Assembly: GCF_017115165.1 (NCBI RefSeq)
Contig: NZ_JABXKF010000082.1
Coordinates: 17,196-81,195, forward strand
From: Nostoc sp. LPT
GTDB lineage: Bacteria > Cyanobacteriota > Cyanobacteriia > Cyanobacteriales > Nostocaceae
Reading direction: 5' to 3'
DNA length: 64,000 nucleotides
Below are positions 1-64,000 of this stretch, in pieces. The position numbers and the translations under genes were made by a program. Numbering within the stretch: position 1 is the stretch's first letter; each line of letters begins with the position of its first letter. A model generated the notes under the pieces. The model saw only the letters and a program-made list of their open reading frames with translations, had not been told where the DNA came from and did no database searches.

Positions 1-33
1 TTATTTAAAAACTTTGACTCCCGACCCCGACTG

Positions 34-657
34 ATGATTGCTGTCGGACTTGCTGTATTAGTTTTAGTAATCCTGCCGCCTTGGCTGCACTTACCTACTC
101 GCATTCTCTGCGCTTGGAACTCTGGTAGTGACTTTTTCTTAGCTATAACATGGTGGAAAATGATTAAGGCTAACCCAGAAAAAATTCGCCGTTATGCTGA
201 GAATGAATATGAAGGACATTTCGCTATATTGATGCTGGTGATTGCTGCGGCTTGTGCCAGTGTTTTAGCCATTGGGTTTTTATTAACTGATAAAAAAGAG
301 TTATCAAGAATTCTGCTTACCCTACATGTCATACTTTCAATTATGACCATTGTCGGTTCTTGGTTACTAGTGCATACGATGTTTGCAGTGCAATATGCAC
401 ACAGCTATTACAAATATATTAATCGTAATCATAGTGAAGAAATCACCAAAGGTTTAGATTTTCCTAATAACGACTATCCAGACTACTGGGAATTTTTATA
501 TTATTCATTTGTAGTCGGCATGACTAGTCAAGTTTCAGATGTGCAGACAACATCACCCAGTATGAGACGCTTGACTCTGTTACATAGCATATTATCCTTC
601 TTTTTCAATACTACCATTTTAGCTATGAGTATTAATATCATTGCATCGCTGATTTAA
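34..657 (+). CDS. DUF1345-family integral membrane protein
   Basis: 207-aa ATG ORF with several hydrophobic helices. C-terminal motif YYSFVVGMTSQVSDVQ...MRRLTLLHSILSFFFNT matches my recollection of DUF1345. Confidence 0.65.
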   Translation: MIAVGLAVLVLVILPPWLHLPTRILCAWNSGSDFFLAITWWKMIKANPEKIRRYAENEYEGHFAILMLVIAAACASVLAIGFLLTDKKELSRILLTLHVILSIMTIVGSWLLVHTMFAVQYAHSYYKYINRNHSEEITKGLDFPNNDYPDYWEFLYYSFVVGMTSQVSDVQTTSPSMRRLTLLHSILSFFFNTTILAMSINIIASLI

Positions 658-677
658 ATAATTTTTGTAAACAAGAT

Positions 678-1253
678 ATGCTGATTCAAAACGGTGAAAT
701 AGGTATTCGTTTCATGCAAGATGAAATGTATGATTATGAGTTGATGGCAAAATGGTTAACTAATGCAAAAGTTTTAGAATTTTATGAAGGAAGAGATAAT
801 CCTTTTCCCTTAGAAAGAATTATAGAAACGTACAAACCAATGGTTAAGGGAGATGAACCGGTTGTTCCGTGCCTCTTCTACTATCAAAATATTCCCATTG
901 GTTATTTGCATTATTGTACGCTCAATGAATTATCGGAAACTGATAGACAATTGTATCATCTCGACCAAACCGATTTTGTCTATGCGATTGACTTATTCAT
1001 CGGCGAAACCGACTATTGGAACAAGGGAATTGGTACAAAAATGCTGTCAGTATTTATCAACTATCTTTTTGAACAGTGTCAAGCTCATAAAATTGTCATA
1101 GATCCGCACGTTGACAATTCTCGTGCTATTCGCTGCTATGAGAAATGTGGTTTTGTGAAAGTAAAGCTATTGCCGGCACATGAACTGCATGAAGGAGAAT
1201 ACTCAGATTGTTGGCTCATGGCAATTGAGCCAAAGAAATCATCACCCCTCTAA
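678..1253 (+). CDS. GNAT N-acetyltransferase, AAC(6')-Ie-like aminoglycoside acetyltransferase family
   Basis: 191-aa ATG ORF. From memory it aligns along its length with the AAC(6')-Ie domain (KWLTNAKVLEFYEGRD, PIGY, DLFIGETDYWNKGIGT, VIDPHVDNSRAIRCYEKCGF, LPAHELHEGEYSDCWLM). Confidence 0.8.
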   Translation: MLIQNGEIGIRFMQDEMYDYELMAKWLTNAKVLEFYEGRDNPFPLERIIETYKPMVKGDEPVVPCLFYYQNIPIGYLHYCTLNELSETDRQLYHLDQTDFVYAIDLFIGETDYWNKGIGTKMLSVFINYLFEQCQAHKIVIDPHVDNSRAIRCYEKCGFVKVKLLPAHELHEGEYSDCWLMAIEPKKSSPL

Positions 1254-1275
1254 TTTACCGAACAGAATAGAGGCG

Positions 1276-1500
1276 TCAGTCGTCAGAATACAGGAAAGGT
1301 ATTCTGACCGAAAAAGCGGATAGCGCCGGCGGCAAGCGAGTCCGCGATAGCGTAGCGTTAGCGAGGAACGAGCGTCGCGTCTGAATAACTGGGTTTAAGA
1401 CCCCCGCTAAATTTTCAATTTGGTGGTCTTCAATCAGTGGCGGGTCTGAATCCCCCACGCTCAAGATTGCTGAATTCTGAATTCTGAATTCTGTATTCTT
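1276..1500. repeat. GC-rich structured intergenic repeat (MITE-like)
   Basis: Opens with a perfect hairpin: gtcagaatac(1282-1291)/gtattctgac(1299-1308). A GC-rich core follows, then ctgaattctgaattctgaattctgtattc. Both ends carry AGAATACAG in inverted orientation. The 76-aa ORF here is probably spurious. Confidence 0.4.
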
Positions 1501-1540
1501 CTTCAATAGTTCCTCAGTTGATGTCTGATAGGTTACTCAA

Positions 1541-1705
1541 TTAACTCGCGTGTTCCCAATCACTAAGTAACTCATGTTGTACTATTTTATGGGATTTCCG
1601 AAATGGTACTTTAGGAGTACTAATACTCCTACCAGGAAAAGACTGTTTTTTCGTCTTGGTAGGTCTATTTTCTAGGGTTGTTGAACTGAACTGTTGGGTT
1701 TTCAT
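1541..1705 (-). CDS. small hypothetical protein (54 aa, below ORF-track cutoff)
   Basis: Hand translation gives MKTQQFSSTTLENRPTKTKKQSFPGRSISTPKVPFRKSHKIVQHELLSDWEHAS, with ATG at 1705-1703 and TAA at 1543-1541. No recognisable family. Confidence 0.2.
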   Translation of the reverse strand: MKTQQFSSTTLENRPTKTKKQSFPGRSISTPKVPFRKSHKIVQHELLSDWEHAS

Positions 1706-1836
1706 TGGTAAATAAATCTTTGATTAAAACCTGAGCACCACTTTATAACATCAAGTTGCAAACGGCAAATTTCTGAAGAAAAATAAAAAATACATATTTA
1801 ATTTCTAAAGGAAAGAAGAGAAATTAAAGAGTTTAT

Positions 1837-4800
1837 TTACTCTGAAGGTGAAGTGTGCCCAATGAGACTAATGATCGCTGCGGCTAAATCCACTGGATCG
1901 ACGGGTTTAGGTAGGTGTTTTTGAAATCCTGCTGCCATTGCTTGGTTGTAGTTAAGTTCTCCAGCATAAGCAGTCAAGGCGATCGCCGGAATTTGGCCGC
2001 CTTGCTCTGGCGGTAATTTTCTCACCTCGCCCAGCAACATATACCCATCCATCAAGGGCATTCCAATATCGCTTAAGAGGATATCTGGCTTTGATTGCAC
2101 TAATGTTTGCAGCGCTTCATCTGCTGATTCAACTGCCGTTACCGTTGCGCCATATTGTTCCAGGGCAAAGCTAAAAAATTCTCGCACATCAGCTTGATCG
2201 TCCACGAGCAGGATTTGTACTCCAGCAAGTAATGTGTCGTCATTACTGACTTCTGGTTGAGAAGCTTCACCACTGCTAACTCGCAACTCAGAATTTTTGA
2301 GCAAAGGTAGTTTGACTGTGAAGGTAGCCCCTTGTTCTTCTCCCAAACTCTCTGCCTGAACTGTGCCACCGTGAAGTTCTACTAAATGACGCACAATTGC
2401 TAGTCCCAATCCCAGTCCGCCAAATACTCTGGTTGTCTTAGCATCTGCTTGCCGGAAGTAATCAAACACATAGGGTAAAAATTCTGGGTTAATTCCTTTA
2501 CCTGTATCAATTACCTGGATTTGGGCATCTAAACCAACTTGCTCTAGACGCACTTCTACAAGCCCGTCTGTAGGTGTGAATTTAACGGCATTGGAGAGGA
2601 GATTCCACATCACTTGTTGCAAGCGATCGCCATCGCCAAGAACTTTGCTGATATCATTACTTAACACCGTGTGAATTTGAATTGATTTGGCTTCTGCTGC
2701 TAAACGCACCGTTTCTAATGCAGATGCGATCGCTATTTTCAAATCCACTGCATGGAGATTTAACCTGACTTTACCTTGCAAAATCCGCGAAACATCAAGT
2801 AAATCTCCAATCAATTGGGTTTGTAACTTAGCATTGCGCTCGATTGTTTCCAATGCCCGGATTTTAGTAGTTTCGTCGAACTTGCGGGTTCTGAGTAACT
2901 TTGCCCACCCTAAAATCGGATTTAAGGGAGTTCGGAGTTCATGGGAAAGGACAGCAAGAAATTCATCTTTAATGCGGTTGGCTGTCTCGGCTTCTGCCCT
3001 GGCAATCTTTTCAGCTTCGTAAAGTTGAGCGCGGGCGATCGCTTGGGCACACTGCTGTCCCAGTGTCAACATAAATCCCCGGTCTTCTTGATTAAATATT
3101 TGTCCAGTAGTAAAGCTTAATCCCAAAGCCCCAATTACTTTACCTTCTACTATCAAGGGAATGGAAGCCCAGGCATTATTCGCTATAACAGTCACAACAT
3201 CTGCTAAGTCGGGATATCTAGCAATCATGGCTGCTAAATTTTCTAAAAAAATCGGCTGCCCAGTTCTGACTGTTTCTGCTATTTGGTTAGGTGCTGTGAT
3301 CGGAAAACTTGTCCAAGTATTTATGAGCGTTTGCGGATAGCCAATTGCTTGCACAACTTTTAGGGTAGTATTTCCTTCAGTAAGTAAGACAACGGAACCA
3401 CCAGTAGCTTTCAAGGCGGCAATGCCTTGGTTCACCACTACATCAGCCACCTGTTGGGGAGTTAAGGCTTCCGAGAAGGCAGCAGTTATTTTTTGTAAAA
3501 GTACTGTGCGATTGACAGACCGTTGAGTTTCCTGGTAAAGTCTGGCGTTGTCAATGGCTGTCGCTGCCCGCCGAGCAATATCTTCTGCTAAAGCCAAGTC
3601 TGCTTGTTGATAGTACCGACCAGATTCGGCGGTAAAAAAAGAGATTGCTCCAAATAATTGCCCGCGAGAACGAACTGGAATCACCATCAGAGAACGAATA
3701 CCCAGACTTTGCAGCAATTGCCGATGTTCGTTGTCTTCAGACATCTGTAGAAGATGTGAGTCAGATAATTCGGGATAAAAGACAGATATTCCTAAGCGTA
3801 GCTGCCGTACAAGCTGTTTGGCTCTGGTTTGGGGTTGATAACGCCGTCGGATTTCGTCTAAAATATTTAATTTTGTGGGATCGGCAATTGCGATCGCAAT
3901 TTGTTTACTTGACCAATCTTCTTGGAAGACATCTACAATACACAAGTCAGCTAGGGTCGGAACTGCTAAATTTGCCACATTTTCTAAGGTGATCTCATAA
4001 TCTAATGAGGCAGCTAGTAAGGTGCTGGCTTCGACTAAAAAGTTTTGTGTGGCTTCAATTCGTTTGCGATGGCTAATATCCTCAATAATGCCTAATGCAT
4101 ACTTTGGTTGTCCGTTAGCATCCCAAACTGCTGATGAAGTTAGGTTTGCCCAAACTATAGAACCATCTTTGCGAATGTAGCGCTTCTCTAGGGAATAACC
4201 ACTAATTTCTTTTGCTAAAACTCGCCGAGCATTTTCCCAATCAACTTCTAAGTCGTCAGGATGGGTAATTTCCTGAAAGTTCATTTGAATTAACTCTTCA
4301 TAGCTATACCCAGTAATTTCGCATAGGGCAGGATTAACTTGCAGAAATCGCCCATCCAACCCTACTAGAGTAATACCAACAGCTGCTTGATTGAACATTG
4401 CCCGAAACCTTTCTTCGCTTTCTCGCAAAGCAACTTCTGTTTGCTTTGCTGCTGTCACATCTGCCAAAATAATGCCAATTCCTACCGTTTCACCCATTGT
4501 GTTTTTAACTGGGTAATAGTTGCCCAGCCAGTAACCGTAACGTCTTGGTTGTCCCCTTGTCTCACCGCTGATTTCCATATTCAGTAGGGGTTCTCCAGTC
4601 TCTAACACGTGCTGTAACTGTGGCTCTAATTCAGCCGCCATCGCTGGCAACACTTCCCTAAATTTGCGTCCTAGATGTTCTTCTATAGCTAAACCGTTAA
4701 TGTCAGCGAAAACTTGATTAATGCGAATATAGCGCAGTTCCCGATCAAAAAAGCATACGGCAACAGGAGCCGCTCCTAGCAACGCATCTAGGAGAGATAG

Positions 4801-6102
4801 AGATTCGGAATAATGGAGTAAAGCCTGGTGGATGTCTCGATAAAGTTGGGCATTTTCCACTGCTAAGGCAGCACGATGAGTAATATCTATTGCTAAATTT
4901 AGGTCAGTGCGATCGTAGCGACGGTCTGATAGGGTGTTGATAAAGGTAATACAGCCGAGTATGCGCCCTTTTGCGATTAACGGCACAATCATTACAGATT
5001 TCATCCCCAATTGCCGAACAAGTTCTAAGTGTTCCTGATTCTGAGTAGTTGCTACTAATAGCGAGTCAGATACCTCTGAGATCAATTCACTTTGACCAGT
5101 TTGTAGTACTCTAGTAATTGCACTTGCACCCTTATAATCTGTCACATACTCTTGAAGTTTACGCGCCAACTCTGCTTTCGATGGGTCTGCATGAGCAATA
5201 GGTAGGCGGCGAATGGAGCCATCTTCATTTAAAATATCGACGCTACACCAATCAGCTAGCTGGGGAACTGAAATTTTGGCTATCTGTTGTAAGGTTTGTT
5301 CATAATCTAACGAAGTAGAGAGTAAACTACTAATTTGGGCGATATAACGCAGTCTTTCCTCAGCCTGCTTGCGCTCAGTAATATTTACACCTGCACAGGT
5401 GATACCTTGAATACTATTATCTAAATCCCTTAGTGGTTCAACTAGCAAATCATAGTAACGGTTTTCTTTACAAGTTGTTAGATAAACCTCTTGGCGGGTT
5501 GCAACACCAGTCTCTATGACCTTTAGCTTAATTGCCTGCAATTGCTCTGCTACTGAGGCGGGAAATAATTCATCATCAGACTTACCTAATATTTCCTCAG
5601 CAGTGTTTAGACCTTGAGGATTATGAATCCACTGATATCGCAAATCGCGATCCTGCTGAAATACCACGATATCTGAACTACTTGACGCTAATCGAAATCT
5701 TTCTTCACTAACTCTCAGCTTTTGGAGATTTTCATCCGCCCGTCTTTTAGCAGTTTTTAATGCCTCACATAAGATACTAAAGAGCAATCCTTGTAATGCA
5801 AATAACCCAATTCGCACAGAATTAGATAAGTCAAGACTCAGCTCATAAGCTGGAGGGAGAAAGAAGTAATCGCTCAGTAATGCAGACAAGGAAGTTGCTA
5901 ATAGCCCTGATTTCAAACCACCATACCAAGCGCTCACCATGACAGCGCTAAAAAATAGCAGGAAAGTAGTTCCATTCATGCTTAACCAGGGGTCTAGCAT
6001 TAACATTAACACTAATGCAAGTGCTACAATTAATACAGCGATGCCAGAACGCAATAACTGAGAATAATAAATAAGGGGCATGAAAAGTTTTTGAAAAACC
6101 AA
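1837..6102 (-). CDS. multidomain hybrid sensor histidine kinase (TM/DUF4118-like, PAS and GAF modules, HisKA, HATPase, receiver)
   Basis: 1421-aa ORF (TTG at 6102; first ATG at 6081, MPLIYY). N-terminal hydrophobic helices. H-box SHELRTPLNPILGW. ATPase boxes NLLSNAVKFT, DTGKGI, GGLGLGLAIV. C-terminal receiver ILLVDDQ...SDIGMP. Confidence 0.9.
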   Translation of the reverse strand: MVFQKLFMPLIYYSQLLRSGIAVLIVALALVLMLMLDPWLSMNGTTFLLFFSAVMVSAWYGGLKSGLLATSLSALLSDYFFLPPAYELSLDLSNSVRIGLFALQGLLFSILCEALKTAKRRADENLQKLRVSEERFRLASSSSDIVVFQQDRDLRYQWIHNPQGLNTAEEILGKSDDELFPASVAEQLQAIKLKVIETGVATRQEVYLTTCKENRYYDLLVEPLRDLDNSIQGITCAGVNITERKQAEERLRYIAQISSLLSTSLDYEQTLQQIAKISVPQLADWCSVDILNEDGSIRRLPIAHADPSKAELARKLQEYVTDYKGASAITRVLQTGQSELISEVSDSLLVATTQNQEHLELVRQLGMKSVMIVPLIAKGRILGCITFINTLSDRRYDRTDLNLAIDITHRAALAVENAQLYRDIHQALLHYSESLSLLDALLGAAPVAVCFFDRELRYIRINQVFADINGLAIEEHLGRKFREVLPAMAAELEPQLQHVLETGEPLLNMEISGETRGQPRRYGYWLGNYYPVKNTMGETVGIGIILADVTAAKQTEVALRESEERFRAMFNQAAVGITLVGLDGRFLQVNPALCEITGYSYEELIQMNFQEITHPDDLEVDWENARRVLAKEISGYSLEKRYIRKDGSIVWANLTSSAVWDANGQPKYALGIIEDISHRKRIEATQNFLVEASTLLAASLDYEITLENVANLAVPTLADLCIVDVFQEDWSSKQIAIAIADPTKLNILDEIRRRYQPQTRAKQLVRQLRLGISVFYPELSDSHLLQMSEDNEHRQLLQSLGIRSLMVIPVRSRGQLFGAISFFTAESGRYYQQADLALAEDIARRAATAIDNARLYQETQRSVNRTVLLQKITAAFSEALTPQQVADVVVNQGIAALKATGGSVVLLTEGNTTLKVVQAIGYPQTLINTWTSFPITAPNQIAETVRTGQPIFLENLAAMIARYPDLADVVTVIANNAWASIPLIVEGKVIGALGLSFTTGQIFNQEDRGFMLTLGQQCAQAIARAQLYEAEKIARAEAETANRIKDEFLAVLSHELRTPLNPILGWAKLLRTRKFDETTKIRALETIERNAKLQTQLIGDLLDVSRILQGKVRLNLHAVDLKIAIASALETVRLAAEAKSIQIHTVLSNDISKVLGDGDRLQQVMWNLLSNAVKFTPTDGLVEVRLEQVGLDAQIQVIDTGKGINPEFLPYVFDYFRQADAKTTRVFGGLGLGLAIVRHLVELHGGTVQAESLGEEQGATFTVKLPLLKNSELRVSSGEASQPEVSNDDTLLAGVQILLVDDQADVREFFSFALEQYGATVTAVESADEALQTLVQSKPDILLSDIGMPLMDGYMLLGEVRKLPPEQGGQIPAIALTAYAGELNYNQAMAAGFQKHLPKPVDPVDLAAAIISLIGHTSPSE

Positions 6103-6585
6103 TACTCATTGCAGAGGCTGTACATACCCTAAGCTAGTTTGTAAATTTTAGTAACTTATCTACAGATAGATTTTTGCTGAGTTCTAAAAGCCTCTTTTGC
6201 CAGAGGTTAATTTGTTAGTTATCTGATATGTAGAGTAAAAATTTAGCTCGAACCATCAAGATAAATGACACTATTTTGCTAATTTAAAATACTAAATACA
6301 AATGCCAGTTAATTCATAACAAAAATTATGGAATAATATCTAGTTAAGGATAGAGATAAACAGAAAATAATGGCTGTAGTTGTAAGATAACCTATTGATC
6401 GTCCAACTGCTTTTTTAATTACCTCATCAGTTGCCGGATTCATCAGAGGATAAATACATACTTTGACTTGCTAGAAGTACTTCTGCTATCTCATTGCTTA
6501 GAGGTTTAGAGAACACATAACCTTTTCAGCAAGTGTCTTCCTTATCTACCTTGTCTCTTCTCTCATGCCCCATGCCCTACTGGCG

Positions 6586-7749
6586 TCAGTTAACATCCTT
6601 TAGTACTGCTACCAATTTTTCAATATGTGCTACTTGATGAGTTGCCATCACAGATATTCTGATTCGACTTGTGGGCACTGTGGGGGGACGAATTGCTGGG
6701 GCAAAAATGCCAGCATCTCTTAGCTGTTTTCCAGCTTTGAGGGCATCTGTGGCATTAGGCAATTGAAAACATAATATGGGTGATTCAGAAGGCAGCAATT
6801 TCAAGTTAGGTAACTGTTGCAGCAAAGTTTTCAAGTAATATATATTCTCCCACAATTGGGCACGATGTTGCGGTTCTTGTTGCACGATCTTGATTGCTGC
6901 TAAGGCTGCGGCTGTATCAGCAGGTGAAAGTCCAGTGGTATAAATCCAACTGGGTGCGCGGTTTTGCAAAAAGTCAATTAGGGCAGTACTTCCTGCTACA
7001 TACCCGCCTAAACTACCTAAAGCTTTACTTAGGGTGCCAATTTGAATTAATTGCTTTCCTGTACACCCAAAATATTCGACACATCCAGCGCCAGTTTTTC
7101 CTAGTACCCCAGTGGCATGAGCTTCATCGACTAGCAGCATACAGCTAAATTTATCAGTGAGATCCAACAGTGCAGGTAACGGACATAAATCGCCATCCAT
7201 GCTGAAGACGGTATCAGTAAGAATCAAACAGCGTCGGTAATTTTGCCGCTGCTGGTTCAACTGAGTTTTTAATACTGCCATATCACAGTGCGGATATTCC
7301 ACAACTGCTGCACCACTGAGAATCGCTCCATTTTTCAGACTGGAATGATTAGATTGGTCAGAGAAAATTAAATCACGCTTGCCAACAAGGGCGGTAATTG
7401 CACCCAAATTTGCTAGATATCCAGAACTAAATACCAAGGCATTTTCTGTTTGTTTAGTAAATGCGATCGCCTCCTCTAACTCCCTGTGCAATTCCCGATG
7501 CCCACTGAGTAATCTAGAACCAGTACTACCAGTCCCAAATTCGGCGATCGCAGCAGTTGCAGCTGCCATCAAACGCTCATCTCCAGCCAATCCCAAATAG
7601 TCATTGCTGGCAAAATTAATTACCTCTTGCCCAGCTAAAACCACCGTTGCACCCGGACGACCATTAATAGGTTGTACTGAACGATACCAGTCTGCCCGAT
7701 GAATCGTTGCTAAGGACTGTTCTAGCCAAGCATAAGGGTCAGTAGGCAT
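6586..7749 (-). CDS. bioF: 8-amino-7-oxononanoate synthase
   Basis: ORF trimmed to the ATG at 7749 ([11 protein letters not shown]). The upstream 70 codons read through repeat DNA and into ruvA. Class-II aminotransferase pattern with PLP-lysine motif GTLSKALG. Confidence 0.9.
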
Positions 7750-7843
7750 GGGGAGTGGGGAGTGGGGGAGCAGGGGAGCAGGGAGCAGGGGGCAATAAGA
7801 AATAACTAATGACAAAGGACTAATGACTAATGACAAATGACAA
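7750..7843. repeat. G-rich repeat plus degenerate heptamer (STRR-like) array
   Basis: ggggagtggggagtgggggagcaggggagcagggagcaggggg is followed by actaatg/acaaagg/actaatg/actaatg/acaaatg units between bioF and ruvA. Confidence 0.6.
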
Positions 7844-8476
7844 TTAAACTTGTTCACTGCTGAGATGAGCGATGGCTTGTTTAATCCAGTCTTCGACATA
7901 AGCATCTTTGGGTAGTCCGATGTCTTCGCTGACCACATGCAGGGCGTGACTGACTTCATGGGCAGTATATCCCAAGGCGAAGAGGGTCATTTGCACTTCT
8001 TCGAGAATTCCCGGTGCTGGCCCGCCTGTGGCGACGAAGAACCCGGCTGATTTGCGCCACTCAACTAATTTGCTTTTCAGTTCCAAACAGATGCGTTCGG
8101 CGATTTTTTTACCGACACCGGGAGCCTGAATTAGGATTTGTGTATTGCCGGCGATAATTGCTTGGACTAAATCTGGTAGTTCCAGAGTATCTAGGAGTGC
8201 GATTGCTAAGGCTGCACCAATACCTGTGACAGTCAGCAAGTGGCGAAATAAATCGCGTTCGGCTGGGGAAGCAAAGCCATATAGAAAGGGCACTTCTTCG
8301 CGAATTTGGAAATGGGTAAAAATTTGCGCCACTCCTCCTGACTCTGGTAACTGGTTTGCTAGGCGTTGGGGAACTTGCAAATCATACCCCAAGCCATTCA
8401 CTTCCAGAGTCAGAATCACGCGATTAGCGCCAATTGTTTGGATACCAGCGACTATACCTTTTAGATAACTAATCAT
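7844..8476 (-). CDS. ruvA: Holliday junction branch migration complex subunit RuvA
   Basis: 210 aa, MISYLKGIV...[12 protein letters not shown]...FLYGF...[23 protein letters not shown]...[12 protein letters not shown]. The two HhH motifs are typical of RuvA. Confidence 0.95.
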
Positions 8477-8817
8477 TACAAGAGACCAAAATATTTTAAG
8501 CCTTCAATAATTCCACCTGCACAAAAACATGAAGCCAGGTAGCGGTAATCAGCGGGATACTCTTTGTGCCATTGGAGTAACTCTTTGCGGGCATTCCCCA
8601 CAATGATTCCCCGTGCGTTGCCTACAGCAAATAAAGCAATATCATTACCTGAATCACCACAGACAACTGTTTGTTCTGCTGCAAATTTCCACTTCTGGCG
8701 TAAAAACTGCATTGCCTGACCTTTATCGCTGCTATGGGGTACAATGTCAAGGTCAATACCGCTACTGTAGATTAACTTTACATTTAATTTATATTTCTGC
8801 AACTGTGGTAAAATACC
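8476..8817 (-). pseudogene. 5'-truncated remnant of a sucrose-phosphate phosphatase gene (C-terminal ~110 codons only)
   Basis: The frame opens just after a stop at 8818-8820 and has only a TTG start. It encodes the HAD C-terminal half (DKGQAMQFL, VCGDSGNDIALF, IIVGNARKELL). The DxDxT N-terminal half is absent. Its TAA overlaps the ruvA ATG (TAATG). Confidence 0.75.
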
Positions 8818-8849
8818 TTATGGTTTTGTGATGGTGTAGTTTAGTAAGA

Positions 8850-9683
8850 GTGCTGGGGTATAGTGTGAGACAGTTTCTTTTAGTAACAGACCTCGACTAT
8901 ACGCTGGTAGGCGATGACCAAGCAATGGCAAGGTTAAATCAACGGCTAGAACAGCATCGTCAGCAGCACCACACAAAGATTGTTTATTCAACTGGGCGAT
9001 CACTTTTTCTTTACCAAAAGCTTATAGATAAAAAAGCACTTTTAGAACCAGATGTACTTATATGTGCTGTAGGTACGGAAATTTACTACAGTAACAGTAA
9101 TACTCTAGATTCTAAGTGGTCAGATTATCTCTCTGAAGGTTGGGATAGAGACTTAGTTGTAAATATATCTAAGGCTTTTAGTGAATTAAAGCCCCAGCCA
9201 AATACCGAGCAAAGACCTTTTAAAGTTAGCTATTTCCTTGAAGAAGAAAAAGAAATCTCTGGAAATTGTTTGTCAGACCTAGAGTCTCGTTTGCTAAAGA
9301 AAGGATTAGATATTCAAGTTATCTGTAGCCTTGGTAGCTCTACTCATATCAACAACCTTGATAATAATTACAAAGATGGTAAAGATTTAGAGATTCAAGT
9401 TCTAGATATTCTGCCACGTAAGGCTAATAAAGGTATGGCAATGACCTTTGTACGCGAAAATCTAGAAATAGATGTAGCGCAAACTGTTGCTTGTGGCGAC
9501 TCCGGTAACGATATTGCCCTGTTTGCTGACAAGAAAGAAAAAGGTATTATCGTCGGCAATGCAAAACAGGAATTGCTGAAATGGCACGAAGCTAACCCAA
9601 ACCCAAATCGTTACTTAGCAAAAGCTCAATTTGCGGCTGGAATTGAAGAAGGTTTGCAGTATTTTGGATTTTTTGAAGGATAA
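8850..9683 (+). CDS. spp: sucrose-phosphate phosphatase (HAD-IIB), divergent full-length copy
   Basis: 277 aa (GTG at 8850; alternative GTG at 8865 gives MRQFLLVTDLD). HAD motifs LVTDLDYTLVG, STGRS, NKGMAM, CGDSGNDIALF. Carries a ~20-aa insertion (THINNLDNNYKDGKDLEIQV) relative to the adjacent remnant. Confidence 0.85.
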   Translation: MLGYSVRQFLLVTDLDYTLVGDDQAMARLNQRLEQHRQQHHTKIVYSTGRSLFLYQKLIDKKALLEPDVLICAVGTEIYYSNSNTLDSKWSDYLSEGWDRDLVVNISKAFSELKPQPNTEQRPFKVSYFLEEEKEISGNCLSDLESRLLKKGLDIQVICSLGSSTHINNLDNNYKDGKDLEIQVLDILPRKANKGMAMTFVRENLEIDVAQTVACGDSGNDIALFADKKEKGIIVGNAKQELLKWHEANPNPNRYLAKAQFAAGIEEGLQYFGFFEG

Positions 9684-9686
9684 AAC

Positions 9687-12600
9687 TTAATTGTTGAGTG
9701 AAATTTCATTCGACACACCAGAAATTTTCCTATCCCTTGAAGCCCCCAATTCTTCCAGCGCATCAATTTGGGCTTCGTCTAAACCTTTAACGCCCGAAAT
9801 ATTCATACCCTGATATAGTTTGCCAAGTTCTATGGTATTAATACTAATATTAATATCTCCCTCTACATCCCAAAACTTGATAGTCTGATCTTGGCTACAG
9901 CTAATAAGTCTCTTACCATCAGGACTAAATACTACAGACTCTACAGCAAGCTTATGTCCTTTGAGTGTCTTGTGAGGCTTACTTTCCCACTTCTTATCTG
10001 CCTCACTTATTTTCCATAGCGTAATAAAGCCACCATGTCCAGCACTAGCAATCATTGGTTTTTCGGGATGAATAGCGACAGAAAGTATTTTTTGATCTCC
10101 AGACCAAGTGAGTTTGTGAATAAGTTCTCCAGAATCAACATCCCACAATTTTAGTTGTTGATCAAAACCCCCGCTAACCAATTTATTTTCAAGCAATGTA
10201 TTTTCCTTTGGGCCAAAAGCAATGCTATGAACTTGGTCTTTATGATCATTGATATCTTTTTCTTTGTCATCTGAATTTACGTTCGGAGTTTCGTATGAAT
10301 TTACGTTCACAGTTTTAGTTCCGTCTGATTTTACCTTTACCTCTACCTTTCTCAGATAAATCTTTGTCTCACGGTCGCTGCTAGCTAGATAATCACCATT
10401 TGGACTAAAAGCTAGGGATAGGACTCGGTCTTTGTGTTCAATAAATTCTTTTAATATTTGAGGAGATTTTATATTATCATCTAGATTCCATAAAACAACT
10501 TTGTTGTCATTGCCTGCGCTAGCCAATATATTGCTGTCAGCATGAAAAACAACACATCGAACGCGTTTACTATGTCCTGTCAGTTTATTATTTCCTTGTT
10601 CTGTCAGTGCATTATCCTTATTTCCTTGTTCTGTTAGTTCATTATCCTTATTTACTATTAACTCAATGGATTCCCACTTTTCATCTTGTAACTGCCACAG
10701 AAAAATCTTATTGTCTTCACCACCACTGGCTATAAGTGTTCCATCTTTGTTGAAAGCCACTGACCAAACCCAATCAGTATGTTTTAAAAGTTTGTGAATT
10801 GGAATATCTGAGCGGTCATGATAATTCCAAATACGAATTGTATTGTCTTCACCTCCACAGGCAAAAGTTATACGATCTTTACCATCTTTATCTTTCTCTT
10901 TACTAAATGCTACTGACCAGACGCGATTAGCATATCCTGTCAAGGTCTGTTTACATTTCCATTTGTCGTTTTCGTTTTCCCAATGCCAAAGTTTGACGGT
11001 ACGCCCATCGCCACCGCTTATTAAAAGTTTAGGTTCGTTAGTAGGGTTAGGGCAAAATGTTACACTTCTGATCAAATGTTCATGACCCTCCAAGTTGTCA
11101 ATGAAATTCCATTCTTTCCCAATTAACTTCCACAGCCGAATTCTATGTTCGCTCTGCCCTTTCAAATTCCTATCGATACATCCAACAGCAAGAATCTTCC
11201 CATCCTGACTAAATGCTAGCGTCCGTATCTGACTAATTATATTTTCATTTTCTGTTGGAAACTGGAGTTCTGTCAAGCTTCCTTCTCCGTTTAAATTTAG
11301 ATAATTGGACAATATCACTTTTCCATCCTCACCTCCACTGGCTATAATGTTTTGTTGACTATTAAATGCAATACATCGTATTACTCCTGTATGAACTCTT
11401 TTATTTACCGCTTCTTTCCGGGTGTTGAAATACCAAATATAAATATCTCCATCCTTCCCACCGCTAACTAAAAGGTTGTCATTAATAAAAGTCATACAAG
11501 AGATATTAGTAGCAGATAAACTTGGCAATTTTTTTTTCTCAAGAATATCAAAAAATTTTATCGCATCACCCTTTCCATCTCCTCCAAAGGCCAGAATATT
11601 TCCACTAGGGCTAAACGCTACTGATAATACACGTCCCTTTGATAATACAGATCCCTGTTCGTTAGGTAAGTCAATATTGCTAAGTTTGAGTTTGCCTAGA
11701 GTATCGGTTTCAATCTCGAATAACCTAACACTACCGTCTTCTGCTCCCCAAGCAAATCTCCAAGGTTCAGTCTCTGAACTAAAAGCAACCGACCAAATTT
11801 GACTTCCCCTTTCGTTCTGAAAATAACAGAGTTCCAAGTTCTCTGTATTATGAACTCGAATTGATCCATGAGCATCCCCTGTAGCAAAATAACTACCATC
11901 AGCATTAAAGGCTATGGAATGAATGCAACCTAACGGTTCAGAAAAAATCGAGTTTTTCAGGTCAGAATTAGAAAAATCTACTCCTGTTAAAATAGCCTCT
12001 CGTAAGTCAGCCTCCAAAATAGTGATACTAGATAGATCAAAGTAGCTAAAATCTTTTTTTAAGTCGAGCTTCAATAAAAAATTTAAAATATTACCTGCGG
12101 CGTAGTTGTCTTTTTTTGATAATTCGCCCTTATCACTATTCACTAAAAGCTTGCTCATCCGGTCTGTGAGATTTTCTTCACCCTCAAATCCATTCAATAG
12201 AAGGTTTTTAATTTCATTAATATTGTAAAAATTTGAATTATTGGAACTGTCATTTTTTGCTCCATGAAAAAACAATTTTCCTTTTAAAAAGTTAAGTCTT
12301 CCTGTTTTTAGTTCTTGAATAAGATTACCAATGTTACTAATAATTTTTAATTCCATTATTGTATTTAACAACTTTACTATAGAATTTTCACTATTTGGAT
12401 TTTGACGTGCAATTTTAATAAGTTCAAGAAGTTCTTCAAATGGTTCTTTTTCCTGATTATTTGGTAATTCAATTTGTTTTCCGCTACAAAGTGAGATTAA
12501 CTTCTCTTGATCATTCGATGAGAGGCTTTGAAACAGATTCAGAACTAATTTTCCTCCTATGATGTCGTCTTCTAATAAAGATTTTTGTTGTGGAGTTGAT

Positions 12601-13058
12601 CTAACATTATTTTCATCTTCCACAGGTGGTCTATTAGACTCACGCCCAATTGCTTTGATAAGTTTTTTTAAGCCATCTTGATAGTTTTCGTTATCTATGG
12701 GGATATGTAAGATAGATTCAAGAAAAAGTGGCTTTTTACAGTCTTTATAAAGTACTGGAATCAGGCGGCGATTAGGATCACGTGATTCTACTTTGGCACG
12801 TTTTTCTTCGTCAATTTGTAGATTTATCCATGCTTCTCTTTCGCGTTTAACCCATTCCGAATCAATGCTATCAGGTGAGAGTACCAGGACAAAAACACTG
12901 GCATTAAAAAGAGCTTTTTCAAGCTTTGCTAGTATACTATCCCCTGGAATAATTTCATCTTCATCTAGCCAAACCTCAATATCTTCACTCTTTAAATTTC
13001 CTTTTAATCTCCTAACAAAGTCTTTATCGCTACTGCTATAACTCATGAAAACTTGCAT
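9687..13058 (-). CDS. TIR domain / helical linker / pentapeptide-like / WD40-repeat protein (about 14 blades)
   Basis: 1123 aa. N-terminal TIR (FMSYSSSDKDFVRRL...VLVLSPDSIDSEWVKRE). Helical region of about 200 aa with no P-loop. Then ILEADLREAILTGVDFSNSDLKNSIFSE, then many WD40 units (VWSVAFS...GGEDNTIRIWN). Visibly AT-rich with no HIP1 seen. Confidence 0.9.
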   Translation of the reverse strand: MQVFMSYSSSDKDFVRRLKGNLKSEDIEVWLDEDEIIPGDSILAKLEKALFNASVFVLVLSPDSIDSEWVKREREAWINLQIDEEKRAKVESRDPNRRLIPVLYKDCKKPLFLESILHIPIDNENYQDGLKKLIKAIGRESNRPPVEDENNVRSTPQQKSLLEDDIIGGKLVLNLFQSLSSNDQEKLISLCSGKQIELPNNQEKEPFEELLELIKIARQNPNSENSIVKLLNTIMELKIISNIGNLIQELKTGRLNFLKGKLFFHGAKNDSSNNSNFYNINEIKNLLLNGFEGEENLTDRMSKLLVNSDKGELSKKDNYAAGNILNFLLKLDLKKDFSYFDLSSITILEADLREAILTGVDFSNSDLKNSIFSEPLGCIHSIAFNADGSYFATGDAHGSIRVHNTENLELCYFQNERGSQIWSVAFSSETEPWRFAWGAEDGSVRLFEIETDTLGKLKLSNIDLPNEQGSVLSKGRVLSVAFSPSGNILAFGGDGKGDAIKFFDILEKKKLPSLSATNISCMTFINDNLLVSGGKDGDIYIWYFNTRKEAVNKRVHTGVIRCIAFNSQQNIIASGGEDGKVILSNYLNLNGEGSLTELQFPTENENIISQIRTLAFSQDGKILAVGCIDRNLKGQSEHRIRLWKLIGKEWNFIDNLEGHEHLIRSVTFCPNPTNEPKLLISGGDGRTVKLWHWENENDKWKCKQTLTGYANRVWSVAFSKEKDKDGKDRITFACGGEDNTIRIWNYHDRSDIPIHKLLKHTDWVWSVAFNKDGTLIASGGEDNKIFLWQLQDEKWESIELIVNKDNELTEQGNKDNALTEQGNNKLTGHSKRVRCVVFHADSNILASAGNDNKVVLWNLDDNIKSPQILKEFIEHKDRVLSLAFSPNGDYLASSDRETKIYLRKVEVKVKSDGTKTVNVNSYETPNVNSDDKEKDINDHKDQVHSIAFGPKENTLLENKLVSGGFDQQLKLWDVDSGELIHKLTWSGDQKILSVAIHPEKPMIASAGHGGFITLWKISEADKKWESKPHKTLKGHKLAVESVVFSPDGKRLISCSQDQTIKFWDVEGDINISINTIELGKLYQGMNISGVKGLDEAQIDALEELGASRDRKISGVSNEISLNN

Positions 13059-13071
13059 TCGTGTTTCTCCA

Positions 13072-13554
13072 TTATTTATTCACCCCAGCAATTACTGCTA
13101 GCGCGTTGGCATATTCTTCCAAATCCTTCCTCAGAGATTCCAACTCAGCCCGCAATTTTGGCTCTTCAGACCAATTGCGCTCGTGTTCTTTAAGACTGAG
13201 ATGAGGAGGACGCGGGGCTTCCCATGTCTGCAATAGTGGATGCCACTTAGCCAGGAAAGGACGCAAACCATTATTGAGTACTGCGATCGCAATTCCTCCT
13301 ACTGAATCGCGTGATGCTCCCACATCTGGACCAGCCTCCTTTAGGACTTGTCTTGTTACAGGAAACAAGTTGTCTTCCCGTAACATTCCTTGGTCAACTT
13401 CCAAAGGCTGTACTGCAATGCAGGTAACAAGTTCAATGTAAAGTGACCAGGCGGCTCTGCGTTCTGTTGGATCTGCTTCCCATTCAACAGAACCAATACT
13501 AAAAGGAAGACTGAAAGAGACTTTTTTGATTTTTGCAGGGTCGGATTTAGGCAT
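13072..13554 (-). CDS. hypothetical protein, upstream operon partner of the TIR-WD40 gene
   Basis: 160-aa ATG ORF that ends 13 nt before the TIR ATG. A GGAG sits about 10 nt before that ATG. Motifs ERRAAWSLYIELVT and LRPFLAKWHPLL. Higher GC than the TIR gene and contains a HIP1 site. Confidence 0.6.
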   Translation of the reverse strand: MPKSDPAKIKKVSFSLPFSIGSVEWEADPTERRAAWSLYIELVTCIAVQPLEVDQGMLREDNLFPVTRQVLKEAGPDVGASRDSVGGIAIAVLNNGLRPFLAKWHPLLQTWEAPRPPHLSLKEHERNWSEEPKLRAELESLRKDLEEYANALAVIAGVNK

Positions 13555-13919
13555 AAATTTATTGCAACTATTATTGTGTTGAGCTAATGGTGCAATTAGA
13601 GAACTCTAATTTATGGCAGTTTATTTCCCCTTTTTACTCGCCAGATAAATGTGCTTTATTAACTTTTAGCCATTGCAAAACACAGGCTGCATGAAATTGT
13701 TTCTTTAGGTACTCTGTAATACTAATGTGGATAGCAGTTACAAATAATTGTTCAATAGAAAGCCTAGCTGTACACAACTACAAAGATACAGAATTAGATT
13801 CCAGAAAAATATTGTCAAATTAGGTAGATTGTTGCTAGTAATTTTCACTATATCAGTATTGCCTTTGCTGTTATATTTCAGGAAATAAATAGATTTATAA
13901 GTTGATTACAATGATTGCT

Positions 13920-14130
13920 GCAAATGCTTAAATGTTTCTTATACATGGAAGACCATTTGTTGCAAAGCATTAAGCATTTGCAAAAAAGAATTATACATTT
14001 GCGGCAAATGCTTAAACGTTTCTTATACATGGAAGACCATTTGTTGCAAAGTATTAAGCGTTTGGAAAAAAGAATTATACATTTGCGGCAAATGCTTAAG
14101 GGTTTCTTATATATGGAAGAACATTAGCTG
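13920..14130. repeat. 84-bp tandem repeat array (about 2.6 copies), each unit containing a long hairpin
   Basis: Units start at 13920, 14004 and 14088 (gcaaatgcttaa...). Each has gcaaatgcttaaatg ... cattaagcatttgc, a stem of about 14 bp with a loop of about 33 nt. The minus strand carries TGTATAAT. Confidence 0.85.
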
Positions 14131-14281
14131 CAAACGCTCAATTTTTGACAACTAATGTTTAAATTTGAGCGATGTCGAAAGAGACTTAGCACCGAAAAAC
14201 AATGTAGAGACTTAGTACTACGTCTCTTTGGCTTAATGCACTACGATACAATCAATTTAACCACCTCTACTGCCTGCGCTC

Positions 14282-14986
14282 GTGGTCAACACGTCTCCAC
14301 AACATTCGACTCCAACTGATTCTACCTCCGACATTCCGCCTCTTGAGAGTGGCGATCGCCTCATTCGTCCAGAGTTTGAGCGTCGCTATAATGCTATGCC
14401 CAACCTCAAGAAAGCTGAATTGATTGAAGGAGTCGTTTACGTGGGATCACCTTTGGGCTTTGAACCACACGCCGAACCGCATGGTAATTTAATGATTTGG
14501 CTGGGAAATTATAAAGTAGCCACGCTTGGTGTCAGACTAGGCGATAATCCAACTGTGCGGCTAGATTTAGATAATGAACCCCAACCTGATGCCATTTTGT
14601 TAATTGATGCAGCGTGTGGCGGATCATCTCATCTGGGTACTGATGGTTACGTGGAAGGTGCGCCAGAATTAGTAGCAGAAGTTGCCGCCAGCAGTGCTAG
14701 CAAAGATTTGTATGATAAAAAACGTGCCTATCGTCGCAATGGCATTCAGGAATATATTGTTTGGCAGGTTTTTGAGCGGACTGTTAGTTGGTTCAGCTTG
14801 CAAAATGGTGAATACGTAGCGCTGATACCAAATGCGTCAGGCATAATTCAAAGTCAAGTCTTTCCGGGATTGTGGCTTGATGTATCAGCATTAGTTGCGG
14901 ACAATATGCAACAAGTTTTAGCAGTGTTGCAGAAAGGGCTAAGTTCAGCAGAACATCAGACGTTTATTCAGCAAATAAGTATTTAA
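14282..14986 (+). CDS. Uma2-family (DUF820) putative endonuclease
   Basis: 234 aa with a GTG start. Pattern GDRLIRPEFERRY..MP..KKAELIEGVVY...PELVAEV.S.S....D...K...Y...GIQEYIVW is typical of the cyanobacterial Uma2 family. Confidence 0.85.
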   Translation: MVNTSPQHSTPTDSTSDIPPLESGDRLIRPEFERRYNAMPNLKKAELIEGVVYVGSPLGFEPHAEPHGNLMIWLGNYKVATLGVRLGDNPTVRLDLDNEPQPDAILLIDAACGGSSHLGTDGYVEGAPELVAEVAASSASKDLYDKKRAYRRNGIQEYIVWQVFERTVSWFSLQNGEYVALIPNASGIIQSQVFPGLWLDVSALVADNMQQVLAVLQKGLSSAEHQTFIQQISI

Positions 14987-15013
14987 AAAGGGTTAAACCG
15001 AATCATTATCATT

Positions 15014-18000
15014 TTAAGTTATGGTATTATTTAATTTAGTCTGCACCAGTGCCACAACAGCCTGAACTAACTCTTCTGGATCGAGGGGCTTGGTAACGTG
15101 CCGTTGATAGCCACTGCTTATCGCTCGCTGGGAATCCTCAACTCTGGCATAAGCAGTCAAAGCGATCGCCGGAATCTCTCCCCCTTTTTCGGGCGTTAAA
15201 GTGCGGATCTGTTTGATCAGAGAATAGCCATCGACTTCAGGCATCCCAATATCACTGACTAAAACATCGGGTTGAAAAGACTCCAAGTTTGCCAATACTT
15301 CCGTCGCAGAGGCGACAGTCAGCACTTTTGCTCCGTATTCCGCAAGTAATACTGTTAATAGCTCACGAGCATCGGGATCGTCATCGACTGTGAGAACTCG
15401 AATCCCCGTGAGTTCGAGTGCTTTTTGTGGCAACTCATCTGGCTGGTTGATTTCCGGTTCTACATTCAGCAGTGGCAATTGGACTGTAAAGGTGGCTCCC
15501 AAGCCTTCACCAGGACTATCAGCCTTGATCGTGCCGCCGTGCGCCTCAACTAACTGCCGAACGATCGCCAACCCCAATCCTAACCCCCCATACTTGCGAG
15601 TAATGGAAACATCTTCCTGACGAAATGACTCAAAAATATACGGGAGAAACTCTGGGTTAATGCCTTTGCCAGTGTCACTAACGATAATCTGTGCTCGATC
15701 ATCAACTCGCTCTAGTCTGGTTTCTACCCGTCCTCCCTTGGGGGTAAACTTGATCGCATTGGAAAGTAAATTCCAAACGATCTGTTGCAGGCGGTTGGAA
15801 TCTCCAGAGACTTGCCCAATATTCGGCAGTACTGAATGCAACACAATTGATTTGGAAAGGGCTGCTGTATTTACTGTGTCGATCGCAGATTCAATCACAA
15901 ATGCCAGATTTACAGGAGCAGCATCTATGCTAAGTTTGCCGCGCAGAATCTTGGCTACATCGAGCAAGTCATCAATCAGTTGAGTTTGCAGTTTTGCGTT
16001 GCGTTCAATGGTGGCTAAAGCTTCAGCTGTTTTGGTTTCACTAAATTTGCGGGTTTGTAGCAGTTTTGTCCAGCCGAGAATGGGGTTGAGAGGCGATCGC
16101 AATTCATGGGAGAGAATGGCCAGAAACTCATCTTTGATACGATTGGCGCGTTCGGCTTCGGCTCTGGCTGCTTGCTCCAATTTCAACAAGCGATCGCGTT
16201 CGATTTCAGCTTGTTTGCGAGCGGTGATATCCTGCACGTTGCCTACCATCCGTACTGCATTGCCCGCAGCATCATAAAAAACCTGACCTCTAGCCGCTAA
16301 CCAGCGAATGCCATCAGGATGTAGAATGCGGTAATCATCTTCATAGTACTCTTGCTGTTGCTGGATGGTGTGACTCACTATTTCATTGGCTGAGGTGCGA
16401 TCGTCTGGGTGCAGGTGGCTTAACCACAGTTCATAGCTGATTTCCTCTGTGGTTGGGTCAAGCCCGAACAAATTGTAGTACTCTTCAGATACATGTATAC
16501 TTTTGCGGGTAATGTCCCAGTCCCATAGTCCCAATCCCGTAGCTTTGTACGCCAATTTCAACCGGGCTTCGCTCTCCTGCAAAAGGAGTTCTATTTTTTT
16601 GCGATCGGTGATGTCTCGCGAAATCAATAAGATTCGTTCTAACTGCCCGGAGGCATCCAGAATCGGGCTAACGACCACTTCCCACCATTTCGCAGTACCT
16701 TTTGCAGTTGGGCAGTATCCGCGAAAAATGTTGACTTTGCCTGCTTTAGCGGCAGCGAGTGCCTGCTCTGCCTGTTGCCGATAGCTGCCTTCCCAGAAAC
16801 ATAGCCATTCAGTATTGAGATAGGAATTTAAGTCGTCAATTTCCATCAAACACAGTCCACCTATATTCATGTACAGGAGCCGCCCGTCCAGGCTTAATAC
16901 CTTGATGCAGTCAGAACTGCTATCTAAAATACGGTTTTTAAATTCTTCACTCTGGCGCAGGGCTTCGGCTGACCGTTTGCGTTCGGTGATATCTAAATCG
17001 ATACCAGCCATCTGAATTGGTTGTCCGTGTTGGTCGTAAAATACCTTGCCCTGGCTCAATGCCCATCGAATTTTACCGTTGCCATATACCACTCGAAATT
17101 CAATGTCATAGTCTTCTCCGTTGGCGACAGCACGATCGACGGCTGCCAGCACGCGATCGCGATCGTCAGGGTGCAACCGCGCGGCAAACATCTCGAATGA
17201 GCCGTCAAACTCTCCTGCTTCCAGTCCAAATAAGGCTTCCAGGTTATCCGACCAGGAAATTGTTCCCGTCTGGATATTCCAGTTCCATGTTCCCATCCGA
17301 GAAGCTGATAGTGCCAATTGCAGCCGTTCGTCACTCTGCCGTAATTCTGCTTCTACCCGTCTGCGATCAGTCAGTTCATTATGTGCCTGCTGATAGAGTT
17401 CCGCCTGTCGAATTGCAATGCCAACTTGAATCGCCAGTTCTTTAAGCAAGTCAATCTCTAAGGGTTGCCATCTTTTTGGTACAGCACAGTTGTGAGCAAT
17501 TAGCAATCCCCAAAAGTGATCATCATAAACAATCGGCACGACCAGATTAGCTTTTACTTGATACTGAGTCAACAATTCAACGTGGCATGGGTCAATGGTG
17601 CTATCTTGAATATCAAATATTGCTGTTACGTAACCCTGACAATAGGGTTGGCTATAATTTTCGACAAAGGCGGGATCGTTGCTGACAATTTCCAGTGGAT
17701 TCGATGCAAGGTATTTCTTAGCGAGGCAGGGATCGTACATAGTGGAGTAAAGGAGCGATCGCCACTCTGTCCCAACCGATTCTGCTACTACTGTCCCATC
17801 TCCGTCAGGTTTTAACTGAAAAACCAAGACGCGATCAGTGTGCAGAAATTCTCGCACTTCGGTTACAGTTGTCTGAAGAATTTCATCCAGATTTAGCGAT
17901 TGGTGAATTTTCTGGGTAATATGTGAAACTACGCGCTCTCGTTCAATACGCTGTTGTAATTGGGTGTGTAGCCGCACTGTTTCAATTGCCCCATTGACCG

Positions 18001-18364
18001 CTGTTTGCAGCTTTTCTGGGGTAATTTGCTCTTTGACAAGATAATCTTGTGCGCCCGCTTTGATCGCCTTAACTGCGATCGCCTCGTTGCCCTGCCCGGT
18101 GACAACAATCACAGGTAGGCAAGGCTGTTGGATTGAGGGTTGCAATTGTGCTATAAATTCCAGCCCGTCTAGGTCAGGTAGCCGATAATCAACCAACACA
18201 GCATCGGGCTGGTGTTGCTGCCAAAGTTCTAGTCCTTGCTGCCCCTGCGTTGCTTCTAAAAATGTATAGGAATATTCGCGATCGCGCAGCAAATATCGCC
18301 GATAGAGTTCTCGATCTTCTGGCGAATCATCGACAATTAAGAGAGTGCGCTGTTGCTGAGACAT
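15014..18364 (-). CDS. hybrid sensor histidine kinase/response regulator (REC, GAF, multiple PAS, HisKA, HATPase, REC)
   Basis: 1116 aa. N-terminal receiver LLIVDDSPED...VDYRLPDLDG. H-box SHELRSPLNPILGW. NLLSNAIKFT, DTGKGI, GGLGLGLAIV. C-terminal receiver VLTVDDDPD...SDIGMPEVDG. The kinase core is a paralogue of the 1837-6102 kinase core. Confidence 0.9.
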   Translation of the reverse strand: MSQQQRTLLIVDDSPEDRELYRRYLLRDREYSYTFLEATQGQQGLELWQQHQPDAVLVDYRLPDLDGLEFIAQLQPSIQQPCLPVIVVTGQGNEAIAVKAIKAGAQDYLVKEQITPEKLQTAVNGAIETVRLHTQLQQRIERERVVSHITQKIHQSLNLDEILQTTVTEVREFLHTDRVLVFQLKPDGDGTVVAESVGTEWRSLLYSTMYDPCLAKKYLASNPLEIVSNDPAFVENYSQPYCQGYVTAIFDIQDSTIDPCHVELLTQYQVKANLVVPIVYDDHFWGLLIAHNCAVPKRWQPLEIDLLKELAIQVGIAIRQAELYQQAHNELTDRRRVEAELRQSDERLQLALSASRMGTWNWNIQTGTISWSDNLEALFGLEAGEFDGSFEMFAARLHPDDRDRVLAAVDRAVANGEDYDIEFRVVYGNGKIRWALSQGKVFYDQHGQPIQMAGIDLDITERKRSAEALRQSEEFKNRILDSSSDCIKVLSLDGRLLYMNIGGLCLMEIDDLNSYLNTEWLCFWEGSYRQQAEQALAAAKAGKVNIFRGYCPTAKGTAKWWEVVVSPILDASGQLERILLISRDITDRKKIELLLQESEARLKLAYKATGLGLWDWDITRKSIHVSEEYYNLFGLDPTTEEISYELWLSHLHPDDRTSANEIVSHTIQQQQEYYEDDYRILHPDGIRWLAARGQVFYDAAGNAVRMVGNVQDITARKQAEIERDRLLKLEQAARAEAERANRIKDEFLAILSHELRSPLNPILGWTKLLQTRKFSETKTAEALATIERNAKLQTQLIDDLLDVAKILRGKLSIDAAPVNLAFVIESAIDTVNTAALSKSIVLHSVLPNIGQVSGDSNRLQQIVWNLLSNAIKFTPKGGRVETRLERVDDRAQIIVSDTGKGINPEFLPYIFESFRQEDVSITRKYGGLGLGLAIVRQLVEAHGGTIKADSPGEGLGATFTVQLPLLNVEPEINQPDELPQKALELTGIRVLTVDDDPDARELLTVLLAEYGAKVLTVASATEVLANLESFQPDVLVSDIGMPEVDGYSLIKQIRTLTPEKGGEIPAIALTAYARVEDSQRAISSGYQRHVTKPLDPEELVQAVVALVQTKLNNTIT

Positions 18365-18634
18365 CGTGAATTAATTAATCGAGTATGAGTTAACCCACAT
18401 TTTGCAGGTTAGCAGAGAAAAACTGGTATTTTTCAATCAATGCTAAAACCCCTATTATGCCAGGATTTTAACATACTTGATAGACTTTATTTTGTTGCTC
18501 TTTTCATCAGCTTTGCATTAACATCTTTACTTGGTTTTGATGTAGTATATGTTGCTTACAAACTATTTATAATACTTATATCACTTTTGCTAGAGAACAA
18601 GCTATAAATATTCATTCACTCATACAAATTATTT

Positions 18635-19024
18635 ATGAAGAGTATATTTGCTTTCTTATTTATTATAGAAATTTATGTAAACATTTTAAAATCCTTTTTC
18701 TCTCTACTTCATGAAGCTTACAATCTGAAAGATAAGTTTTTACACAACATGATATCAGCTCCAATTATCCATTTTTACCTTAGGCAAACATATAAGCTGA
18801 AATTACTGTGGTCAGGTAGTTTTACTTTTTTAACTTCATCGATAATCTGTGACGTGGAAAAAATATTTGCCAAAAATTCAGGGTTTTTGCTGGATACAGA
18901 AAACCGAGTTCTTATTTTGGATAAAGTTGAGATTAGACCAATAGCAGATTCCAAGCTTTTAGTGCGTTACGTTATTGCTAACACACCCTACGTGGATTTC
19001 AAAAATAAAATACTAGTCCTATAG
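18635..19024 (+). CDS. hypothetical ORF, weak
   Basis: 129-aa ATG ORF in AT-rich intergenic DNA. Low-complexity hydrophobic N-terminus. No family recognised and it may be non-coding. Confidence 0.2.
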   Translation: MKSIFAFLFIIEIYVNILKSFFSLLHEAYNLKDKFLHNMISAPIIHFYLRQTYKLKLLWSGSFTFLTSSIICDVEKIFAKNSGFLLDTENRVLILDKVEIRPIADSKLLVRYVIANTPYVDFKNKILVL

Positions 19025-19358
19025 CAATAGTGCTTAGTTAAAACTAGAAAATAAAAATGTCTAAGTTAGTTTTCGTTCCTCAACCCAACCGATGAATGAG
19101 CAATATTGAGTTCTATAGAATTAATAAACACGATAGATAACATAATTTTTAGTATTTTTGCTATCAATACAGAAAACTCGGAAGAAGAAATAAATACTCA
19201 ATACGTTGTTAGATATGGTGAAAAAATATGAGCTTTTTTTACATATCTACGAAAGCGGTCAATCCACTGAGTTCAGCGAATTTCCTTGTTGACAAAAACT
19301 CAGTTTTCAATATCTAACTGAAAAACGATGAGGCAATTGCGCGATCTCTAACTCATGA

Positions 19359-19832
19359 CTAATCCTTTGGATAATCAGGTAGCGTCGTCACTTGAAACCA
19401 ATATTCTACGAGCATCTGAATATCTCGTTTGAGTTGAGCAAAGTTAATTGGCTTAACGATGTAACTGTTGACACCATATTGATAACATACTTCAATATCT
19501 TTGGGATTGTTAGAGGTAGTAAACACCACTACCGGAATCATCTTCAAGTTGTCATCCTGTTTAATCCGGCGTAACACTTCTCGTCCATCGGTTCCGGGCA
19601 GGTTCAAGTCAAGCACAATCAAGCCGGGTCGGGGCGCACTTTCGCGCTCCATATAACTGCCAGTCCGATAAAGAAACGCCAAGGCTTGTTCGCCGTTCAC
19701 ACATCGCTGAATGGCGAACGCAATGGCAGAGCGTCCTAGAAATCGTTGCAGTGCCTCAAAGTCTTCGTTGCTATCCTCCACAATTAAAAGTAGTGGCATT
19801 TCCTGGATGTGGGAGGCTGAAATCTGAGTCAT
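19359..19832 (-). CDS. rcpB: CheY-like response regulator cognate to the phytochrome (Rcp type)
   Basis: Start moved to the ATG at 19832 (MTQISASHIQEMPLLLIVEDSNED). This ATG overlaps the phytochrome TGA as ATGA. Receiver motifs VLDLNLPGTDG, VVVFTTS, YIVKP. Confidence 0.9.
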   Translation of the reverse strand: MTQISASHIQEMPLLLIVEDSNEDFEALQRFLGRSAIAFAIQRCVNGEQALAFLYRTGSYMERESAPRPGLIVLDLNLPGTDGREVLRRIKQDDNLKMIPVVVFTTSNNPKDIEVCYQYGVNSYIVKPINFAQLKRDIQMLVEYWFQVTTLPDYPKD

Positions 19833-22084
19833 GTATTTGCCTCCGCCGACAGGGTGAAGTAAAAGGTACTGCCTTGAGTCGGGGTAGATTCCACCCAAAT
19901 TCTACCACCGTGACGTTCCACAATTTTGCGGGCAATGGTTAACCCTACCCCAGTTCCACCGCCAAAGTCATCCCGTCCATGTAAGCGGCGGAAGATTTGA
20001 AAGATTTTGTCAAGATACTGTTCAGCAATACCAATGCCGTTATCACGAACGTAGAAAATCAAAGAAGTAGAAGCAACTTTTTCTCCATTTCCTTCGATAA
20101 AACCAATTTCTACCCATTTTTCAGGTTTATCGTTGTATTTAATGGCGTTGCTAACTAGGTTGGTGAAGAGTTCATTAATCTGAGTGCGATCGCATTGAAT
20201 GCTCTTAAAAGGTTGAGGAATCCGAAATTCAACTTTACTCTGCGGTCGGGCAATGGTCAATGTGGTGATCACCTGCGGGACTAACTCATTCAGATTCACT
20301 GGTTGCCGGATCAGTTCGGCGCGTCCCAACCGGGAGAAATGGAGGAGTGAATTGATCAAGTCTTCCATTCGCTGGGTCAGCCGCACCAGGGTTTGGAGTT
20401 TGGCAATTCCTTCGTTATCCAGTACGTCTGCATAGTCTTCCATTAAGAAGTTAGCGTAGTTATGAATGCCCCGGAGCGGTTCTTTCAAGTCATGGGAGGC
20501 AACGTAGGCGAAAGAATCAAGTTCTTCGTTACTCCGTTGTAATTCAAAATTCATTGATGCTAGTTTGTCCGCTTGCCGCAACACCACGCCCACAACCAGG
20601 CTTCGCAGTTCAATAACCGCCTCAACTTCGCAGGGTTTCCAGGGTAAGGCAGATCCTTGCACCGTTTCTTGCCATAATTCAAAGGATTTGCGAGGAGACA
20701 TTCTTAAACTGCCATCTGACAAAACTTCCACAGGCTTGTTGGGGTTGCCGCCCCAATTCACTGTTTGAATTACCTCTGGGCGAAACCAAAGAATGTAATT
20801 GTGATGAACTCTAGAAATTTCCAAGGCTAAAACGCCACTGGCGATCGCTTTATATGACTCGGCAGTAGGGTTATCTTTAGTGAGCGATCGCGTCTCAAAC
20901 AAGTTATGAGACAGGTGAGGTTTAATCCAATCAAGTAAGGCGTGAACCTCTTCCTCTGATGGCGTTTTACCTAGTCGAATACACTGGTTGCCACTGCATA
21001 TTACCGCTCCCGTGGCGCTGGTCAGATTGAGTAATTGAGATTGCAGTTGCACCATGCCATCCAGGAAATACTCAGCTTTAGACAACCCTTCCACAAATTG
21101 AGTTTGCAGTGATTTCAATTGCCTTTTATAATCAATGTCTTCACTCGCTTCTTTATTTGCCAGTTCCACAGACATCACCTGTCCAATGAACTCGCAGATA
21201 GTGCGGATATTGTAAGGAACATATTTAGGCGAGGAATGATGACAGGCAATTAATCCCCAAAGCTTTTGATCCTGTATCAGGGAAATAGACATGGAGGCAG
21301 TCACGTCCATATTTTTTAGATATTCTAGATGTAACGGAGAAACACTCCGTAACACCGATAAACTCAAATCGAGCGGTTGATTTGTCAAGGGATTGTTCGC
21401 TGGAATTAAGGTAACAGGATGGTAGCTGGCATCTGGAATCAGCCGCAGCCAGTTGAGGGTGTATAGGTGTCTGGCTCGCTTGGGAATGTCAGAGGGCGGA
21501 TAGTGTAAATCCAAATAGGGTGTTTCTTGATTAGTGTCTTCAGCGATTACCTTGCCTGCTCCTTCTTGATCAAATCGATAGACCATGACGCGTTCAAAAC
21601 CAGTGATTCGCCGGACTTCTGTAACCACAATCTGGCACATTTCCAGCAGTGAGGGTGCTTTCTGAATGCGGGTAATGGTTCCTCTTACCTGTTGAGAAAA
21701 GTCAAAAAAGTTTGTTTTCCCCTTTGATTTTTTCGGTTCTAATTCCAGAATAATGATATTATTTAAACGATGTATAATGCCATCAAAGTAAATTGATTTA
21801 TTCAGATATTTAATGGACAGGTTGAGGGGATTAACGCTTTCAAAATCTTCTGCCAGACATTGTTGAATCAGCTTAATCTGCTTGGCGTCGAGTAAATCTG
21901 ACAACGACTTGCCCAACAACTCTTCAGGTTGACGACCAACAACTTCTTGGGTATTGCTGCTCACCTGAAGGATTTCCAGAGTGGGATCTTGCAAAACCAG
22001 TAAAACCCCGTGAGGCTGGATCAGATTGGGAATGTGGATTGGTTCGCGCTCGCAGTTTGTCAAATCAATGATTTCATCAGTCAT
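19829..22084 (-). CDS. cphB: bacteriophytochrome-type cyanobacterial phytochrome histidine kinase (CphB/BphP-like)
   Basis: 751 aa. N-terminal Cys motif DLTNCEREPIHIPNLIQPHGVLLVLQ. The GAF region reads SPLHLEYLKNMDV, with Leu where Cph1-type proteins have the bilin-binding Cys. H-box ASHDLKEPLRGI and a HATPase domain. Confidence 0.9.
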   Translation of the reverse strand: MTDEIIDLTNCEREPIHIPNLIQPHGVLLVLQDPTLEILQVSSNTQEVVGRQPEELLGKSLSDLLDAKQIKLIQQCLAEDFESVNPLNLSIKYLNKSIYFDGIIHRLNNIIILELEPKKSKGKTNFFDFSQQVRGTITRIQKAPSLLEMCQIVVTEVRRITGFERVMVYRFDQEGAGKVIAEDTNQETPYLDLHYPPSDIPKRARHLYTLNWLRLIPDASYHPVTLIPANNPLTNQPLDLSLSVLRSVSPLHLEYLKNMDVTASMSISLIQDQKLWGLIACHHSSPKYVPYNIRTICEFIGQVMSVELANKEASEDIDYKRQLKSLQTQFVEGLSKAEYFLDGMVQLQSQLLNLTSATGAVICSGNQCIRLGKTPSEEEVHALLDWIKPHLSHNLFETRSLTKDNPTAESYKAIASGVLALEISRVHHNYILWFRPEVIQTVNWGGNPNKPVEVLSDGSLRMSPRKSFELWQETVQGSALPWKPCEVEAVIELRSLVVGVVLRQADKLASMNFELQRSNEELDSFAYVASHDLKEPLRGIHNYANFLMEDYADVLDNEGIAKLQTLVRLTQRMEDLINSLLHFSRLGRAELIRQPVNLNELVPQVITTLTIARPQSKVEFRIPQPFKSIQCDRTQINELFTNLVSNAIKYNDKPEKWVEIGFIEGNGEKVASTSLIFYVRDNGIGIAEQYLDKIFQIFRRLHGRDDFGGGTGVGLTIARKIVERHGGRIWVESTPTQGSTFYFTLSAEANT

Positions 22085-22440
22085 TCTCAGTTTCTCAAAC
22101 TCCTCATTAGAACTTTGGCAGAAATCAGAAATGTTGAATATGTAGTGAAAACGGAGATTTCCTAAGTCAAATTATTTCTTTTTAGCTGTTTAGCTTTTTA
22201 ATTATATTGAACTGACTACTAGAACTTTCTCTAAAATATACAGATTTTAAATAGATGCTTTAACTATAGCAATCCTGAATCAATTCGTGAGCAACAAGCC
22301 CCTGAGTTTTTCAATAATTCGGGGATCTGCGGGTTGAAATTTGACTGTTTCAGCCTTAACGGCAGACTCTAGTACAACACGGCGTAAATAAACCACCCAT
22401 TCCAAATCAATAAAACACTTACGCTTATGCTGTATTCATT

Positions 22441-22475
22441 TTGACTTTTGACTTTTGACTTTTGACTTTTGACTT
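22441..22475. repeat. tandem heptamer array TTGACTT x5
   Basis: Direct reading: ttgacttttgacttttgacttttgacttttgactt, just downstream of xseB. Confidence 0.9.
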
Positions 22476-22495
22476 CCGCCTTGCGGCTCTAGCTT

Positions 22496-22723
22496 CTATT
22501 CTTGATTTAATGTTTCAATCAACAAATCTACCTGCTGTTGTCGCTGCTGCAAAAAACCTTCGCACTGACGCAAATACTCCACAGCAGTTGCAAATTGGTC
22601 AAACACAGCTGACAATTCCAACTCACCCGCCTCAATGCGAGTAATAATTCCTTCTATCTCAGCAACCTTCGCCTCATAATTCCAACCCTCCTCAGAACTA
22701 GAAGCACCCTTACGTTTAACCAT
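22496..22723 (-). CDS. xseB: exodeoxyribonuclease VII small subunit
   Basis: 75 aa with the motif [29 protein letters not shown]. Overlaps the 3' end of xseA by 8 nt. Confidence 0.9.
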
Positions 22724-23984
22724 TCAACTCTCCATGTTCTCTGCGCCTCTGCGGTTCATTCACTTCCATAACCTTCACTTTAACCCCACCCTGCCCCAAC
22801 TGAATCACTAAATCTTGCCCCACAGCCAACTCCGTTGCCGAACGAGCGATCGCCCCATCTTCCCTTCTCACCACCGCATAACCACGTTGCAACACCGCTT
22901 TCGGGTCAAGAGTTGCCAACTTTTGCCGCAATAATTCTAAATGCTGCGTTGCTTGCTGCGATCGCCCCGTCGTAATTTGTACCAAATGCTGACGCTTCCA
23001 AGCTAGCTTTTCCACCTCCTGCTGCACTTGCCGATCTAACCGCAAACGTCGCAAACGGTTCCGTAATACTTGCAATTGATCCTCAGCATTTTCCTTAAAG
23101 TTATGCACCGCCTCATGTAAAGCGACAACTCGCTGCCGATGTTCAGTATACAACTCCGAAAGTGCTGGCACAACCATTTCTGCTGCCGCGGTGGGTGTAT
23201 GCACACAAGCATCTGCAACTAAATCTGCTAAAGATTCATCTCGTTGATGGCCGATACCAGTCATTACAGGAATAGAACAACTAGCAAGCGATCGCACCAC
23301 TCGTTCGTCATTAAAACAAGCCAACTCTTCCACCGCACCACCACCTCGCGATAAAATTAGCACTTCGGCGCGACCATCTCTTTCCACGCGCTCAATTGCT
23401 TTGACGATAGATTCAGGCGCTTGCTCACCTTGTACTGTAGCTGGAGAAAATAAAACGTGTAAACCTGGATACCTTTGCTTGAGAGTTTTTTGAATATCAC
23501 CCCAAGCAGCAGCAGTCGGTGAAGTAACGACAGCGATCGTTTGGGGATGGGTTGGGAGCGATCGCTTTCTTTGCGCGTCGAACAACCCCTCAGCCAGCAA
23601 GCGATTTTTGAGTTGTTGATAGCGCAGCGCCTGTAAACCAACACCAGCAGGTAGAGTTTGCCAAACTGATAACTGATACTCTCCCCGTTGCGGATACAGG
23701 CGAATGCTGCCCAAAATGATTATTTGCTCACCAGGAACAGGTATCTGGGTGAGTTTTGGCAATTGGCTATTCCATACTACACACTTAATTCCGGCGGTGC
23801 GATCGGGATCTTGCAGCGTGAAAAATAACCCACTGCGATGATTGTTAGCACTGGAAACTTCGCCAGTTACCCAAACTTGCCGTAATTGTTTATCTTGCTC
23901 TAACAGCAAGCGGATATAGTCAGTTAATCCAGATACTGAAAGCGCTGTATCGAGAATCAGAGAGTCAGGAAGGTCGAGAGTCAT
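22716..23984 (-). CDS. xseA: exodeoxyribonuclease VII large subunit
   Basis: 422 aa. OB-fold N-terminus ([15 protein letters not shown]...VWVTGEVS), catalytic core ([39 protein letters not shown]) and a C-terminal coiled coil. Confidence 0.95.
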
Positions 23985-24125
23985 TAAAGATGCGCGGGAG
24001 CAAAAACCTAGTCAAATCTTAGCAAATAACGTTAATTGATAGCTATTGTGTTGAATAATCAAACTGAAAATATCCCAAACATCTATTAGACTTAAATTAA
24101 TCACTAAATAGAGTTTAAAACCATA

Positions 24126-24359
24126 ATGGAAAAAATAGAACTTGAACTAGACAGACTTACATTTGAACGAGCAAAAACACTGGCAATAGTAAATAAATCA
24201 ACTTTATCAGAATTGATTAGTCAAGTCATTGAACGTTTAGCAAAAGTTCAGGAGAAAAACGATCCCTTAATGGGATTATACGCTGATGTCCCAGAAATTG
24301 TTGATGAAATTGTTGCTGAGGCAATGGAAAAAAGAGGATATACTGTATTAGATGAATAA
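24126..24359 (+). CDS. type II antitoxin (VapB-like partner of the PIN toxin)
   Basis: 77-aa ORF overlapping the downstream PIN gene by 8 nt (ATGAATAA). Acidic C-terminus. The position and size are typical of an antitoxin. Confidence 0.7.
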   Translation: MEKIELELDRLTFERAKTLAIVNKSTLSELISQVIERLAKVQEKNDPLMGLYADVPEIVDEIVAEAMEKRGYTVLDE

Positions 24360-24780
24360 AGTAGAAAAATCCCTACTTGATACGGATATTATTTCAGAAA
24401 TTATTAAACGAGTAAATTTTCGTATTATTGCCAAAGCCAATAGTTACTTAAACCAGTTTGATAAATATACAATTTCTGTAATTACAGTTATGGAAATTGT
24501 AGAAGGCTGGCAAAAACGTAAGCAAGAAAAACGTCTTCAGCAATTTTTAACTATACTGGCTTCACAGGAAATATTATTCTTTGACTTGACAGAAGCAGTA
24601 TTAGCAGGGAAAATCTACGCTGATTTAAAGACAACCGGAAAAAGAATTGGTTATCCCGATTGTATGATTGCAGCAATTGCCATCAGTCATAATCTAACTT
24701 TAGTTACTGGTAATTTATCTCATTATCAAATGATTCAGGATTTAAATTATTCACTAAGACTAGATAACTGGCGTTTATAG
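24352..24780 (+). CDS. vapC: PIN-domain ribonuclease toxin VapC
   Basis: 142 aa. LLDTDIISE gives the first acidic PIN residue. Further conserved acidic positions are at MEIVEG and DCMIAAIA. LVTGNLSHY tail. Confidence 0.85.
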   Translation: MNKVEKSLLDTDIISEIIKRVNFRIIAKANSYLNQFDKYTISVITVMEIVEGWQKRKQEKRLQQFLTILASQEILFFDLTEAVLAGKIYADLKTTGKRIGYPDCMIAAIAISHNLTLVTGNLSHYQMIQDLNYSLRLDNWRL

Positions 24781-24917
24781 TAACAAGGGTGACGGATGAA
24801 GTGCCATCAAGTTTCGCCATTAGCTAAATGAAATGCTTTAATGCAGATATAAAACTCTTTATTGAATGTTAGATTTCCCAATGGGCGTTAAAGCAATAAC
24901 TGATTACACTATTTGGT

Positions 24918-25379
24918 TTAATCTCTTAGAGACTGGAGTAACTGGCTAGGGCGTGCCACCTTCACAGCAAGATAAAGATTCGGATAGTGAACAAATATAT
25001 AGTGTTCATATTTGTACCAATGCATCTCACCCTTTTCTTTGTTACAAACTTGGCAAATGACCCATAAATTATTGAATTCCATTGCTAACCAAGGATACTG
25101 TGATCGAGGTAGCTTGTGATCTATCGTCTTACCACCTTTGTCAGAGTAATGAGAACTACAAATTGGACAGTACCAGTTGGAATTTTTTCTCACCCAATTT
25201 TTACTATCTTGAGTTGTACCACACTCATAATCACCATTAATATAGCGCCAATAATCGAATTTCCGATAAGTTTCAAAATCTTGATGAGTTAGCCTGTTAT
25301 ATCGCTTGTTACCAATTTTGTCCGCAAGCTCAAATAATTCTTTAAGTTCTTTATCTTGAATATTAACAATATTAACCAT
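24918..25379 (-). CDS. HNH endonuclease
   Basis: 153 aa with CPICSSHYSDKGGKTIDHKLPRSQYPWLAMEFNNLWVICQVCNKEKG (CxxC...DH...N...CxxCN). AT-rich. Confidence 0.8.
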   Translation of the reverse strand: MVNIVNIQDKELKELFELADKIGNKRYNRLTHQDFETYRKFDYWRYINGDYECGTTQDSKNWVRKNSNWYCPICSSHYSDKGGKTIDHKLPRSQYPWLAMEFNNLWVICQVCNKEKGEMHWYKYEHYIFVHYPNLYLAVKVARPSQLLQSLRD

Positions 25380-25387
25380 GTTTTCTA

Positions 25388-25828
25388 CTAAAAGTTTACT
25401 GTTCTATATGTTTTTTGATTAGGCTTATTTTTATATTTGATATTAGTATTTTTACTGAAATCAATAAATTCCATCTCTGTCTCAGGAAACTGCTTATCTA
25501 TTTCTTCTGCTACCTCGTTCACTTCTTTAGATAAGCTCTGATTATAGTCTTTTATTTCTTGATTAGTGAGATATCTATTACCAATACGATCGGCCTCGAT
25601 AAATAATTCTTCAAGCGTCAATTCTTCAAGCTGATAATTATTTATAAACTCCTCTATTTTTTGATAAAAACTAACAACATTATCCCAGCCAATATTCATG
25701 TAAAAGTTTTCTTTTAGCCAAATTTGGTCTTTTTTATGAAGCTTACTTCGATTTTTGGAGTTAGCGACTTGAACAGCCCGATAACTCATTCCTCTAAAAT
25801 TCCTTTGTTTACATTTTTTATAAGCCAT
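25388..25828 (-). CDS. hypothetical protein (HNH islet, middle gene)
   Basis: 146-aa ATG ORF, 8 nt upstream of the HNH gene. Shares the motif EELFIEADRIGNRYLT with the HNH protein N-terminus (KELFELADKIGNKRYNRLT). Confidence 0.5.
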   Translation of the reverse strand: MAYKKCKQRNFRGMSYRAVQVANSKNRSKLHKKDQIWLKENFYMNIGWDNVVSFYQKIEEFINNYQLEELTLEELFIEADRIGNRYLTNQEIKDYNQSLSKEVNEVAEEIDKQFPETEMEFIDFSKNTNIKYKNKPNQKTYRTVNF

Positions 25829-25840
25829 ATAATTAATAAT

Positions 25841-26374
25841 TTATCCTAAAGTCCATTTGAAAAAAGTAATTACTGCTTTCCGAATTTCACTGTCTTCATA
25901 TTTGAGAATTTCTTTAATATTCATAGCTAGTTTAAGTTTAATTTGATCGACTAAACTTTTTAGAGATTTATTGTCTTTTTTGAGTTGTTCATTAACTTCT
26001 GTTAAGTTTTTGTTTTGAGAATATATTGTCTTGAGTTCAACTTCTAAAATATTATTTCTCTGAGACAAGCTTTTAATTTCAGCTTCGTATTTTTCTCTTT
26101 CCTGTTTCGGATACTTTTTAACTTGGTCAATTTTGGCAGCATATTCTTGCTCCTTCAACTCAATCTCTTTAGTTTTCTTCGTTACCAGTCCTTTCTGAGC
26201 AGCTTGAAGACGCTGACGCTTTATTAGTTCAGAACCAGCAAAAAGCGAAATAGCTCTGCGAATGGTAATCTCATCAGGATTGGTACTAAAGTCAATTACT
26301 TCCAAAGCACGCATAGCATCTGCTTTTGTCCATGCCTCACTTTCAAGTAGCTTAATAGCCTGTGACTTATTCAC
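25841..26374 (-). CDS. hypothetical coiled-coil protein (HNH islet, first gene)
   Basis: 177 aa with a GTG start. Small helical N-terminal domain followed by a long K/E-rich coiled coil. 12 nt gap to the next gene. Confidence 0.5.
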   Translation of the reverse strand: MNKSQAIKLLESEAWTKADAMRALEVIDFSTNPDEITIRRAISLFAGSELIKRQRLQAAQKGLVTKKTKEIELKEQEYAAKIDQVKKYPKQEREKYEAEIKSLSQRNNILEVELKTIYSQNKNLTEVNEQLKKDNKSLKSLVDQIKLKLAMNIKEILKYEDSEIRKAVITFFKWTLG

Positions 26375-26388
26375 GTTTGCTTAGAATA

Positions 26389-26414
26389 ATAACTGTAATT
26401 TATATTACAGTTAT
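26389..26414. promoter_or_regulatory. perfect 11-bp inverted repeat (operator-like) in the promoter region of the HNH islet operon
   Basis: ataactgtaat-ttat-attacagttat lies 15-40 bp upstream of the GTG at 26374. On the minus strand TTGGCA-N17-TATAAC overlaps it. Confidence 0.45.
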
Positions 26415-26792
26415 ATCAGTATATAATTTCAATGCCAACAGGCTTTCTTCAACAAGGACGCTAACTTTACTAAACTTATCGATGCCGGAGACTACTGCGG
26501 TTTATGTTATAAGTGAGCAAGATTCAACGGTTTATTGATTGATCGCGCCACGTTGTACTAAGCTTTATATCTCTCCAAAATCAAGCAGTCTAAGTATGTA
26601 CACTGCGTAAGGTCAGTTGTTTAGATAATTTTTCTTTGAAAACCCTTGCTTACCCAGCTAAAAAAAGCTATCTCTGAATGCAAGTTGGTATCATTGTGCA
26701 GAGCTACCCTAATTTGGTAGCGATCGAGTTACGATCTTGTCACACCCTTTTTTTGATTTGAGAAGTTCTATTCCAGAATTTTCTGGTTAAAA

Positions 26793-26808
26793 TAGTATAT
26801 CTGTTCTA
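26793..26808 (+). promoter_or_regulatory. candidate LexA box upstream of recA
   Basis: tAGTATatcTGTTCTa fits the cyanobacterial LexA consensus RGTAC-N3-DGTWCB with one mismatch. It lies 60-75 bp upstream of the recA ATG. Confidence 0.5.
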
Positions 26809-26867
26809 CTCAAACTCCAAAACCAACACTCCTTAAAACCATATATTTAGAGGCATTAGAGGCAGGA

Positions 26868-27947
26868 ATGGCTATCAACACAGATACTTCAGGCAAGCAA
26901 AAAGCGCTGACTATGGTGCTCAACCAGATTGAGCGCAGCTTTGGTAAAGGAGCAATCATGCGCCTGGGCGATGCTACCCGAATGCGGGTGGAGACTATTT
27001 CCAGTGGGGCGCTCACCCTAGATTTAGCATTGGGTGGTGGTTTACCCAAGGGTCGGGTAATTGAAATTTATGGCCCGGAAAGTTCCGGGAAGACTACAGT
27101 AGCGCTACACGCCCTCGCCGAAGTGCAAAGAAATGGCGGTATTGCTGCCTTTGTTGATGCTGAACACGCCCTTGATCCTACTTATGCTGCGGCATTGGGT
27201 GTAGATATTGACAATCTGCTGATTTCTCAACCTGACACAGGCGAATCAGCTTTGGAAATTGTCGATCAGCTCGTTCGTTCTGCTGCGGTTGATATTGTAG
27301 TTATAGACTCAGTAGCAGCGTTGGTCCCCCGTGCTGAAATTGAAGGCGATATGGGTGATGCTCACGTTGGTCTGCAAGCGCGGTTAATGAGCCAAGCACT
27401 ACGTAAAATTACTGGTAATATTGGTAAATCAGGTTGCACAGTAATTTTCATCAACCAGTTGCGGCAAAAAATCGGTGTTACTTACGGTAGCCCAGAAACC
27501 ACAACTGGTGGTAATGCATTGAAGTTTTACGCTTCGGTGCGCTTGGATATTCGCCGAATTCAAACCTTGAAAAAAGGTACTGATGAATTTGGTAATCGCG
27601 TTAAAGTCAAAGTCGCTAAAAATAAAGTAGCACCGCCTTTCAGAATAGCGGAATTTGACATTATTTTTGGTAAAGGTATTTCTACCTTGGGTTGTCTTGT
27701 TGACTTAGCAGAAGAAACTGGCATTATTGTCCGCAAAGGAGCTTGGTATAGTTACAATGGCGATAATATCTCCCAAGGACGAGATAACGCCATTAAGTAT
27801 CTAGAAGAAAAGCCTGAATTTGCTGAAGAAATTAAGAAACTAGTGCGTGAAAAGCTAGATAAAGGCGCTGTTGTTTCTGCTAACTCCGTAGCTAAAGCCA
27901 GTGACGAAGATGAAGAGGAAGAAGTAGATTTAGAGCCAGAAGAATAA
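26868..27947 (+). CDS. recA: recombinase RecA
   Basis: 359 aa. [22 protein letters not shown], Walker [32 protein letters not shown]. Acidic C-terminal tail. Confidence 0.98.
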
Positions 27948-27984
27948 GGAATATGGACTTATTAATCTGCAATTGCTAATAGAT

Positions 27985-28022
27985 GGTGCGTTACAAAGAC
28001 AGCTAACGCACCTTATTTTTTT
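27985..28022 (+). terminator. rho-independent terminator of recA
   Basis: Stem ggtgcgtta(27985-27993)/taacgcacc(28004-28012) followed by ttattttttt. Confidence 0.8.
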
Positions 28023-28140
28023 AATCGAGATTTGGATATAGTTAAATACAAGCCTAAATCCAGACAGTGAATAGATGTGAACTTATAAACACATCCCACT
28101 TGATATTTTTGCGTAGGCGTAGCCCTTGGTAGATATTGCG

Positions 28141-28383
28141 CTATAGGACTCCGATTTGATTTCTGAAAACATACTGAGACTGAAAAGCCCGTTTTATCAG
28201 GGTTTTATCTGAAATCTTGTTCAGAAATCAGATATGATATGATGTCCGGGTAATTAACCATAATAACCGGAACCCCACCCCGCAAAAGCTGCGCTTTAGC
28301 TCCCCTCCCTGCAAGCGGGGAGGGGTTGGGAGTGGGGTTCTTTTATTATGAGTGATTTGGCGGACATGATATGAGTCCTATAG
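28141..28383. repeat. nested inverted-repeat (MITE-like) element
   Basis: Perfect 11-bp termini ctataggactc(28141-28151)/gagtcctatag(28373-28383). Inner inverted repeats: gatttctgaa/ttcagaaatc, atatgatgtccg/cggacatgatat, gaaccccac.../...gtggggttc, and cccctccctgcaagcggggaggg. Confidence 0.6.
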
Positions 28384-28589
28384 TTTGTCACAGATACTCA
28401 AAGACTGAGAATATGTTATCGGAGGTAGAATCCTCCTAAAAAATTGCCTTCCCTACTAAAAGCAGAGAAGGAGGAAAAAATACTGAATTAGGGTTTCAGC
28501 CTAAAGTTGACACTAATGACCATCTGTATGGTAATATCTCATAGCATTATGCTAAAAAACTTTGCCTAGAATCAAAGAGTAGCCAACCC

Positions 28590-28913
28590 ATGAGTTTAGC
28601 TGTAATTAAGTTCTCTTCAGAAGAGTGCGGCATTTGCCACAAAATGTCTTTTTATGACAAAAAGGTGGCTGAAGAACTGGGTTTAGAATTTATTGATGTA
28701 AAGATGCAAGATACGACTGCTTATCGCAAGTATCGCAAGATTTTATTGACTCAATATCCCGATAAATCAGAAATGGGATGGCCTACTTACATCATCTGCA
28801 ATTCTCCAGAGGGGGAATTTCAGATTGTTGGTGAAGTAAAAGGAGGTCATCCCAAAGGAGAGTTTAGAAGTCGTCTGCAAGAGGTTCTGAATTCTACAGC
28901 TAATCAGAACTAA
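28590..28913 (+). CDS. thioredoxin-fold protein
   Basis: 107 aa with CGIC (CxxC) near the N-terminus and WPTYII (cis-Pro region) later. Confidence 0.65.
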   Translation: MSLAVIKFSSEECGICHKMSFYDKKVAEELGLEFIDVKMQDTTAYRKYRKILLTQYPDKSEMGWPTYIICNSPEGEFQIVGEVKGGHPKGEFRSRLQEVLNSTANQN

Positions 28914-29133
28914 TTACCTCAAAAGATTTGACCTCCAGGACAGGGCCAATCATGGCAGTTGTCATAATGTCTTCACGCACCTGTCCTTTCACTTTTGCTT
29001 TTTGTCCGGCTTTGAGTAAGTCTTTGTCAGCCCCTCTGAGGATTTCGTAAGTAACGCCCTCTTCTGTAACTAACGCCCATGCGCCTGTACCAATATCACG
29101 ACGTTCGACTGTACCTGTAAGTTTAATGCTCAT
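28900..29133 (-). CDS. small conserved hypothetical protein
   Basis: 77-aa ATG ORF with a beta-rich sequence (TGTVERRDIGTGAWALVTEEGVTYEI). Convergent with the thioredoxin-like gene and overlaps it by 14 nt. Confidence 0.5.
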   Translation of the reverse strand: MSIKLTGTVERRDIGTGAWALVTEEGVTYEILRGADKDLLKAGQKAKVKGQVREDIMTTAMIGPVLEVKSFEVISSD

Positions 29134-29239
29134 AACAGTGCTGAGTGCGGAGTTAAAAGTAGAGACGCGATTAATCGCGTCTGTTAGGAGTTAGGAGTAG
29201 GGAGTGATTAAGAATTCTTTCTCACTCTCCACTCCCCGT

Positions 29240-31090
29240 TTACGCAATTTTCTCTTCGTTTTTCAATGCTAAACGAACAAGTCCATAACAGACTAGGGCA
29301 TTAGCAATGAGGAAGAGGCGTGCTAAGTTACCACTTCCCAATCCCCAAACTGTCGGCTCGAAAAACGCGCTTGTAGTTAAGCACGCTGCTATACCTAAAG
29401 TTGAACCAATGGCAAACCATTTCCAACTAGGATGTCCCAGCAGCAATGCCATCAACACAATGGGAATCAGTACACTGGCAAATAGAGGATTTAATGCATC
29501 AGTTCCCTGGAGGGTATTTCCTAATTCGGGAATTGAACTGCCCAAAACCCGAAAAGGCCATTGGGGAAGATCAAAAATATAGATTCCCTTGAGGAAGAAT
29601 AACCCAGAACTGCCGGCAATTAGTCCACTAGATAAAGACCAACTCCAAGTGAAGGGGAAGTAAACGCGTAAAAACCAAGCCAGCAGATAGGAACCAACTA
29701 CCATTAAAACCTTGGGTAACAGTGCTACCGCACCACCATCAATCCAAAAGCCGGGGTTAAGATAGCCGTTATCCCGTAACCACCGAAAGAAATCTGGGAA
29801 ACTGATTTGCCCGCTAAAGGCTAGTTTGACTGCTGCTTCGGCATTGAGTTGTCCAGCGCCATAATAGTTCAAACCATCATCCTGGATAACTCGTGCCGAC
29901 TGCTTGAGAACTTTTAAAACTTCATCTGGTTCTTTGATGCCAGCAGCTTTGATTAATGCTGCAACACCAGCAACGTGGGGAGAAGCCATGCTTGTACCCT
30001 GAAAACCCAGAAATATGCCTTCGCCCTTTTCATCAATGGTTTCTTGGAGAATCTTACCAGCTTCACTACCACCAGGAGCAGAGATATCTACCCCTGCACC
30101 AAAGTTAGAATAGGGCGCTCTTTCGCCATCTGGGCCAATTGCCGAAACGCCGATGACGTAGGGATAGCGGGCTGGATAGCTTGCTCCATTGGCGTTTTCA
30201 TTCCCGGCTGCGGCAATAATAACAACACCTTTTCTATGGGCATACTCGATCGCATCTTTCATCAACTTGCTTTCACCGCCACCACCCAAGCTCATATTAA
30301 TCACATCTGCGCCTTTATCAGCAGCAAATTTAATCGCTTCGGCAATATCGGCAACGGTACCACCGCCATAAGAACTGAGTACCTTCAGCGGCATCAAACT
30401 GGCTTCGTAGGCAATTCCAGCGACGCCATATTTGTTATTTGTAGCTTGAGCAATAGTTCCGGCAACATGGGTACCGTGACCATTATCGTCTGTGGCTTCT
30501 TCTCTGTCGTTAACAAAATCATAGCCCTTGACGAATTTTGTCTCATACAAGTCGCGAACCTTGGTAATTCCCGTGTCAATCACTGCGACTGTAATGCCAC
30601 TGCCTTTGGTTTGACTCCATGCGCCTTCAACACCGATTTTGTGCAAGTTCCACTGCTTGCTGTAATATTGGTCATTGGGGCCAGTTAATGAAGGATTTGC
30701 TTCTTCATCTTCTTGGGGTCGCAAAAATTCTGCTAGCCAAGCTGCTTTACCTGGTTGTGGAATCTTGCTGTATATATAGTTTGGTTCAATGAATTCTGTA
30801 GCTTGGGCAAACTGAGATTTTTTCAGTTCTTGGAGCCGTTGGCGATCGCCCTTGATAATATACACATTATCTTTTTTGGAAAACTTGTTGTCTAATTGGG
30901 GTGTAACGTTGTATTGTTTGGCGATCGCTTGCAAATCCTGTTCCACTACAAGTGATGGAATATCTTCGCGAAAATCAAGCAAAATCGTCTCAAACTCTCC
31001 TTTAGCTGCCAATCCCTGAAAATTCAGGAAACCAAATATGGCAGATACCAGCCCAATGACAAACAAGCACAATAATATAAGTTTTCTCAT
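29240..31090 (-). CDS. S8-family (subtilisin-like) serine peptidase with C-terminal polytopic membrane domain
   Basis: 616 aa. Signal/anchor MRKLILLCLFVIGLVSAIFG. Catalytic triad motifs VAVIDTGI, HGTHVAGTIA, GTSMASPHVAG. The last ~190 aa are hydrophobic helices. Confidence 0.9.
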   Translation of the reverse strand: MRKLILLCLFVIGLVSAIFGFLNFQGLAAKGEFETILLDFREDIPSLVVEQDLQAIAKQYNVTPQLDNKFSKKDNVYIIKGDRQRLQELKKSQFAQATEFIEPNYIYSKIPQPGKAAWLAEFLRPQEDEEANPSLTGPNDQYYSKQWNLHKIGVEGAWSQTKGSGITVAVIDTGITKVRDLYETKFVKGYDFVNDREEATDDNGHGTHVAGTIAQATNNKYGVAGIAYEASLMPLKVLSSYGGGTVADIAEAIKFAADKGADVINMSLGGGGESKLMKDAIEYAHRKGVVIIAAAGNENANGASYPARYPYVIGVSAIGPDGERAPYSNFGAGVDISAPGGSEAGKILQETIDEKGEGIFLGFQGTSMASPHVAGVAALIKAAGIKEPDEVLKVLKQSARVIQDDGLNYYGAGQLNAEAAVKLAFSGQISFPDFFRWLRDNGYLNPGFWIDGGAVALLPKVLMVVGSYLLAWFLRVYFPFTWSWSLSSGLIAGSSGLFFLKGIYIFDLPQWPFRVLGSSIPELGNTLQGTDALNPLFASVLIPIVLMALLLGHPSWKWFAIGSTLGIAACLTTSAFFEPTVWGLGSGNLARLFLIANALVCYGLVRLALKNEEKIA

Positions 31091-31209
31091 ATTAACTCAT
31101 CACCGCTTTTTGCCAGTTTGCTCACTACCATAACTTATTTGCATCACTTGTTGGTAGATTTTGCACTTTTAGTTACAAGTTTTATTCAGGAATCAGGATT
31201 TTTTTAACG

Positions 31210-31644
31210 ATGGAACGTGGTCTTTTGTGGTTGCCTTTGTTAGTAATGTTTTTCTGGTTAGCTTGGCAAGGCTCGAAAGAGTATCAAAAAGTCGAAGCTT
31301 ATCGCACTTGGGCAGAGCAATTTGAACGGGCCAAGTATGATATTTATGCTGTATTAGGTCAAAAAGACAACAATATCACTTGGGGAAAACCCACACCTCA
31401 AGGGCCGATTAAACTAGAAACATTCTCCTTGCTTGATATCAAACAAATCCAGGTTTTAGTAGATGAAAAATCAGTAGATGTAAACAACCCACCGGAAAAA
31501 GGTCGTTCTATAGAATTAGAATTTCTATTTTCCGAATCTACTAACTCAGTCCGGGTTCCGTTTACAGAAGTCCCTTTGGCAGCAGAATGGGGTAAGTTTT
31601 TGCAGGGGCTATTACAAGACTTGCGATCGCAACCACAGCAGTAG
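31210..31644 (+). CDS. hypothetical membrane-anchored protein
   Basis: 144-aa ATG ORF with one N-terminal TM helix (LLWLPLLVMFFWLAW). No family recognised. Confidence 0.5.
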   Translation: MERGLLWLPLLVMFFWLAWQGSKEYQKVEAYRTWAEQFERAKYDIYAVLGQKDNNITWGKPTPQGPIKLETFSLLDIKQIQVLVDEKSVDVNNPPEKGRSIELEFLFSESTNSVRVPFTEVPLAAEWGKFLQGLLQDLRSQPQQ

Positions 31645-31968
31645 TTATATTAAAACTATAAGTTCCAAATAAGACGCCTATTTCTGGTCAAAAAGTTAGA
31701 TCGCTAGTAGTAATATTATTCATGGGCAACGACGTTTTTATTAGAAAGATGTTTTTTGGAATGGCTTTTACTTGAATACCATTTATTCAACATCTCCATA
31801 AATTAAATATACGTTATCCAAAACCCTTGTAGAGACGTAGCCGTGCTACATCTCTACATTCTTTTTCACCAGATATTGCGCCCTATGGGTGTAGTCTATC
31901 TAATTGAAAGCCGCCTTAAAACTCAATTCATGTTTGGATTACACTTGCATTCAGTTGACCCGATCCAG

Positions 31969-34854
31969 CTATGCTTGAATGATGAAATCAGAGGCAGTAA
32001 GAGAAGGCGCACCAGTAAGTTGTGCAAATTGACCACCACTGCCGAAACCAGCAGCGCTACCATTTTGATTGTAAAATAACTGCCCAGTCATACGGTCGTA
32101 GACAATTACAGCATTGCTAAGTGCCCCTGAACTGGTGATTTGAAAATCACTGGCGTTACTAAAACCCGTTCCCACATCAGAAGTAATAGCACTAAAGGTA
32201 GTCTTATCGAGGACAATCTTATCACCACTAGAGCGATTGAAGTCAGCGATGGTATCAATACCTATAACAGCAGTATTAAAGATAGCATCGGTGTCGTAGA
32301 GGAAAGAGTCAGCACCTGTACCACCCACAAGAGTATCGTTGCCCTGTCCACCAATCAGAAGATCGTTGCCAGTACCACCCCGCAGCAGGTCGTCACCACC
32401 ACTGCCATTGATAGTATCATTACCCCCTTGACCATTAATCACGTCGTTGGAATTGTAAAAACCGCTAATGTTATTGTTCAAGTCATTGAGGAAAGTGACG
32501 CAGTTTGCGGTGGAAATATACGTTTGAGTGGAGTTGGCACTAATCACATCAAAGCTTTTGGTAACACTGTCTTCTCCGTCAAAAATGATATTACCGATGG
32601 CAGGTCTTGTTGTCGATGCGGCTAAGTTCTCTAGGTTTTCTAACTTAAAGTTTTGCAAAGTGACTTTGGTATTACCCACATCTTCAAAGGTGACTTCTAA
32701 ATTGTTGCCTTTTTGAGTTAATTGCAGATTTCTTGCAGTCAATTCAGTCCCAATAAATTGCAAAGTATCTACTTTGGCAATTACCGCAGCCGAAGGGTTT
32801 GAGCTAGTACCTACACCGCCAAAGTCGGTGATGCTGTAATTGCCATCGCCTCGTTGGATAATAAAGGTGTCATTGGAGTTAGTGCCATTGAGAACTATAG
32901 TTCCCGGGGCAGGAGCGGGTCTGACTTTGCCACTAATGGCAAAGTCAAAGGAGCTTTCATCAATATCGTTGTTTTTTAAACTGAAGTTGCCACTATATCT
33001 ACCGTCTGTAGTGGGATTGAGTGCCACCGATATGCTAGTAGAAGCATTAACAGCTATGCTCGTTGGAAGAGTTCCGACCAAACTAAATCCATCGGGAAGT
33101 TTAAGATCACTCAGCTTGAGTGCGCCTGTACCGATGTTCTTGATAGTAAAGGTTTTGGTCAAGGTATCACCAACAGTCGTTTCACCAAAGTTAATGGCAG
33201 TGGTGTCACCATCTGTAATGTCAACATTGTCATTGAGAACTTGAATTTCTGGGGTATAAACTGTGCCACTAATGGCAAAGTCAAAGGGGCTTTCATTAAT
33301 GTCGTTGTTGTTTAAACTGAGGCTGCCACTATAGACGCCGGGTGCAGTGGGATTGAGTGCCACCGATATGGTGGTGGAAGCATTAACAGCCACACTCGTT
33401 GGAAGAGTTCCAACCAAGCTAAATCCGTCGGGAAGTTTAAGATTACTCAGTTTGAGTGCAGCTATACCGGTGTTCTTGATGGTAAAGGTTTTAGTCAAGG
33501 GTTCACCAACAAGAGTCTCGCCAAAGTTAATGGCAGTGTTGCCATCTATAATCTCAACATTGCCACTGAGAACTTGAATTTCTGGGGTTTTGGTAGGGTT
33601 GCGGGGAGCTTCGTATGCACCAATATCAACGACTGTACTGCCATTACCATCACCATCTTGAGGAGTCCTCTTAGTGATGCTATTGAAGGCATTGGAACCA
33701 CCATCAATCGCAACACTTCCAGGTTTGAGTGCAAAATTCCCTTTGTCTGGATCAACAAATTGAGGATCTTGACCCAAAAGATTTTGTAACCCTGTAGCGT
33801 TTAAATTATCTGAAGCTTGGAATTGGTTCGAGTTATAAACAAGATTGCGATCGAAAATTACATTTGTGTCATACTTAATTCTGTTAGCATTTTGATTGTC
33901 ACTTGCGTACAAAATGTTGTTGTAGACACGTACATTTTCCGAGTAAGTAACACCAATCTCTCCAGATTCTGGAAGAACCTGGGCATTCTTGTAAGCCGTG
34001 TTATTGATAACATCAACATTGGTAGCTTTGAAAACATTAATGCCTGCACCTCCATTGTTGTAAGTAATGTTATTTGCAATTAATGCCTTACCTGTATAGG
34101 CCACATTATCTTTGCTGGTATTGGTAGTATCAAGCATAATCCCATGTCCCTCAGTGATTTTGTCAGTGCCTCCATTTTTCCACGGAATTAAACTTTGGTT
34201 ATCGTAGACAATGTTGTCTCGAAAAATCATTCTGTAGTCAGTGGTATTGTTATCAAAATTAAAACTGTGGAGAGAGGTTATTCCCTGATTGCCGTGAGGT
34301 GAATACCAAGCGTTTCCAGACACAATGTTTTTCTCAACAGTTATATAGTCTGAATTACTGACTGCTATACCTCCACCTGGAAAGTTACGAATTGTGTTAC
34401 CAGTAATGATAATATGATGAGGATTAGTACCACTTACACCAGTGTCGTTTTTCCATGTATTAACAGCAATTCCATTACTATTGGTCAAGGGATTATCAAG
34501 GTTATTCTTCTCTTGCAAGGCATATTCGAGAGTGATGTTTTCCCGATTGCCTTTTATATCAAGTCCTTCAATCCGCACGTAGGATGAACTCAATATAGTA
34601 ATGCCACTTCCCGTTGTTGTTATCGTCGGCGTAGCCCCTGGATAAGCTTTTATTGTTGTCCAGCTATCTGGTGAGCCATTCAAGTTTAAAAGCGTAACCC
34701 CTTTCATTTGATAATTTCCATTCATGACGTAGAGCGTGTCGCCTGCTTTCATCTCATACACGGCTCTACCCAAGGTGAGAAATGCAGATTCTTCGTTTAA
34801 GCCATTATTTTGATTACTGCCTGTTGCAGAAACGTAGTATGTTGTGCCAGCCAT
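31969..34854 (-). CDS. large secreted protein: right-handed beta-helix domain, two Ig-like repeat modules, C-terminal RTX calcium-binding repeats
   Basis: 961 aa. Beta-helix repeats (NPHHIIITGNTIRN, ITVEKNIVSGN, ANNITYNNGGAGI). Duplicated ~110-aa module. Nonapeptides GGNDTINGSGGDDLLRGGTGNDLLIGGQGNDTLVGGTGAD. No N-terminal signal peptide, consistent with T1SS export. Confidence 0.85.
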   Translation of the reverse strand: MAGTTYYVSATGSNQNNGLNEESAFLTLGRAVYEMKAGDTLYVMNGNYQMKGVTLLNLNGSPDSWTTIKAYPGATPTITTTGSGITILSSSYVRIEGLDIKGNRENITLEYALQEKNNLDNPLTNSNGIAVNTWKNDTGVSGTNPHHIIITGNTIRNFPGGGIAVSNSDYITVEKNIVSGNAWYSPHGNQGITSLHSFNFDNNTTDYRMIFRDNIVYDNQSLIPWKNGGTDKITEGHGIMLDTTNTSKDNVAYTGKALIANNITYNNGGAGINVFKATNVDVINNTAYKNAQVLPESGEIGVTYSENVRVYNNILYASDNQNANRIKYDTNVIFDRNLVYNSNQFQASDNLNATGLQNLLGQDPQFVDPDKGNFALKPGSVAIDGGSNAFNSITKRTPQDGDGNGSTVVDIGAYEAPRNPTKTPEIQVLSGNVEIIDGNTAINFGETLVGEPLTKTFTIKNTGIAALKLSNLKLPDGFSLVGTLPTSVAVNASTTISVALNPTAPGVYSGSLSLNNNDINESPFDFAISGTVYTPEIQVLNDNVDITDGDTTAINFGETTVGDTLTKTFTIKNIGTGALKLSDLKLPDGFSLVGTLPTSIAVNASTSISVALNPTTDGRYSGNFSLKNNDIDESSFDFAISGKVRPAPAPGTIVLNGTNSNDTFIIQRGDGNYSITDFGGVGTSSNPSAAVIAKVDTLQFIGTELTARNLQLTQKGNNLEVTFEDVGNTKVTLQNFKLENLENLAASTTRPAIGNIIFDGEDSVTKSFDVISANSTQTYISTANCVTFLNDLNNNISGFYNSNDVINGQGGNDTINGSGGDDLLRGGTGNDLLIGGQGNDTLVGGTGADSFLYDTDAIFNTAVIGIDTIADFNRSSGDKIVLDKTTFSAITSDVGTGFSNASDFQITSSGALSNAVIVYDRMTGQLFYNQNGSAAGFGSGGQFAQLTGAPSLTASDFIIQA
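32915..33590. repeat. about 333-bp tandem duplication inside the beta-helix/RTX gene
   Basis: Two near-identical DNA copies, starting at about 33586 and 33253 on the minus strand. They encode TPEIQVL...FGET.VG..LTKTFTIKN.G..ALKLS.LKLPDGFSLVGTLPTS.AVNAST.ISVALNPT. Confidence 0.85.
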
Positions 34855-35725
34855 CTGTTTACTCCAAATATATGTAGGGGAAATTGGTAGTACAATGTCA
34901 GCAACTTTCTTCAGTTGCTAAGTAGTTATTTGAATGAGTCATCTATCTGCACTGTTAAGGACAGTCACAGTTGTCCGATCGCGACTTAAAATCGCGTCGA
35001 TTGTAGAAACGCTGTTGTAAACCTGAAAAATTTTTCTCCTGTCAACCGTTGACGGTCAAACTAGGAATATCAATACCGTCAATCATCAGAGTTTTGTTGA
35101 GAGTAATTGGACGATTAACGCATAGATGCTTCTACTCCAGACTTGTCATCAGATATCCTCTTAGCAAGACTAGATAAAATTGAATTGAATCGTATCTTCA
35201 TCTTTAGCAGCTGCATAGGCGTAGCCCGTCGTAGACATCGCTGCTCTTTGCAAACCAGCTTTAGCATCTGCTTTTTTCAATCAAACGATCGTATTTGGCA
35301 TAGTAATTCCTCTGAACTTTATGCGTTGTTTTAGGTCAGGAGGTTGCCAAATCTGCATGGTAAAATTCACCCTTGGCTGATAACTGGGGACTTAAAGTTA
35401 AAGTGATCGAAGTTAAATTGGTTGAAACTTTAGTTAGGTTGACCCTTTAACTTAAGGGGACTAATGTAACAACTTAGTTGAACCTGTTTTAAGGGGTGTA
35501 ACTGAGCGTTGTGAACTTAATTAAAACTAACCTTTACAAATAGCACTTGATACCAGTGATTACCCGGAATATTGTAAGTTTTTTTACAATAAAATTAAAA
35601 AACTATGGAGGTGTCTGGTGGAGTCAGTCGTTGAAATCGGGCAAGAGGGAAGAGGGTTTTAGCCTAGTTCATCAATCTTTGAGATAGTTTGGTTTGATGA
35701 CGCCAACTCACTTAATCTTGATAAT

Positions 35726-36559
35726 ATGAACACTGAAATAAACTCCAGAATACCTGTTGCTTTAACCATTGCTGGTTCAGATAGCGGTGGCGGTGCAGGA
35801 ATTCAAGCTGATTTACGCACCTTTGCTTTTCACTGTGTCCACGGTACTAGTGCTATAACTTGCGTCACGGCACAAAACACTCTAGGAGTGAAGAGGGTTG
35901 ATGCTATGCCAACAGAGGCTGTTGTGGCGCAAATTCAGGCAGTAGTTGAGGATATTGGCGTACAAGCTGCCAAAACAGGAATGTTGCTCAATCAGGAAAT
36001 TATCTTTGCTGTTGCCCAGCAAGTGGAAGCTTTACAAATCAATAATTTAGTAGTTGATCCAGTAATGGTGTCACGCACGGGAGCACAATTGATTGATGAT
36101 GATGCTGTGAAGACTCTGTGCCATGCCCTGATTCCCAAAGCGGTTATGATTACGCCCAATCGCTATGAAGCCCAAATTTTGAGCGGTTTACAAATTAATT
36201 CTTTAGAGGATATGCAAGCTGCTGCTGAAATTATTCACAAGACTTTAAAGACGAAGGTTGTTTTAGTCAAAGGCGGAGGTATGCAGGGAGATTTGCGTGG
36301 TGTTGATATCTGGTTTGATGGGGACAAGTTGAAAGTTTTGACTTGCCAGCAAGTAGAGACAAAAAATACCCACGGTACTGGTTGTACACTATCGGCTGCG
36401 ATCGCTGCTAATCTAGCTAAAGGAAAAGATTTGTGGCAGGCAGTGCAACAGGCAAAGGAATATGTGACTACCGCACTCACTTACGCCCTAGATATTGGCG
36501 AAGGGCAAGGCCCTGTGGGACACTTCTTCCCATTGTGGGGACTAGGGACTAGAGACTAA
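35726..36559 (+). CDS. thiD: bifunctional hydroxymethylpyrimidine kinase/phosphomethylpyrimidine kinase
   Basis: 277 aa. ALTIAGSDSGGGAGIQADLRTF, VVDPVMVS, ITPNRYEA, THGTGCTLSAAIAA. Confidence 0.92.
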   Translation: MNTEINSRIPVALTIAGSDSGGGAGIQADLRTFAFHCVHGTSAITCVTAQNTLGVKRVDAMPTEAVVAQIQAVVEDIGVQAAKTGMLLNQEIIFAVAQQVEALQINNLVVDPVMVSRTGAQLIDDDAVKTLCHALIPKAVMITPNRYEAQILSGLQINSLEDMQAAAEIIHKTLKTKVVLVKGGGMQGDLRGVDIWFDGDKLKVLTCQQVETKNTHGTGCTLSAAIAANLAKGKDLWQAVQQAKEYVTTALTYALDIGEGQGPVGHFFPLWGLGTRD

Positions 36560-36600
36560 AGATTAGGGATTGGAGACTGGTCATTGGGGATGGGGACTAA
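36535..36600. repeat. degenerate heptamer array overlapping the thiD 3' end
   Basis: ggggact agggact agagact aaagatt agggatt ggagact ggtcatt ggggatg. It encodes the last residues of ThiD (WGLGTRD) and continues past the stop. Confidence 0.5.
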
Positions 36601-36758
36601 AGAAAAGTTTTCTCAGTACTCCATCCCCAATGCCCAAATAAAAAATCTTTGCCCTTTCGATATTTTTCTATTATTCTTGGGCATAGTTTCAGGGGTGACT
36701 ATCTCTGTTAGCATCTCTGTACGATCTAATTACTTTGATTTTTAATACCAAGCCCCCA

Positions 36759-37367
36759 ATGCGAACAACCATAGGTTCTGTTCACAGGAATTCGCCAACA
36801 CCGACTACTCAAGCCTACCCTCCTTCTGTACCGCTATCTGTATACAGGGAATTGTCAACAGAGTTGCAAGCAGTACAGGCGAGGCTAAATGCACTCACCA
36901 TTCAAAATCAGCAACTAGCACAAGAAAATCAACTATTACGCCAAGAAATTACCAAAGTCGTTGAGTCTTTTTCTCGTTTGCAAAATTTTGTGGGCTCCCA
37001 TACTACATCTAGTTATCACCAAGCTAATCAAGCTTCTGGTGACGTTAAAAGTGCCGCCAAACAGCCAGTAAAACAAGCACGTCCACCTCAGCAGGTTTCA
37101 GGAAAGCGTCCATCCGTTGTGCCCAAACAACCAGCCGAAAAAAGCCGCCGTCAGGACTTTTCTACACCTGTAATGGAAATGAATTTCCCGATACCAGAAC
37201 CAGTTTTTATAGAAGAGCAACAAGTCAGTTATTATTCCACTACTGAGCCAGATGTCAAGGAACTCAATGGCTGGTGGTTAATTATTACCATCTTGTTAAT
37301 CATGTTGACTGCCTTTAGTGCTGGATATTTCATTGTGCGTCCCTTATTTGAACATCAGAAACGTTAG
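36759..37367 (+). CDS. hypothetical coiled-coil protein with C-terminal TM anchor
   Basis: The ORF opens at 36735 (TTG); first ATG is at 36759 (MRTTIGSV). Q-rich coiled coil (LNALTIQNQQLAQENQLLRQEI). TM helix WWLIITILLIMLTAFSAGYFIV. Confidence 0.5.
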   Translation: MRTTIGSVHRNSPTPTTQAYPPSVPLSVYRELSTELQAVQARLNALTIQNQQLAQENQLLRQEITKVVESFSRLQNFVGSHTTSSYHQANQASGDVKSAAKQPVKQARPPQQVSGKRPSVVPKQPAEKSRRQDFSTPVMEMNFPIPEPVFIEEQQVSYYSTTEPDVKELNGWWLIITILLIMLTAFSAGYFIVRPLFEHQKR

Positions 37368-37709
37368 TTGACATTCCCACAGTTAGCAGCAGTAGCAGAC
37401 TTTCGGGCTACCGTGCAATTTGTCTGCAATCACTCTCTAAATATCCGAACAAATCTGCTCAATGGCTAAAACGATCTATTTTTAGGTTATAAAAGCTACA
37501 TAAAATGCTAAATTGACAGCAACTTCTTTATGTCAGAACCTCAAAGATTATCTAATTAATAAATCCTTACCGCTTCTCATGTCACAAAACCTCAAGTAAA
37601 GCACTTACACTTTAAAAAAGTTGTAATTATTACATATTTTTTAGGAAAAGCACTGCTAGTTACAGCTTCAGACAGCGGATCTGGTTAGATATATAAACGA
37701 AGCTAGTAG

Positions 37710-38066
<357 letters not shown>

Positions 38067-38087
38067 GTCCTAATCAGCTTTTGAATT

Positions 38088-38128
38088 ATATGCCTATATA
38101 CGACTTAATCAGTCACGTATAGGCATAT
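38088..38128 (+). terminator. hairpin downstream of glnB (no clear U-tract)
   Basis: atatgcctatatacg(38088-38102)/cgtataggcatat(38116-38128) with a 2-nt bulge. Followed by tcccacg rather than a T-run. Confidence 0.35.
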
Positions 38129-38245
38129 TCCCACGTCCTATTGACTACAGGTTACGACAAAAACTGGCTTTACTCTTGACATAGAACTTATGTACTATGT
38201 ATATTTGATATATAATCTATATATAAAAATAGAGGTAAAGATGTT

Positions 38246-38455
38246 TTGAGCAAAAAAACTTTAATCACGCTTAACTTGTCGGACGCTGAACTTGAGCTAC
38301 TAAATAGTCTTAGTGAAAAAAAGGACATGAATAAGTCAGCAGTGTTACGGCAAGCTTTACGGATGATGGGGCTGATTGAGCAACGCATAGAGCAAGGTGA
38401 AAAATTTTACTTTGAAACTGTAGACGAGAAGAAATCTGAACTTATACTTGTCTAG
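38246..38455 (+). CDS. ribbon-helix-helix (CopG/antitoxin-like) protein, orphan
   Basis: 69 aa with a TTG start. ITLNLSDAELELLNSLSEKKDMNKSAVLRQALRMM fits the RHH strand-helix-helix pattern. Preceded by TTGACA-N18-TATATT at about 38176-38205. Confidence 0.5.
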   Translation: MSKKTLITLNLSDAELELLNSLSEKKDMNKSAVLRQALRMMGLIEQRIEQGEKFYFETVDEKKSELILV

Positions 38456-38518
38456 CGCTCTTCCATCACTCTCATGAGAAAATAATAGGGTAAAGTGTCG
38501 TAAACTCTTTGCTGGACT

Positions 38519-39403
38519 ATGTTTTGGGGAAGAGAGCCGACGGAAACTATAAAATTTGTAGATGATTACTGTGAATGGTATAGAAAGCTGTTTCCAGAAG
38601 TCAGAAGTTTTGAAGCGTTTAAATATCTTCATGTAGGAATGATTTCAGAAATTAAACGCAAAACTCTACCAGAGATAGCGCGGGTAATAGGGTTAGGGAA
38701 CGAACAAGGGTTATTGTATTTCCTAACAGAACACAAGAGGGAAATAGAGAAATTAAGAGAAGCCAGATTAAAGCTAATTTTACAAGTATTAGCTGGGCGA
38801 GAAATTACCTTGATTATTGATGAGACAGGGGATAAAAAGAAAGGCTCGACGACAGATTACGTCAAAAGACAGTATATAGGTAATTTAGGAAAAATTGAAA
38901 ATGGAATAGTTGCAGTTACAGCTTATGGATTATTCGAGGGAATGACATTCCCATTGATATTTGAAGTTTCTAAACCAAAACAAAGATTATTAGAATCAGA
39001 TGTCTATCAGACCAAGCCAGAAATTGCGGCTGTTATGATTAGAAAGCTCCTAGAAATGGGGTTTAAATTTAAACTGGTACTAGCAGATAGTTTATATGGT
39101 GAAAGCGAAAGTAACTTTATTAGTGTATTGTGCCAATTAGAACTAAATTTTGTAGTGGTGATTCGGAGCAATCATGGAGTTTGGCTGCCGCAGGGTCAGA
39201 AAGTTAGATATAACCGTTGGCGACCCTATAACCGTATATTCTCAGATGGTCAACAAGAGAAAAGGTATATTCGAGAGATAGTATTTGGCAAGCGCCATGC
39301 CGTTCAATATTGGCAAGTTACCACAGATCCAGAAACTTTACCGCAAAATTCGACTTGGTTTATCATGACCCTTGTTCCGGGTATTAAGTATAAAAAGTAC
39401 TAA
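38519..39403 (+). mobile_element. IS701-family DDE transposase gene, 3'-truncated remnant
   Basis: 294 aa. EVRSFEAFKYLHVGMISEIKRKTLPEIARV, LIIDETGDKKKGSTTDYVKRQYIGNLGKIENGIVAVTAYG, LVLADSLYGES. It stops shortly after STWFIMT, where full-length relatives (as I recall them) continue for more than 100 aa. No terminal inverted repeats identified. Confidence 0.75.
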
Positions 39404-39448
39404 TTATCAGATAGCTTTTCATTTCTTAAATCAGTTTTTTATCCTAAC

Positions 39449-40036
39449 TCAAGACTCAGGACTAAACAATGTGTCTAGTTGTGGAAGTAAAGCCGTAAAA
39501 GCCTTGCCTCGATGGCTAATTGACCTCTTCAACTCCCGTGTCATTTCAGCAAAGGTCAATTGCAACTCTTGCACATAAAAAATTGGGTCGTAGCCGAAAC
39601 CACTATCACCACGAGGTACGTGGAGAATTTCGCCGCGACAAATACCTTCAGATTGTAATACGATCGCACCATCGGGACGAGCGATCGCTACTGCACAAAC
39701 AAATTGAGCTTGCCGATTTACCTCGTTGCCTAATTCTCTCAATACCCTAGCAATGCGTTCTGAGTCGGTTGTGGCATAACGTGCAGAATACACCCCTGGT
39801 GCGCCATTTAGGGCATCTACTTGCAAGCCTGAATCATCAGCAATTGCCCAGTTTCCTGTGGCTTTAGCAATTTGTGATGCTTTTAGACAAGCGTTGGCGG
39901 CAAAGGTTTCGCCCGTCTCTTCAATTTCCAACTCTTCAGGTTTGAAGGTTAATTCCCAACCAGAATTTTCCAGGTAAGCCTGCATTTCCCGCAACTTACC
40001 TGGATTTCCTGTGGCTACTACAAGTAATTTAGTCAT
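39449..40036 (-). CDS. rdgB: XTP/dITP diphosphatase (RdgB/HAM1 family)
   Basis: 195 aa. LVVATGNPGKLREM, ETGETFAANA, DDSGLQVDALNGAPGVYSARY, GFGYDPIF, SHRGKA. Confidence 0.92.
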   Translation of the reverse strand: MTKLLVVATGNPGKLREMQAYLENSGWELTFKPEELEIEETGETFAANACLKASQIAKATGNWAIADDSGLQVDALNGAPGVYSARYATTDSERIARVLRELGNEVNRQAQFVCAVAIARPDGAIVLQSEGICRGEILHVPRGDSGFGYDPIFYVQELQLTFAEMTRELKRSISHRGKAFTALLPQLDTLFSPES

Positions 40037-40088
40037 TGGTCATTAGTCATTGGTCATTGGTCATTAGTCATTGGTCATTAGTCATTTA
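40033..40088. repeat. STRR-type tandem heptamer array (TCATTGG/TCATTAG x8)
   Basis: tcattgg tcattag tcattgg tcattgg tcattag tcattgg tcattag tcattta. The first unit contains the rdgB start codon (cat at 40034-40036). Confidence 0.9.
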
Positions 40089-40122
40089 CCAAGGACAAAG
40101 GACAAATGACTAATAATTAATT

Positions 40123-41559
40123 TTACTCTGCCCAGTGTTTCGCCCAAGCAAGAGTTTGATGCACTTGCTCAATTGTCGGGGCTTCGCAGTATAACCGTAA
40201 AACTGGTTCAGTCCCACTAAACCGAATCATTAACCAGCTTTTATCAGCTAGACGATACTTGTAGCCGTCAATTGTCTGGCAATCAATCACTGCTAACCCG
40301 GCAATTTCTGTTAAGGGTTGGGTTTGCAGTTGTTGCAAAAGACGCGATCGCACTTCCATATTTGCTAAGGGTAAATCAATGCGATCATAAGCTGAGGTAA
40401 ACCCTGTTTGTTTCTGCAAGTGGCGATAATACTCACCTAAATCCAAACCAGATTCTACAATCGCCTCTAGAACGTACAAGGCTGACAGCAGGGCATCGCG
40501 TTCGGGAATATGGCTGCCATAGCCAATTCCTCCCGACTCCTCACCACCCAGTAACACTTTTGCTACTAACATTCTGTCAGCGATATATTTATAACCAACC
40601 GCTGTCTCAAAGACTGATAGGTTATGTAGTGCTGCTACAAGGGGCATCAAGTCGGAACCACTAACAGTTTTAACTATTTCACCCTTAAAGTCGCGTCGCA
40701 GGGTTAAATGGTCGATTAATATCGGGATTAATACTTGGGAACTTAGGAAGTTGGCTTCTCCATCCACTGCTGCAATGCGATCGCAGTCTCCATCAAATAC
40801 CAACCCCACTGTTAAACCTGATTTATCGGTTTCTCGGTGAGTCTTGATGACTTCAAATAGCTTTGAAAGGTATTTCGGCAATGGTTCTGGCGCACCACCA
40901 CCAAAGAGGGGGTCGCGATCGCTGTTGATTTCTTTGACTTGATTGCCTAGTAGTCTCGCCAATCCACTAGCCGCAGCGCCATGCATAACATCGGCAAATA
41001 ACGTTAGTTTGCCAGATGCGATCGCTTCTCGAAGTTTGACAATATCAACTTTACCTTCTAGCGCTTGGGTATAACTGGGCCAAGGATCGAATTTCTCTTG
41101 CTTACCTGGGGTAGCTGCTAATGGTACTCCAACTGATAACTGCGCCTCTATCTCTTTTGTCACTTCTGGCGGCACTGACCCACCAAAATAACCCTTGACT
41201 TTTAAACCTAAATATGTTCCAGGATTATGACTGGCTGTAATTACTAGTGCCCCTAAAGCATTGAGTTGTTTTGCTGCCCAACTATAAGCTGGAGTTGGGG
41301 CATAAGTTTCGCTCAACAGCACATCAAAGCCAACAGCACTGATAGAATTGGCGACAGCACGAGCAAAGTCTTCGGCCATGAATCGGCGATCGTAACCGAC
41401 AATTATTGTCTGGCTACCCACCGTAGAAAAATACGTATCATATAATACTTTTGCGGCAACTGGCGCGACCAGGGCTAGGCGTTCAAAGGTGAACTCATCT
41501 CCAATTACGCCCCGCCAGCCGTCTGTACCAAACTTAATTGAGTTAGCTACAACTGGCAT
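40123..41559 (-). CDS. alpha-D-phosphohexomutase (phosphoglucomutase/phosphomannomutase family)
   Basis: 478 aa. FGTDGWRGVIG, active-site loop TASHNP, metal loop FDGDCDR, GGEESGG, RFSGTEP. Confidence 0.9.
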   Translation of the reverse strand: MPVVANSIKFGTDGWRGVIGDEFTFERLALVAPVAAKVLYDTYFSTVGSQTIIVGYDRRFMAEDFARAVANSISAVGFDVLLSETYAPTPAYSWAAKQLNALGALVITASHNPGTYLGLKVKGYFGGSVPPEVTKEIEAQLSVGVPLAATPGKQEKFDPWPSYTQALEGKVDIVKLREAIASGKLTLFADVMHGAAASGLARLLGNQVKEINSDRDPLFGGGAPEPLPKYLSKLFEVIKTHRETDKSGLTVGLVFDGDCDRIAAVDGEANFLSSQVLIPILIDHLTLRRDFKGEIVKTVSGSDLMPLVAALHNLSVFETAVGYKYIADRMLVAKVLLGGEESGGIGYGSHIPERDALLSALYVLEAIVESGLDLGEYYRHLQKQTGFTSAYDRIDLPLANMEVRSRLLQQLQTQPLTEIAGLAVIDCQTIDGYKYRLADKSWLMIRFSGTEPVLRLYCEAPTIEQVHQTLAWAKHWAE

Positions 41560-41867
41560 CTAGGTATCCTAACTGTCTACTTGAGGATTCTAGCATTTAT
41601 ACAGTGTGCAGAGTAAAAAAAGAATCTAGTAATAATATGTACTAATAATATTCAACACAAAGGTGAGCAAATTTGTGCATTGTACAAATGCAATGTCTAA
41701 CGATAGGCCCGTTTAAGCCTGCCACATTTAAAAGAGAATAGCGCCTTTGTAACATACTGTTTCAAAAGGCTTACACTATTAGAATTGCAGGTATCTATCG
41801 TTAGCATGAAGCAGACTTGAAGGTTTCAGCAAATCGTATATTTGATTAAGCTGTAAGGATAAAAGTA

Positions 41868-43040
41868 GTGATAGACAATCGGGCAATATCAATCAGTTTA
41901 TTTACAGGAGCAGGTGGACTAGATATTGGGATAGAACAGACAGATTTTCGGGTAGTAAGTGTTGTTGAGAAAGATCCTGATGCTGCGAAGACTATAGCTT
42001 TCAACCGACCTCACCTAAATAGTGCTGTAGCAAGAGATATACAGAAAATCACTGCTCAAAATCTTTTGGAAGAAGGGGGATATGTTATTAACCTTGGTAG
42101 ACCTCTACGTATTGGAGAAGTAGATTTAGTAACTGGCGGTCCCCCTTGTCAACCCTTCAGCACAGCAGGAAAACGTGGTTCAGTTATGGACCCGCGTGGC
42201 AGCTTGTTTATGGACTTTATACGTATTGTTGAACAAGTGCAGCCACGCTTTTTTATCATGGAGAATGTTAAAGGTTTACTCTCGGCTCCTATTCGTCATA
42301 GACCTCATCTGGAACGAGGAACGGGTTATGCTCCTCTGGAACTAGATGAAATGCAAGGGAGCGCTCTTGAGATTGTTTTAGAAGAAATAAAGCGCCTTGG
42401 TTATCAAGTTATTTATAAAGTCATGGAAGCAGCAGATTACGGTGTTCCGCAAAACAGAGCGCGAGTAATTTTTATTGGCTCAAGAGATGGTGAATCAGCT
42501 ACATTCCCTTTGCCTACTCATAGTAAAGATGGCTCTTTATTACCTCAATGGCGCACTCTTAAAGACGCTCTGATAAACTTAGAAGATCCACAACCGGAGT
42601 ATACTTCCTACTCAAAAAACCGTCTTCAATATTTAAAGCTTTTAAAAAGTGGTCAAAACTGGAGAGATTTACCTAAGGAATTGATAAAAGAAGCAATGGG
42701 AGGCGCTTACAAATCTGGAGGTGGTAAAGTAGGGTTTTACAGAAGGTTATGTTGGGATAAGCCATCTCCTACTGTTACTACAAGTCCTTACCAAAAGGCT
42801 ACAGATATGGGTCATCCAGAGGAACTGCGTCCTCTCAGTGTTCGAGAGTGCGCCAGGATTCAAACCTTTCCAGACTCATGGATTTTTTATGGTTCAACAG
42901 CCTCTAAGTACCGACAGATAGGTAATGCTGTACCTGTACTCTTAGCTCAAGCTATTGGTGACTATTTACATAGTCTAATTAGACAGGAAAAACCTAAAGG
43001 GATACCAGTCTTTGAACAGCTTTCACTATTTAATCACTAA
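41868..43040 (+). CDS. DNA (cytosine-5)-methyltransferase
   Basis: 390 aa with a GTG start. Motif I LFTGAGGLDIG, IV GGPPCQPFS, VI ENVKGL, VIII QNRARVIFIG, IX RECARIQTFPD, X GNAVPV. Confidence 0.95.
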   Translation: MIDNRAISISLFTGAGGLDIGIEQTDFRVVSVVEKDPDAAKTIAFNRPHLNSAVARDIQKITAQNLLEEGGYVINLGRPLRIGEVDLVTGGPPCQPFSTAGKRGSVMDPRGSLFMDFIRIVEQVQPRFFIMENVKGLLSAPIRHRPHLERGTGYAPLELDEMQGSALEIVLEEIKRLGYQVIYKVMEAADYGVPQNRARVIFIGSRDGESATFPLPTHSKDGSLLPQWRTLKDALINLEDPQPEYTSYSKNRLQYLKLLKSGQNWRDLPKELIKEAMGGAYKSGGGKVGFYRRLCWDKPSPTVTTSPYQKATDMGHPEELRPLSVRECARIQTFPDSWIFYGSTASKYRQIGNAVPVLLAQAIGDYLHSLIRQEKPKGIPVFEQLSLFNH

Positions 43041-43189
43041 ATCCCTAGCCTTTTGATTATTTTAAGACTTTTACTACTAAATTTGTTGCTAGTATTTACT
43101 ATCTTCTACATACAATGCTGCGGGATTTTCAGCGATAGTTTGTCTAACAAAGGCGGCAAAGTCTTCTTCAGAAAGATTAGCGCATCCTA

Positions 43190-43810
43190 TTAATTGATCA
43201 GTTCTTTCCAATAGTAAGCTCCATTTTGAGCATTGACTCTATGCCATTTCCGAATGATAGTTCCTTTACGAACACTACTGCTCGAACTATTTTCAGAATT
43301 ACTACGGTTTTTAACTTGTAATAGCTCACCTTTCTTCGTGCAAAAATCAACCTTATTTATAGTTTCACCCCAAGCACAGTACCAACCATAAAATGACAAT
43401 TTTTCGGCAAGATATTCTTCTAAAAGAAGACCTAATATGTTTTCTGCCGACATAGAAAGACGATGAGCATACTTTATGTTATTAATGCCATCAGTGCTGA
43501 GACTAGGTAAACGCGCTGAAAGAATCGTGTCAATAATTTTGTCAGAAACAGTGCCTATCTTCTTACTAGTTCGCTTTGAGGCTCGATTATTATAACCGCC
43601 AAAATACTTATTTAACCACTTAGTAATGTAATCTAAGCGAGAATTGCATACTTTTAAATATGGAAATAATTCAGGCGAATTACAACAGACGGATAAAACT
43701 GTTTTTACAGAATCATTCCAGAACATCCCAGAACGAATTTTTGCGATATTTTCAGCTTCTGACATGATCAGATTGGCATCAAAATCCGGTATTTTTAGGT
43801 TATTGCTCAC
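43190..43810 (-). CDS. candidate type II restriction endonuclease (partner of the m5C methyltransferase)
   Basis: 206-aa ATG ORF, convergent with and 150 bp from the methyltransferase gene. AT-rich. Possible PD-(D/E)xK-like core VDFCTKKGELLQVKNRSNSENS. Family not assignable from memory (possibly SinI/AvaII-like, unverified). Confidence 0.5.
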   Translation of the reverse strand: MSNNLKIPDFDANLIMSEAENIAKIRSGMFWNDSVKTVLSVCCNSPELFPYLKVCNSRLDYITKWLNKYFGGYNNRASKRTSKKIGTVSDKIIDTILSARLPSLSTDGINNIKYAHRLSMSAENILGLLLEEYLAEKLSFYGWYCAWGETINKVDFCTKKGELLQVKNRSNSENSSSSSVRKGTIIRKWHRVNAQNGAYYWKELIN

Positions 43811-43917
43811 AGTTACTATTGGGTAAAATCTGCTGTTTAAGTTACTTGTTCTAGTTTTCCCAACAATTCACAAGGAGTAAAACCCAAAGCCTTACCTAAC
43901 TCCAAAAACTTCGCCAC

Positions 43918-44088
43918 GGAGGCAGAGGGGAAGGGGGCAGGGAGCGGGGGGAGCAAGCCCAATACTCTGCGACAAGCGTTGCGGAACATGGGTTTGAAGC
44001 CCCGTCCTTCCAGGACGCTTGGCTGTTTCGGAGTACAAGCTCCGTCTCAGTCTTTCCCCCTGCCCCCTGCTCCCTGCTCCTCTGCCTC
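43918..44088. repeat. MITE-like element with G-rich/C-rich inverted termini
   Basis: Left arm ggaggcagaggggaagggggcagggagcgggggg. Right arm ccccctgccccctgctccctgctcctctgcctc. The outer GAGGCAGAGG/CCTCTGCCTC pair is perfect. The two overlapping track ORFs here are artefacts of the repeat. Confidence 0.55.
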
Positions 44089-44249
44089 TTTTGACCACGT
44101 TCAAACTTTGTTTGTCAAGCTCATATTTATAGATACACAAATCTCAATAATCTCAATATTTTTATATATAAACATTAATAATCCTTAATAGTATTAACTA
44201 TTAAGGATTGTTAATATGAGCAAAAACTGCTCACAAACCTGATTTTTCC

Positions 44250-44729
44250 TTAAAAATCATCAAGAAACTGACTAAGGCGACTGATTACGGGGTCAACCTC
44301 TTGAGGAGGGGTAGCAACAGTATAAGAAGTATTATTTACTACTTCTAATTGAGTTGGAGACGGAATGAACGATCGATCGTTGACTATGAGCGCCAGTTGT
44401 GCAACTTGTTGAGAAAGTTGCAATAGATGATGTTCCATCGCCTCCAAACGATTAGATCCCTTGGCAAAAAAACGTTCCTCAAGTCCAGCCACTTGACGTT
44501 GCAGTTCACCGATTTGTTGATCGATCGGTGTTGTTACTGCTGTTTGTGGAGCAGGTTGTACAGGTTCCGGTACACATAAAGATTGCCATAAGGCTTCTTT
44601 ACAGAGGTCGCTGAAAGTCTTGTCTGGTTGTTTTTCCAAATAACTTTCTACTTGCGCTAACAAGCTTTCATCAGCAAGCTCTGGGTTGAACGTGACGGAT
44701 TTAACTACCTTTTTTGACCATTGGAACAT
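44250..44729 (-). CDS. hypothetical protein, possible ParR-like RHH adaptor downstream of the ParM-like gene
   Basis: 159 aa, 5 nt downstream of the ParM-like gene. The N-terminus KSVTFNPELADESLLAQVESYLEKQPDKTFSDLCKEALWQSL has a strand-helix-helix pattern. Central coiled coil. Confidence 0.4.
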   Translation of the reverse strand: MFQWSKKVVKSVTFNPELADESLLAQVESYLEKQPDKTFSDLCKEALWQSLCVPEPVQPAPQTAVTTPIDQQIGELQRQVAGLEERFFAKGSNRLEAMEHHLLQLSQQVAQLALIVNDRSFIPSPTQLEVVNNTSYTVATPPQEVDPVISRLSQFLDDF

Positions 44730-44734
44730 CAGCT

Positions 44735-45901
44735 TTATGCCCTAGCAGCGCGATTGGAGGATAATTGTGCCTCTCCATAAATATACTGCCCCAAAGCATT
44801 CGCCTGACGGGAAGGTGCTGCTAAATGAGCATTAATCTTTGCTTCCTTGAGCAGACGTTGAACGTCATCCCAGAAGAACTCACCACCGCCGCCAGTCAGA
44901 ATCACATCGGTGACGCGTTCTGGCAACCAGGCTAGCACACGGCTACAGATTTCGCGCGAAAACATCTCCGTGAGGTTGGGAAGAAAATCGTCTAGGTTGG
45001 TGGGCTTGCTAGCGCCTTTAGGACGATAAAAGCGTTCACCTCTGGGTTTGTTAACAGCGGAAATCAGTGCTAGAGATTGACTATCTGCTCCCTCGATTTC
45101 GGCAGACACCAATTCATAAAACTTATTCATCCCGAAGTCTTCACTCTTAGAAGCACCTCTGGCAAAACGGAAGTTATCTACCATCAAAAGATCGACGGTT
45201 TGATGTCCAATATCGACGATCGCCACCGATATTTTTGTAAAATCAGGACTGCCAGGGTTTTTCTTGGGTTGAGCTTCAGACCACAGCAAGCTGCCGTAAC
45301 CTTCTGGCATTACCCATACCTTACTGACGTTCAGCGACACAGATTCGCCTCGGAAGTTCAACACATGAGGGCCACCTACTTGGCTAATCAACTGTGCTTT
45401 TTCCTTTTCAAATTGCTCTAAGGAAAGAAAAGGCAGACCCAGTACGACTGAGATATCATCTCTAAGTTTGAAGTAGCCAGCACTTGCTAATACTTTTACC
45501 AGTGCAGCTTCTACCTTAGATTGTCCGACTCCTAAATTTGCCCCAAAATCGGCTGCCAGTTGACCAACAGCATATCCATTTCCTTGATACTCCAGCCACA
45601 AATCCATTAAAGGGTCAGTAGCTCTGGCTTCAAAAACACCACCGCGTACTTGTTCTATCGACATCTGCTTAACGTTGGCAGGTACGAACACCACACTGCC
45701 GGGTTCACGACTCACACAAGTTTTTGTGGAAGTTCTGCCTAAATCAACACTGAGAATGGTTTTCCCTGGAACACCACCTGGCTTGATACCGGCAGGAGGA
45801 TTATTATTAACAGCATTTATGGGAGTCGATGCTAACGGCTGCCTATTCATGGGTATAGCAGCAGCATTGATTGGGGTAGCGGCGGAAGGTTGGTCTGTCA
45901 T
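44735..45901 (-). CDS. ParM/StbA-family actin-like ATPase
   Basis: 388 aa. Phosphate-1 ILSVDLGRTSTK, phosphate-2 VAIVDIGHQTVDL, adenosine motif VILTGGGGEFF. Pro/Ala/Asn-rich N-terminal extension. Confidence 0.75.
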   Translation of the reverse strand: MTDQPSAATPINAAAIPMNRQPLASTPINAVNNNPPAGIKPGGVPGKTILSVDLGRTSTKTCVSREPGSVVFVPANVKQMSIEQVRGGVFEARATDPLMDLWLEYQGNGYAVGQLAADFGANLGVGQSKVEAALVKVLASAGYFKLRDDISVVLGLPFLSLEQFEKEKAQLISQVGGPHVLNFRGESVSLNVSKVWVMPEGYGSLLWSEAQPKKNPGSPDFTKISVAIVDIGHQTVDLLMVDNFRFARGASKSEDFGMNKFYELVSAEIEGADSQSLALISAVNKPRGERFYRPKGASKPTNLDDFLPNLTEMFSREICSRVLAWLPERVTDVILTGGGGEFFWDDVQRLLKEAKINAHLAAPSRQANALGQYIYGEAQLSSNRAARA

Positions 45902-46140
45902 GAAAGCTCCTAGTTCAAACTTAACTGTAAAAAGTTGTCATGCTCATCTTACAAAAATGCGAGCAACCAGAAATTCTAGGTTGCGTCAAGTGTAGCTAGA
46001 AATACGCCAAAAATTAATTCCGGCAATACCTCTGGTAAGCTCTGCCAACGCATATCTAGTATTATTTGGCATAGTGTAGGCGAATTTTGGCCAGATGTAA
46101 CCCCTGCTTTCACTGCTTTCTAACCAAAAGCGTCCGTGTT

Positions 46141-46764
46141 TTATCTTCTAGTGCGTCTTAACTGGCGCTTGAATATCCAGAAAACAAATGCTAGAACCAA
46201 ACTCCCAAGTACGATTTTGGATACAGGAGCAAGGTACTTGTCCACAAGTTCATACTGACTACCCAATATGTATCCTGAGTATGTTAACAAACCCACCCAA
46301 GCAGCGCTACCTAATGTTGTGTAAAACAAAAATGGTAGCAAAGGCATATTGCTAATACCTGCCGGAACAGAAATCAAGGTGCGGATTCCTGGTACAAGAC
46401 GACCAATTAATACTGCTGTTCTACCTTGTCGGTTAAACCACTCTTTAGCCTTGGTGATATCTTTACTGGATATAGCCAGCCATTTGCCATACTTGTCAGC
46501 CCAAGCTTTCAAACGGATTTCACCCAAAAACTTACCCGGATAGTACCAAATAAGTGCGCCCAATACAGAACCCAAAAGTCCTGCGAAAAACACACCAAAA
46601 ATATTCAGCTTTGCCCCTCCTGGTTGATATGGACTTGCTGTAAATCCAGCCAGTGGCATAATTAATTCTGAAGGAATGGGGGGAAAAAGGTTCTCTAAAA
46701 ACATTAGTAGGGCGATTCCCCAATAGCCAAAATAGTTGATAGTATTAGTTATCCATTCAAGCAT
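46141..46764 (-). CDS. DedA-family membrane protein
   Basis: 207 aa. FLENLFPPIPSELIMPLAGF, and GRLVPGIRTLISVPAG is typical of DedA/SNARE-associated proteins. Confidence 0.85.
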   Translation of the reverse strand: MLEWITNTINYFGYWGIALLMFLENLFPPIPSELIMPLAGFTASPYQPGGAKLNIFGVFFAGLLGSVLGALIWYYPGKFLGEIRLKAWADKYGKWLAISSKDITKAKEWFNRQGRTAVLIGRLVPGIRTLISVPAGISNMPLLPFLFYTTLGSAAWVGLLTYSGYILGSQYELVDKYLAPVSKIVLGSLVLAFVFWIFKRQLRRTRR

Positions 46765-47232
46765 TGAGTCAATTCCTGAAATTGCTGGACTAGTCCTGTT
46801 AATAAATTCAGCTTTAGCTTTTTTAAAGGGTAATTATCCCACTTGTTAGAGTCAAGGTAATTTGGCTGCACTAAATAAAAGTTGGCATTAGAACTGAAAA
46901 ACAGAGTAAGACAAGTAGAAGCTAGATGTCTGTTTGATTAATGTTGAGAGTTATAAAAGTTCGTAAGTTGCTCTAGCCCTTGAGATTGAACGATTTATCG
47001 CTCGCTACAAAACTCACAAAATTAATAAAACAAACCACTAGGTTTTGTTTTCTAATTTTTTAGATCCCCCTTAGCCTGCTTTTTAAACAGACTAGGAAGG
47101 ATCTAAAGATTTGATGGCAAATTTAAAAACATACTCTAGGTTTTCTGCTGAAGTTTGGGCTATGGGGTAGCACGGAGAGAGAAGGGAGAAAATTTTACCT
47201 TGTCCCCCTCATCCCCCTCATCCCCTCTTCTT

Positions 47233-48339
47233 CTAGACTGTGGGGGTCAAAGATTGTACCCTTGGTTCCGATTGCCAGTCTAAGGGATTCCAAACTCGAT
47301 CTTCCAGCGCCATCTGCTCAATTAAACTTGCAAGTCTCAGGGCTTTAAGAGCTTGTTCACCACCTACTGAGGGTTGATTGCCACCGTGTACACAGTTGAC
47401 AAAATGTTCTAATTCTGCACTTAGGGGTTGAATATTGCTGGTGTAGACTTTTTCAATTACACCATCTTGCCTGTAAAGTACTTGTCGGTGGTCGGTGAGA
47501 GAATTGGCAGTGGTTTGTCGGTGAATCAAAATTTCATTCTTGAGAAAATCTGCCTCAGTAAATGAATTTTTGCAATGGGCGACAATCCGGCGAATTTTGC
47601 GGTGGGTGACTTTACTAGCAGTCAGAGTAGCAACAATACCATTGGCAAACCCCAAGGTGGCGGTTACGTAATCTAAATAACCAGAGTCTAGGGAGCGAGT
47701 ACCGCTAGCAGTCAATTTCGTTACTGGGGAAGCAGCTAATTCCAGAAGTAGGTCGATGTCATGGATCATTAAATCCAGCACAACTGAAACATCGTTTGCC
47801 CGATCTGAGTAAGGACTCATTCTGTGGGCTTCTAGCGCCAGTAATTCCTCTGTTTTTAGAACTTGGCTCAGTTCTTTAAAAGCTGGGTTAAAACGCTCAA
47901 TATGACCTACTTGCAGGATACACCCAGACTCAGCTGCGGCATTTACTAAAGACTCTGCCTCAGAAATACTGGCTGCGATCGGTTTTTCAATTAAAACATG
48001 AATTCCCGCTAACAGACAGTTGATGCCCACGGCATAGTGCAGACGGGTGGGAACAGCTACACAAACTGCTTCCACAAGGGGTAGCAGATCGCAGTAATCT
48101 TCAAAAAAACGCACCTTGTACTTGCTGGCAGTTTCTAATCCTCGCTCGACGTTAATATCTGCCACTCCGACTAGTTCAACATCTTTCATTGAACTCAGCA
48201 CGCGAGCGTGGTGTTGTCCCATGTTACCCACTCCAATCACGCCTATGCGGATTGGTCGTGGCTGGTTGCGCTGTGTATATGGATTCGGTTCTGCCACTGA
48301 CATGCTATTTTGCACTATTATTCTCTCCTCAACCACCAA
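47233..48339 (-). CDS. Gfo/Idh/MocA-family NAD(P)-dependent oxidoreductase
   Basis: 368 aa. Rossmann motif IRIGVIGVGNMGQHHARV, then EKPIA. The start is uncertain (internal ATG at MSVAEP). Confidence 0.85.
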   Translation of the reverse strand: MVVEERIIVQNSMSVAEPNPYTQRNQPRPIRIGVIGVGNMGQHHARVLSSMKDVELVGVADINVERGLETASKYKVRFFEDYCDLLPLVEAVCVAVPTRLHYAVGINCLLAGIHVLIEKPIAASISEAESLVNAAAESGCILQVGHIERFNPAFKELSQVLKTEELLALEAHRMSPYSDRANDVSVVLDLMIHDIDLLLELAASPVTKLTASGTRSLDSGYLDYVTATLGFANGIVATLTASKVTHRKIRRIVAHCKNSFTEADFLKNEILIHRQTTANSLTDHRQVLYRQDGVIEKVYTSNIQPLSAELEHFVNCVHGGNQPSVGGEQALKALRLASLIEQMALEDRVWNPLDWQSEPRVQSLTPTV

Positions 48340-48653
48340 ATTTAGAGACGCTACGGCCGTTGGCGTTTATACTCGAAAGCCGGTTACGATCCGTCTAAAA
48401 CCATCCAGATGGTAACATAGAGCCTATGTTTATGAAGAATTTCAAAGTTTGTGATCGGTTCCCGTAATCCAAATATCTTTTGTATCGATATTTCGGGTTT
48501 GCTTTTGATTTTGCACTTTCTACAAAAATATATGTATTTTTATTAACTTTAAAGCTTTCAGTACTACTTAAGTATAAATTCTCATTAGCATTGCTTTCTG
48601 GCATCTTGTTAAGGTTTGATGCAGTGATTTGAAATCCAAAATTTGCAACCAAG

Positions 48654-49328
48654 ATGAAAGCTGTAATTCTGTTATCTGGGGGATTGGACTCTTCCACAAT
48701 TCTGTACAAAGCTCAAACTGATGGCTGTGAATGTCATGCTATTTCCTTTGATTACCAGCAGCGACATCGACGAGAGTTACAGTCAGCGCTCAGTGTCGCT
48801 CAAAAAGCTGCGATCGCAAAACATCAGGTAGTTAACTTTGACTTACGACAATGGGGCGGTTCGGCCCTTACCGATAACGCCATTGATTTACCCCAGGAGC
48901 GATCGCTGAATGAAATGTCTCAAAATATTCCTGTCACTTATGTTCCAGCTCGTAATACCATCTTTTTAAGCTTTGCTCTTAGTTACGCCGAAGCGATCGC
49001 CGCAGAGCGTGTCTATATCGGCGTTAATGCCCTAGATTACTCAGGATATCCTGATTGTCGCCCGGACTATATCCAAGCAATGCAAGAAGTTTTTCGCCTG
49101 GGAACCAAACAAGGGCGTGAGGGACAACCAATTAATATTGTTGCACCCCTAATCAACCTGAAAAAAACCGAAATCATCCAATTGGGGAACCAATTGGGAG
49201 TTCCTTGGGAACTAACTTGGTCTTGCTATACTGGTGGAGATGTCGCCTGCGGTGTGTGTGATTCTTGTCGCTTACGGCTAGCAGCTTTTGCCGAATTGGG
49301 GCTTGTTGATCCACTGGCGTATGCATAG
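48654..49328 (+). CDS. queC: 7-cyano-7-deazaguanine synthase
   Basis: 224 aa. MKAVILLSGGLDSST (PP-loop), YVPARNTIFLS, C-terminal zinc cluster WSCY...CGVCDSCRLR. Confidence 0.95.
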   Translation: MKAVILLSGGLDSSTILYKAQTDGCECHAISFDYQQRHRRELQSALSVAQKAAIAKHQVVNFDLRQWGGSALTDNAIDLPQERSLNEMSQNIPVTYVPARNTIFLSFALSYAEAIAAERVYIGVNALDYSGYPDCRPDYIQAMQEVFRLGTKQGREGQPINIVAPLINLKKTEIIQLGNQLGVPWELTWSCYTGGDVACGVCDSCRLRLAAFAELGLVDPLAYA

Positions 49329-49379
49329 TAGAGGCATTGGCCAAACAGGGCATTGAGAAGAGACAAGGTAGAAACTTGT

Positions 49380-50816
49380 TCAATAATTCCCCCTTGTCTT
49401 CTCATCTCCCCTACTTCCCTGCTCCTCTGCTCTCCCCTCTTCCTCTAACCGTCGCAGTTGAATTTGATGTAGGCGTGGGCCAACAATCGATACCACGGTG
49501 AATTCGAGATTTTGATAACAAAAGGTTTCGCCTTTAGCAGGAATTTTTTGTAACTCATACAGTAAAAAGCCCCCTAGTGTTTGGTATTCTCTGGTCAGGG
49601 GCAAATTGAGATGCAGAACTTCGTTAAGGTCTTCAAGGTTGATTTGTGCTTGCACCAAAAATTTTTGCTCATCTAACATCTGAATCAGTAAGTCTTCACT
49701 GCTTTCAGGTTCGCTGGGGTCGCCAATAATTTCCGCAATCACATCTTTGATTGTCACTAGTCCCACAGTAGAGCCAAATTCATTCACTACCATGACCATA
49801 GCGGGTTTCTCTTGCTGCATCATGGGCAAAAGTTCACTCAAGGGCGTGTGTTCTGGAACAAACCGAGCCGGACGCATCCAAGGTTGGATCTGTGTTTCTA
49901 AACTGAGCTTTCCTATAGCCAAAGGTTGTGCCAAATCTTTAAAATAAACAATACCGCGAACATCGTCCAAAGATTCACCAATCACGGGATAGCGAGAGTA
50001 ACCAGTAGAAGCCATTTCCCTGAGTAATGTCTGGAAGGTCGCATCTTTTGGTAGTGTGATAATACTGGTGCGGGGGATCATCACATCTTGGGCCATCACA
50101 TCCCCAAACTCGAAGACATTATTGAGTAATTCCCGCTCTGCACGCTGTAAACCAGTAGACCCCCATTCTGTAGAGATGATCAGTTGCAATTCTTCGGGAG
50201 TTACAGGCGGTCGCCAGCCTTGACCTGTGTATTGGATGCCAAAAATCCGTAATAAAAAACGAGTTGATTGGTTAAGAATCCAGATGAAGGGGCCAAAAAA
50301 ACGCACGATCGCTTTTACCGGAGGCCCCAAAAACCTTGCTAGCTGTTCTGAGTACAGCATGGCTAAGGATTTGGGACATAGTTCTCCGATCACAATTTGC
50401 AAATAGGCAATCAAGAAAAAGGCGATAGGAATTGATAGGGAATGGGCGAGGAAGGTAGTCATACCACTAGGTAAAGGCCAGGATCTTAACCAGGCATTAA
50501 CCAGCACGACAATCGTACTTTCGCCAATCCATCCTAGTGCCAAACTAGAGAGGGTAATGCCTAACTGGGTGGTAGATAGCAGTCGATCAATACTGCGTTG
50601 TAACATTTCTACAGCGATCGCTGGAATATCCCCAGCCTTAACTAGCTGGTGAATACGCGATCGCCGCACGCTCACCATCGAAAACTCCGCCGTTACAAAA
50701 AAGGCATTTATGGCAATCAGTAGTAACACTGACAATAACCGCAGTGCCACTTCTATCAAACTTAAATTAGGAAAACCACTCACCGCCAAAGCTCGTGTAA
50801 AACTCACGTCCTCCAT
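49380..50816 (-). CDS. hemolysin-family (CNNM/DUF21, CBS pair, CorC_HlyC) membrane protein
   Basis: 478 aa. N-terminal DUF21 helices (INAFFVTAEFSMVSVRRSRI), CBS pair (DVMIPRTSI..., VVNEFGSTVGLVTIKDV) and a CorC C-terminal domain. The tail is encoded by C-rich repeat DNA. Confidence 0.9.
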   Translation of the reverse strand: MEDVSFTRALAVSGFPNLSLIEVALRLLSVLLLIAINAFFVTAEFSMVSVRRSRIHQLVKAGDIPAIAVEMLQRSIDRLLSTTQLGITLSSLALGWIGESTIVVLVNAWLRSWPLPSGMTTFLAHSLSIPIAFFLIAYLQIVIGELCPKSLAMLYSEQLARFLGPPVKAIVRFFGPFIWILNQSTRFLLRIFGIQYTGQGWRPPVTPEELQLIISTEWGSTGLQRAERELLNNVFEFGDVMAQDVMIPRTSIITLPKDATFQTLLREMASTGYSRYPVIGESLDDVRGIVYFKDLAQPLAIGKLSLETQIQPWMRPARFVPEHTPLSELLPMMQQEKPAMVMVVNEFGSTVGLVTIKDVIAEIIGDPSEPESSEDLLIQMLDEQKFLVQAQINLEDLNEVLHLNLPLTREYQTLGGFLLYELQKIPAKGETFCYQNLEFTVVSIVGPRLHQIQLRRLEEEGRAEEQGSRGDEKTRGNY

Positions 50817-50863
50817 TTAGGGGGATTGGGGAATAGGGAATAGTAAAAAATAAAAGATAATCA

Positions 50864-50898
50864 CCAATGCCCAATGCCCAATGCCCAATGCCCAATGT
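50864..50898. repeat. tandem heptamer array CCAATGC x5
   Basis: Direct reading: ccaatgcccaatgcccaatgcccaatgcccaatgt. Confidence 0.9.
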
Positions 50899-50903
50899 CC
50901 TTT

Positions 50904-51605
50904 TTACCTTTCTACAGGAATATTCGATGCCTCTAGCTTCAATTGTTGAGCGGGATAATCAGTCAGAGCAAGTGATATTTTCTTGACATCATCAAGTAAA
51001 GCTGTAGGAATGCTCACTGTACCTGAAAATGCTGGCCCATTTACAGGCAATTCTGTTGGTAAACCCTCTGTACTTGCACTCAGGGTTCGTCCTTTGTCAT
51101 CGGTAACATCTAAAAAACTATACAAGAAGCGCACAGAATCCTTACCTTTGTTCTGCATTTTCACTTTCAGTAGTAAATCACCGCCAGAGTAGCGAGCAGA
51201 TTGCACAGTCATTGTTACACCCTGACTTTGGGCTGTAACCGGAAAACCTGGTAGGGGCTTTTCTTCAACTACTTCTGGGGGTTTTTCCTCTGGCTTCTGC
51301 TTGCTGCTATTGGTTTCTTCATCATCTTCTTCTGGCTTTTCCGATTTAGCGGCTTTGGTCTTACCCTCAATTCGCGCCTTGACAATTTTTAGAATTTCTT
51401 CCTCTTTTAATAGTACCAGCCCTCCCTGTTGAGAGTTATTTGCCTTATTGCTGGCAAATTTGGTTGTGGGACGTCCATCTGGTGTAGTCACGCCTTTAAG
51501 TGCTGAACTCCCCAGTTCAAAGCCCAAAAAAGCGCTCACAGAACCTGCTCCCATCATCAGAATTAACAAAATCAAAGTAAGAAGTACAGTAGAATTTATT
51601 TTCAT
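50904..51605 (-). CDS. hypothetical membrane-anchored/secreted protein
   Basis: 233 aa. N-terminal hydrophobic segment, K/E-rich linker and a beta-rich C-terminal domain (VTMTVQSARYSGGDLLLKVKMQNKGKDSVRF). Confidence 0.6.
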   Translation of the reverse strand: MKINSTVLLTLILLILMMGAGSVSAFLGFELGSSALKGVTTPDGRPTTKFASNKANNSQQGGLVLLKEEEILKIVKARIEGKTKAAKSEKPEEDDEETNSSKQKPEEKPPEVVEEKPLPGFPVTAQSQGVTMTVQSARYSGGDLLLKVKMQNKGKDSVRFLYSFLDVTDDKGRTLSASTEGLPTELPVNGPAFSGTVSIPTALLDDVKKISLALTDYPAQQLKLEASNIPVER

Positions 51606-51900
51606 CGCTGAAAAGCTATCACAAAGAATGCTGGTCTATTTAAGAATAGTGAAGCTTTTGACCTCAATCCTTAAAGGAACTCAATCAATATTAGTTTGCA
51701 CTATATCTATGATTAAATTATGTAGTATAAAAATCTAGTAAACTATTGTCCAGTATTCACACGTGGTAAATTTGTGCTATATTCATGGAATTGGCTAAAC
51801 TTAGTGCGTGAGGTATTTTTCTCACTTTCAAATTAGCAAATGAGGTTGACTTAAAAGTTGAAGTAATTAACTTGTAGCAACCTACAACCTTATAAAACAA

Positions 51901-51973
51901 GCGCCTTTGGCCGATTGGGGAGGCAACGAACTCATAATTCGTCTTCAGGCTGGTTCGATTCCAGCAGGGCGCA
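51901..51973 (+). tRNA. tRNA with CAU anticodon (Met or lysidine-modified Ile2)
   Basis: Hand fold: acceptor gcgcctt/agggcgc, U8, D arm gccg-attgggg-aggc, anticodon arm acgaa-ctCATaa-ttcgt, T arm gctgg-ttcgatt-ccagc, discriminator a, no encoded CCA. The 6-nt variable region is atypical. Confidence 0.6.
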
Positions 51974-52082
51974 CTGAATCATCAAAAACTACTAATAGAA
52001 GGGTATTGGGATTAGGGGAGAGGTGACAGGTAATAGGAATAATCTGTACCCTATTCCCTTGTTGACTCCCCACTCCCGAATC

Positions 52083-52514
52083 TTACCGAGATGGTAAAGT
52101 TTCAAACCTGAATTCAGTTCCTACTTTAAGTTTGTTGCTATAAAGAGGAGACACGAGCAGCGATGTGTCATAAGGATTTGGTAAATCAGGAGTACGAATA
52201 TAAGGATCGTTGCCAACTTGCTGAGTCAGGACATCATGATATAAAGTATTAACCAACTCGGCATCGCGGGCAATTTCATTTTCTGGGAAGGAACCACCGA
52301 AACCAGAACCAGATCCGAGAAATGAGTCTAGCTGACGCTTGAGGCTGCCATTTTCGTAGAAATTGCGATCGTGACGAAAATAAGCTCGTTCAAATACATC
52401 ATTCGTAGTTTCAGTATTGGGTGTTGCCGTTTGGGCAGATGCAACAGAGGGAAAAGCAATACTAGCAGCAAGTAGTACCAATAAACCGCCAAAGGTTTTA
52501 AATTTTATACGCAC
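52083..52514 (-). CDS. secreted hypothetical protein
   Basis: 143 aa. Sec signal peptide MRIKFKTFGGLLVLLAASIAFPSVASA/Q. No family recognised. Confidence 0.6.
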   Translation of the reverse strand: MRIKFKTFGGLLVLLAASIAFPSVASAQTATPNTETTNDVFERAYFRHDRNFYENGSLKRQLDSFLGSGSGFGGSFPENEIARDAELVNTLYHDVLTQQVGNDPYIRTPDLPNPYDTSLLVSPLYSNKLKVGTEFRFETLPSR

Positions 52515-52620
52515 GTTTCTGACTCCTCAACTTTTGCTTTGGGCAAATCTTAATTTATGCTGAAGTTCAGAACTCTGATGAGTTCAACCTTTGGTGTAGC
52601 ACAACTTTTAATGTTTTGTA

Positions 52621-53241
52621 ATGACGTATCCTACTGAAACTCTTACCCACTCAGATATTTGGGCAACCACTTCTGATTTGACCACTTTGCGCCACAAACT
52701 ACTAGATTTATTTTGCCAACTTGCTTATCAAGAGGGTGATTTTCTCCTCTCTTCTGGGCTGCGTAGTTCTTATTACGTGAATAAAACACAGGTAACACTT
52801 CATCCTCAAGGCGCTTTGGCAGTTGGACGGTTACTATTTCCTTTATTACCTGTAGATACACAGGCTGTAGGTGGTTTAACAATGGGGGCTGACCCGATTG
52901 TGACAGCAGTGAGTATAGTTTCAGTTTATGAAAACCGCCCAATACCAGCGTTGATTATTCGCAAGGAAGCCAAAGGTTATGGAACAAAAGCTTATATAGA
53001 AGGCCCCAGTTTACCAGAGGGCGCAAAAGTAGTAGTTTTGGAAGATGTAGTAACAACTGGGCAATCTGCTCTAAAAGCAGTTGAACGTCTTAAAGATGCA
53101 GGTTATACCGTAAATCAAGTAATTTCACTGGTAGACAGAGAGCAAGGGGGAGGTGAGTTGTACCAGTCAGCTGGGTTGAAGTTTGAAACTTTGTTTTCGA
53201 TTTGGGAAGTTCAAGAACGCTACCGACAACTTGCGAAATAA
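52621..53241 (+). CDS. pyrE: orotate phosphoribosyltransferase
   Basis: 206 aa. FLLSSGLRSSYYV, PRPP-binding motif VVVLEDVVTTGQS, SLVDREQGG. Confidence 0.95.
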   Translation: MTYPTETLTHSDIWATTSDLTTLRHKLLDLFCQLAYQEGDFLLSSGLRSSYYVNKTQVTLHPQGALAVGRLLFPLLPVDTQAVGGLTMGADPIVTAVSIVSVYENRPIPALIIRKEAKGYGTKAYIEGPSLPEGAKVVVLEDVVTTGQSALKAVERLKDAGYTVNQVISLVDREQGGGELYQSAGLKFETLFSIWEVQERYRQLAK

Positions 53242-53260
53242 ATCATAAGTGTCGCTTGCC

Positions 53261-53425
53261 TAGCCTTTTCAAGGTGACTGGTAGAATCTCTTTTTTCTCT
53301 CTACGCTCTCTGTGCCTCTGCGGTTGAAGAGTAGTTTTTATAACCACAGAAGCGCAGAGAACACAGAGGTAAGAGGTTAAAGAGAAATTTATTGTTCAAA
53401 ATTGTTATCCACCTTGAAAGGGCTA
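53261..53425. repeat. MITE-like element with 16-bp terminal inverted repeats
   Basis: tagccttttcaaggtg(53261-53276)/caccttgaaagggcta(53410-53425), 15/16 complementary. Internal hairpin ctctgtgcctctgcggtt...aaccacagaagcgcagag. Flanked by gtgtcgcttgcc and gtgtcggctgcc (10/12 direct repeat). Confidence 0.6.
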
Positions 53426-53735
53426 GTGTCGGCTGCCAAATTGTTTGACAATTTGACAGATTTTTGTGTTGGAAAATATTACTCTTAAAGCCCTAATGGG
53501 TAAGAGTTTTATTATTTTAGGCTCAAAATAGCTTAGTACAAACTCATTGCCCAAATAGCTGTTCTCTGCATAAATATTTTTTTGTCTCACACAAAGACGC
53601 AAAGAAGAATGCAAAAATAACGACTTTTACAAGAAGTCTATTGTGATTTGATGATGGTGTAAACATTCAGAAGGTCATGATAAAATTTTTCAGATATGCA
53701 GAGCAACTGACGATAATTCATTTTTTTGTATATTT

Positions 53736-54902
53736 TTAGAGAAGTTGATGAATTTCATTTACTGCACTGACGATCACAGAAGACGCTTTTTCGATTTCTT
53801 CTTTAGTTGTAAATTTCCCAAGACCAATTCTTAACGCTCCCTCAATTATGTTTTCCCCAAGATTCATAGCTTGCAGAACGTGAGATGGCGCGACAATACC
53901 TGATGAACAAGCCGCACCTGTAGAAATAGCTAATTGATGGCGAACTCTTGCAATAATGGCACTATTAGGGATGTCAGGGATAGAAATATGTAAGTTACCT
54001 GATAAACGGTTGTTTAAATCTCCATTCACCAGTAAATTAGGAATTTCAGCTTGAAGTAAGCTTTGCAGTTGATCTCGCAAAAGTGCGATCGCTGTTTCAT
54101 CTACTTCCATTTCTAATCGTCTCAATTGACAAGCTTCCCGCAAGCCAGCTATTCCGGGGACATTGAGTGTACCGGATCTGAGTCCCTCTTGATGTCCGCC
54201 ACCGTAAATAAGTGGTTCAAGATAATCACCTTTTTTTACTACTAAAGCACCAACGCCTTTGGGTGCATAAAGTTTATGTCCAGAAATAGCTAGATAGGTA
54301 ATACTCCATTCTTGAAAGTTGATGGGAATTTTGCCGACTGCTTGGGAAGCATCACATAAGAAAGGGATATTATATTTTTGAGCGATCGCTCCAATTTTTT
54401 GTACTGGGTAAATTGTCCCTACTTCATTATTAGCAGCCATCACACAGAGTAAGGAAGCACCGGAAGCACCGCCAGAGCAGACTTTTTCTAGATGTTCTAA
54501 ATCAATTTGGGCTTGTTGATTGACATTTAACCAAATAATTTTTGCAAGTCTTTTTTTGGCTAATGCTTGACAGGTATCTAAAACTGCTTTATGTTCAACT
54601 GGGGAAACAATTATTGTGGCGGGAGTATTTTGTTGATTAATATGTCCTTGAATTGCTAAGTTAATGCTTTCTGTTGCACCAGATGTAAAGATAATTTCCT
54701 TGGGAGAAGTATTGATTAATTCTGCTATTTTTTGACGGGCTTGTTTAACTGCTTGTGCGGCTTGATTGCCATAACCATGATCTACACTATTAGCATTATC
54801 AAAAGCAGTAGTCATATAGTACATGACTTTTTCTGCTACTCTAGAGTCAACGGGAGTAGTTGAATGGTAATCAAGGTAAATTATATTTTCTTGTGTAGTC
54901 AT
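53736..54902 (-). CDS. cysteine desulfurase (class V aminotransferase, short NifS/IscS/DndA-like form)
   Basis: 388 aa. YLDYHSTTP, FTSGATESINLAI, PLP lysine SGHKLYAPKGVGAL, RSGTLNVPGI, catalytic Cys loop STGAACSSG. The ATG is 6 nt after the GHKL ATPase stop. Confidence 0.9.
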   Translation of the reverse strand: MTTQENIIYLDYHSTTPVDSRVAEKVMYYMTTAFDNANSVDHGYGNQAAQAVKQARQKIAELINTSPKEIIFTSGATESINLAIQGHINQQNTPATIIVSPVEHKAVLDTCQALAKKRLAKIIWLNVNQQAQIDLEHLEKVCSGGASGASLLCVMAANNEVGTIYPVQKIGAIAQKYNIPFLCDASQAVGKIPINFQEWSITYLAISGHKLYAPKGVGALVVKKGDYLEPLIYGGGHQEGLRSGTLNVPGIAGLREACQLRRLEMEVDETAIALLRDQLQSLLQAEIPNLLVNGDLNNRLSGNLHISIPDIPNSAIIARVRHQLAISTGAACSSGIVAPSHVLQAMNLGENIIEGALRIGLGKFTTKEEIEKASSVIVSAVNEIHQLL

Positions 54903-54908
54903 TCTATT

Positions 54909-56735
54909 TCATAACTCATTCTCTAAAAATCTTCTGGCAACTCTCCCCCAATCAATGCGATTATCTTGAGCATTTTCTTTGCGTTTACCATCTGGTTGTT
55001 CATCCTCATACCTTGCCCATGCCATTAGTAGTAGCTTCAATCCATCTAAGGAGTTAATCAACCGAGAACGTAAAGTATCTATATCAGCTTTATCCACGTC
55101 CTCCTCTAAGATTTCTACTAAATTTTGAGAAGCGGGATGATTGGTATTCAAAGTAACAATAATTGCTCCTCCTCTGGGTTTAACGGAGAAGAAAGCAGGA
55201 ATATCAAGAGGAGCTTCAACAAAGGTATATTTTAAGCCATCATCTACTGTAGTTGCTGCTAATAGTTCGGCTTTGGTTTCAGTCACGCCTTCTTCTTTTA
55301 AAGTTTCTTTAATGACCTGTTTTTGTTCTTCTTTTGGCAATTCTTCATCTTCATCACTTTTACTTTTATGACCCTGTAATTTACGTTCTTGCGTAACAGT
55401 AGTAGCTACTTTTTCAGGTTTATAAGGGTCATGGCGTTTTTCAGTGGTACGAGTGCCTTTAGTCTGTGCTTGCAGTAAACGACGAATAACACTCAATTGA
55501 GTCTTGATTTTATGGGCTATATCTAAAAGAGGAGCTTTTGGGTCTTCATCTTCTTGGAGTTCTTCTTTGAGTTGAGTAATAGTTTTTCCATTTTCTAATA
55601 AAGACTCAATCTCAAATTCTAGAAGTTCAGCAAAATTCCGAGCTGATTGTTTATTATTAGTTACTCCAAAAATATCATCAAGAAAGGGTGGAAATTCTAC
55701 TTCTACTCCCCACCATCTTTCTCTTGAATCATAAGCAATCACTACTCCTGTATCCATATCTAATTCTCGTCCAGCACGAACTACAGAAACACCAACATTT
55801 TTAGCAGCGTGTTTTCCATGAGGTAAATCACCAGGATTTTTTCCTGGTTCGGCTTGGCGGGCTTCTTCTTTGGCGTAAGAGAAACGCACTTTTACATCAT
55901 GTTCTTTCTCTTTAAAATTAATTTTATAAGTTGCTTCATAAGATGTATCACCTTCCCAAGGTCGGAACATTGCCTGATTATCAAATGATGTAGGGCAGGA
56001 AGTCTTTTCTATTAGATAACCTGGATCGTTGGGGAGGGCATATTTTTCTACAATCAGGTTATATAAAGCATCTAAATCAAATGCTACCATGCGGATTTTT
56101 ACTTGACCGCTATTCAGAAATTGGCGATACATTCTCCCAATCACAAATTCAGAATTATCAATAATCGCTTTTCCGGTTCGCCAAATACAACGATCTATTT
56201 TTGACCAGACTACTAATGTGCCACTTTCACCAAATTTTTGACCGATTTTTGTCCAAATCATCGGAATTGGTTTAGCAGTAGGTTCAGGTACTTCGGTCAT
56301 CCGACGATTTTTGATCTCATCTAAGTCAAGGTAAGTGTGGAGTGCATTTTCTATGCCATTTTGCCATGACCACACATCTAACCGTTGGCATTGGGAAATG
56401 GAAGAAGATGGTAAACCCATGCCAAAACGTCCAATTCCGGTATGTTTATCTTCATCTATGTACGTACCATTGCCAAATTGCAGTGCTAGACGTAAAACAT
56501 TAGCATCCATACCACGACCATTATCTAACACTGCTATTTGTTCAATACGCGATCGCTTCCTCCCCTCCACCTGTTGTTTTCGTTCACCACACAGTAACTC
56601 TACTTGCGATGCACCGGCTTGAATGGCATTATCCATTAATTCGGCGATCGCATAAGCGGCGTTTTTATAACCGTTATCGCGCATTGCTTGCACTGCTAGG
56701 TGAGTTGGCACGATATCATGGGCGTTAGCATTCAT
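54909..56735 (-). CDS. MORC-like GHKL (HATPase_c_3-type) ATPase
   Basis: The ORF-track start at 56762 is trimmed to the ATG at 56735 (MNANAHD), which overlaps the helicase TGA (ATGA). Bergerat-fold motifs AIAELMDNAIQAG, VLDNGRGMD, GIGRFGMGLPSSS. Second half has VSVVRAGRELD, RWWGVEVEF, FGVTNNKQ. Confidence 0.85.
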   Translation of the reverse strand: MNANAHDIVPTHLAVQAMRDNGYKNAAYAIAELMDNAIQAGASQVELLCGERKQQVEGRKRSRIEQIAVLDNGRGMDANVLRLALQFGNGTYIDEDKHTGIGRFGMGLPSSSISQCQRLDVWSWQNGIENALHTYLDLDEIKNRRMTEVPEPTAKPIPMIWTKIGQKFGESGTLVVWSKIDRCIWRTGKAIIDNSEFVIGRMYRQFLNSGQVKIRMVAFDLDALYNLIVEKYALPNDPGYLIEKTSCPTSFDNQAMFRPWEGDTSYEATYKINFKEKEHDVKVRFSYAKEEARQAEPGKNPGDLPHGKHAAKNVGVSVVRAGRELDMDTGVVIAYDSRERWWGVEVEFPPFLDDIFGVTNNKQSARNFAELLEFEIESLLENGKTITQLKEELQEDEDPKAPLLDIAHKIKTQLSVIRRLLQAQTKGTRTTEKRHDPYKPEKVATTVTQERKLQGHKSKSDEDEELPKEEQKQVIKETLKEEGVTETKAELLAATTVDDGLKYTFVEAPLDIPAFFSVKPRGGAIIVTLNTNHPASQNLVEILEEDVDKADIDTLRSRLINSLDGLKLLLMAWARYEDEQPDGKRKENAQDNRIDWGRVARRFLENEL

Positions 56736-57787
56736 GGGTTTTTCCTCCAAACGTCTTCCCAATTGTGAAAAGCTGATGCTACTGAACCAAAACCGGGGAG
56801 TTGGCTATCCACAACCGTGACAATTTCGGCGGTAGCATTACCCCCAGCTTTGAGTCCGCGAATGGCGCGTCCTACCATTTGGCTGTAGAGGACAAGGGAT
56901 TTAGTGGGACGGGCGATAACGGCGGCGCTGGTTTTGGGTGCATCGAATCCAGTGGTTAAAACGCCGTAGTTACATAAAATCTTGGTTTGGGGCTGTTCGT
57001 CTTTAAAACTTTGAATCAGCCTTTCTCTCTCTGATTTGGGGGTATCACCTGTAGCAGCATCAGCATTAAATCCTCTGAAACGCAATATTGAAGCAATGAG
57101 TCTAGCGTGTTCAACGGAGGTATTAAAAACGATAATCCGTTGATGATGTTGGGCTAGTGCTTCTAGTTCTAGGATGATGCGGAGGTTGCGTTGTTCGTCT
57201 GCTGCTAACCGATTGAGGATATATTGGGGGATGTCTAATTCTGTATTAATCCGATTTAGGTCTTGGGGAGTTAGTTCAATACCCGTTTCATAAAATAAAG
57301 AGCGATAGTTAACTTTAGCGAGGTATTGTTGATCGACGAGATAATCAATCGGGTTGTGATAACCTGGGATTTCTAAAGTAACTTTCTGTTGGGCGAAGAA
57401 TTTTGCTAGTTGTGCATCGGTGTTAATATCAGCCCAAGTCCTTCCCGGTGTAGCGGTTAAACCTAATAAGGCGGTTTTTTCGTAGGGGATGACTAAAGCA
57501 TCTAAGACGAGTTTATAGGTTTCGGCAACTGCTTGATGGGCTTCATCGATAATTACCAATGAACAACGCACACCTAGTTGATTAATAAAGCGAATACTCT
57601 TTTTAGCGGCGTGATAGACTTTCGCTAATCCTGCTACTACTAAGCCATCTTGAGCTTGTGCTAAGTCTAACTCATGGCTACCCCAGAAGCGATAGGTTGA
57701 AATGGTGCGATCGCCTAAACTGTCCCAGGCTTTTTGAAATTCTGTAACTGCTTGTTCACAAAGTTCTTCACTGATATGCCAACCAAA
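56732..57787 (-). pseudogene. SF2 (DEAH/ResIII-type) helicase lacking its N-terminal Walker A region
   Basis: Motif II VIIDEAH, III LGLTATPGR, V/VI VLTTGFDAP and QMVGRAIRG are present. The frame is open only back to the stop at 57788-57790. That is 25 nt from the upstream gene's stop, with no ATG and no GxGKT. Only a GTG at 57571 is available as a start. Confidence 0.7.
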
Positions 57788-57811
57788 TTACTAAAGTGGG
57801 TTCACTGTTTC

Positions 57812-59200
57812 TTAGGCGTAAACCCAATTAGGGCTAAAACCTTGTATAGTTGCTAAAGAAATTAAAGGTAGAGTTGTTATTTTATAAGCCTTACTCAAAA
57901 TATCTAAATTTAATAAATCATCAGCTTGACTAACTTTTAATTCAGATACAAATGACTCAGTATATTTTAACCATTGATTTTTAGATATGTTTTCATAGGC
58001 AATAGTTAAACCGATATGTTGCAACTCTAGAAAAGCCTGAAAATATTCTTCAGATGGCAAGTTATTAGATTTAGACGAATTAACATATTTTGTAGTTGGA
58101 ATTAAATTCCATAGTTGATCGTGAGCTACAAATGACCAAGGCAGATAATGATCTAATGAAATTTCATCCTTATCCAATTTCACTTGAGAATAAATACATT
58201 TAATATCTTGATATTCTAAAATAGTTTTCCAATATTTAGTTTGATTAGTTAAAGAATCTCTTTGGTGTGGCATAAATAATTTGTTAACCACATTGGGAGT
58301 GCTGGGGTTTCTTTGTTGCATATAATTTAACCATTCCCAAGATGCCCAGCCCCTAACTATTGTGTAATTTTCCTCTAAATACTGAATCCAATCTGGATGT
58401 AGAATAATGGCGTTACAATTTTTCTGATCTTCAGCGTTAAAACAGTATAAAGGCTTTTTAATATTAAATTGATCGTTAGCTAAATTAATAATAGCTGGAT
58501 TAACATCATAATCTTTTAATCCTCTAGTTTCTTGAAAAAAGAAAGGACGAATTAAACGATAAGAAACATAGCGATTAATAGAAATAACAATATCATCAAG
58601 ATTTTGATTATTAATAGTTGCACGTAAAAGCTTTTTATCTGTATCTCTAAACTTTAAAATTGGTTCTGTAATTTCTAGCTCAAGAGCATCTAATTTATTA
58701 GCAATTTGGTCTTGTATTCCAAAATAAATTTTAAAATAGTTGTGAGGATACCAAGCATTAGCTAACATTTCAACAATAACTTCTCGAAAGCTAATAGGCG
58801 ACAAAGTATCAAAGCTTCTTCTTTTTAAAATATCTAATACTGATAAAAAGTATAGGTATTTATAAGAGTTGGTTATACTCTTAAATATTTGAGCTAAAAC
58901 AGTAACATTAACCTTGTCTGAAAGTGGTAAATTTTGATTAGTAATTTGATTTTTAAATAATGTTAAATCCCCTAAATATACTTGAATGAAATCATTTGCG
59001 GCTGATTTATTAATCTTATTTAATGCCTTAACAATGTCTGCAACAGTTTCAGCAGTGGGGTCAATTTTTTCGTGATACCAACGGAAGACAATCGGGCGCT
59101 CAACACCTAAACCTATCGCCAGCTGGCTTTGGCTAATGTTGTAAGACTCTAAAACCTGTCTTAGTGCTTGTCCTGCTTTTCCCATGATTTCCATTATCAC
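57812..59200 (-). CDS. HTH (XRE-like) / central helical domain / C-terminal HNH endonuclease protein
   Basis: 462 aa. N-terminal LRQVLESYNISQSQLAIGLGVERPIVFRWYHEK. Central motif TNSYKYLYFLSVLDILKR. C-terminal ISLDHYLPWSFVAHDQLWNLIPTTKYVNSSKSN (H-N-N/H). Very AT-rich with no HIP1 seen. Confidence 0.8.
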   Translation of the reverse strand: MIMEIMGKAGQALRQVLESYNISQSQLAIGLGVERPIVFRWYHEKIDPTAETVADIVKALNKINKSAANDFIQVYLGDLTLFKNQITNQNLPLSDKVNVTVLAQIFKSITNSYKYLYFLSVLDILKRRSFDTLSPISFREVIVEMLANAWYPHNYFKIYFGIQDQIANKLDALELEITEPILKFRDTDKKLLRATINNQNLDDIVISINRYVSYRLIRPFFFQETRGLKDYDVNPAIINLANDQFNIKKPLYCFNAEDQKNCNAIILHPDWIQYLEENYTIVRGWASWEWLNYMQQRNPSTPNVVNKLFMPHQRDSLTNQTKYWKTILEYQDIKCIYSQVKLDKDEISLDHYLPWSFVAHDQLWNLIPTTKYVNSSKSNNLPSEEYFQAFLELQHIGLTIAYENISKNQWLKYTESFVSELKVSQADDLLNLDILSKAYKITTLPLISLATIQGFSPNWVYA

Positions 59201-59254
59201 AGGACAGTGAGTATAATTTTGTTAACTTTTATGATAAGCTAAATTCCAAATTTA

Positions 59255-59270
59255 TTATCAGATATGATAA
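59255..59270. promoter_or_regulatory. palindrome TTATCA-gata-TGATAA upstream of the HTH-HNH gene
   Basis: Located 55-70 bp upstream of the ATG at 59200, in the divergent intergenic region. An extra TGATAA half-site lies at 59232-59237. Confidence 0.3.
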
Positions 59271-59302
59271 CAAATTAAGAGAAAATATTGAATACATGAG
59301 TT

Positions 59303-59524
59303 ATGGCAGAAGAATTAGTGACATTAGAAGATAACAGCAGCAATCAAGCCCAGGTAAGTAGAGAAAAGATAAAACACCTGCTAGTCGGTAGTCCTAATGT
59401 AGTGAAGAGGACTATCTATCGCTTGCATACTACAGGTTATGCAGAAATAGGCTCTTGGTCTAAACCTGTAAGAGCAGGTAGTTTAGGTGAATCAGGCGAT
59501 GTAGTGAGCATATTAATTAGATAG
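59303..59524 (+). CDS. small hypothetical protein
   Basis: 73-aa ATG ORF (LLVGSPNVVKRTIYRLHTTGYAEIGSWSKP). Followed by a hairpin at 59551-59581. Confidence 0.5.
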   Translation: MAEELVTLEDNSSNQAQVSREKIKHLLVGSPNVVKRTIYRLHTTGYAEIGSWSKPVRAGSLGESGDVVSILIR

Positions 59525-59550
59525 CAAGTCTAGGAAATAAAAGGTGTAGG

Positions 59551-59581
59551 GAGTTGGTGCGATCGCGCATTGCACCGACTC
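59551..59581. repeat. hairpin repeat, same family as 60518-60547
   Basis: gagttggtgc/gcaccgactc stem preceded by aaaggtgtaggGAGTTGG. The second copy reads aaaagtgtaagGAGTTGG. Confidence 0.5.
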
Positions 59582-59613
59582 TTGATAATTTAAATAACTA
59601 GAGAACTAATTGA

Positions 59614-60510
59614 ATGACACGTTTCATACATGACAAATTTGCCAAAGACTATCTTGAAGAATTGTTAAAAAATTACGGAGAAGTCAAGTTATCAGAAAAA
59701 GTCTCAGGAGAAATTAAAGAAATAGATGTTTTCTTCACTCCTGACAAACAGCAAAGCTCTAATTTACAAATACTGGGTTTACTAGGAAGATTTGCTGAAA
59801 ATCCTGCACTCATAGAACCATTCCGCAATCCAGCTTCTACCGATGAAATATGTGACTGTATTCTAAAATTATTAGAAGTCAAGGCTCTCTTACGACGAGA
59901 AGCTAAAGCTAATAAAACTAAACTTCAGGTCTCAGAAATTCCCAAATTGTGGGTTCTTACTCCAACGGTATCTGAAACTAGATTGTCTAGTTTTGGAACT
60001 ATGCAAAAAGAAGGTTGGTTATCAAGAGTATATTTTCTCGCAGATGCTTTGCGGACAGCAATTGTAGCGATACATCAATTACCACAGATACCGGAAACTT
60101 TATGGTTGAGGCTTTTGGGTAGGGGAAGCGTGCAGTCGCAAGCGATTATCGAATTGCAAGCGTTACCATTAAATCATCCATACCAAAAAGCAACCCTGGA
60201 ATTAGTTTACAACTTGCGCGAAAACTTGAGAGTAAATCAAGAATTAGAAGCAGATAATAGGGAGTTAGTTATGCGATTAGAACCACTTTATCAAAGAGAC
60301 AGAGAACAAGCTAAACAAGAAGGAAGACAACAAGGAGAACAACATTTAATTATACGTCAACTTAATCGCCATGTTGGGGAAATTAATGAATCATTAATCG
60401 AGCGAATTAAAGGATTATCGCTTGAACAATTAGAGAATTTAGGAGAAGCATTATTAGACTTTTCTAATGTTGCTGATTTAGAAATTTGGTTAAACCAACA
60501 ACAAGGGTAA
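59614..60510 (+). CDS. Rpn/PD-(D/E)xK-like protein with DUF4351-like C-terminal domain
   Basis: 298 aa. N-terminal DKFAKDYLEELLKNYGEVKLSEKVSGEIKEIDVFFTP. C-terminal EGRQQGEQHLIIRQLNRHVGEI...LSLEQLENLGEALLDF, typical of the abundant cyanobacterial family as I recall it. Confidence 0.65.
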   Translation: MTRFIHDKFAKDYLEELLKNYGEVKLSEKVSGEIKEIDVFFTPDKQQSSNLQILGLLGRFAENPALIEPFRNPASTDEICDCILKLLEVKALLRREAKANKTKLQVSEIPKLWVLTPTVSETRLSSFGTMQKEGWLSRVYFLADALRTAIVAIHQLPQIPETLWLRLLGRGSVQSQAIIELQALPLNHPYQKATLELVYNLRENLRVNQELEADNRELVMRLEPLYQRDREQAKQEGRQQGEQHLIIRQLNRHVGEINESLIERIKGLSLEQLENLGEALLDFSNVADLEIWLNQQQG

Positions 60511-60517
60511 AAAGTGT

Positions 60518-60547
60518 AAGGAGTTGGGCCGCTCGGCCCAACTCCTT
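60518..60547. terminator. strong hairpin between convergent genes (possible bidirectional terminator)
   Basis: aaggagttgggccg/cggcccaactcctt, about 13 bp stem. On the minus strand it is followed by acacttttta. Confidence 0.5.
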
Positions 60548-60758
60548 ATTCATAAAACTAAGAAATTTAAAGTAAAAGAATAAACATTTAACCGAAGTTT
60601 TTCTCTGTTATTTCATCAGTTCGCTTTTCTTCAATTTTAGTAACCGTCTCTGGCAAATCAGCATTTAAAATTCGTTCACTCAACTTTGCCAAAACCGCTT
60701 GTCGTAACTGCTGATCGTCAGGTAATTTTGCCAAAAATTCGTCAACAATCTGTTCAAC

Positions 60759-63700
60759 CTACGATTCTCTCCCATGATCCACCCATAGCATTCGATTGAT
60801 TTCTTGACCATCTGGACGAGTCATTGTTATCCATCGGGCTTCAAAACCTTCTCCCTTGGCGGCTACTTCCTTTTGCAAAGCTTCCAAATTCTTAAACCGT
60901 CGCACCAAATCCGCTAATTTCATCTCAAATGCAGTGGCATCATCATCCGTCCATGATTCAGCAGGTTTATCCGCAACAATCATCACCAAAGCTTCCAACC
61001 ATTGAGAATCACTTGCGGTTTCATCGGATGCTGCTCGAATAAAGCGTTTTAGTGAGGATTCAATACATTTTCCGGCTAAATAATTCGCCCTTACCCGCAA
61101 ATCTTCTCTAAGTTTTGTTTCCTTACTTCTGACCCCAAAGCCTTCATAAATCAGTTTTTGACAATCACTCAATAAGCGATCGTAAGCTGTATGAATCTCT
61201 CTGAGGGCATGAACTAACTTAGTACGTAAAGTTTTCGCAGTGACACCATCATCCCCGGCTTCAGTGCCGATAGAGGGTAAATTACAAGCTGCTGGTAAAG
61301 TTTTAAACAACAATTCATCAGGCTCAACAGTAGTTTTTAATGCCTTTAAAATGGCTCTTGGTTCATCCGCCAAACGTCGGGTTTGTTGAGTATATTTAGG
61401 CAGTTTGTTAACAAATTGATAAAGAGGAGTAACTACCGTTAACAGGGTGGCATTACGAACTTTACTCAATTTTTTTAATTGAGGATTGCGTAAAATTACT
61501 TCTAATTCTTTGAAAACTTCTGCCCTTAATCCGACTACTGCAAAATACTTAACTGCAAACCGTTCAGGATATTTAACTAATAATTCAAAATGTTCTGTTC
61601 CTAATACAGGAATAAATGTACCGTCTTGATAAAGTCCCAAATCATCAGCGTGATACAATAGTACCGCCGCTAAAATAACCGGAACTGCACCTTGTTTCAC
61701 ACCGTAGGGAGGTGCTGCTAAATGTTGATAAAGTAAATTAAAAGTTTGGCTTGTTTCTGTTGCTGCTAAACAAAAATTCTCAACTGCTTCCCACAGAGAA
61801 TTCAAACCCGAATTTTCTAATGGTGGATAAAAATCCCAATAATCATCTTCTTGGCGATAAATCCCTGTTTCTTCTAACAGAGAATAATACATACTAACTT
61901 CGGGGCCATAACCCTCTAAGCCTAATATCTCTTCACTTTGATGTTCTAACATTGCCTGAATCAATTCTCGTCTAGCCTTTACGCCTTGAGAGGTTAAATC
62001 TCGACGGTTAATTAATTCATTCCACAAAATTGCACTGCGATGATAAACGCGAGCGCAAATATCAGAAAGCTTACTATTAAAGTCAGTAATGTTATTGAGT
62101 ATTCCGACTTGTCCTTGAATCCAACATTGCTGATTTACACCTATACTAAATGACTGATTGAGAGTTTCATCTAAAAATTCTTCAGCTTCTTGTAAACGAT
62201 AATTTACCTCTTTTCTCGCTACCCCATCAGTTTGTAACTCTTTGGCTGTTTTTTTGATGTTATTTAAAGCCACAAATTCTAGAGTACGAATTCGCAAAAT
62301 ATCTAAGTTAGCTGCACTCAAAATAACTAATGGTTTACCATCGCTAGTTGTGGAAGGAACAGAACTAGGCATTTCGTCATCTACCCAATACCCAACCAAA
62401 CCATCTGCATCCACACTACTACAACGTAACTGACTCAAATCTTGGAAATTATCTAAATAATGCCGTTCAAAATAACGTAAAGTTCCCGTCTGATAACTGT
62501 GACGTTGTGCTACTAAAGGTCTTAAAGGACGCTGGAGAGATAACAGCTTAACTAAAGGCGATCGCTCTTGTTCTATATATGTACTTAACTCACCATCGAC
62601 ATTAAAATCAGAACCTTGCCAAATCCGCAATTCATCTAATTGACGACGATGAGTAATTAGATTCTGTTTTAGTAGTTTATCAATAATTTGTTGCCAATAA
62701 TTAACCTGTGCTTCTGACGGGCGATCGCACATTGCTAAAGATACTAAAGTTCTTGTCGCCCTCATCGAACCTATAACTGTAATCAGGTTCAAAATCCCAA
62801 TAGTTTTTAGTACCCTAAGACTATCTTCTTCTAAGCGTTTAGCATCATTAATTAAATCTTGAATTTCTACCCATCTTTGCAAATTAGGGCGAGAGGCTAA
62901 ACCCATTCCCGCAGCTTCAATAAAATAGTCATAAACTCGATCTAACTTAAGACTTGGTAAGTTATTATCTTTAACTGTTACTTCTTCTAGGAAATTACGA
63001 AATGATAAAGGCTCGCCACTCGTTAAAAATGTGAATAAAGAACGGTCATTTTGAGCATACCGTTGACAGAGAGTTGGTAAAGCAAACGCAGATAAGGGAT
63101 GTAGCGGATAAACTTTTTTTATAACTTGATCGGTTATTTCTTCATCTACAATTATTGATTCTAAATATTTGCTCCACTCCTCAGAGTCACTACGAATAGC
63201 ACAGCTTATATTGTCTGCTGCCGACGAATCAATCGCTTCTCCAATTAAACTCATCATTTGTCCAGATGATTCAGTAAAAGCAATATCCTCAAATCGCCCT
63301 TGAATCTTTGCCCATTCGTTTTTTTGAAAAGTTGCTAATCTTTGAGTATATTCTGCAAATGCTTGATGTAAAATACCTAAAATGTAAATAGGAGTTTTGG
63401 TATCTTTTGGTAATTCAGCTAATTGTTGTAAAAGATATAAATCCTCAGCACCTTGAGCATGAGCAGCATACTCTAAATTCTTACCCAGCTCATCAATAAC
63501 AAGGAAAATACCAGTTTTAGATTCCTTGGCAACTTCTAATACCAAATTAGGAATCTCTTTACTATCAACTTTTCCCCCATCATTAATTTCTGCTTCTAAA
63601 TCTACTAACTGACGAACAACATTGATTTTGTTTTTTTGGGTAGCAGTCCAAAAAGTATCAACACCTGTTAATAAAGCTCTGATAATGGTATGACTAATCG

Positions 63701-64000
63701 GTTCTCTTTGTCCCGTAGCCACAGCCCTCATTAATCCTACCGAGTTAATTTTGTCTTGAATGAATTGATAAATGTCACTATCTTTACCTAATTTTTCTTC
63801 AGCTATTGATAAAGCTTTAATGTGCATTTTATTCTGAGACTTAGCACATAAGGAAATTAAATAATGAGTAAAAGCAGATTTTCCAGTCCCATAAACACTG
63901 GTTAATGTCCAAGCTCTATTTCCTTCATCAGAATTAAAACTATTTAAGATACGTGAGAGAGAATCAATTGCTTTTTTAGTCAGAACATAACCCTCTAAAG
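60759..64000 (-). CDS. large P-loop NTPase (over 1079 aa, 5' end outside window)
   Basis: The track ORF starts at M (63827), but the frame stays open to base 64000. Hand translation upstream gives ...WTLTSVYGTGKSAFTHYLISL (Walker A at about 63876-63890). Walker B-like IFLVIDELGK. Long helical remainder. TAG stop at 60759-60761. Confidence 0.85.
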   Translation of the reverse strand, partial: LEGYVLTKKAIDSLSRILNSFNSDEGNRAWTLTSVYGTGKSAFTHYLISLCAKSQNKMHIKALSIAEEKLGKDSDIYQFIQDKINSVGLMRAVATGQREPISHTIIRALLTGVDTFWTATQKNKINVVRQLVDLEAEINDGGKVDSKEIPNLVLEVAKESKTGIFLVIDELGKNLEYAAHAQGAEDLYLLQQLAELPKDTKTPIYILGILHQAFAEYTQRLATFQKNEWAKIQGRFEDIAFTESSGQMMSLIGEAIDSSAADNISCAIRSDSEEWSKYLESIIVDEEITDQVIKKVYPLHPLSAFALPTLCQRYAQNDRSLFTFLTSGEPLSFRNFLEEVTVKDNNLPSLKLDRVYDYFIEAAGMGLASRPNLQRWVEIQDLINDAKRLEEDSLRVLKTIGILNLITVIGSMRATRTLVSLAMCDRPSEAQVNYWQQIIDKLLKQNLITHRRQLDELRIWQGSDFNVDGELSTYIEQERSPLVKLLSLQRPLRPLVAQRHSYQTGTLRYFERHYLDNFQDLSQLRCSSVDADGLVGYWVDDEMPSSVPSTTSDGKPLVILSAANLDILRIRTLEFVALNNIKKTAKELQTDGVARKEVNYRLQEAEEFLDETLNQSFSIGVNQQCWIQGQVGILNNITDFNSKLSDICARVYHRSAILWNELINRRDLTSQGVKARRELIQAMLEHQSEEILGLEGYGPEVSMYYSLLEETGIYRQEDDYWDFYPPLENSGLNSLWEAVENFCLAATETSQTFNLLYQHLAAPPYGVKQGAVPVILAAVLLYHADDLGLYQDGTFIPVLGTEHFELLVKYPERFAVKYFAVVGLRAEVFKELEVILRNPQLKKLSKVRNATLLTVVTPLYQFVNKLPKYTQQTRRLADEPRAILKALKTTVEPDELLFKTLPAACNLPSIGTEAGDDGVTAKTLRTKLVHALREIHTAYDRLLSDCQKLIYEGFGVRSKETKLREDLRVRANYLAGKCIESSLKRFIRAASDETASDSQWLEALVMIVADKPAESWTDDDATAFEMKLADLVRRFKNLEALQKEVAAKGEGFEARWITMTRPDGQEINRMLWVDHGRES

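Follow-up and report, generated by a model that had tools for sequence, protein, structure and literature searches.

The two adjacent genes from Nostoc sp. LPT analyzed here encode a protein of 160 amino acids, termed the partner in the following, and a protein of 1123 amino acids which starts with a TIR domain. Our leading, still tentative interpretation is that they form a two-gene Thoeris-like TIR signaling module and represent a rare variant of a widespread cassette composed of the partner gene and a gene encoding a TIR-first protein. In favor of this speak the linkage of both genes, the residues W69 and E73 of the TIR head, the constancy of the partner, the sensor-type tails of the TIR proteins and the output-type fusions of the partner. 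Within the window, i.e., the whole stretch of 64,000 nucleotides that was analyzed, both ORFs were found at the coordinates which a sequence-only reading had assigned to them, including the 13-nt gap with its GGAG:

13595..13610, no strand assigned: perfect palindrome ATTAGAG-NN-CTCTAAT (7+7, 2-nt spacer), 40 nt upstream of the partner ATG
13072..13554, minus strand: partner gene, 160 aa (ORF)
13059..13071, minus strand: 13-nt spacer from the partner stop to the TIR gene start, with GGAG (read from the sequence)
9687..13058, minus strand: gene for the TIR-linker-pentapeptide-WD40 protein, 1123 aa (unbroken ORF)
12657..13052, minus strand: TIR domain, aa 3-134, AbTIR-like (Pfam TIR_2)
12840..12842, minus strand: codon of E73, the predicted catalytic Glu, with W69 four residues upstream (AbTIR alignment)
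12519..12656, minus strand: spacer, aa 135-180, start of the gene's most AT-rich stretch
12024..12518, minus strand: aa 181-345, helical, with homology to the segment behind the NTPase core of NB-ARC-WD40 STAND proteins
11940..12017, minus strand: pentapeptide-repeat stretch, aa ~348-373 (Pfam PF00805)
9864..11930, minus strand: 14 WD40 units, aa 377-1065 (Pfam WD40, E 1e-89; iterated self-HMM)

The stop codon TAA of the partner gene is followed by TGGAGAAACACGA (13 nt including GGAG) and the ATG of the TIR gene; at homologous loci these gaps mostly amount to 3-20 nt. The palindrome which had been pointed out upstream of the operon is present and overlaps a block common to the upstream regions of L014, L016, L017, L022, L037 and L043. 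Its two-fold symmetry is not kept in the homologous upstream regions that share this block, and it represents a possible, unproven promoter or operator element.

The TIR domain is matched by Pfam TIR_2 with E 2e-24 and 86.8 bits (cut-off 28), and its nearest solved structures are 7uxr, AbTIR (7uwg/8g83) and PdTIR (3h16). The catalytic Glu that had been proposed within SEWVKRE is in place: W69 and E73 (W-x-x-x-E, in DSEWVKRE) align with W204 and E208 of AbTIR, and E73 is conserved to at least 90% among the 62 TIR proteins adjoining partner homologs (alignment A2). For AbTIR it was described that E208A is inactive and that W204 is required for ADPR cyclization, and AbTIR-like TIRs are efficient NADases (10.1101/2022.05.07.491051). 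The NADases AbTIR, BtTIR and PdTIR are the best sequence matches of the domain and share the αC Trp and the catalytic Glu with it; in contrast to the Nostoc protein, they are combined with a coiled coil and have neither WD40 sensors nor the partner described here. TIRs of the AbTIR type are also able to work as plain NAD+ depleters, which counts against a Thoeris-like function.

The remaining architecture, a pentapeptide stretch and about 14 WD40 blades in a protein without an NTPase, was confirmed by Pfam and self-HMM. PF00805 matches with E 5e-6 and 26.3 bits (cut-off 20.2), NCBIfam pentapeptide models match the same stretch weakly, and the 14 WD40 units obtained are enough for two seven-bladed propellers. 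A cryptic NTPase in the linker, of which the sequence-only reading had warned, was not found: neither [AG]x4GK[ST] nor GK[ST] occurs in the whole 1123-aa protein, and NTPase families do not match the linker even at E<=10. Likewise, a death-fold or effector-associated (EAD) adaptor domain, for which a search had been suggested, was detected neither in the linker nor in the partner.

The linker does have a homolog in WP_012599445.1 of Gloeothece PCC 7424 (tblastn, E 3e-6, query coverage 84%), a protein of the architecture DUF676-NB-ARC-WD40 with the NB-ARC at aa 313-483/515 and WD40 from ~760; in BLASTP, aa 181-379 align with its aa 589-769 (E 2e-11). This homology backs the STAND-WD40 architecture. 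As the linker corresponds to the segment behind the NTPase core, the 1123-aa protein looks, judged from its sequence, like a STAND receptor minus its ATPase. Cyanobacterial STAND proteins of the NB-ARC/NACHT-pentapeptide-WD40 type, such as WP_012599445.1, are related to Avs/bNACHT receptors. They resemble the Nostoc protein in their effector head at the N-terminus, their helical region and the pentapeptide junction ahead of a long WD40 array, besides the homologous post-NTPase region; in contrast, the Nostoc protein is devoid of the whole NBD/ARC core, and its gene is coupled to that of a small partner. The combination of a TIR head and a STAND-derived module whose NTPase function is lost also characterizes the “inactive STAND” proteins (iSTAND, PF19995) with a TIR at the N-terminus (Kaur et al., 2020, PMC7159879). 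However, PF19995 does not match the Nostoc linker, and iSTAND systems have three components, including MoxR and vWA genes, both of which are absent at this locus. The spacer aa 135-180 has no detectable homolog and aligns neither with the sibling L058 nor with STAND proteins. From aa 238 onward the protein is common to L058, and the TIR head is swapped between both.

The partner is a member of a large unnamed TIR-associated family, with at least 990 close homologs at 70-87% identity and a total of 1,691 clusters at 50% identity (E<=1e-3), and it has no match in Pfam, NCBIfam, PADLOC or PHROGs. A β-hairpin and a four-helix bundle are predicted by the AlphaFold model of P0002, which is 90% identical to the partner (pLDDT 85.4, pTM 0.79); Foldseek yielded no structural match in either PDB or BFVD. 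No domain with a recognizable killing or enzymatic function is present in the partner, nor does it resemble any known Thoeris effector or known ligand-binding fold; this counts against a Thoeris-like module. Conserved polar residues are E41, T44, R45, E60, R68, N94, R98, W104, H105 and E112, and near-invariant Arg, His, Trp, Glu and Asn residues suggest a ligand pocket.

The linkage of partner and TIR genes extends across phyla. Among 87 partner copies of Nostocales, 63 are directly followed by a TIR-first ORF on the same strand, and at least one TIR ORF is present in 73 of 79 loci. Within a distant clade of ~175-aa partners the gene order is reversed compared to cyanobacteria: a TIR ORF precedes the partner gene in 48 of 67 cases, with Pfam matches of the upstream ORFs (n=58) to ThsB_TIR (40) and TIR_2 (24). 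These ThsB_TIR proteins of ~180 aa resemble the TIR cluster 2741407742, which supplies validated type V/VI Thoeris TIRs (Yirmiya et al., 10.64898/2025.12.03.692087). In other lineages a TIR gene adjoins the partner in five of six look-ups, some of these loci neighbor R-M genes, HicAB or transposases, and the partner is paired with ThsB-type TIRs in Clostridia as well as in metagenomes from soil and sediment. The counts contradict a partner-TIR adjacency at the level of random neighbors. Copies without a TIR neighbor, including L002 and L177, form a minority and speak against the Thoeris-like interpretation. The tails of the TIR-X genes are sensor-type domains (GUN4, FGE-sulfatase, TPR, WD40, lectin-like, GTPases, iSTAND), and a TIR-iSTAND protein is encoded downstream of the close partner homolog L008. 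GUN4, a tetrapyrrole-binding domain, is present in 40 of the 62 TIR proteins next to partner homologs and WD40 in only two, so that of the co-occurrence considered in the sequence-only reading the link to TIR proved strong and that to WD40 did not hold.

Mean identity is 80% for the partners and 42% for the adjacent TIRs, which fall to 20-40% while the partners stay at ~80%; no co-divergence was detected (Spearman 0.03, Mantel p ~0.3). This combination fits a coupling by an invariant small molecule and not by a co-evolving protein interface. It also bears on the alternative that the large protein is sensor and effector in one chain, with the TIR acting last (NAD+ depletion, abortive infection), and that the partner directly regulates this TIR, be it as an inhibitor or antitoxin restraining the TIR or as an assembly factor replacing the oligomerization lost with the NTPase. 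We consider this rather unlikely: a binder of the TIR surface should co-diverge with it, and the TIRs of the distant clade, with its reversed gene order, are of the ThsB type, which in characterized systems makes signals and does not kill. It would agree with a gene arrangement like that of antitoxin-toxin pairs, in which the partner gene comes first and the TIR gene lies translationally close behind it, with the efficient NADase activity of AbTIR-like TIRs, with the need of TIR-X proteins without a STAND NTPase for another means of clustering their heads, and with the lack of a discernible effector domain in the partner.

In some proteins TIR and partner domain are directly fused, with either of the two at the N-terminus (P0129, P0204), which would suit autoinhibition. 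The partner domain is furthermore fused to an XRE HTH in ~10 of 53 longer relatives, to TM segments, to a metallophosphoesterase with TM and to EAD1/EAD7; those with HTH, TM or phosphoesterase and without TIR show the domain working independently of a TIR and argue against direct regulation. Known signal-receiver domains exhibit a fusion pattern of the same kind. Owing to its constancy next to diverging TIRs, the ThsB-type pairing and these output-type fusions, the role of a signal receiver or effector fits the partner better than that of an adaptor, which had been proposed initially.

The partner is present in several copies in Nostocales and highly conserved across this order (70-90%), a conservation that is high for a defense gene, and the Nostoc sp. 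LPT locus is surrounded by housekeeping genes (ruvA, bioF-like, spp, a histidine kinase) and is not part of a defense island. The commonest tail, GUN4, suggests physiological as much as phage sensing by its tetrapyrrole binding, and GUN4 fusions were read as sensors of photosynthetic status (Kaur et al., PMC7159879). The conservation, the gene neighborhood and the GUN4 tail count against a Thoeris-like defense; together with the multiple copies, they would be in line with a physiological or developmental, non-antiviral signaling module of filamentous cyanobacteria, whose tails sense endogenous cues, for instance in NAD+ signaling induced by stress or pigment status or in regulated cell death within filaments; the XRE-type HTH fusions would then point to transcriptional outputs. 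Such a module appears improbable, as the pairing with ThsB-type TIRs in Clostridia and soil and sediment metagenomes, beside R-M genes, HicAB and transposases, argues against it, and hypervariable tails and swapped TIR heads resemble an arms-race diversification.

The operon had also been described as chimeric, with the effector gene swapped behind a resident gene. The contrast in composition is real: GC amounts to 0.464 in the partner gene vs. 0.30-0.37 in parts of the TIR gene (0.30 in the linker region 12054-12653, 0.28-0.29 in 500-nt windows over 12000-12749), and the partner gene has one HIP1 site (13283-13290), the TIR gene (9687-13058) none. However, it is not specific for this locus. 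At 60 homologous loci the partner gene is GC-richer than its TIR neighbor by 0.074 +/- 0.032, with a difference of 0.104 in Nostoc sp. LPT, and other HIP1-free stretches of 5-8 kb are present within the 64-kb window. Being family-wide, the contrast is no evidence of a recent swap at the Nostoc sp. LPT locus. What stands of the claim is a constant partner with shuffled TIR-X genes, as supported by the lacking co-divergence and the head swap relative to L058.

In Nostoc sp. LPT the partner carries two unique lesions, which are absent from the first reading of the locus:

13420..13422, minus strand: partner codon 45, TGC (Cys), a near-invariant Arg in the family (alignment)
13369..13374, minus strand: five partner residues deleted in frame where helix 2 begins (alignment)

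Position 45 is R in 538 of 560 domain instances and C in three, two of which are the Nostoc sp. LPT sequence itself. At the deletion the family reads REALTSLYNLF and Nostoc sp. LPT RED-----NLF; the gap is confined to this partner among the 560, the lost columns include S (547/548), L (501) and Y (461), and helix 2 is predicted to comprise residues 58-79. With both changes at near-invariant sites, which count against a working Thoeris-like pair, the downstream arm may be weakened or dead and the gene pair possibly disabled in this strain. A decaying or non-functional locus would agree with each of the functional readings; it would comprise a crippled partner and an orphan TIR-WD40 gene left over from a rearranged, horizontally exchanged block. 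We consider such a decay unlikely, if by no means negligible. Besides the lesions, what are taken as rearrangement scars around the TIR block, namely a truncated S6PP copy adjoining the full gene and convergent stop codons only 3 nt apart, point in this direction, as does a low-GC3 block across S6PP and the TIR gene. The model of the Nostoc sp. LPT partner is disordered over residues 29-84, but with a shallow alignment, so that the low pLDDT is not necessarily caused by the deletion. On the other hand, both ORFs are unbroken and in frame. The 3.4-kb TIR-WD40 ORF is free of stops and frameshifts and retains its catalytic motif as well as all 14 WD40 units, and the in-frame deletion of the partner could be tolerated.

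Thoeris, in which a ThsB TIR is combined with an effector in types I-XI (Yirmiya et al., 2025, 10.64898/2025.12.03.692087), shares with the pair the two-gene operon of a catalytic-Glu TIR protein and a second, unrelated protein. The distant-clade TIRs are ThsB_TIR of ~180 aa related to the type V/VI cluster, and some validated effectors (DUF6650/ThsG) are also small domains without known toxic activity. In contrast, the partner falls outside the described effector families SIR2-SLOG, Macro-TM, SLOG, caspase, DUF2270, DUF6650, SLATT, CMP hydrolase, ion channel and HIT, the Nostoc TIR bears a ~990-aa STAND-derived WD40 sensor whereas ThsB is small, and the partner comes first in cyanobacteria. 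The EACC1-caspase two-gene system (Kaur et al., 2020, PMC7159879, section 33) resembles the pair in several respects: a small constant component is encoded 5', the 3' gene combines an invariable enzymatic head with a hypervariable C-terminus, and both systems are enriched in multicellular bacteria. It differs in a single-TM EACC1 domain and a caspase head in place of a soluble four-helix bundle and a TIR head, and no sequence relationship of EACC1 and partner was found.

In the Thoeris-like module, the 1123-aa protein would be sensor and signal generator. Two WD40 propellers, with the pentapeptide stretch and the post-NTPase helical remnant, would serve to bind the trigger, which would most probably be a foreign (phage) protein. 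With the STAND ATPase switch lost, activation would rely on a ligand-driven clustering of the TIR heads. The clustered heads would cleave or cyclize NAD+ at E73, with W69 favoring a product of the cyclic ADPR type; we infer that the TIR output is a signal and not a mere depletion of NAD+. The partner would receive this invariant small molecule in its conserved polar pocket and subsequently execute or relay the response. Taken as such, the gene pair appears to be a hitherto undescribed form of TIR-based (Thoeris-like) immune signaling with a new partner family.

The two genes of the pair lie on the minus strand, the partner gene upstream, and are separated by a spacer of 13 nt that contains GGAG. 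The partner ORF is identical in sequence to a protein of Nostoc sp. LPT. The following features were assigned to the two genes:

13072-13554, minus strand: partner ORF, 160 aa
9687-13058, minus strand: TIR-WD40 ORF, 1123 aa
aa 3-134 of the TIR-WD40 protein: TIR_2 domain (Pfam, E 2e-24, 86.8 bits, cut-off 28)
aa ~348-373 of the TIR-WD40 protein: pentapeptide stretch (E 5e-6)
aa 377-1065 of the TIR-WD40 protein: 14 WD40 units

The TIR-WD40 ORF is intact and its WD40 units are numerous enough for two seven-bladed propellers. The nearest solved relatives of the TIR domain are the NADases AbTIR, BtTIR and PdTIR. W69 and E73 align with W204 and E208 of AbTIR, of which E208 is catalytic and W204 is needed for ADPR cyclisation (10.1101/2022.05.07.491051); an aromatic residue four positions before the Glu is of the cyclase type. 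By this alignment the protein has a NADase-type TIR with a predicted catalytic Glu on helix αC. Residues ~135-345 are without a Pfam match, a Walker A motif is absent from the whole protein and no NTPase family matched aa 141-395 at E<=10, so that the search for a cryptic NTPase in the linker, the region between TIR domain and pentapeptide stretch, yielded none. All factual elements of the sequence-only reading were thereby confirmed, namely the two ORFs, the TIR domain with its Glu, the pentapeptide stretch, the approximately 14 WD40 units, the missing P-loop and the 13-nt spacing with GGAG.

When the linker (aa 136-374) was used as query for a database search, no homolog was returned, the self-match being missing as well. 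Its homology was recovered only by tblastn against annotated plasmids, where the matching proteins are annotated with an NB-ARC or NACHT domain. The top match, WP_012599445.1 from Gloeothece PCC 7424, begins with a DUF676 esterase (aa 39-173), followed by an NB-ARC domain (aa 313-483/515) and a helical region; a pentapeptide junction then leads into WD40 repeats from about aa 760. Residues 181-379 of the window protein align with its residues 589-769 (28% identity, pairwise E 2e-11), a part that lies strictly C-terminal of the NTPase core. The TIR-WD40 protein is therefore best described, as far as alignments can tell, as an NLR-like STAND receptor which has lost its nucleotide switch and whose TIR head is joined via an AT-rich spacer of ~45 aa. 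With the NB-ARC/NACHT-WD40 receptors it shares the C-terminal repeat sensor and the cyanobacterial pentapeptide-WD40 junction, which is common to many of these proteins, but it is devoid of their P-loop NTPase core (Walker A/B, NBD-HD1-WHD).

Only one sibling was found, locus L058 of Dolichospermum LEGE 00240. Both proteins have the body in common from aa 238 on (49% identity), whereas the TIR heads are just ~23-33% identical; compared as DNA, the WD40 bodies share 66% identity, and the heads do not align. The TIR heads have been exchanged on one common body. Another independent case in which a member of the partner family precedes a TIR joined to an inactivated STAND module is found at locus L008 (6479-7867), where a TIR-iSTAND protein (PF19995, E 4e-12) follows a partner 84-87% identical to that of the window. 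The window pair itself differs from iSTAND systems, since its linker has no Pfam match and the pair is not flanked by MoxR or vWA ORFs, which make up the MoxR-vWA ternary context of iSTAND.

The partner had no match in Pfam, PADLOC, NCBIfam or PHROGs, and diverse relatives likewise had none in Pfam, PADLOC or NCBIfam. More than 990 close relatives with 70-87% identity were detected, mostly of 165 aa and mostly from Nostocales. A profile search extended the family to 1,691 clusters at 50% identity, and 284 loci were found in species-representative genomes. For the distant clade, a branch of ~175-aa proteins, 416 metagenomic loci were counted with an alignment of the tighter clade, as the most diverse alignment has no conserved stretch; in total >700 loci of the family were detected. 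The AlphaFold model of P0002, an intact relative with 90% identity, was computed from a 72-sequence alignment (pLDDT 85.4, pTM 0.79); in it a β-hairpin (residues 12-25) precedes a bundle of four helices. The model of the window's own partner, built on a shallow 30-sequence alignment, reached a pLDDT of 52 and was discarded. Foldseek searches of PDB and BFVD and a profile search against PDB sequences revealed no relative; they brought up nothing beyond generic helical bundles (TM<=0.4, E>0.05), and no fold was assigned. SLATT, EACC1, EAD, TRADD-N, iSTAND, DUF2270, DUF6650 and DUF2188 were rejected as identities of partner or linker, with no Pfam match at E<=10. The models of EAD1-11, bDLD and TRADD-N matched neither region, and Foldseek returned no Death-fold match for the partner model.

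The invariant or nearly invariant residues of the family are polar or aromatic (W36, E41, T44, R45, E60, R68, N94, R98, P99, W104, H105 and E112), and this pattern suggests a candidate ligand pocket. The partner domain also occurs fused to HTH domains (~10/53), TM segments, a metallophosphoesterase and EAD1/EAD7. Among the larger architectures, P0125, P0134 and P0141 (619-664 aa) carry three or four partner domains in tandem behind transmembrane helices at the N-terminus, the actinobacterial proteins P0263 and P0264 combine the partner domain with a metallophosphoesterase and a multi-TM region, and P0198 is a BTAD-STAND-TPR regulator with a partner domain at its end.

Linkage of the family to TIR genes was found well beyond the window. 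Within Nostocales, an ORF starting with a TIR domain comes next on the same strand behind 63 of the 87 full-length partner copies, usually 3-20 nt downstream, and a TIR ORF lies within ~12 kb in 73 of 79 loci. In the distant clade the order is reversed: a TIR ORF is located <=200 nt upstream of 48 of 67 partner genes, and 58 upstream ORFs comprised 40 with a ThsB_TIR and 24 with a TIR_2 match. The assumption that the partner might not be linked to TIR genes elsewhere is thus refuted; a linkage to WD40 genes did not emerge, as a WD40 tail was seen in one of 61 TIR proteins apart from that of the window. A ThsB-then-partner pair in a Clostridia MAG neighbors a methyltransferase, an SNF2 helicase and HicAB. 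In individual look-ups, such pairs adjoined an Eco47II restriction-modification system and transposases, and a TIR-TPR gene overlapped the partner gene by 4 nt. Fusions of TIR and partner domain exist in either order. Some Nostocales loci form "TIR islands" in which partner paralogs, two or three in number, are accompanied within 12 kb by as many as five TIR genes (L007, L011, L016, L023 and L077, of which L016 lies on a plasmid of Calothrix NIES-4101).

The TIR proteins behind cyanobacterial partners vary considerably. Tails of the 61 proteins include GUN4 (40), FGE-sulfatase (three) and GTPases (three); long representatives further carry TPR, dynamin-like GTPase, septin/AIG-like GTPase or iSTAND modules, HD-CE with a MORC-like ATPase, or GUN4 with a ConA-like lectin domain. 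None of ten TIR proteins scanned contained a canonical STAND NTPase. Mean pairwise identity amounts to 80% for the partners and 42% for the adjacent TIR domains, and no correlation exists between their distance matrices (Spearman 0.03, Mantel p ~0.3), so the co-evolution expected of a toxin-antitoxin or NADase-immunity pair was not observed. An organisation with a constant component and variable effector genes is described by Kaur et al., e.g., for EACC1-caspase (PMC7159879). The cassettes described here share it but are built from other proteins: no Pfam match to EACC1 or caspase was obtained, and the partner is modeled as a soluble helical bundle, in contrast to the single TM of EACC1.

These data bear on the explanation that the TIR is a terminal NADase and the partner its direct regulator. 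The partner stays constant while the TIRs diverge, conserves polar and aromatic residues, is fused to HTH, TM, metallophosphoesterase and EAD1/EAD7 modules, and pairs with ThsB-type TIRs related to a cluster used by validated type V/VI systems. On these four grounds a signal receiver or effector is favored over a TIR-binding inhibitor, and we regard direct regulation as unlikely.

The sequence-only reading had further interpreted the pair as a chimeric operon. The contrast in composition is real (GC of 0.464 in the partner gene and ~0.36 in the TIR gene, the only HIP1 site of the pair being in the former). However, the partner gene is GC-richer in all 60 homologous loci, by 0.074 +/- 0.032, with 23% of the loci reaching the window's value, and HIP1-free stretches of 5-8 kb are common elsewhere in the window. 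As the 60-locus control shows the same bias, the GC/HIP1 contrast has no force as an argument for a chimeric operon, and it was rejected as evidence of a recent swap on account of this control and the distribution of HIP1 gaps. It is the comparative sequence data, not the composition of the locus, that support a TIR gene shuffled behind a constant partner. The palindrome upstream of the partner gene is present and overlaps a block common to a subset of homologs, but its symmetry is not kept upstream of homologs, so that a conserved operator is not supported.

The cassette is surrounded by the following features:

6586-7959, minus strand: 457-aa aminotransferase ORF (BioF-like, Aminotran_1_2) with ~115 nt overlap with the 3' end of ruvA; its first ~50 residues probably stem from first-start-codon choice and are artefactual
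8476-8802, minus strand, and 8850-9683, plus strand: two genes for sucrose-phosphate phosphatase (S6PP), head to head
9681-9689: convergent stop codons of S6PP and TIR-WD40 genes, 3 nt apart (TAA aac TTA), without space for terminators
13915-14166: 84-nt tandem repeat in three copies (100/94/71% identity) with internal inverted repeats and no Rfam match
14282-14986, plus strand: Uma2-family putative restriction endonuclease-like gene (Pfam E 3e-32), divergent from the partner gene
15014-18364, minus strand: 1116-aa hybrid histidine kinase/response regulator, beyond the Uma2 gene

The tandem repeat sits in an AT-rich spacer of 727 nt that lies upstream of the partner gene, where a 70-aa ORF consists of the repeats. 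No intrinsic terminators were predicted in 9400-14400 and no Rfam match was obtained in 8000-15500. Of the two S6PP genes, the one abutting ruvA comprises only a C-terminal fragment (Pfam positions 141-247 of 247), with which the full-length copy, lower in GC, shares 56% identity. A block of low GC3 (0.22-0.30) covers the convergent S6PP gene and the TIR-WD40 gene. At L058 an N-terminal S6PP fragment (5409-5546) lies ~400 nt upstream of the partner gene. The S6PP pieces may be scars of rearrangement or insertion. Insertion of the cassette into an spp gene is half supported, with a C-terminal fragment in the window and an N-terminal one in L058; upstream of the window's partner no N-terminal fragment was found. 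In a comparison aimed at an orthologous empty site, none of the 80 genome loci had the window's flanking genes. The housekeeping genes in the neighborhood of the window locus, like the predominance of GUN4 tails, would fit a cassette with a physiological instead of an antiviral role, an explanation we consider quite improbable.

The window partner shows the sole 5-residue deletion among 560 domain instances. It is located at the start of helix 2, and the residues removed include a Ser that 547 of 548 instances have and a Leu kept in 501; in addition, a Cys replaces the Arg of 538 of the 560 instances. That the pair is partly disabled in Nostoc sp. LPT is conceivable but rather doubtful, and would be compatible with any model.

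With Thoeris the pair has in common a TIR gene and a second gene in one operon, conserved across genomes (63/87 and 48/67; ThsB_TIR in 40/58); it differs in that the partner, without Pfam, PADLOC or NCBIfam match, stands outside the described effector families ThsA and ThsC-L. To our knowledge, in every conserved TIR operon characterized so far, the second gene encodes an effector answering a TIR-made ADPR derivative. Recently validated Thoeris effectors include small domains without known mechanism (Yirmiya et al., 2025, bioRxiv 10.64898/2025.12.03.692087), and the same study lists 29 putative effector types. The partner is absent from the part of its Table S1 covered here, so an earlier listing is possible, and it is not mentioned in the passages covered of the Aravind-lab surveys (PMC7159879, PMC8195603). 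Within this literature we classify the partner family as undescribed, possibly listed earlier among putative effectors, and the TIR pair as Thoeris-like with an ATPase-less, STAND-derived sensor.

Our main model, held tentatively and close to an even call, is that the partner acts as signal receiver or effector in a Thoeris-like pair with a WD40 sensor. The WD40/pentapeptide body would sense a trigger and the TIR heads would be brought together by clustering, which, as no ATPase is present, would have to come from the ligand; an ADPR-derived signal made by the TIR would then reach the partner as receiver or effector. A wider proposal, possible though far from assured, is that the ~165-aa partner family represents an unrecognised receptor/effector for TIR-derived nucleotide signals and hence a new Thoeris-type system whose distribution reaches from Clostridia to cyanobacteria. 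In filamentous cyanobacteria, a single constant receiver would on this view read what many exchangeable TIR sensors produce (WD40, TPR, lectin-like, GTPase and tetrapyrrole-binding GUN4 types), a number of these sensors being ATPase-less STAND receptors.

Bacteria, plants and animals share TIR signalling in their immunity, and time and again new Thoeris effectors have uncovered new signals and new ways to halt infection. The linkage described here provides a first context for a large protein family without entry in the family databases searched. If the partner is a signal receiver, its ligand-binding module would be new, and its effector mechanism probably so as well. The TIR-WD40 protein is a natural experiment on an NLR-like receptor working, or failing, without its nucleotide switch, and the prevalence of GUN4 tails hints that pigment status could be connected with NAD+-derived signalling in cyanobacteria.

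Follow-up and report, generated by a model that had tools for sequence, protein, structure and literature searches.

The window analyzed in this work (64,000 nt of contig NZ_JABXKF010000082.1 of Nostoc sp. LPT) contains what we consider, at a probability of about 0.7, to be the downstream portion of a restriction-modification island of the Ssp type, which is based on DNA phosphorothioation (PT), i.e., a locus of a known kind whose local copy has decayed. Its helicase and GHKL ATPase belong, together with a PLD nuclease present in relatives, to a trio that is unnamed in PADLOC, NCBIfam, and the literature searched, and that probably represents an effector module not yet described.

Gene content of the locus

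The four minus-strand open reading frames (ORFs) delimited in the preliminary description are all present. These are an intact gene of a NifS/IscS-type cysteine desulfurase (sspA, 53,736..54,902, 388 aa; PADLOC and Aminotran_5 matches), an intact gene of a MORC/MutL-like GHKL and S5-transducer ATPase (54,909..56,735, 608 aa from the ATG; HATPase_c_3), the C-terminal half of an SF2 helicase gene (56,732..57,571, a 279-aa ORF from a GTG; Helicase_C), and a gene of a nuclease composed of an HTH(XRE), an unknown domain, and HNH_4 (57,812..59,185, 457 aa). The cassette had been considered to end at position 59,200, but the next gene of the system, sspC, encoding a BrxC-like ATPase (60,759 to the window end at 64,000 and beyond, minus strand), also belongs to it and had been overlooked. 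The presence of SspC in the window identifies the desulfurase as SspA of the Ssp DNA-phosphorothioation system. The identities of SspA, SspB, SspC, and SspD are based on PADLOC and Pfam profile matches.

Between sspC and the HNH gene, a passenger gene encoding a DUF4351/Rpn-like protein (59,614..60,510, plus strand; DUF4351 match 3e-26) has been inserted, and many Nostocales loci carry it at this position too. It is separated from sspC by a perfect 15-bp inverted repeat forming a terminator-like hairpin (60,517..60,548). Divergently from the HNH gene lies a small conserved ORF, orf73 (59,303..59,524, plus strand), whose position is conserved in Nostocales loci, two copies of which flank SspD in locus L002, and which matched no family among the Pfam, NCBIfam, and PADLOC profiles.

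SspC is matched by the PADLOC profile PDLC02781 (E = 0, 1470 bits), and protein P0241 of Nostoc sp. LPT has the same sequence (100% identity). The Walker A motif (GTGKS) is kept, but the protein has 1110 aa vs. 1167–1175 aa in relatives. Compared with locus L003, a CAG codon was changed to TAG, which costs about the last 56–57 aa; the frame beyond this premature stop is still homologous, and the alignment with L003 places the last 56 codons of sspC at 60,588..60,758 (minus strand), now 3' of the stop. Beyond base 64,000, where a search had been proposed, the adjoining sequence was taken from L088 (overlapping the window by 3569 identical bases). The DUF4007 gene sought there, sspB, is located just outside the window and is frameshifted by a 1-nt deletion in this one short-read assembly, but no SspD or DndC was found either within the 64-kb window, where tblastn bore out its previously noted absence, or in the next 10 kb. 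Likewise, tblastn gave no match to the PLD nuclease gene in the window. A Pbe-like PT cluster (PbeA/PbeC) is localized about 3 kb beyond SspB, past the window end.

Complete cassettes in related loci

For the comparative analysis, 80 species-level loci were seeded on the GHKL protein, and linkage was counted in 49 GHKL-seeded species-representative loci with at least 7 kb on both flanks. The canonical order is SspB-SspC-SspD, SF2 helicase, GHKL/S5 ATPase, and single-HKD PLD nuclease (conserved motif HAKYYRAD...GSANLT), with SspA nearby. This cassette spans at least seven phyla and occurs also on plasmids, and complete annotated examples are those of Trichormus variabilis ATCC 29413 plasmid A and Pannonibacter p.BB_2. 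Within the 49 loci, SspC was present in 39, SspB in 36, SspD in 35, the helicase in 43, PLD in 25, and SspA in 28, the last being missing nearby in the remaining 21; sspBCD is present in just ~3% of genomes (PMC12914056). The two modules stay adjacent despite changes of orientation, being convergent in L066 and L075–77 and co-directional in L053–59. Independent frameshifts and deletions were found in the sister loci L004, L006, L008, L011, L019, and L025, and L008 carries a bona fide SspE inside the same cassette.

The GHKL ATPase and the desulfurase

The GHKL protein matches HATPase_c_3 at 2e-22, and the motifs ELMDNAIQAG, LDNGRGMD, and GIGRFGMGL, pointed out in the preliminary description, fall on columns invariant among its homologs. 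Its closest sequence relatives of solved structure are MORC2/3/4, and the AF2 model (pLDDT 73) was matched in Foldseek by SMCHD1, MORC2, MutL-N, and Hsp90 over ~400 columns (E~1e-10). The family is large (835 clusters at 50% identity, E ≤ 1e-30), with dN/dS of 0.10–0.24. SspA scores almost equally in PADLOC as DndA (1e-136) and SspA (3e-135), matches Aminotran_5 at 8e-73, and falls under every NCBIfam equivalog cut-off, including those of NifS, IscS, and DndA. Its orthologs (62–93% identity) are part of this cassette in 28 of the 49 full-flank loci, and dN/dS of sspA is 0.15–0.29.

The truncated helicase and the HTH-HNH nuclease

The helicase stop does overlap the GHKL start codon (ATGA, 56,732–56,735). 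The helicase does contain motifs II–VI, as was noticed earlier, but it is the C-terminal half alone, with II (DEAH) as its first motif. The ORF matches Helicase_C at 5e-15 and ResIII by the tail only, and it corresponds to residues 279–557 of intact 557-aa orthologs. Intact orthologs have ~540–557 aa, and tblastn homology in the window starts from their residue ~198–212, so the first ~200 codons, Walker A among them, are missing. The stretch of 240 nt from the HNH stop to the helicase GTG (57,572..57,811, minus strand) is an untranslated remnant of the helicase gene (codons ~198–278). Its three-frame translation yields 'LRNSEPTLVIWLAY' and, in a different frame, 'SEELCEQAV...', and the window copy carries a private 1-nt insertion that shifts the frame. 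The 18-locus junction alignment placed the breakpoint just past Walker A, at codon ~198, identically in about 15 loci. dN/dS of the helicase C-half is 0.06–0.13, even among loci all sharing the truncation.

The former site of the helicase 5' half is occupied by the HNH gene, and in the loci compared an intact helicase never co-occurs with HNH. The predicted combination of HTH and HNH was recovered (HNH_4 6.5e-11, with a weak HTH_3 match), and in the AF2 model the HTH is similar to R-M controller proteins. An alternative start (GTG at 59,200) would give a 462-aa version. A protein of Nostoc sp. LPT matches it at 100% identity. The HNH_4 columns DH...N...N are invariant, the best 120 relatives listed are all cyanobacterial, and dN/dS is 0.14–0.20. 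The family is confined to Ssp loci, both in three of three independently seeded loci and in about 18 GHKL-seeded ones.

Alternative readings of the locus

One alternative, which takes up the co-translation suggested in the preliminary description, is a new sulfur-linked system in which a MORC-like ATPase would work directly with the desulfurase, independently of Dnd/Ssp. The GHKL TGA is indeed followed by the desulfurase ATG after 6 nt (AATAGA), and a few close relatives within Nostoc (L002, L006, L008, and L013) share this tight junction. However, a PLD gene parts GHKL from SspA in ten less degraded cyanobacterial loci (L018, L020, L024, L029, L030, L032, L035, L039, L040, and L051), as well as on T. 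variabilis plasmid A, and in non-cyanobacterial loci SspA is localized upstream of the helicase or divergently from SspB. The adjacency, whose conservation had been proposed as a check, is thus not conserved, which argues that it resulted from deletion of PLD; judging from gene order, the tight junction is a deletion scar and no sign of functional coupling. Together with SspC in the window, SspB just beyond it, and the 21 loci devoid of a nearby SspA, this synteny contradicts a direct ATPase-desulfurase system, which we regard as highly improbable. The idea of sulfur-linked modification and restriction was right (the modification being phosphorothioation), but the coupling is not a conserved feature of the system.

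Two other explanations concern the HNH gene. It could have replaced the helicase motor (often PLD too) as the cyanobacterial effector of a remodelled, working variant, where HNH, helicase C-half, and GHKL would form a PT-sensing or PT-independent defence module and another PT cluster, such as the adjoining Pbe-like one, would provide SspD/SspB function in trans. The three genes are under purifying selection at dS up to ~0.5–0.8, with all loci truncated, and HNH dS follows that of GHKL, which points to an old insertion that was not repeatedly re-acquired. The invariant catalytic columns and the restriction of the family to Ssp loci agree with this, as do the HNH-bearing loci L016, L020, and L037, which keep SspB, SspC, and SspD (L020 and L037 also PLD); DndH (PMC10853773) sets a precedent for a C-terminal helicase domain that stands alone. 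Nevertheless, a RecA2-only piece lacking Walker A is unable to hydrolyse ATP, the helicase 5' remnant is disrupted by frameshifts or stop-bearing inserts in six loci, four more lesions coincide here (SspB, SspC, SspD, and the helicase remnant), sister loci carry many independent ones, and the search for SspD/DndC up to 10 kb beyond the window was negative, which makes this variant rather unlikely. Slightly less plausible still is a selfish, homing-type HTH-HNH gene targeting the helicase, with the rest being collateral decay. Its G+C content of 28–33% vs. 38–45% in the flanks, the single shared breakpoint, the lack of an intact helicase wherever HNH is present, and LAGLIDADG genes adjoining HNH in L082 and L084 would fit, but there is no intron/intein context, the upstream 198 codons were deleted and not displaced, and terminal repeats were looked for and not found. 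Moreover, HNH divergence parallels that of neighboring genes, HNH is under purifying selection, and it also occupies other cassette positions, i.e., between SspC and SspD (L037) or abutting GHKL (L020).

Probable decay of an island with two modules

In the Ssp literature, SspA is described as the enzyme that mobilises cysteine sulfur, SspD as a PP-loop ATP pyrophosphatase, SspB as a DUF4007 DNA-binding nickase, and SspC as a BrxC-like ATPase. A complete island combines this modification module with the helicase/GHKL/PLD trio, which, from domain content and synteny, may act as the restriction half, presumably as an ATP-driven translocase/clamp/nuclease complex attacking DNA without the PT mark. 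It would be analogous to the MORC-helicase-nuclease R-M operons (Iyer et al. 2008), with PT in place of methylation. The Nostoc copy has lost sspD and the PLD gene by deletion, the inserted HTH-HNH gene has cost the helicase, which carries a further frameshift, its N-terminal domain and Walker A, and sspC and sspB are prematurely stopped and frameshifted, respectively, leaving HNH, GHKL, helicase C-half, and SspA as intact ORFs under past purifying selection. A PAPS-reductase-domain protein is required for PT synthesis (PMC12914056). As SspD is missing, the local copy is probably not a working system and, alone, is most likely no longer able to phosphorothioate DNA. Against decay speaks dN/dS of 0.06–0.29 for all intact ORFs, truncation-sharing pairs included, which argues that the HNH/helicase C-half/GHKL set retained function in the lineage. 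A gene at another site in the genome could provide SspD in trans, and loss of the C-terminal 57 aa of SspC may be tolerated.

Comparison with known systems

The SspABCD-SspE phosphorothioation defence system was reportedly described by Xiong et al. in 2020. The SspABCD-SspFGH system was described by Wang et al. 2021 (PMC8092258). The cassette shares with both the modification genes SspA, SspB, SspC, and SspD (strong PADLOC matches), but its helicase, GHKL, and PLD resemble neither SspE nor SspFGH (in the latter, SspF carries Walker A and SspH resembles FtsK), and the window copy is devoid of SspD, with SspB and SspC damaged. In PADLOC and NCBIfam, window proteins gave no match to SspE, SspFGH, DndFGH, or PbeB-D, and the GHKL, helicase, and nuclease are therefore outside any named PT restriction module. 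The kind of locus itself is known (Ssp, by SspC and PADLOC).

DndFGH likewise serves a PT modification module as a restriction partner with several ATPases and a nuclease, often decoupled from that module or decayed, but it has its own domain set (kinase-like P-loop, wHTH triad, and HerA/FtsK plus REase) and no sequence similarity to the trio. MzaB of MZA is the top PADLOC/NCBIfam match of the GHKL protein through the N-terminal HATPase_c_3, but at 77 bits vs. the curated cut-off of 850 and over profile positions 2–195 of 480, i.e., the GHKL domain only, and MzaA, C, D, and E genes are not present at the locus.

PbeABCD/CxC-ABC-DndE systems were reportedly described by Xiong in 2019. They were also treated by Rakesh et al. 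2024 (PMC10853773). Similarly to the trio, PbeABCD is a PT-associated module with an SF2 helicase and HKD nuclease (PbeA), to which the window helicase shows a weak PADLOC match (2.8e-15, generic helicase core only). However, the trio has no CxC ABC ATPase or DndE, its HKD nuclease is a separate gene, and Pbe systems have no GHKL ATPase. In prokaryotic MORC/paraMORC R-M operons, a GHKL+S5 ATPase is encoded next to an SF2 helicase and an HKD/HNH nuclease, and DNA looping or clamping between recognition and cleavage sites was predicted (Iyer, Abhiman & Aravind 2008, PMC2292703). The GHKL+S5 ATPase of the cassette also adjoins an SF2 helicase and a nuclease, but the partners there are DNA methylases, whereas here it is the Ssp phosphorothioation module, of which the trio is possibly a missing "restriction" partner.

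Ssp Identity of the Locus

The four minus-strand ORFs on which the preliminary description was built were all recovered, i.e., a cysteine desulfurase (53736-54902; Aminotran_5 in Pfam), a GHKL ATPase (54909-56735 from its ATG, or to 56762 as a TTG-extended ORF; HATPase_c_3), a helicase ORF (56732-57571; Helicase_C and, of ResIII, no more than the last ~35 positions) and an HTH-HNH protein (57812-59185/59200; HNH_4 and a weak XRE-type HTH). The ATGA overlap of the helicase TGA with the GHKL ATG and the 6-base spacer (AATAGA) between the GHKL TGA and the desulfurase ATG were confirmed as well. The desulfurase translation shows the SGHK PLP-lysine as well as the STGAAC cysteine loop, and the Bergerat motifs of the GHKL protein are invariant among its homologues. 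The next large minus-strand ORF, running from 60759 to the window end, had been overlooked; it encodes SspC, a large BrxC-like P-loop ATPase (PADLOC PDLC02781, E = 0, 1470 bits, profile positions 75-1093 of 1104).

In PADLOC, the desulfurase scored on a par with DndA (1e-136) and SspA (3e-135), and it fell under every NCBIfam equivalog cut-off for DndA (TIGR03235; 328.6 bits vs. 480), IscS (353 vs. 643) and NifS (375 vs. 531). It belongs to a distinct SspA-type clade, delimited here via gene context. The SspC match and the desulfurase scoring therefore identify the locus as an Ssp-type DNA phosphorothioation (PT) island; as a type, Ssp phosphorothioation R-M is already known. The profile searches proposed earlier (Pfam, PADLOC, NCBIfam) gave SspA and SspC, with the DndA cut-off of TIGR03235 not reached, and yielded no named PT restriction partner. 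Within the window and the 10 kb beyond it, SspA is present, SspC is present but shortened, SspB is split and SspD was not found. Nostoc sp. LPT has proteins on record that are identical to those encoded here.

The remaining window is ordinary chromosome (sensor kinases, phytochrome, FcmB/FcmC, QueC). It also encodes a 1123-aa protein that combines an N-terminal TIR domain with a long WD40 array (9687-13058, minus strand), possibly another defence or signalling gene, and carries a solitary C-5 cytosine DNA methylase gene (41868-43040, plus strand; DNA_methylase, 8e-73). A second PT-related cluster of the same genome lies about 3.7-10 kb past base 64000, on the opposite strand (positions 55-6297 of L088, the contig that continues the window). 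It comprises a PbeA/"DNA phosphorothioation system restriction enzyme" helicase (TIGR04095, 660 bits vs. cut-off 600), PbeC, a CxC ABC ATPase (PADLOC E = 0), dnd_assoc_4 (TIGR04062), a 57-aa ORF, a DUF3370 fragment and two Uma2 genes; between this cluster and sspB lie LexA and an OTCase gene.

The Canonical Cassette across Genomes

With a profile of the GHKL protein, 80 loci were retrieved from species-representative genomes. The window proteins and the reference proteins of three intact loci were mapped onto them, representatives were annotated, and gene counts were confined to 49 loci whose flanks reach 7 kb or more on each side. The cassette that emerged consists of SspB (DUF4007), followed by SspC and SspD (a PP-loop ATP pyrophosphatase, here a short, ~270-aa PAPS-reductase-like protein with SGGKDS), an SF2 helicase (~540 aa, ResIII and Helicase_C), the GHKL ATPase (~605 aa), a PLD-family protein (~310-325 aa) with a single HAKYYRAD...GSANLT motif, and SspA, which follows the PLD gene in cyanobacteria or sits at another position. 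In this set of 49, SspC was found in 39, SspB in 36, SspD in 35, the helicase in 43 (33 full length), PLD in 25 and SspA in 28; the helicase lies immediately upstream of the GHKL gene in 43/49 and PLD downstream of it in 25/49. As sspBCD occurs in only about 3% of genomes (PMC12914056), this linkage of GHKL and Ssp genes is far beyond chance.

The hosts of the retrieved loci include Cyanobacteriota, Acidobacteriota, Chloroflexota, Armatimonadota, Bacteroidota, Alpha-, Beta- and Gammaproteobacteria, and Ignavibacteriae. The SspBCD block and the helicase-GHKL-PLD block remain together despite flipped relative orientation, just as the M and R halves of a single system do. Annotated cassettes with all genes are present on plasmid A of Trichormus variabilis ATCC 29413 and on plasmid p.BB_2 of Pannonibacter phragmitetus, and the RefSeq names of their genes are generic only. 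Helicase-GHKL pairs on their own, with neither PLD nor an Ssp gene within 10 kb, were seen in Microcoleus spp. (L043-L050) and in L034.

Decay of the Local Copy

In the preliminary description, the GHKL-desulfurase spacing was read as an argument for co-translation, to be checked through conservation of the adjacency among cyanobacterial genomes. This reading did not hold: cyanobacterial loci with less degradation have the gene order GHKL-PLD-SspA, as observed in ten of the comparison loci (L018, L020, L024, L029, L030, L032, L035, L039, L040, and L051) and on the annotated T. variabilis plasmid A, and in non-cyanobacterial phyla SspA either precedes the helicase or is divergently oriented to SspB. 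The direct GHKL-SspA junction is a deletion scar and not a functional feature. PLD is absent from all Nostoc-type loci; at its position, L003 (Nostoc sp. WHI) and L005 have a small HNH gene instead.

The helicase, to which motifs II-VI had been ascribed, does carry a helicase domain (Helicase_C), but has lost its N-terminal domain together with Walker A. Intact orthologues of 557 and 545 aa match the window only from residue ~200-212, and the breakpoint, directly after the Walker A region, is identical in about 15 HNH-bearing loci. A 1-nt insertion after "WLAY" in the helicase remnant is private to the window. In five species (L007, L017, L019, L038, and L086) the remnant holds a 24-nt insert (longer in L086) with an in-frame stop, placed exactly inside the GCGATCGC (HIP1) palindrome and aligned to window position ~57700, in the manner of a small mobile repeat. 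Divergence in the 5' remnant of the helicase lags behind dS, in keeping with coding capacity having been lost only recently in that stretch.

The Ssp genes are damaged too. In sspC, a premature TAG at 60759-60761, where L003 has CAG, removes the last 57 aa, and 56 further homologous codons (60588-60758) follow in frame past it. A DUF4007 gene (sspB), one of the targets proposed for a search beyond base 64000, is present at 9019-9992 of L088, which shares 3569 identical bases with the window end. Compared with L003, this gene has a 1-nt deletion that splits it into ORFs of 106 and 196 aa. The reported lack of SspD was borne out by tblastn over the 64-kb window, and the 10 kb beyond contains no PAPS_reduct gene. 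In the place where sspD would be, an orf73 and DUF4351 (Rpn-like) pair is encoded on the opposite strand (59303-60510). In the close relative L002, sspD is flanked by two orf73 copies, which suggests that recombination between two such copies would have deleted sspD and yielded the window arrangement. Since PT synthesis needs a PAPS-reductase-domain protein (PMC12914056), the locus alone should not be able to modify DNA.

The window copy is a decayed, HNH-remodelled remnant. Sister loci L004, L006, L008, L011, L019, and L025 have frameshifts or deletions of their own in SspC, SspA, GHKL and the helicase. Promoter and terminator scans gave counts not above the shuffled expectation, and the sole notable element was a perfect 15-bp inverted repeat with a 2-nt loop at 60517-60548, between sspC and the convergent DUF4351 gene, which looks like a bidirectional terminator.

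The HTH-HNH Gene and the Variable Slot

Between SspD and the helicase, the cyanobacterial cassettes have a variable slot which gathers extra effectors and regulators, and through which the HNH gene would have entered. Its content includes SspE (L008), DndB-like proteins (L009, L018, L030, and L032), an ORC/CDC6-like ATPase (L024), a DAC cyclase (L037), and a GIY-YIG protein of 155 aa paired with another, distant HATPase_c_3 protein of ~580 aa (L035, 6101-8347); the same pair replaces the helicase in L068 (7748-9954).

The HNH gene has a low G+C content (28-33%). Its relatives number 775 at E ≤ 1e-3, the best 120 of which are all cyanobacterial, and occur in two forms, of 457 aa with the HTH and of 377 aa without it. 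All occurrences examined are within Ssp loci, namely about 18 loci seeded with GHKL and 3/3 seeded independently (Pleurocapsa, Lyngbya, and Nodularia). Wherever HNH is present in the compared loci, the helicase is never intact. The catalytic HNH columns are invariant, and the modelled HTH appears akin to that of R-M controller proteins (AF2, Foldseek). Foldseek matched only the N-terminal XRE HTH and a Cas9-type HNH in the model, which was of moderate confidence (AF2 pLDDT 68.7), giving no support for a sulfur-binding (SBD/wHTH) domain in the central ~250 aa, through which the protein would be a PT-reading nuclease. An ancestry from SspE was considered and dropped, because the presumed SspE comparison set turned out to be mixed: L018, L030, and L032 contribute 783-aa DndB-like DGQHR proteins, and true SspE is found only in L008. 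A search for mobile-element ends around the HNH-orf73-DUF4351 region gave no meaningful terminal repeats. In the Pleurocapsa and Lyngbya loci (L082 and L084, 8936-9892 in both), LAGLIDADG_2 homing-endonuclease-like genes on the opposite strand lie directly upstream of HNH and truncate sspC.

Pairwise Nei-Gojobori dN/dS values were 0.06-0.13 for the helicase C-half, 0.10-0.24 for GHKL, 0.14-0.20 for HNH, 0.09-0.17 for SspC and 0.15-0.29 for SspA. The pairs include loci that both have the truncated helicase (helicase C-half dS up to ~0.5), and dS of HNH tracks that of GHKL. The low dN/dS in truncation-sharing pairs, together with this tracking, argues from sequence divergence that the HNH-type cassette is old and was maintained; the additional lesions of the window look recent. 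The helicase C-half (56732-57571) has a G+C content of 0.44-0.45, above its flanks, and its synonymous divergence is markedly under that of GHKL, HNH and SspC for identical locus pairs.

A Putative Restriction Module and Its Relation to Known Systems

The GHKL family comprises 835 clusters at 50% identity (E ≤ 1e-30), and the best 150 are mostly full length. Among solved structures, sequence profiles place MORC2, MORC3 and MORC4 nearest, in the ATP-binding domain only. The AlphaFold model, of moderate confidence (pLDDT 73), fits the GHKL and transducer modules of SMCHD1, MORC2/3/4, MutL-N and Hsp90 over ~400 columns (E~1e-10). The Bergerat motifs, the MORC profile matches and the model matches support its description as a MORC/MutL-like GHKL+S5 ATPase, with no particular (para)MORC family assigned.

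It was previously shown that SspE and/or SspFGH accompany only ~16% of sspBCD clusters, ~84% having neither (PMC8092258), and the dominant Acinetobacter baumannii clone was reported to lack a cognate nuclease (PMC12421847); unexplained "histidine kinase" genes, the sole lead in the literature, were reported in two papers beside such nuclease-lacking Acinetobacter ssp clusters. We propose, with a probability of about 0.4, that the helicase-GHKL-PLD trio is one of the "missing" partners of these ~84% of clusters, an unnamed, phylum-spanning Ssp restriction module, and that cyanobacteria further swapped in the locus-specific HTH-HNH gene. In a complete system, SspABCD would write the PT marks, the helicase would serve as the translocase and the GHKL dimer as an ATP-gated DNA clamp or looping engine, and both, with the HKD nuclease, would form a Type I/III-like restriction complex sparing PT-marked DNA. 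The co-occurrence of the trio with SspBCD in cyanobacteria, Acidobacteriota, Chloroflexota, Armatimonadota, Bacteroidota and Pseudomonadota, and on plasmids, makes it a testable partner candidate. If it is the partner, MORC-type ATPases would be tied to a backbone (sulfur) epigenetic mark instead of methylation. The window copy is less important here, being mainly an example of the erosion and remodelling of a PT island.

The conserved effector trio is probably undescribed. PADLOC v2 and NCBIfam (June 2026) hold no GHKL, helicase or PLD model for it beyond generic domains, and the literature on Ssp/PT with GHKL, MORC, DUF4007, helicase or PLD, of which our coverage was incomplete, so that an earlier description may exist, contained no account of the trio. 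An identity of the window helicase, GHKL and HNH proteins with SspE, SspFGH, DndFGH or PbeABCD was rejected on the basis of PADLOC, NCBIfam and the SspFGH paper; the only PADLOC matches were a weak PbeA helicase core (2.8e-15), MzaB, and the Cas9 HNH domain, respectively. The MzaB match of GHKL was rejected as a sign of an MZA system, at 77 bits vs. a cut-off of 850 and confined to the N-terminal domain, and no MzaA/C/D/E neighbours were found with Pfam, NCBIfam and PADLOC.

Judging from the published description of SspFGH, that system is unrelated to the helicase, GHKL and HNH proteins and has no domain in common with them (PMC8092258), and Pbe systems share only the helicase core with the trio (PMC10853773). 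As in the MORC/paraMORC R-M operons, a GHKL ATP-binding domain is followed by an S5-fold transducer, and SF2 helicase and nuclease genes are adjacent; in the window copy the helicase is truncated and the nuclease is HNH, not PLD. The trio would operate on the R-M principle that Iyer et al. 2008 (PMC2292703) put forward for MORC, helicase and nuclease proteins, with PT substituted for methylation.
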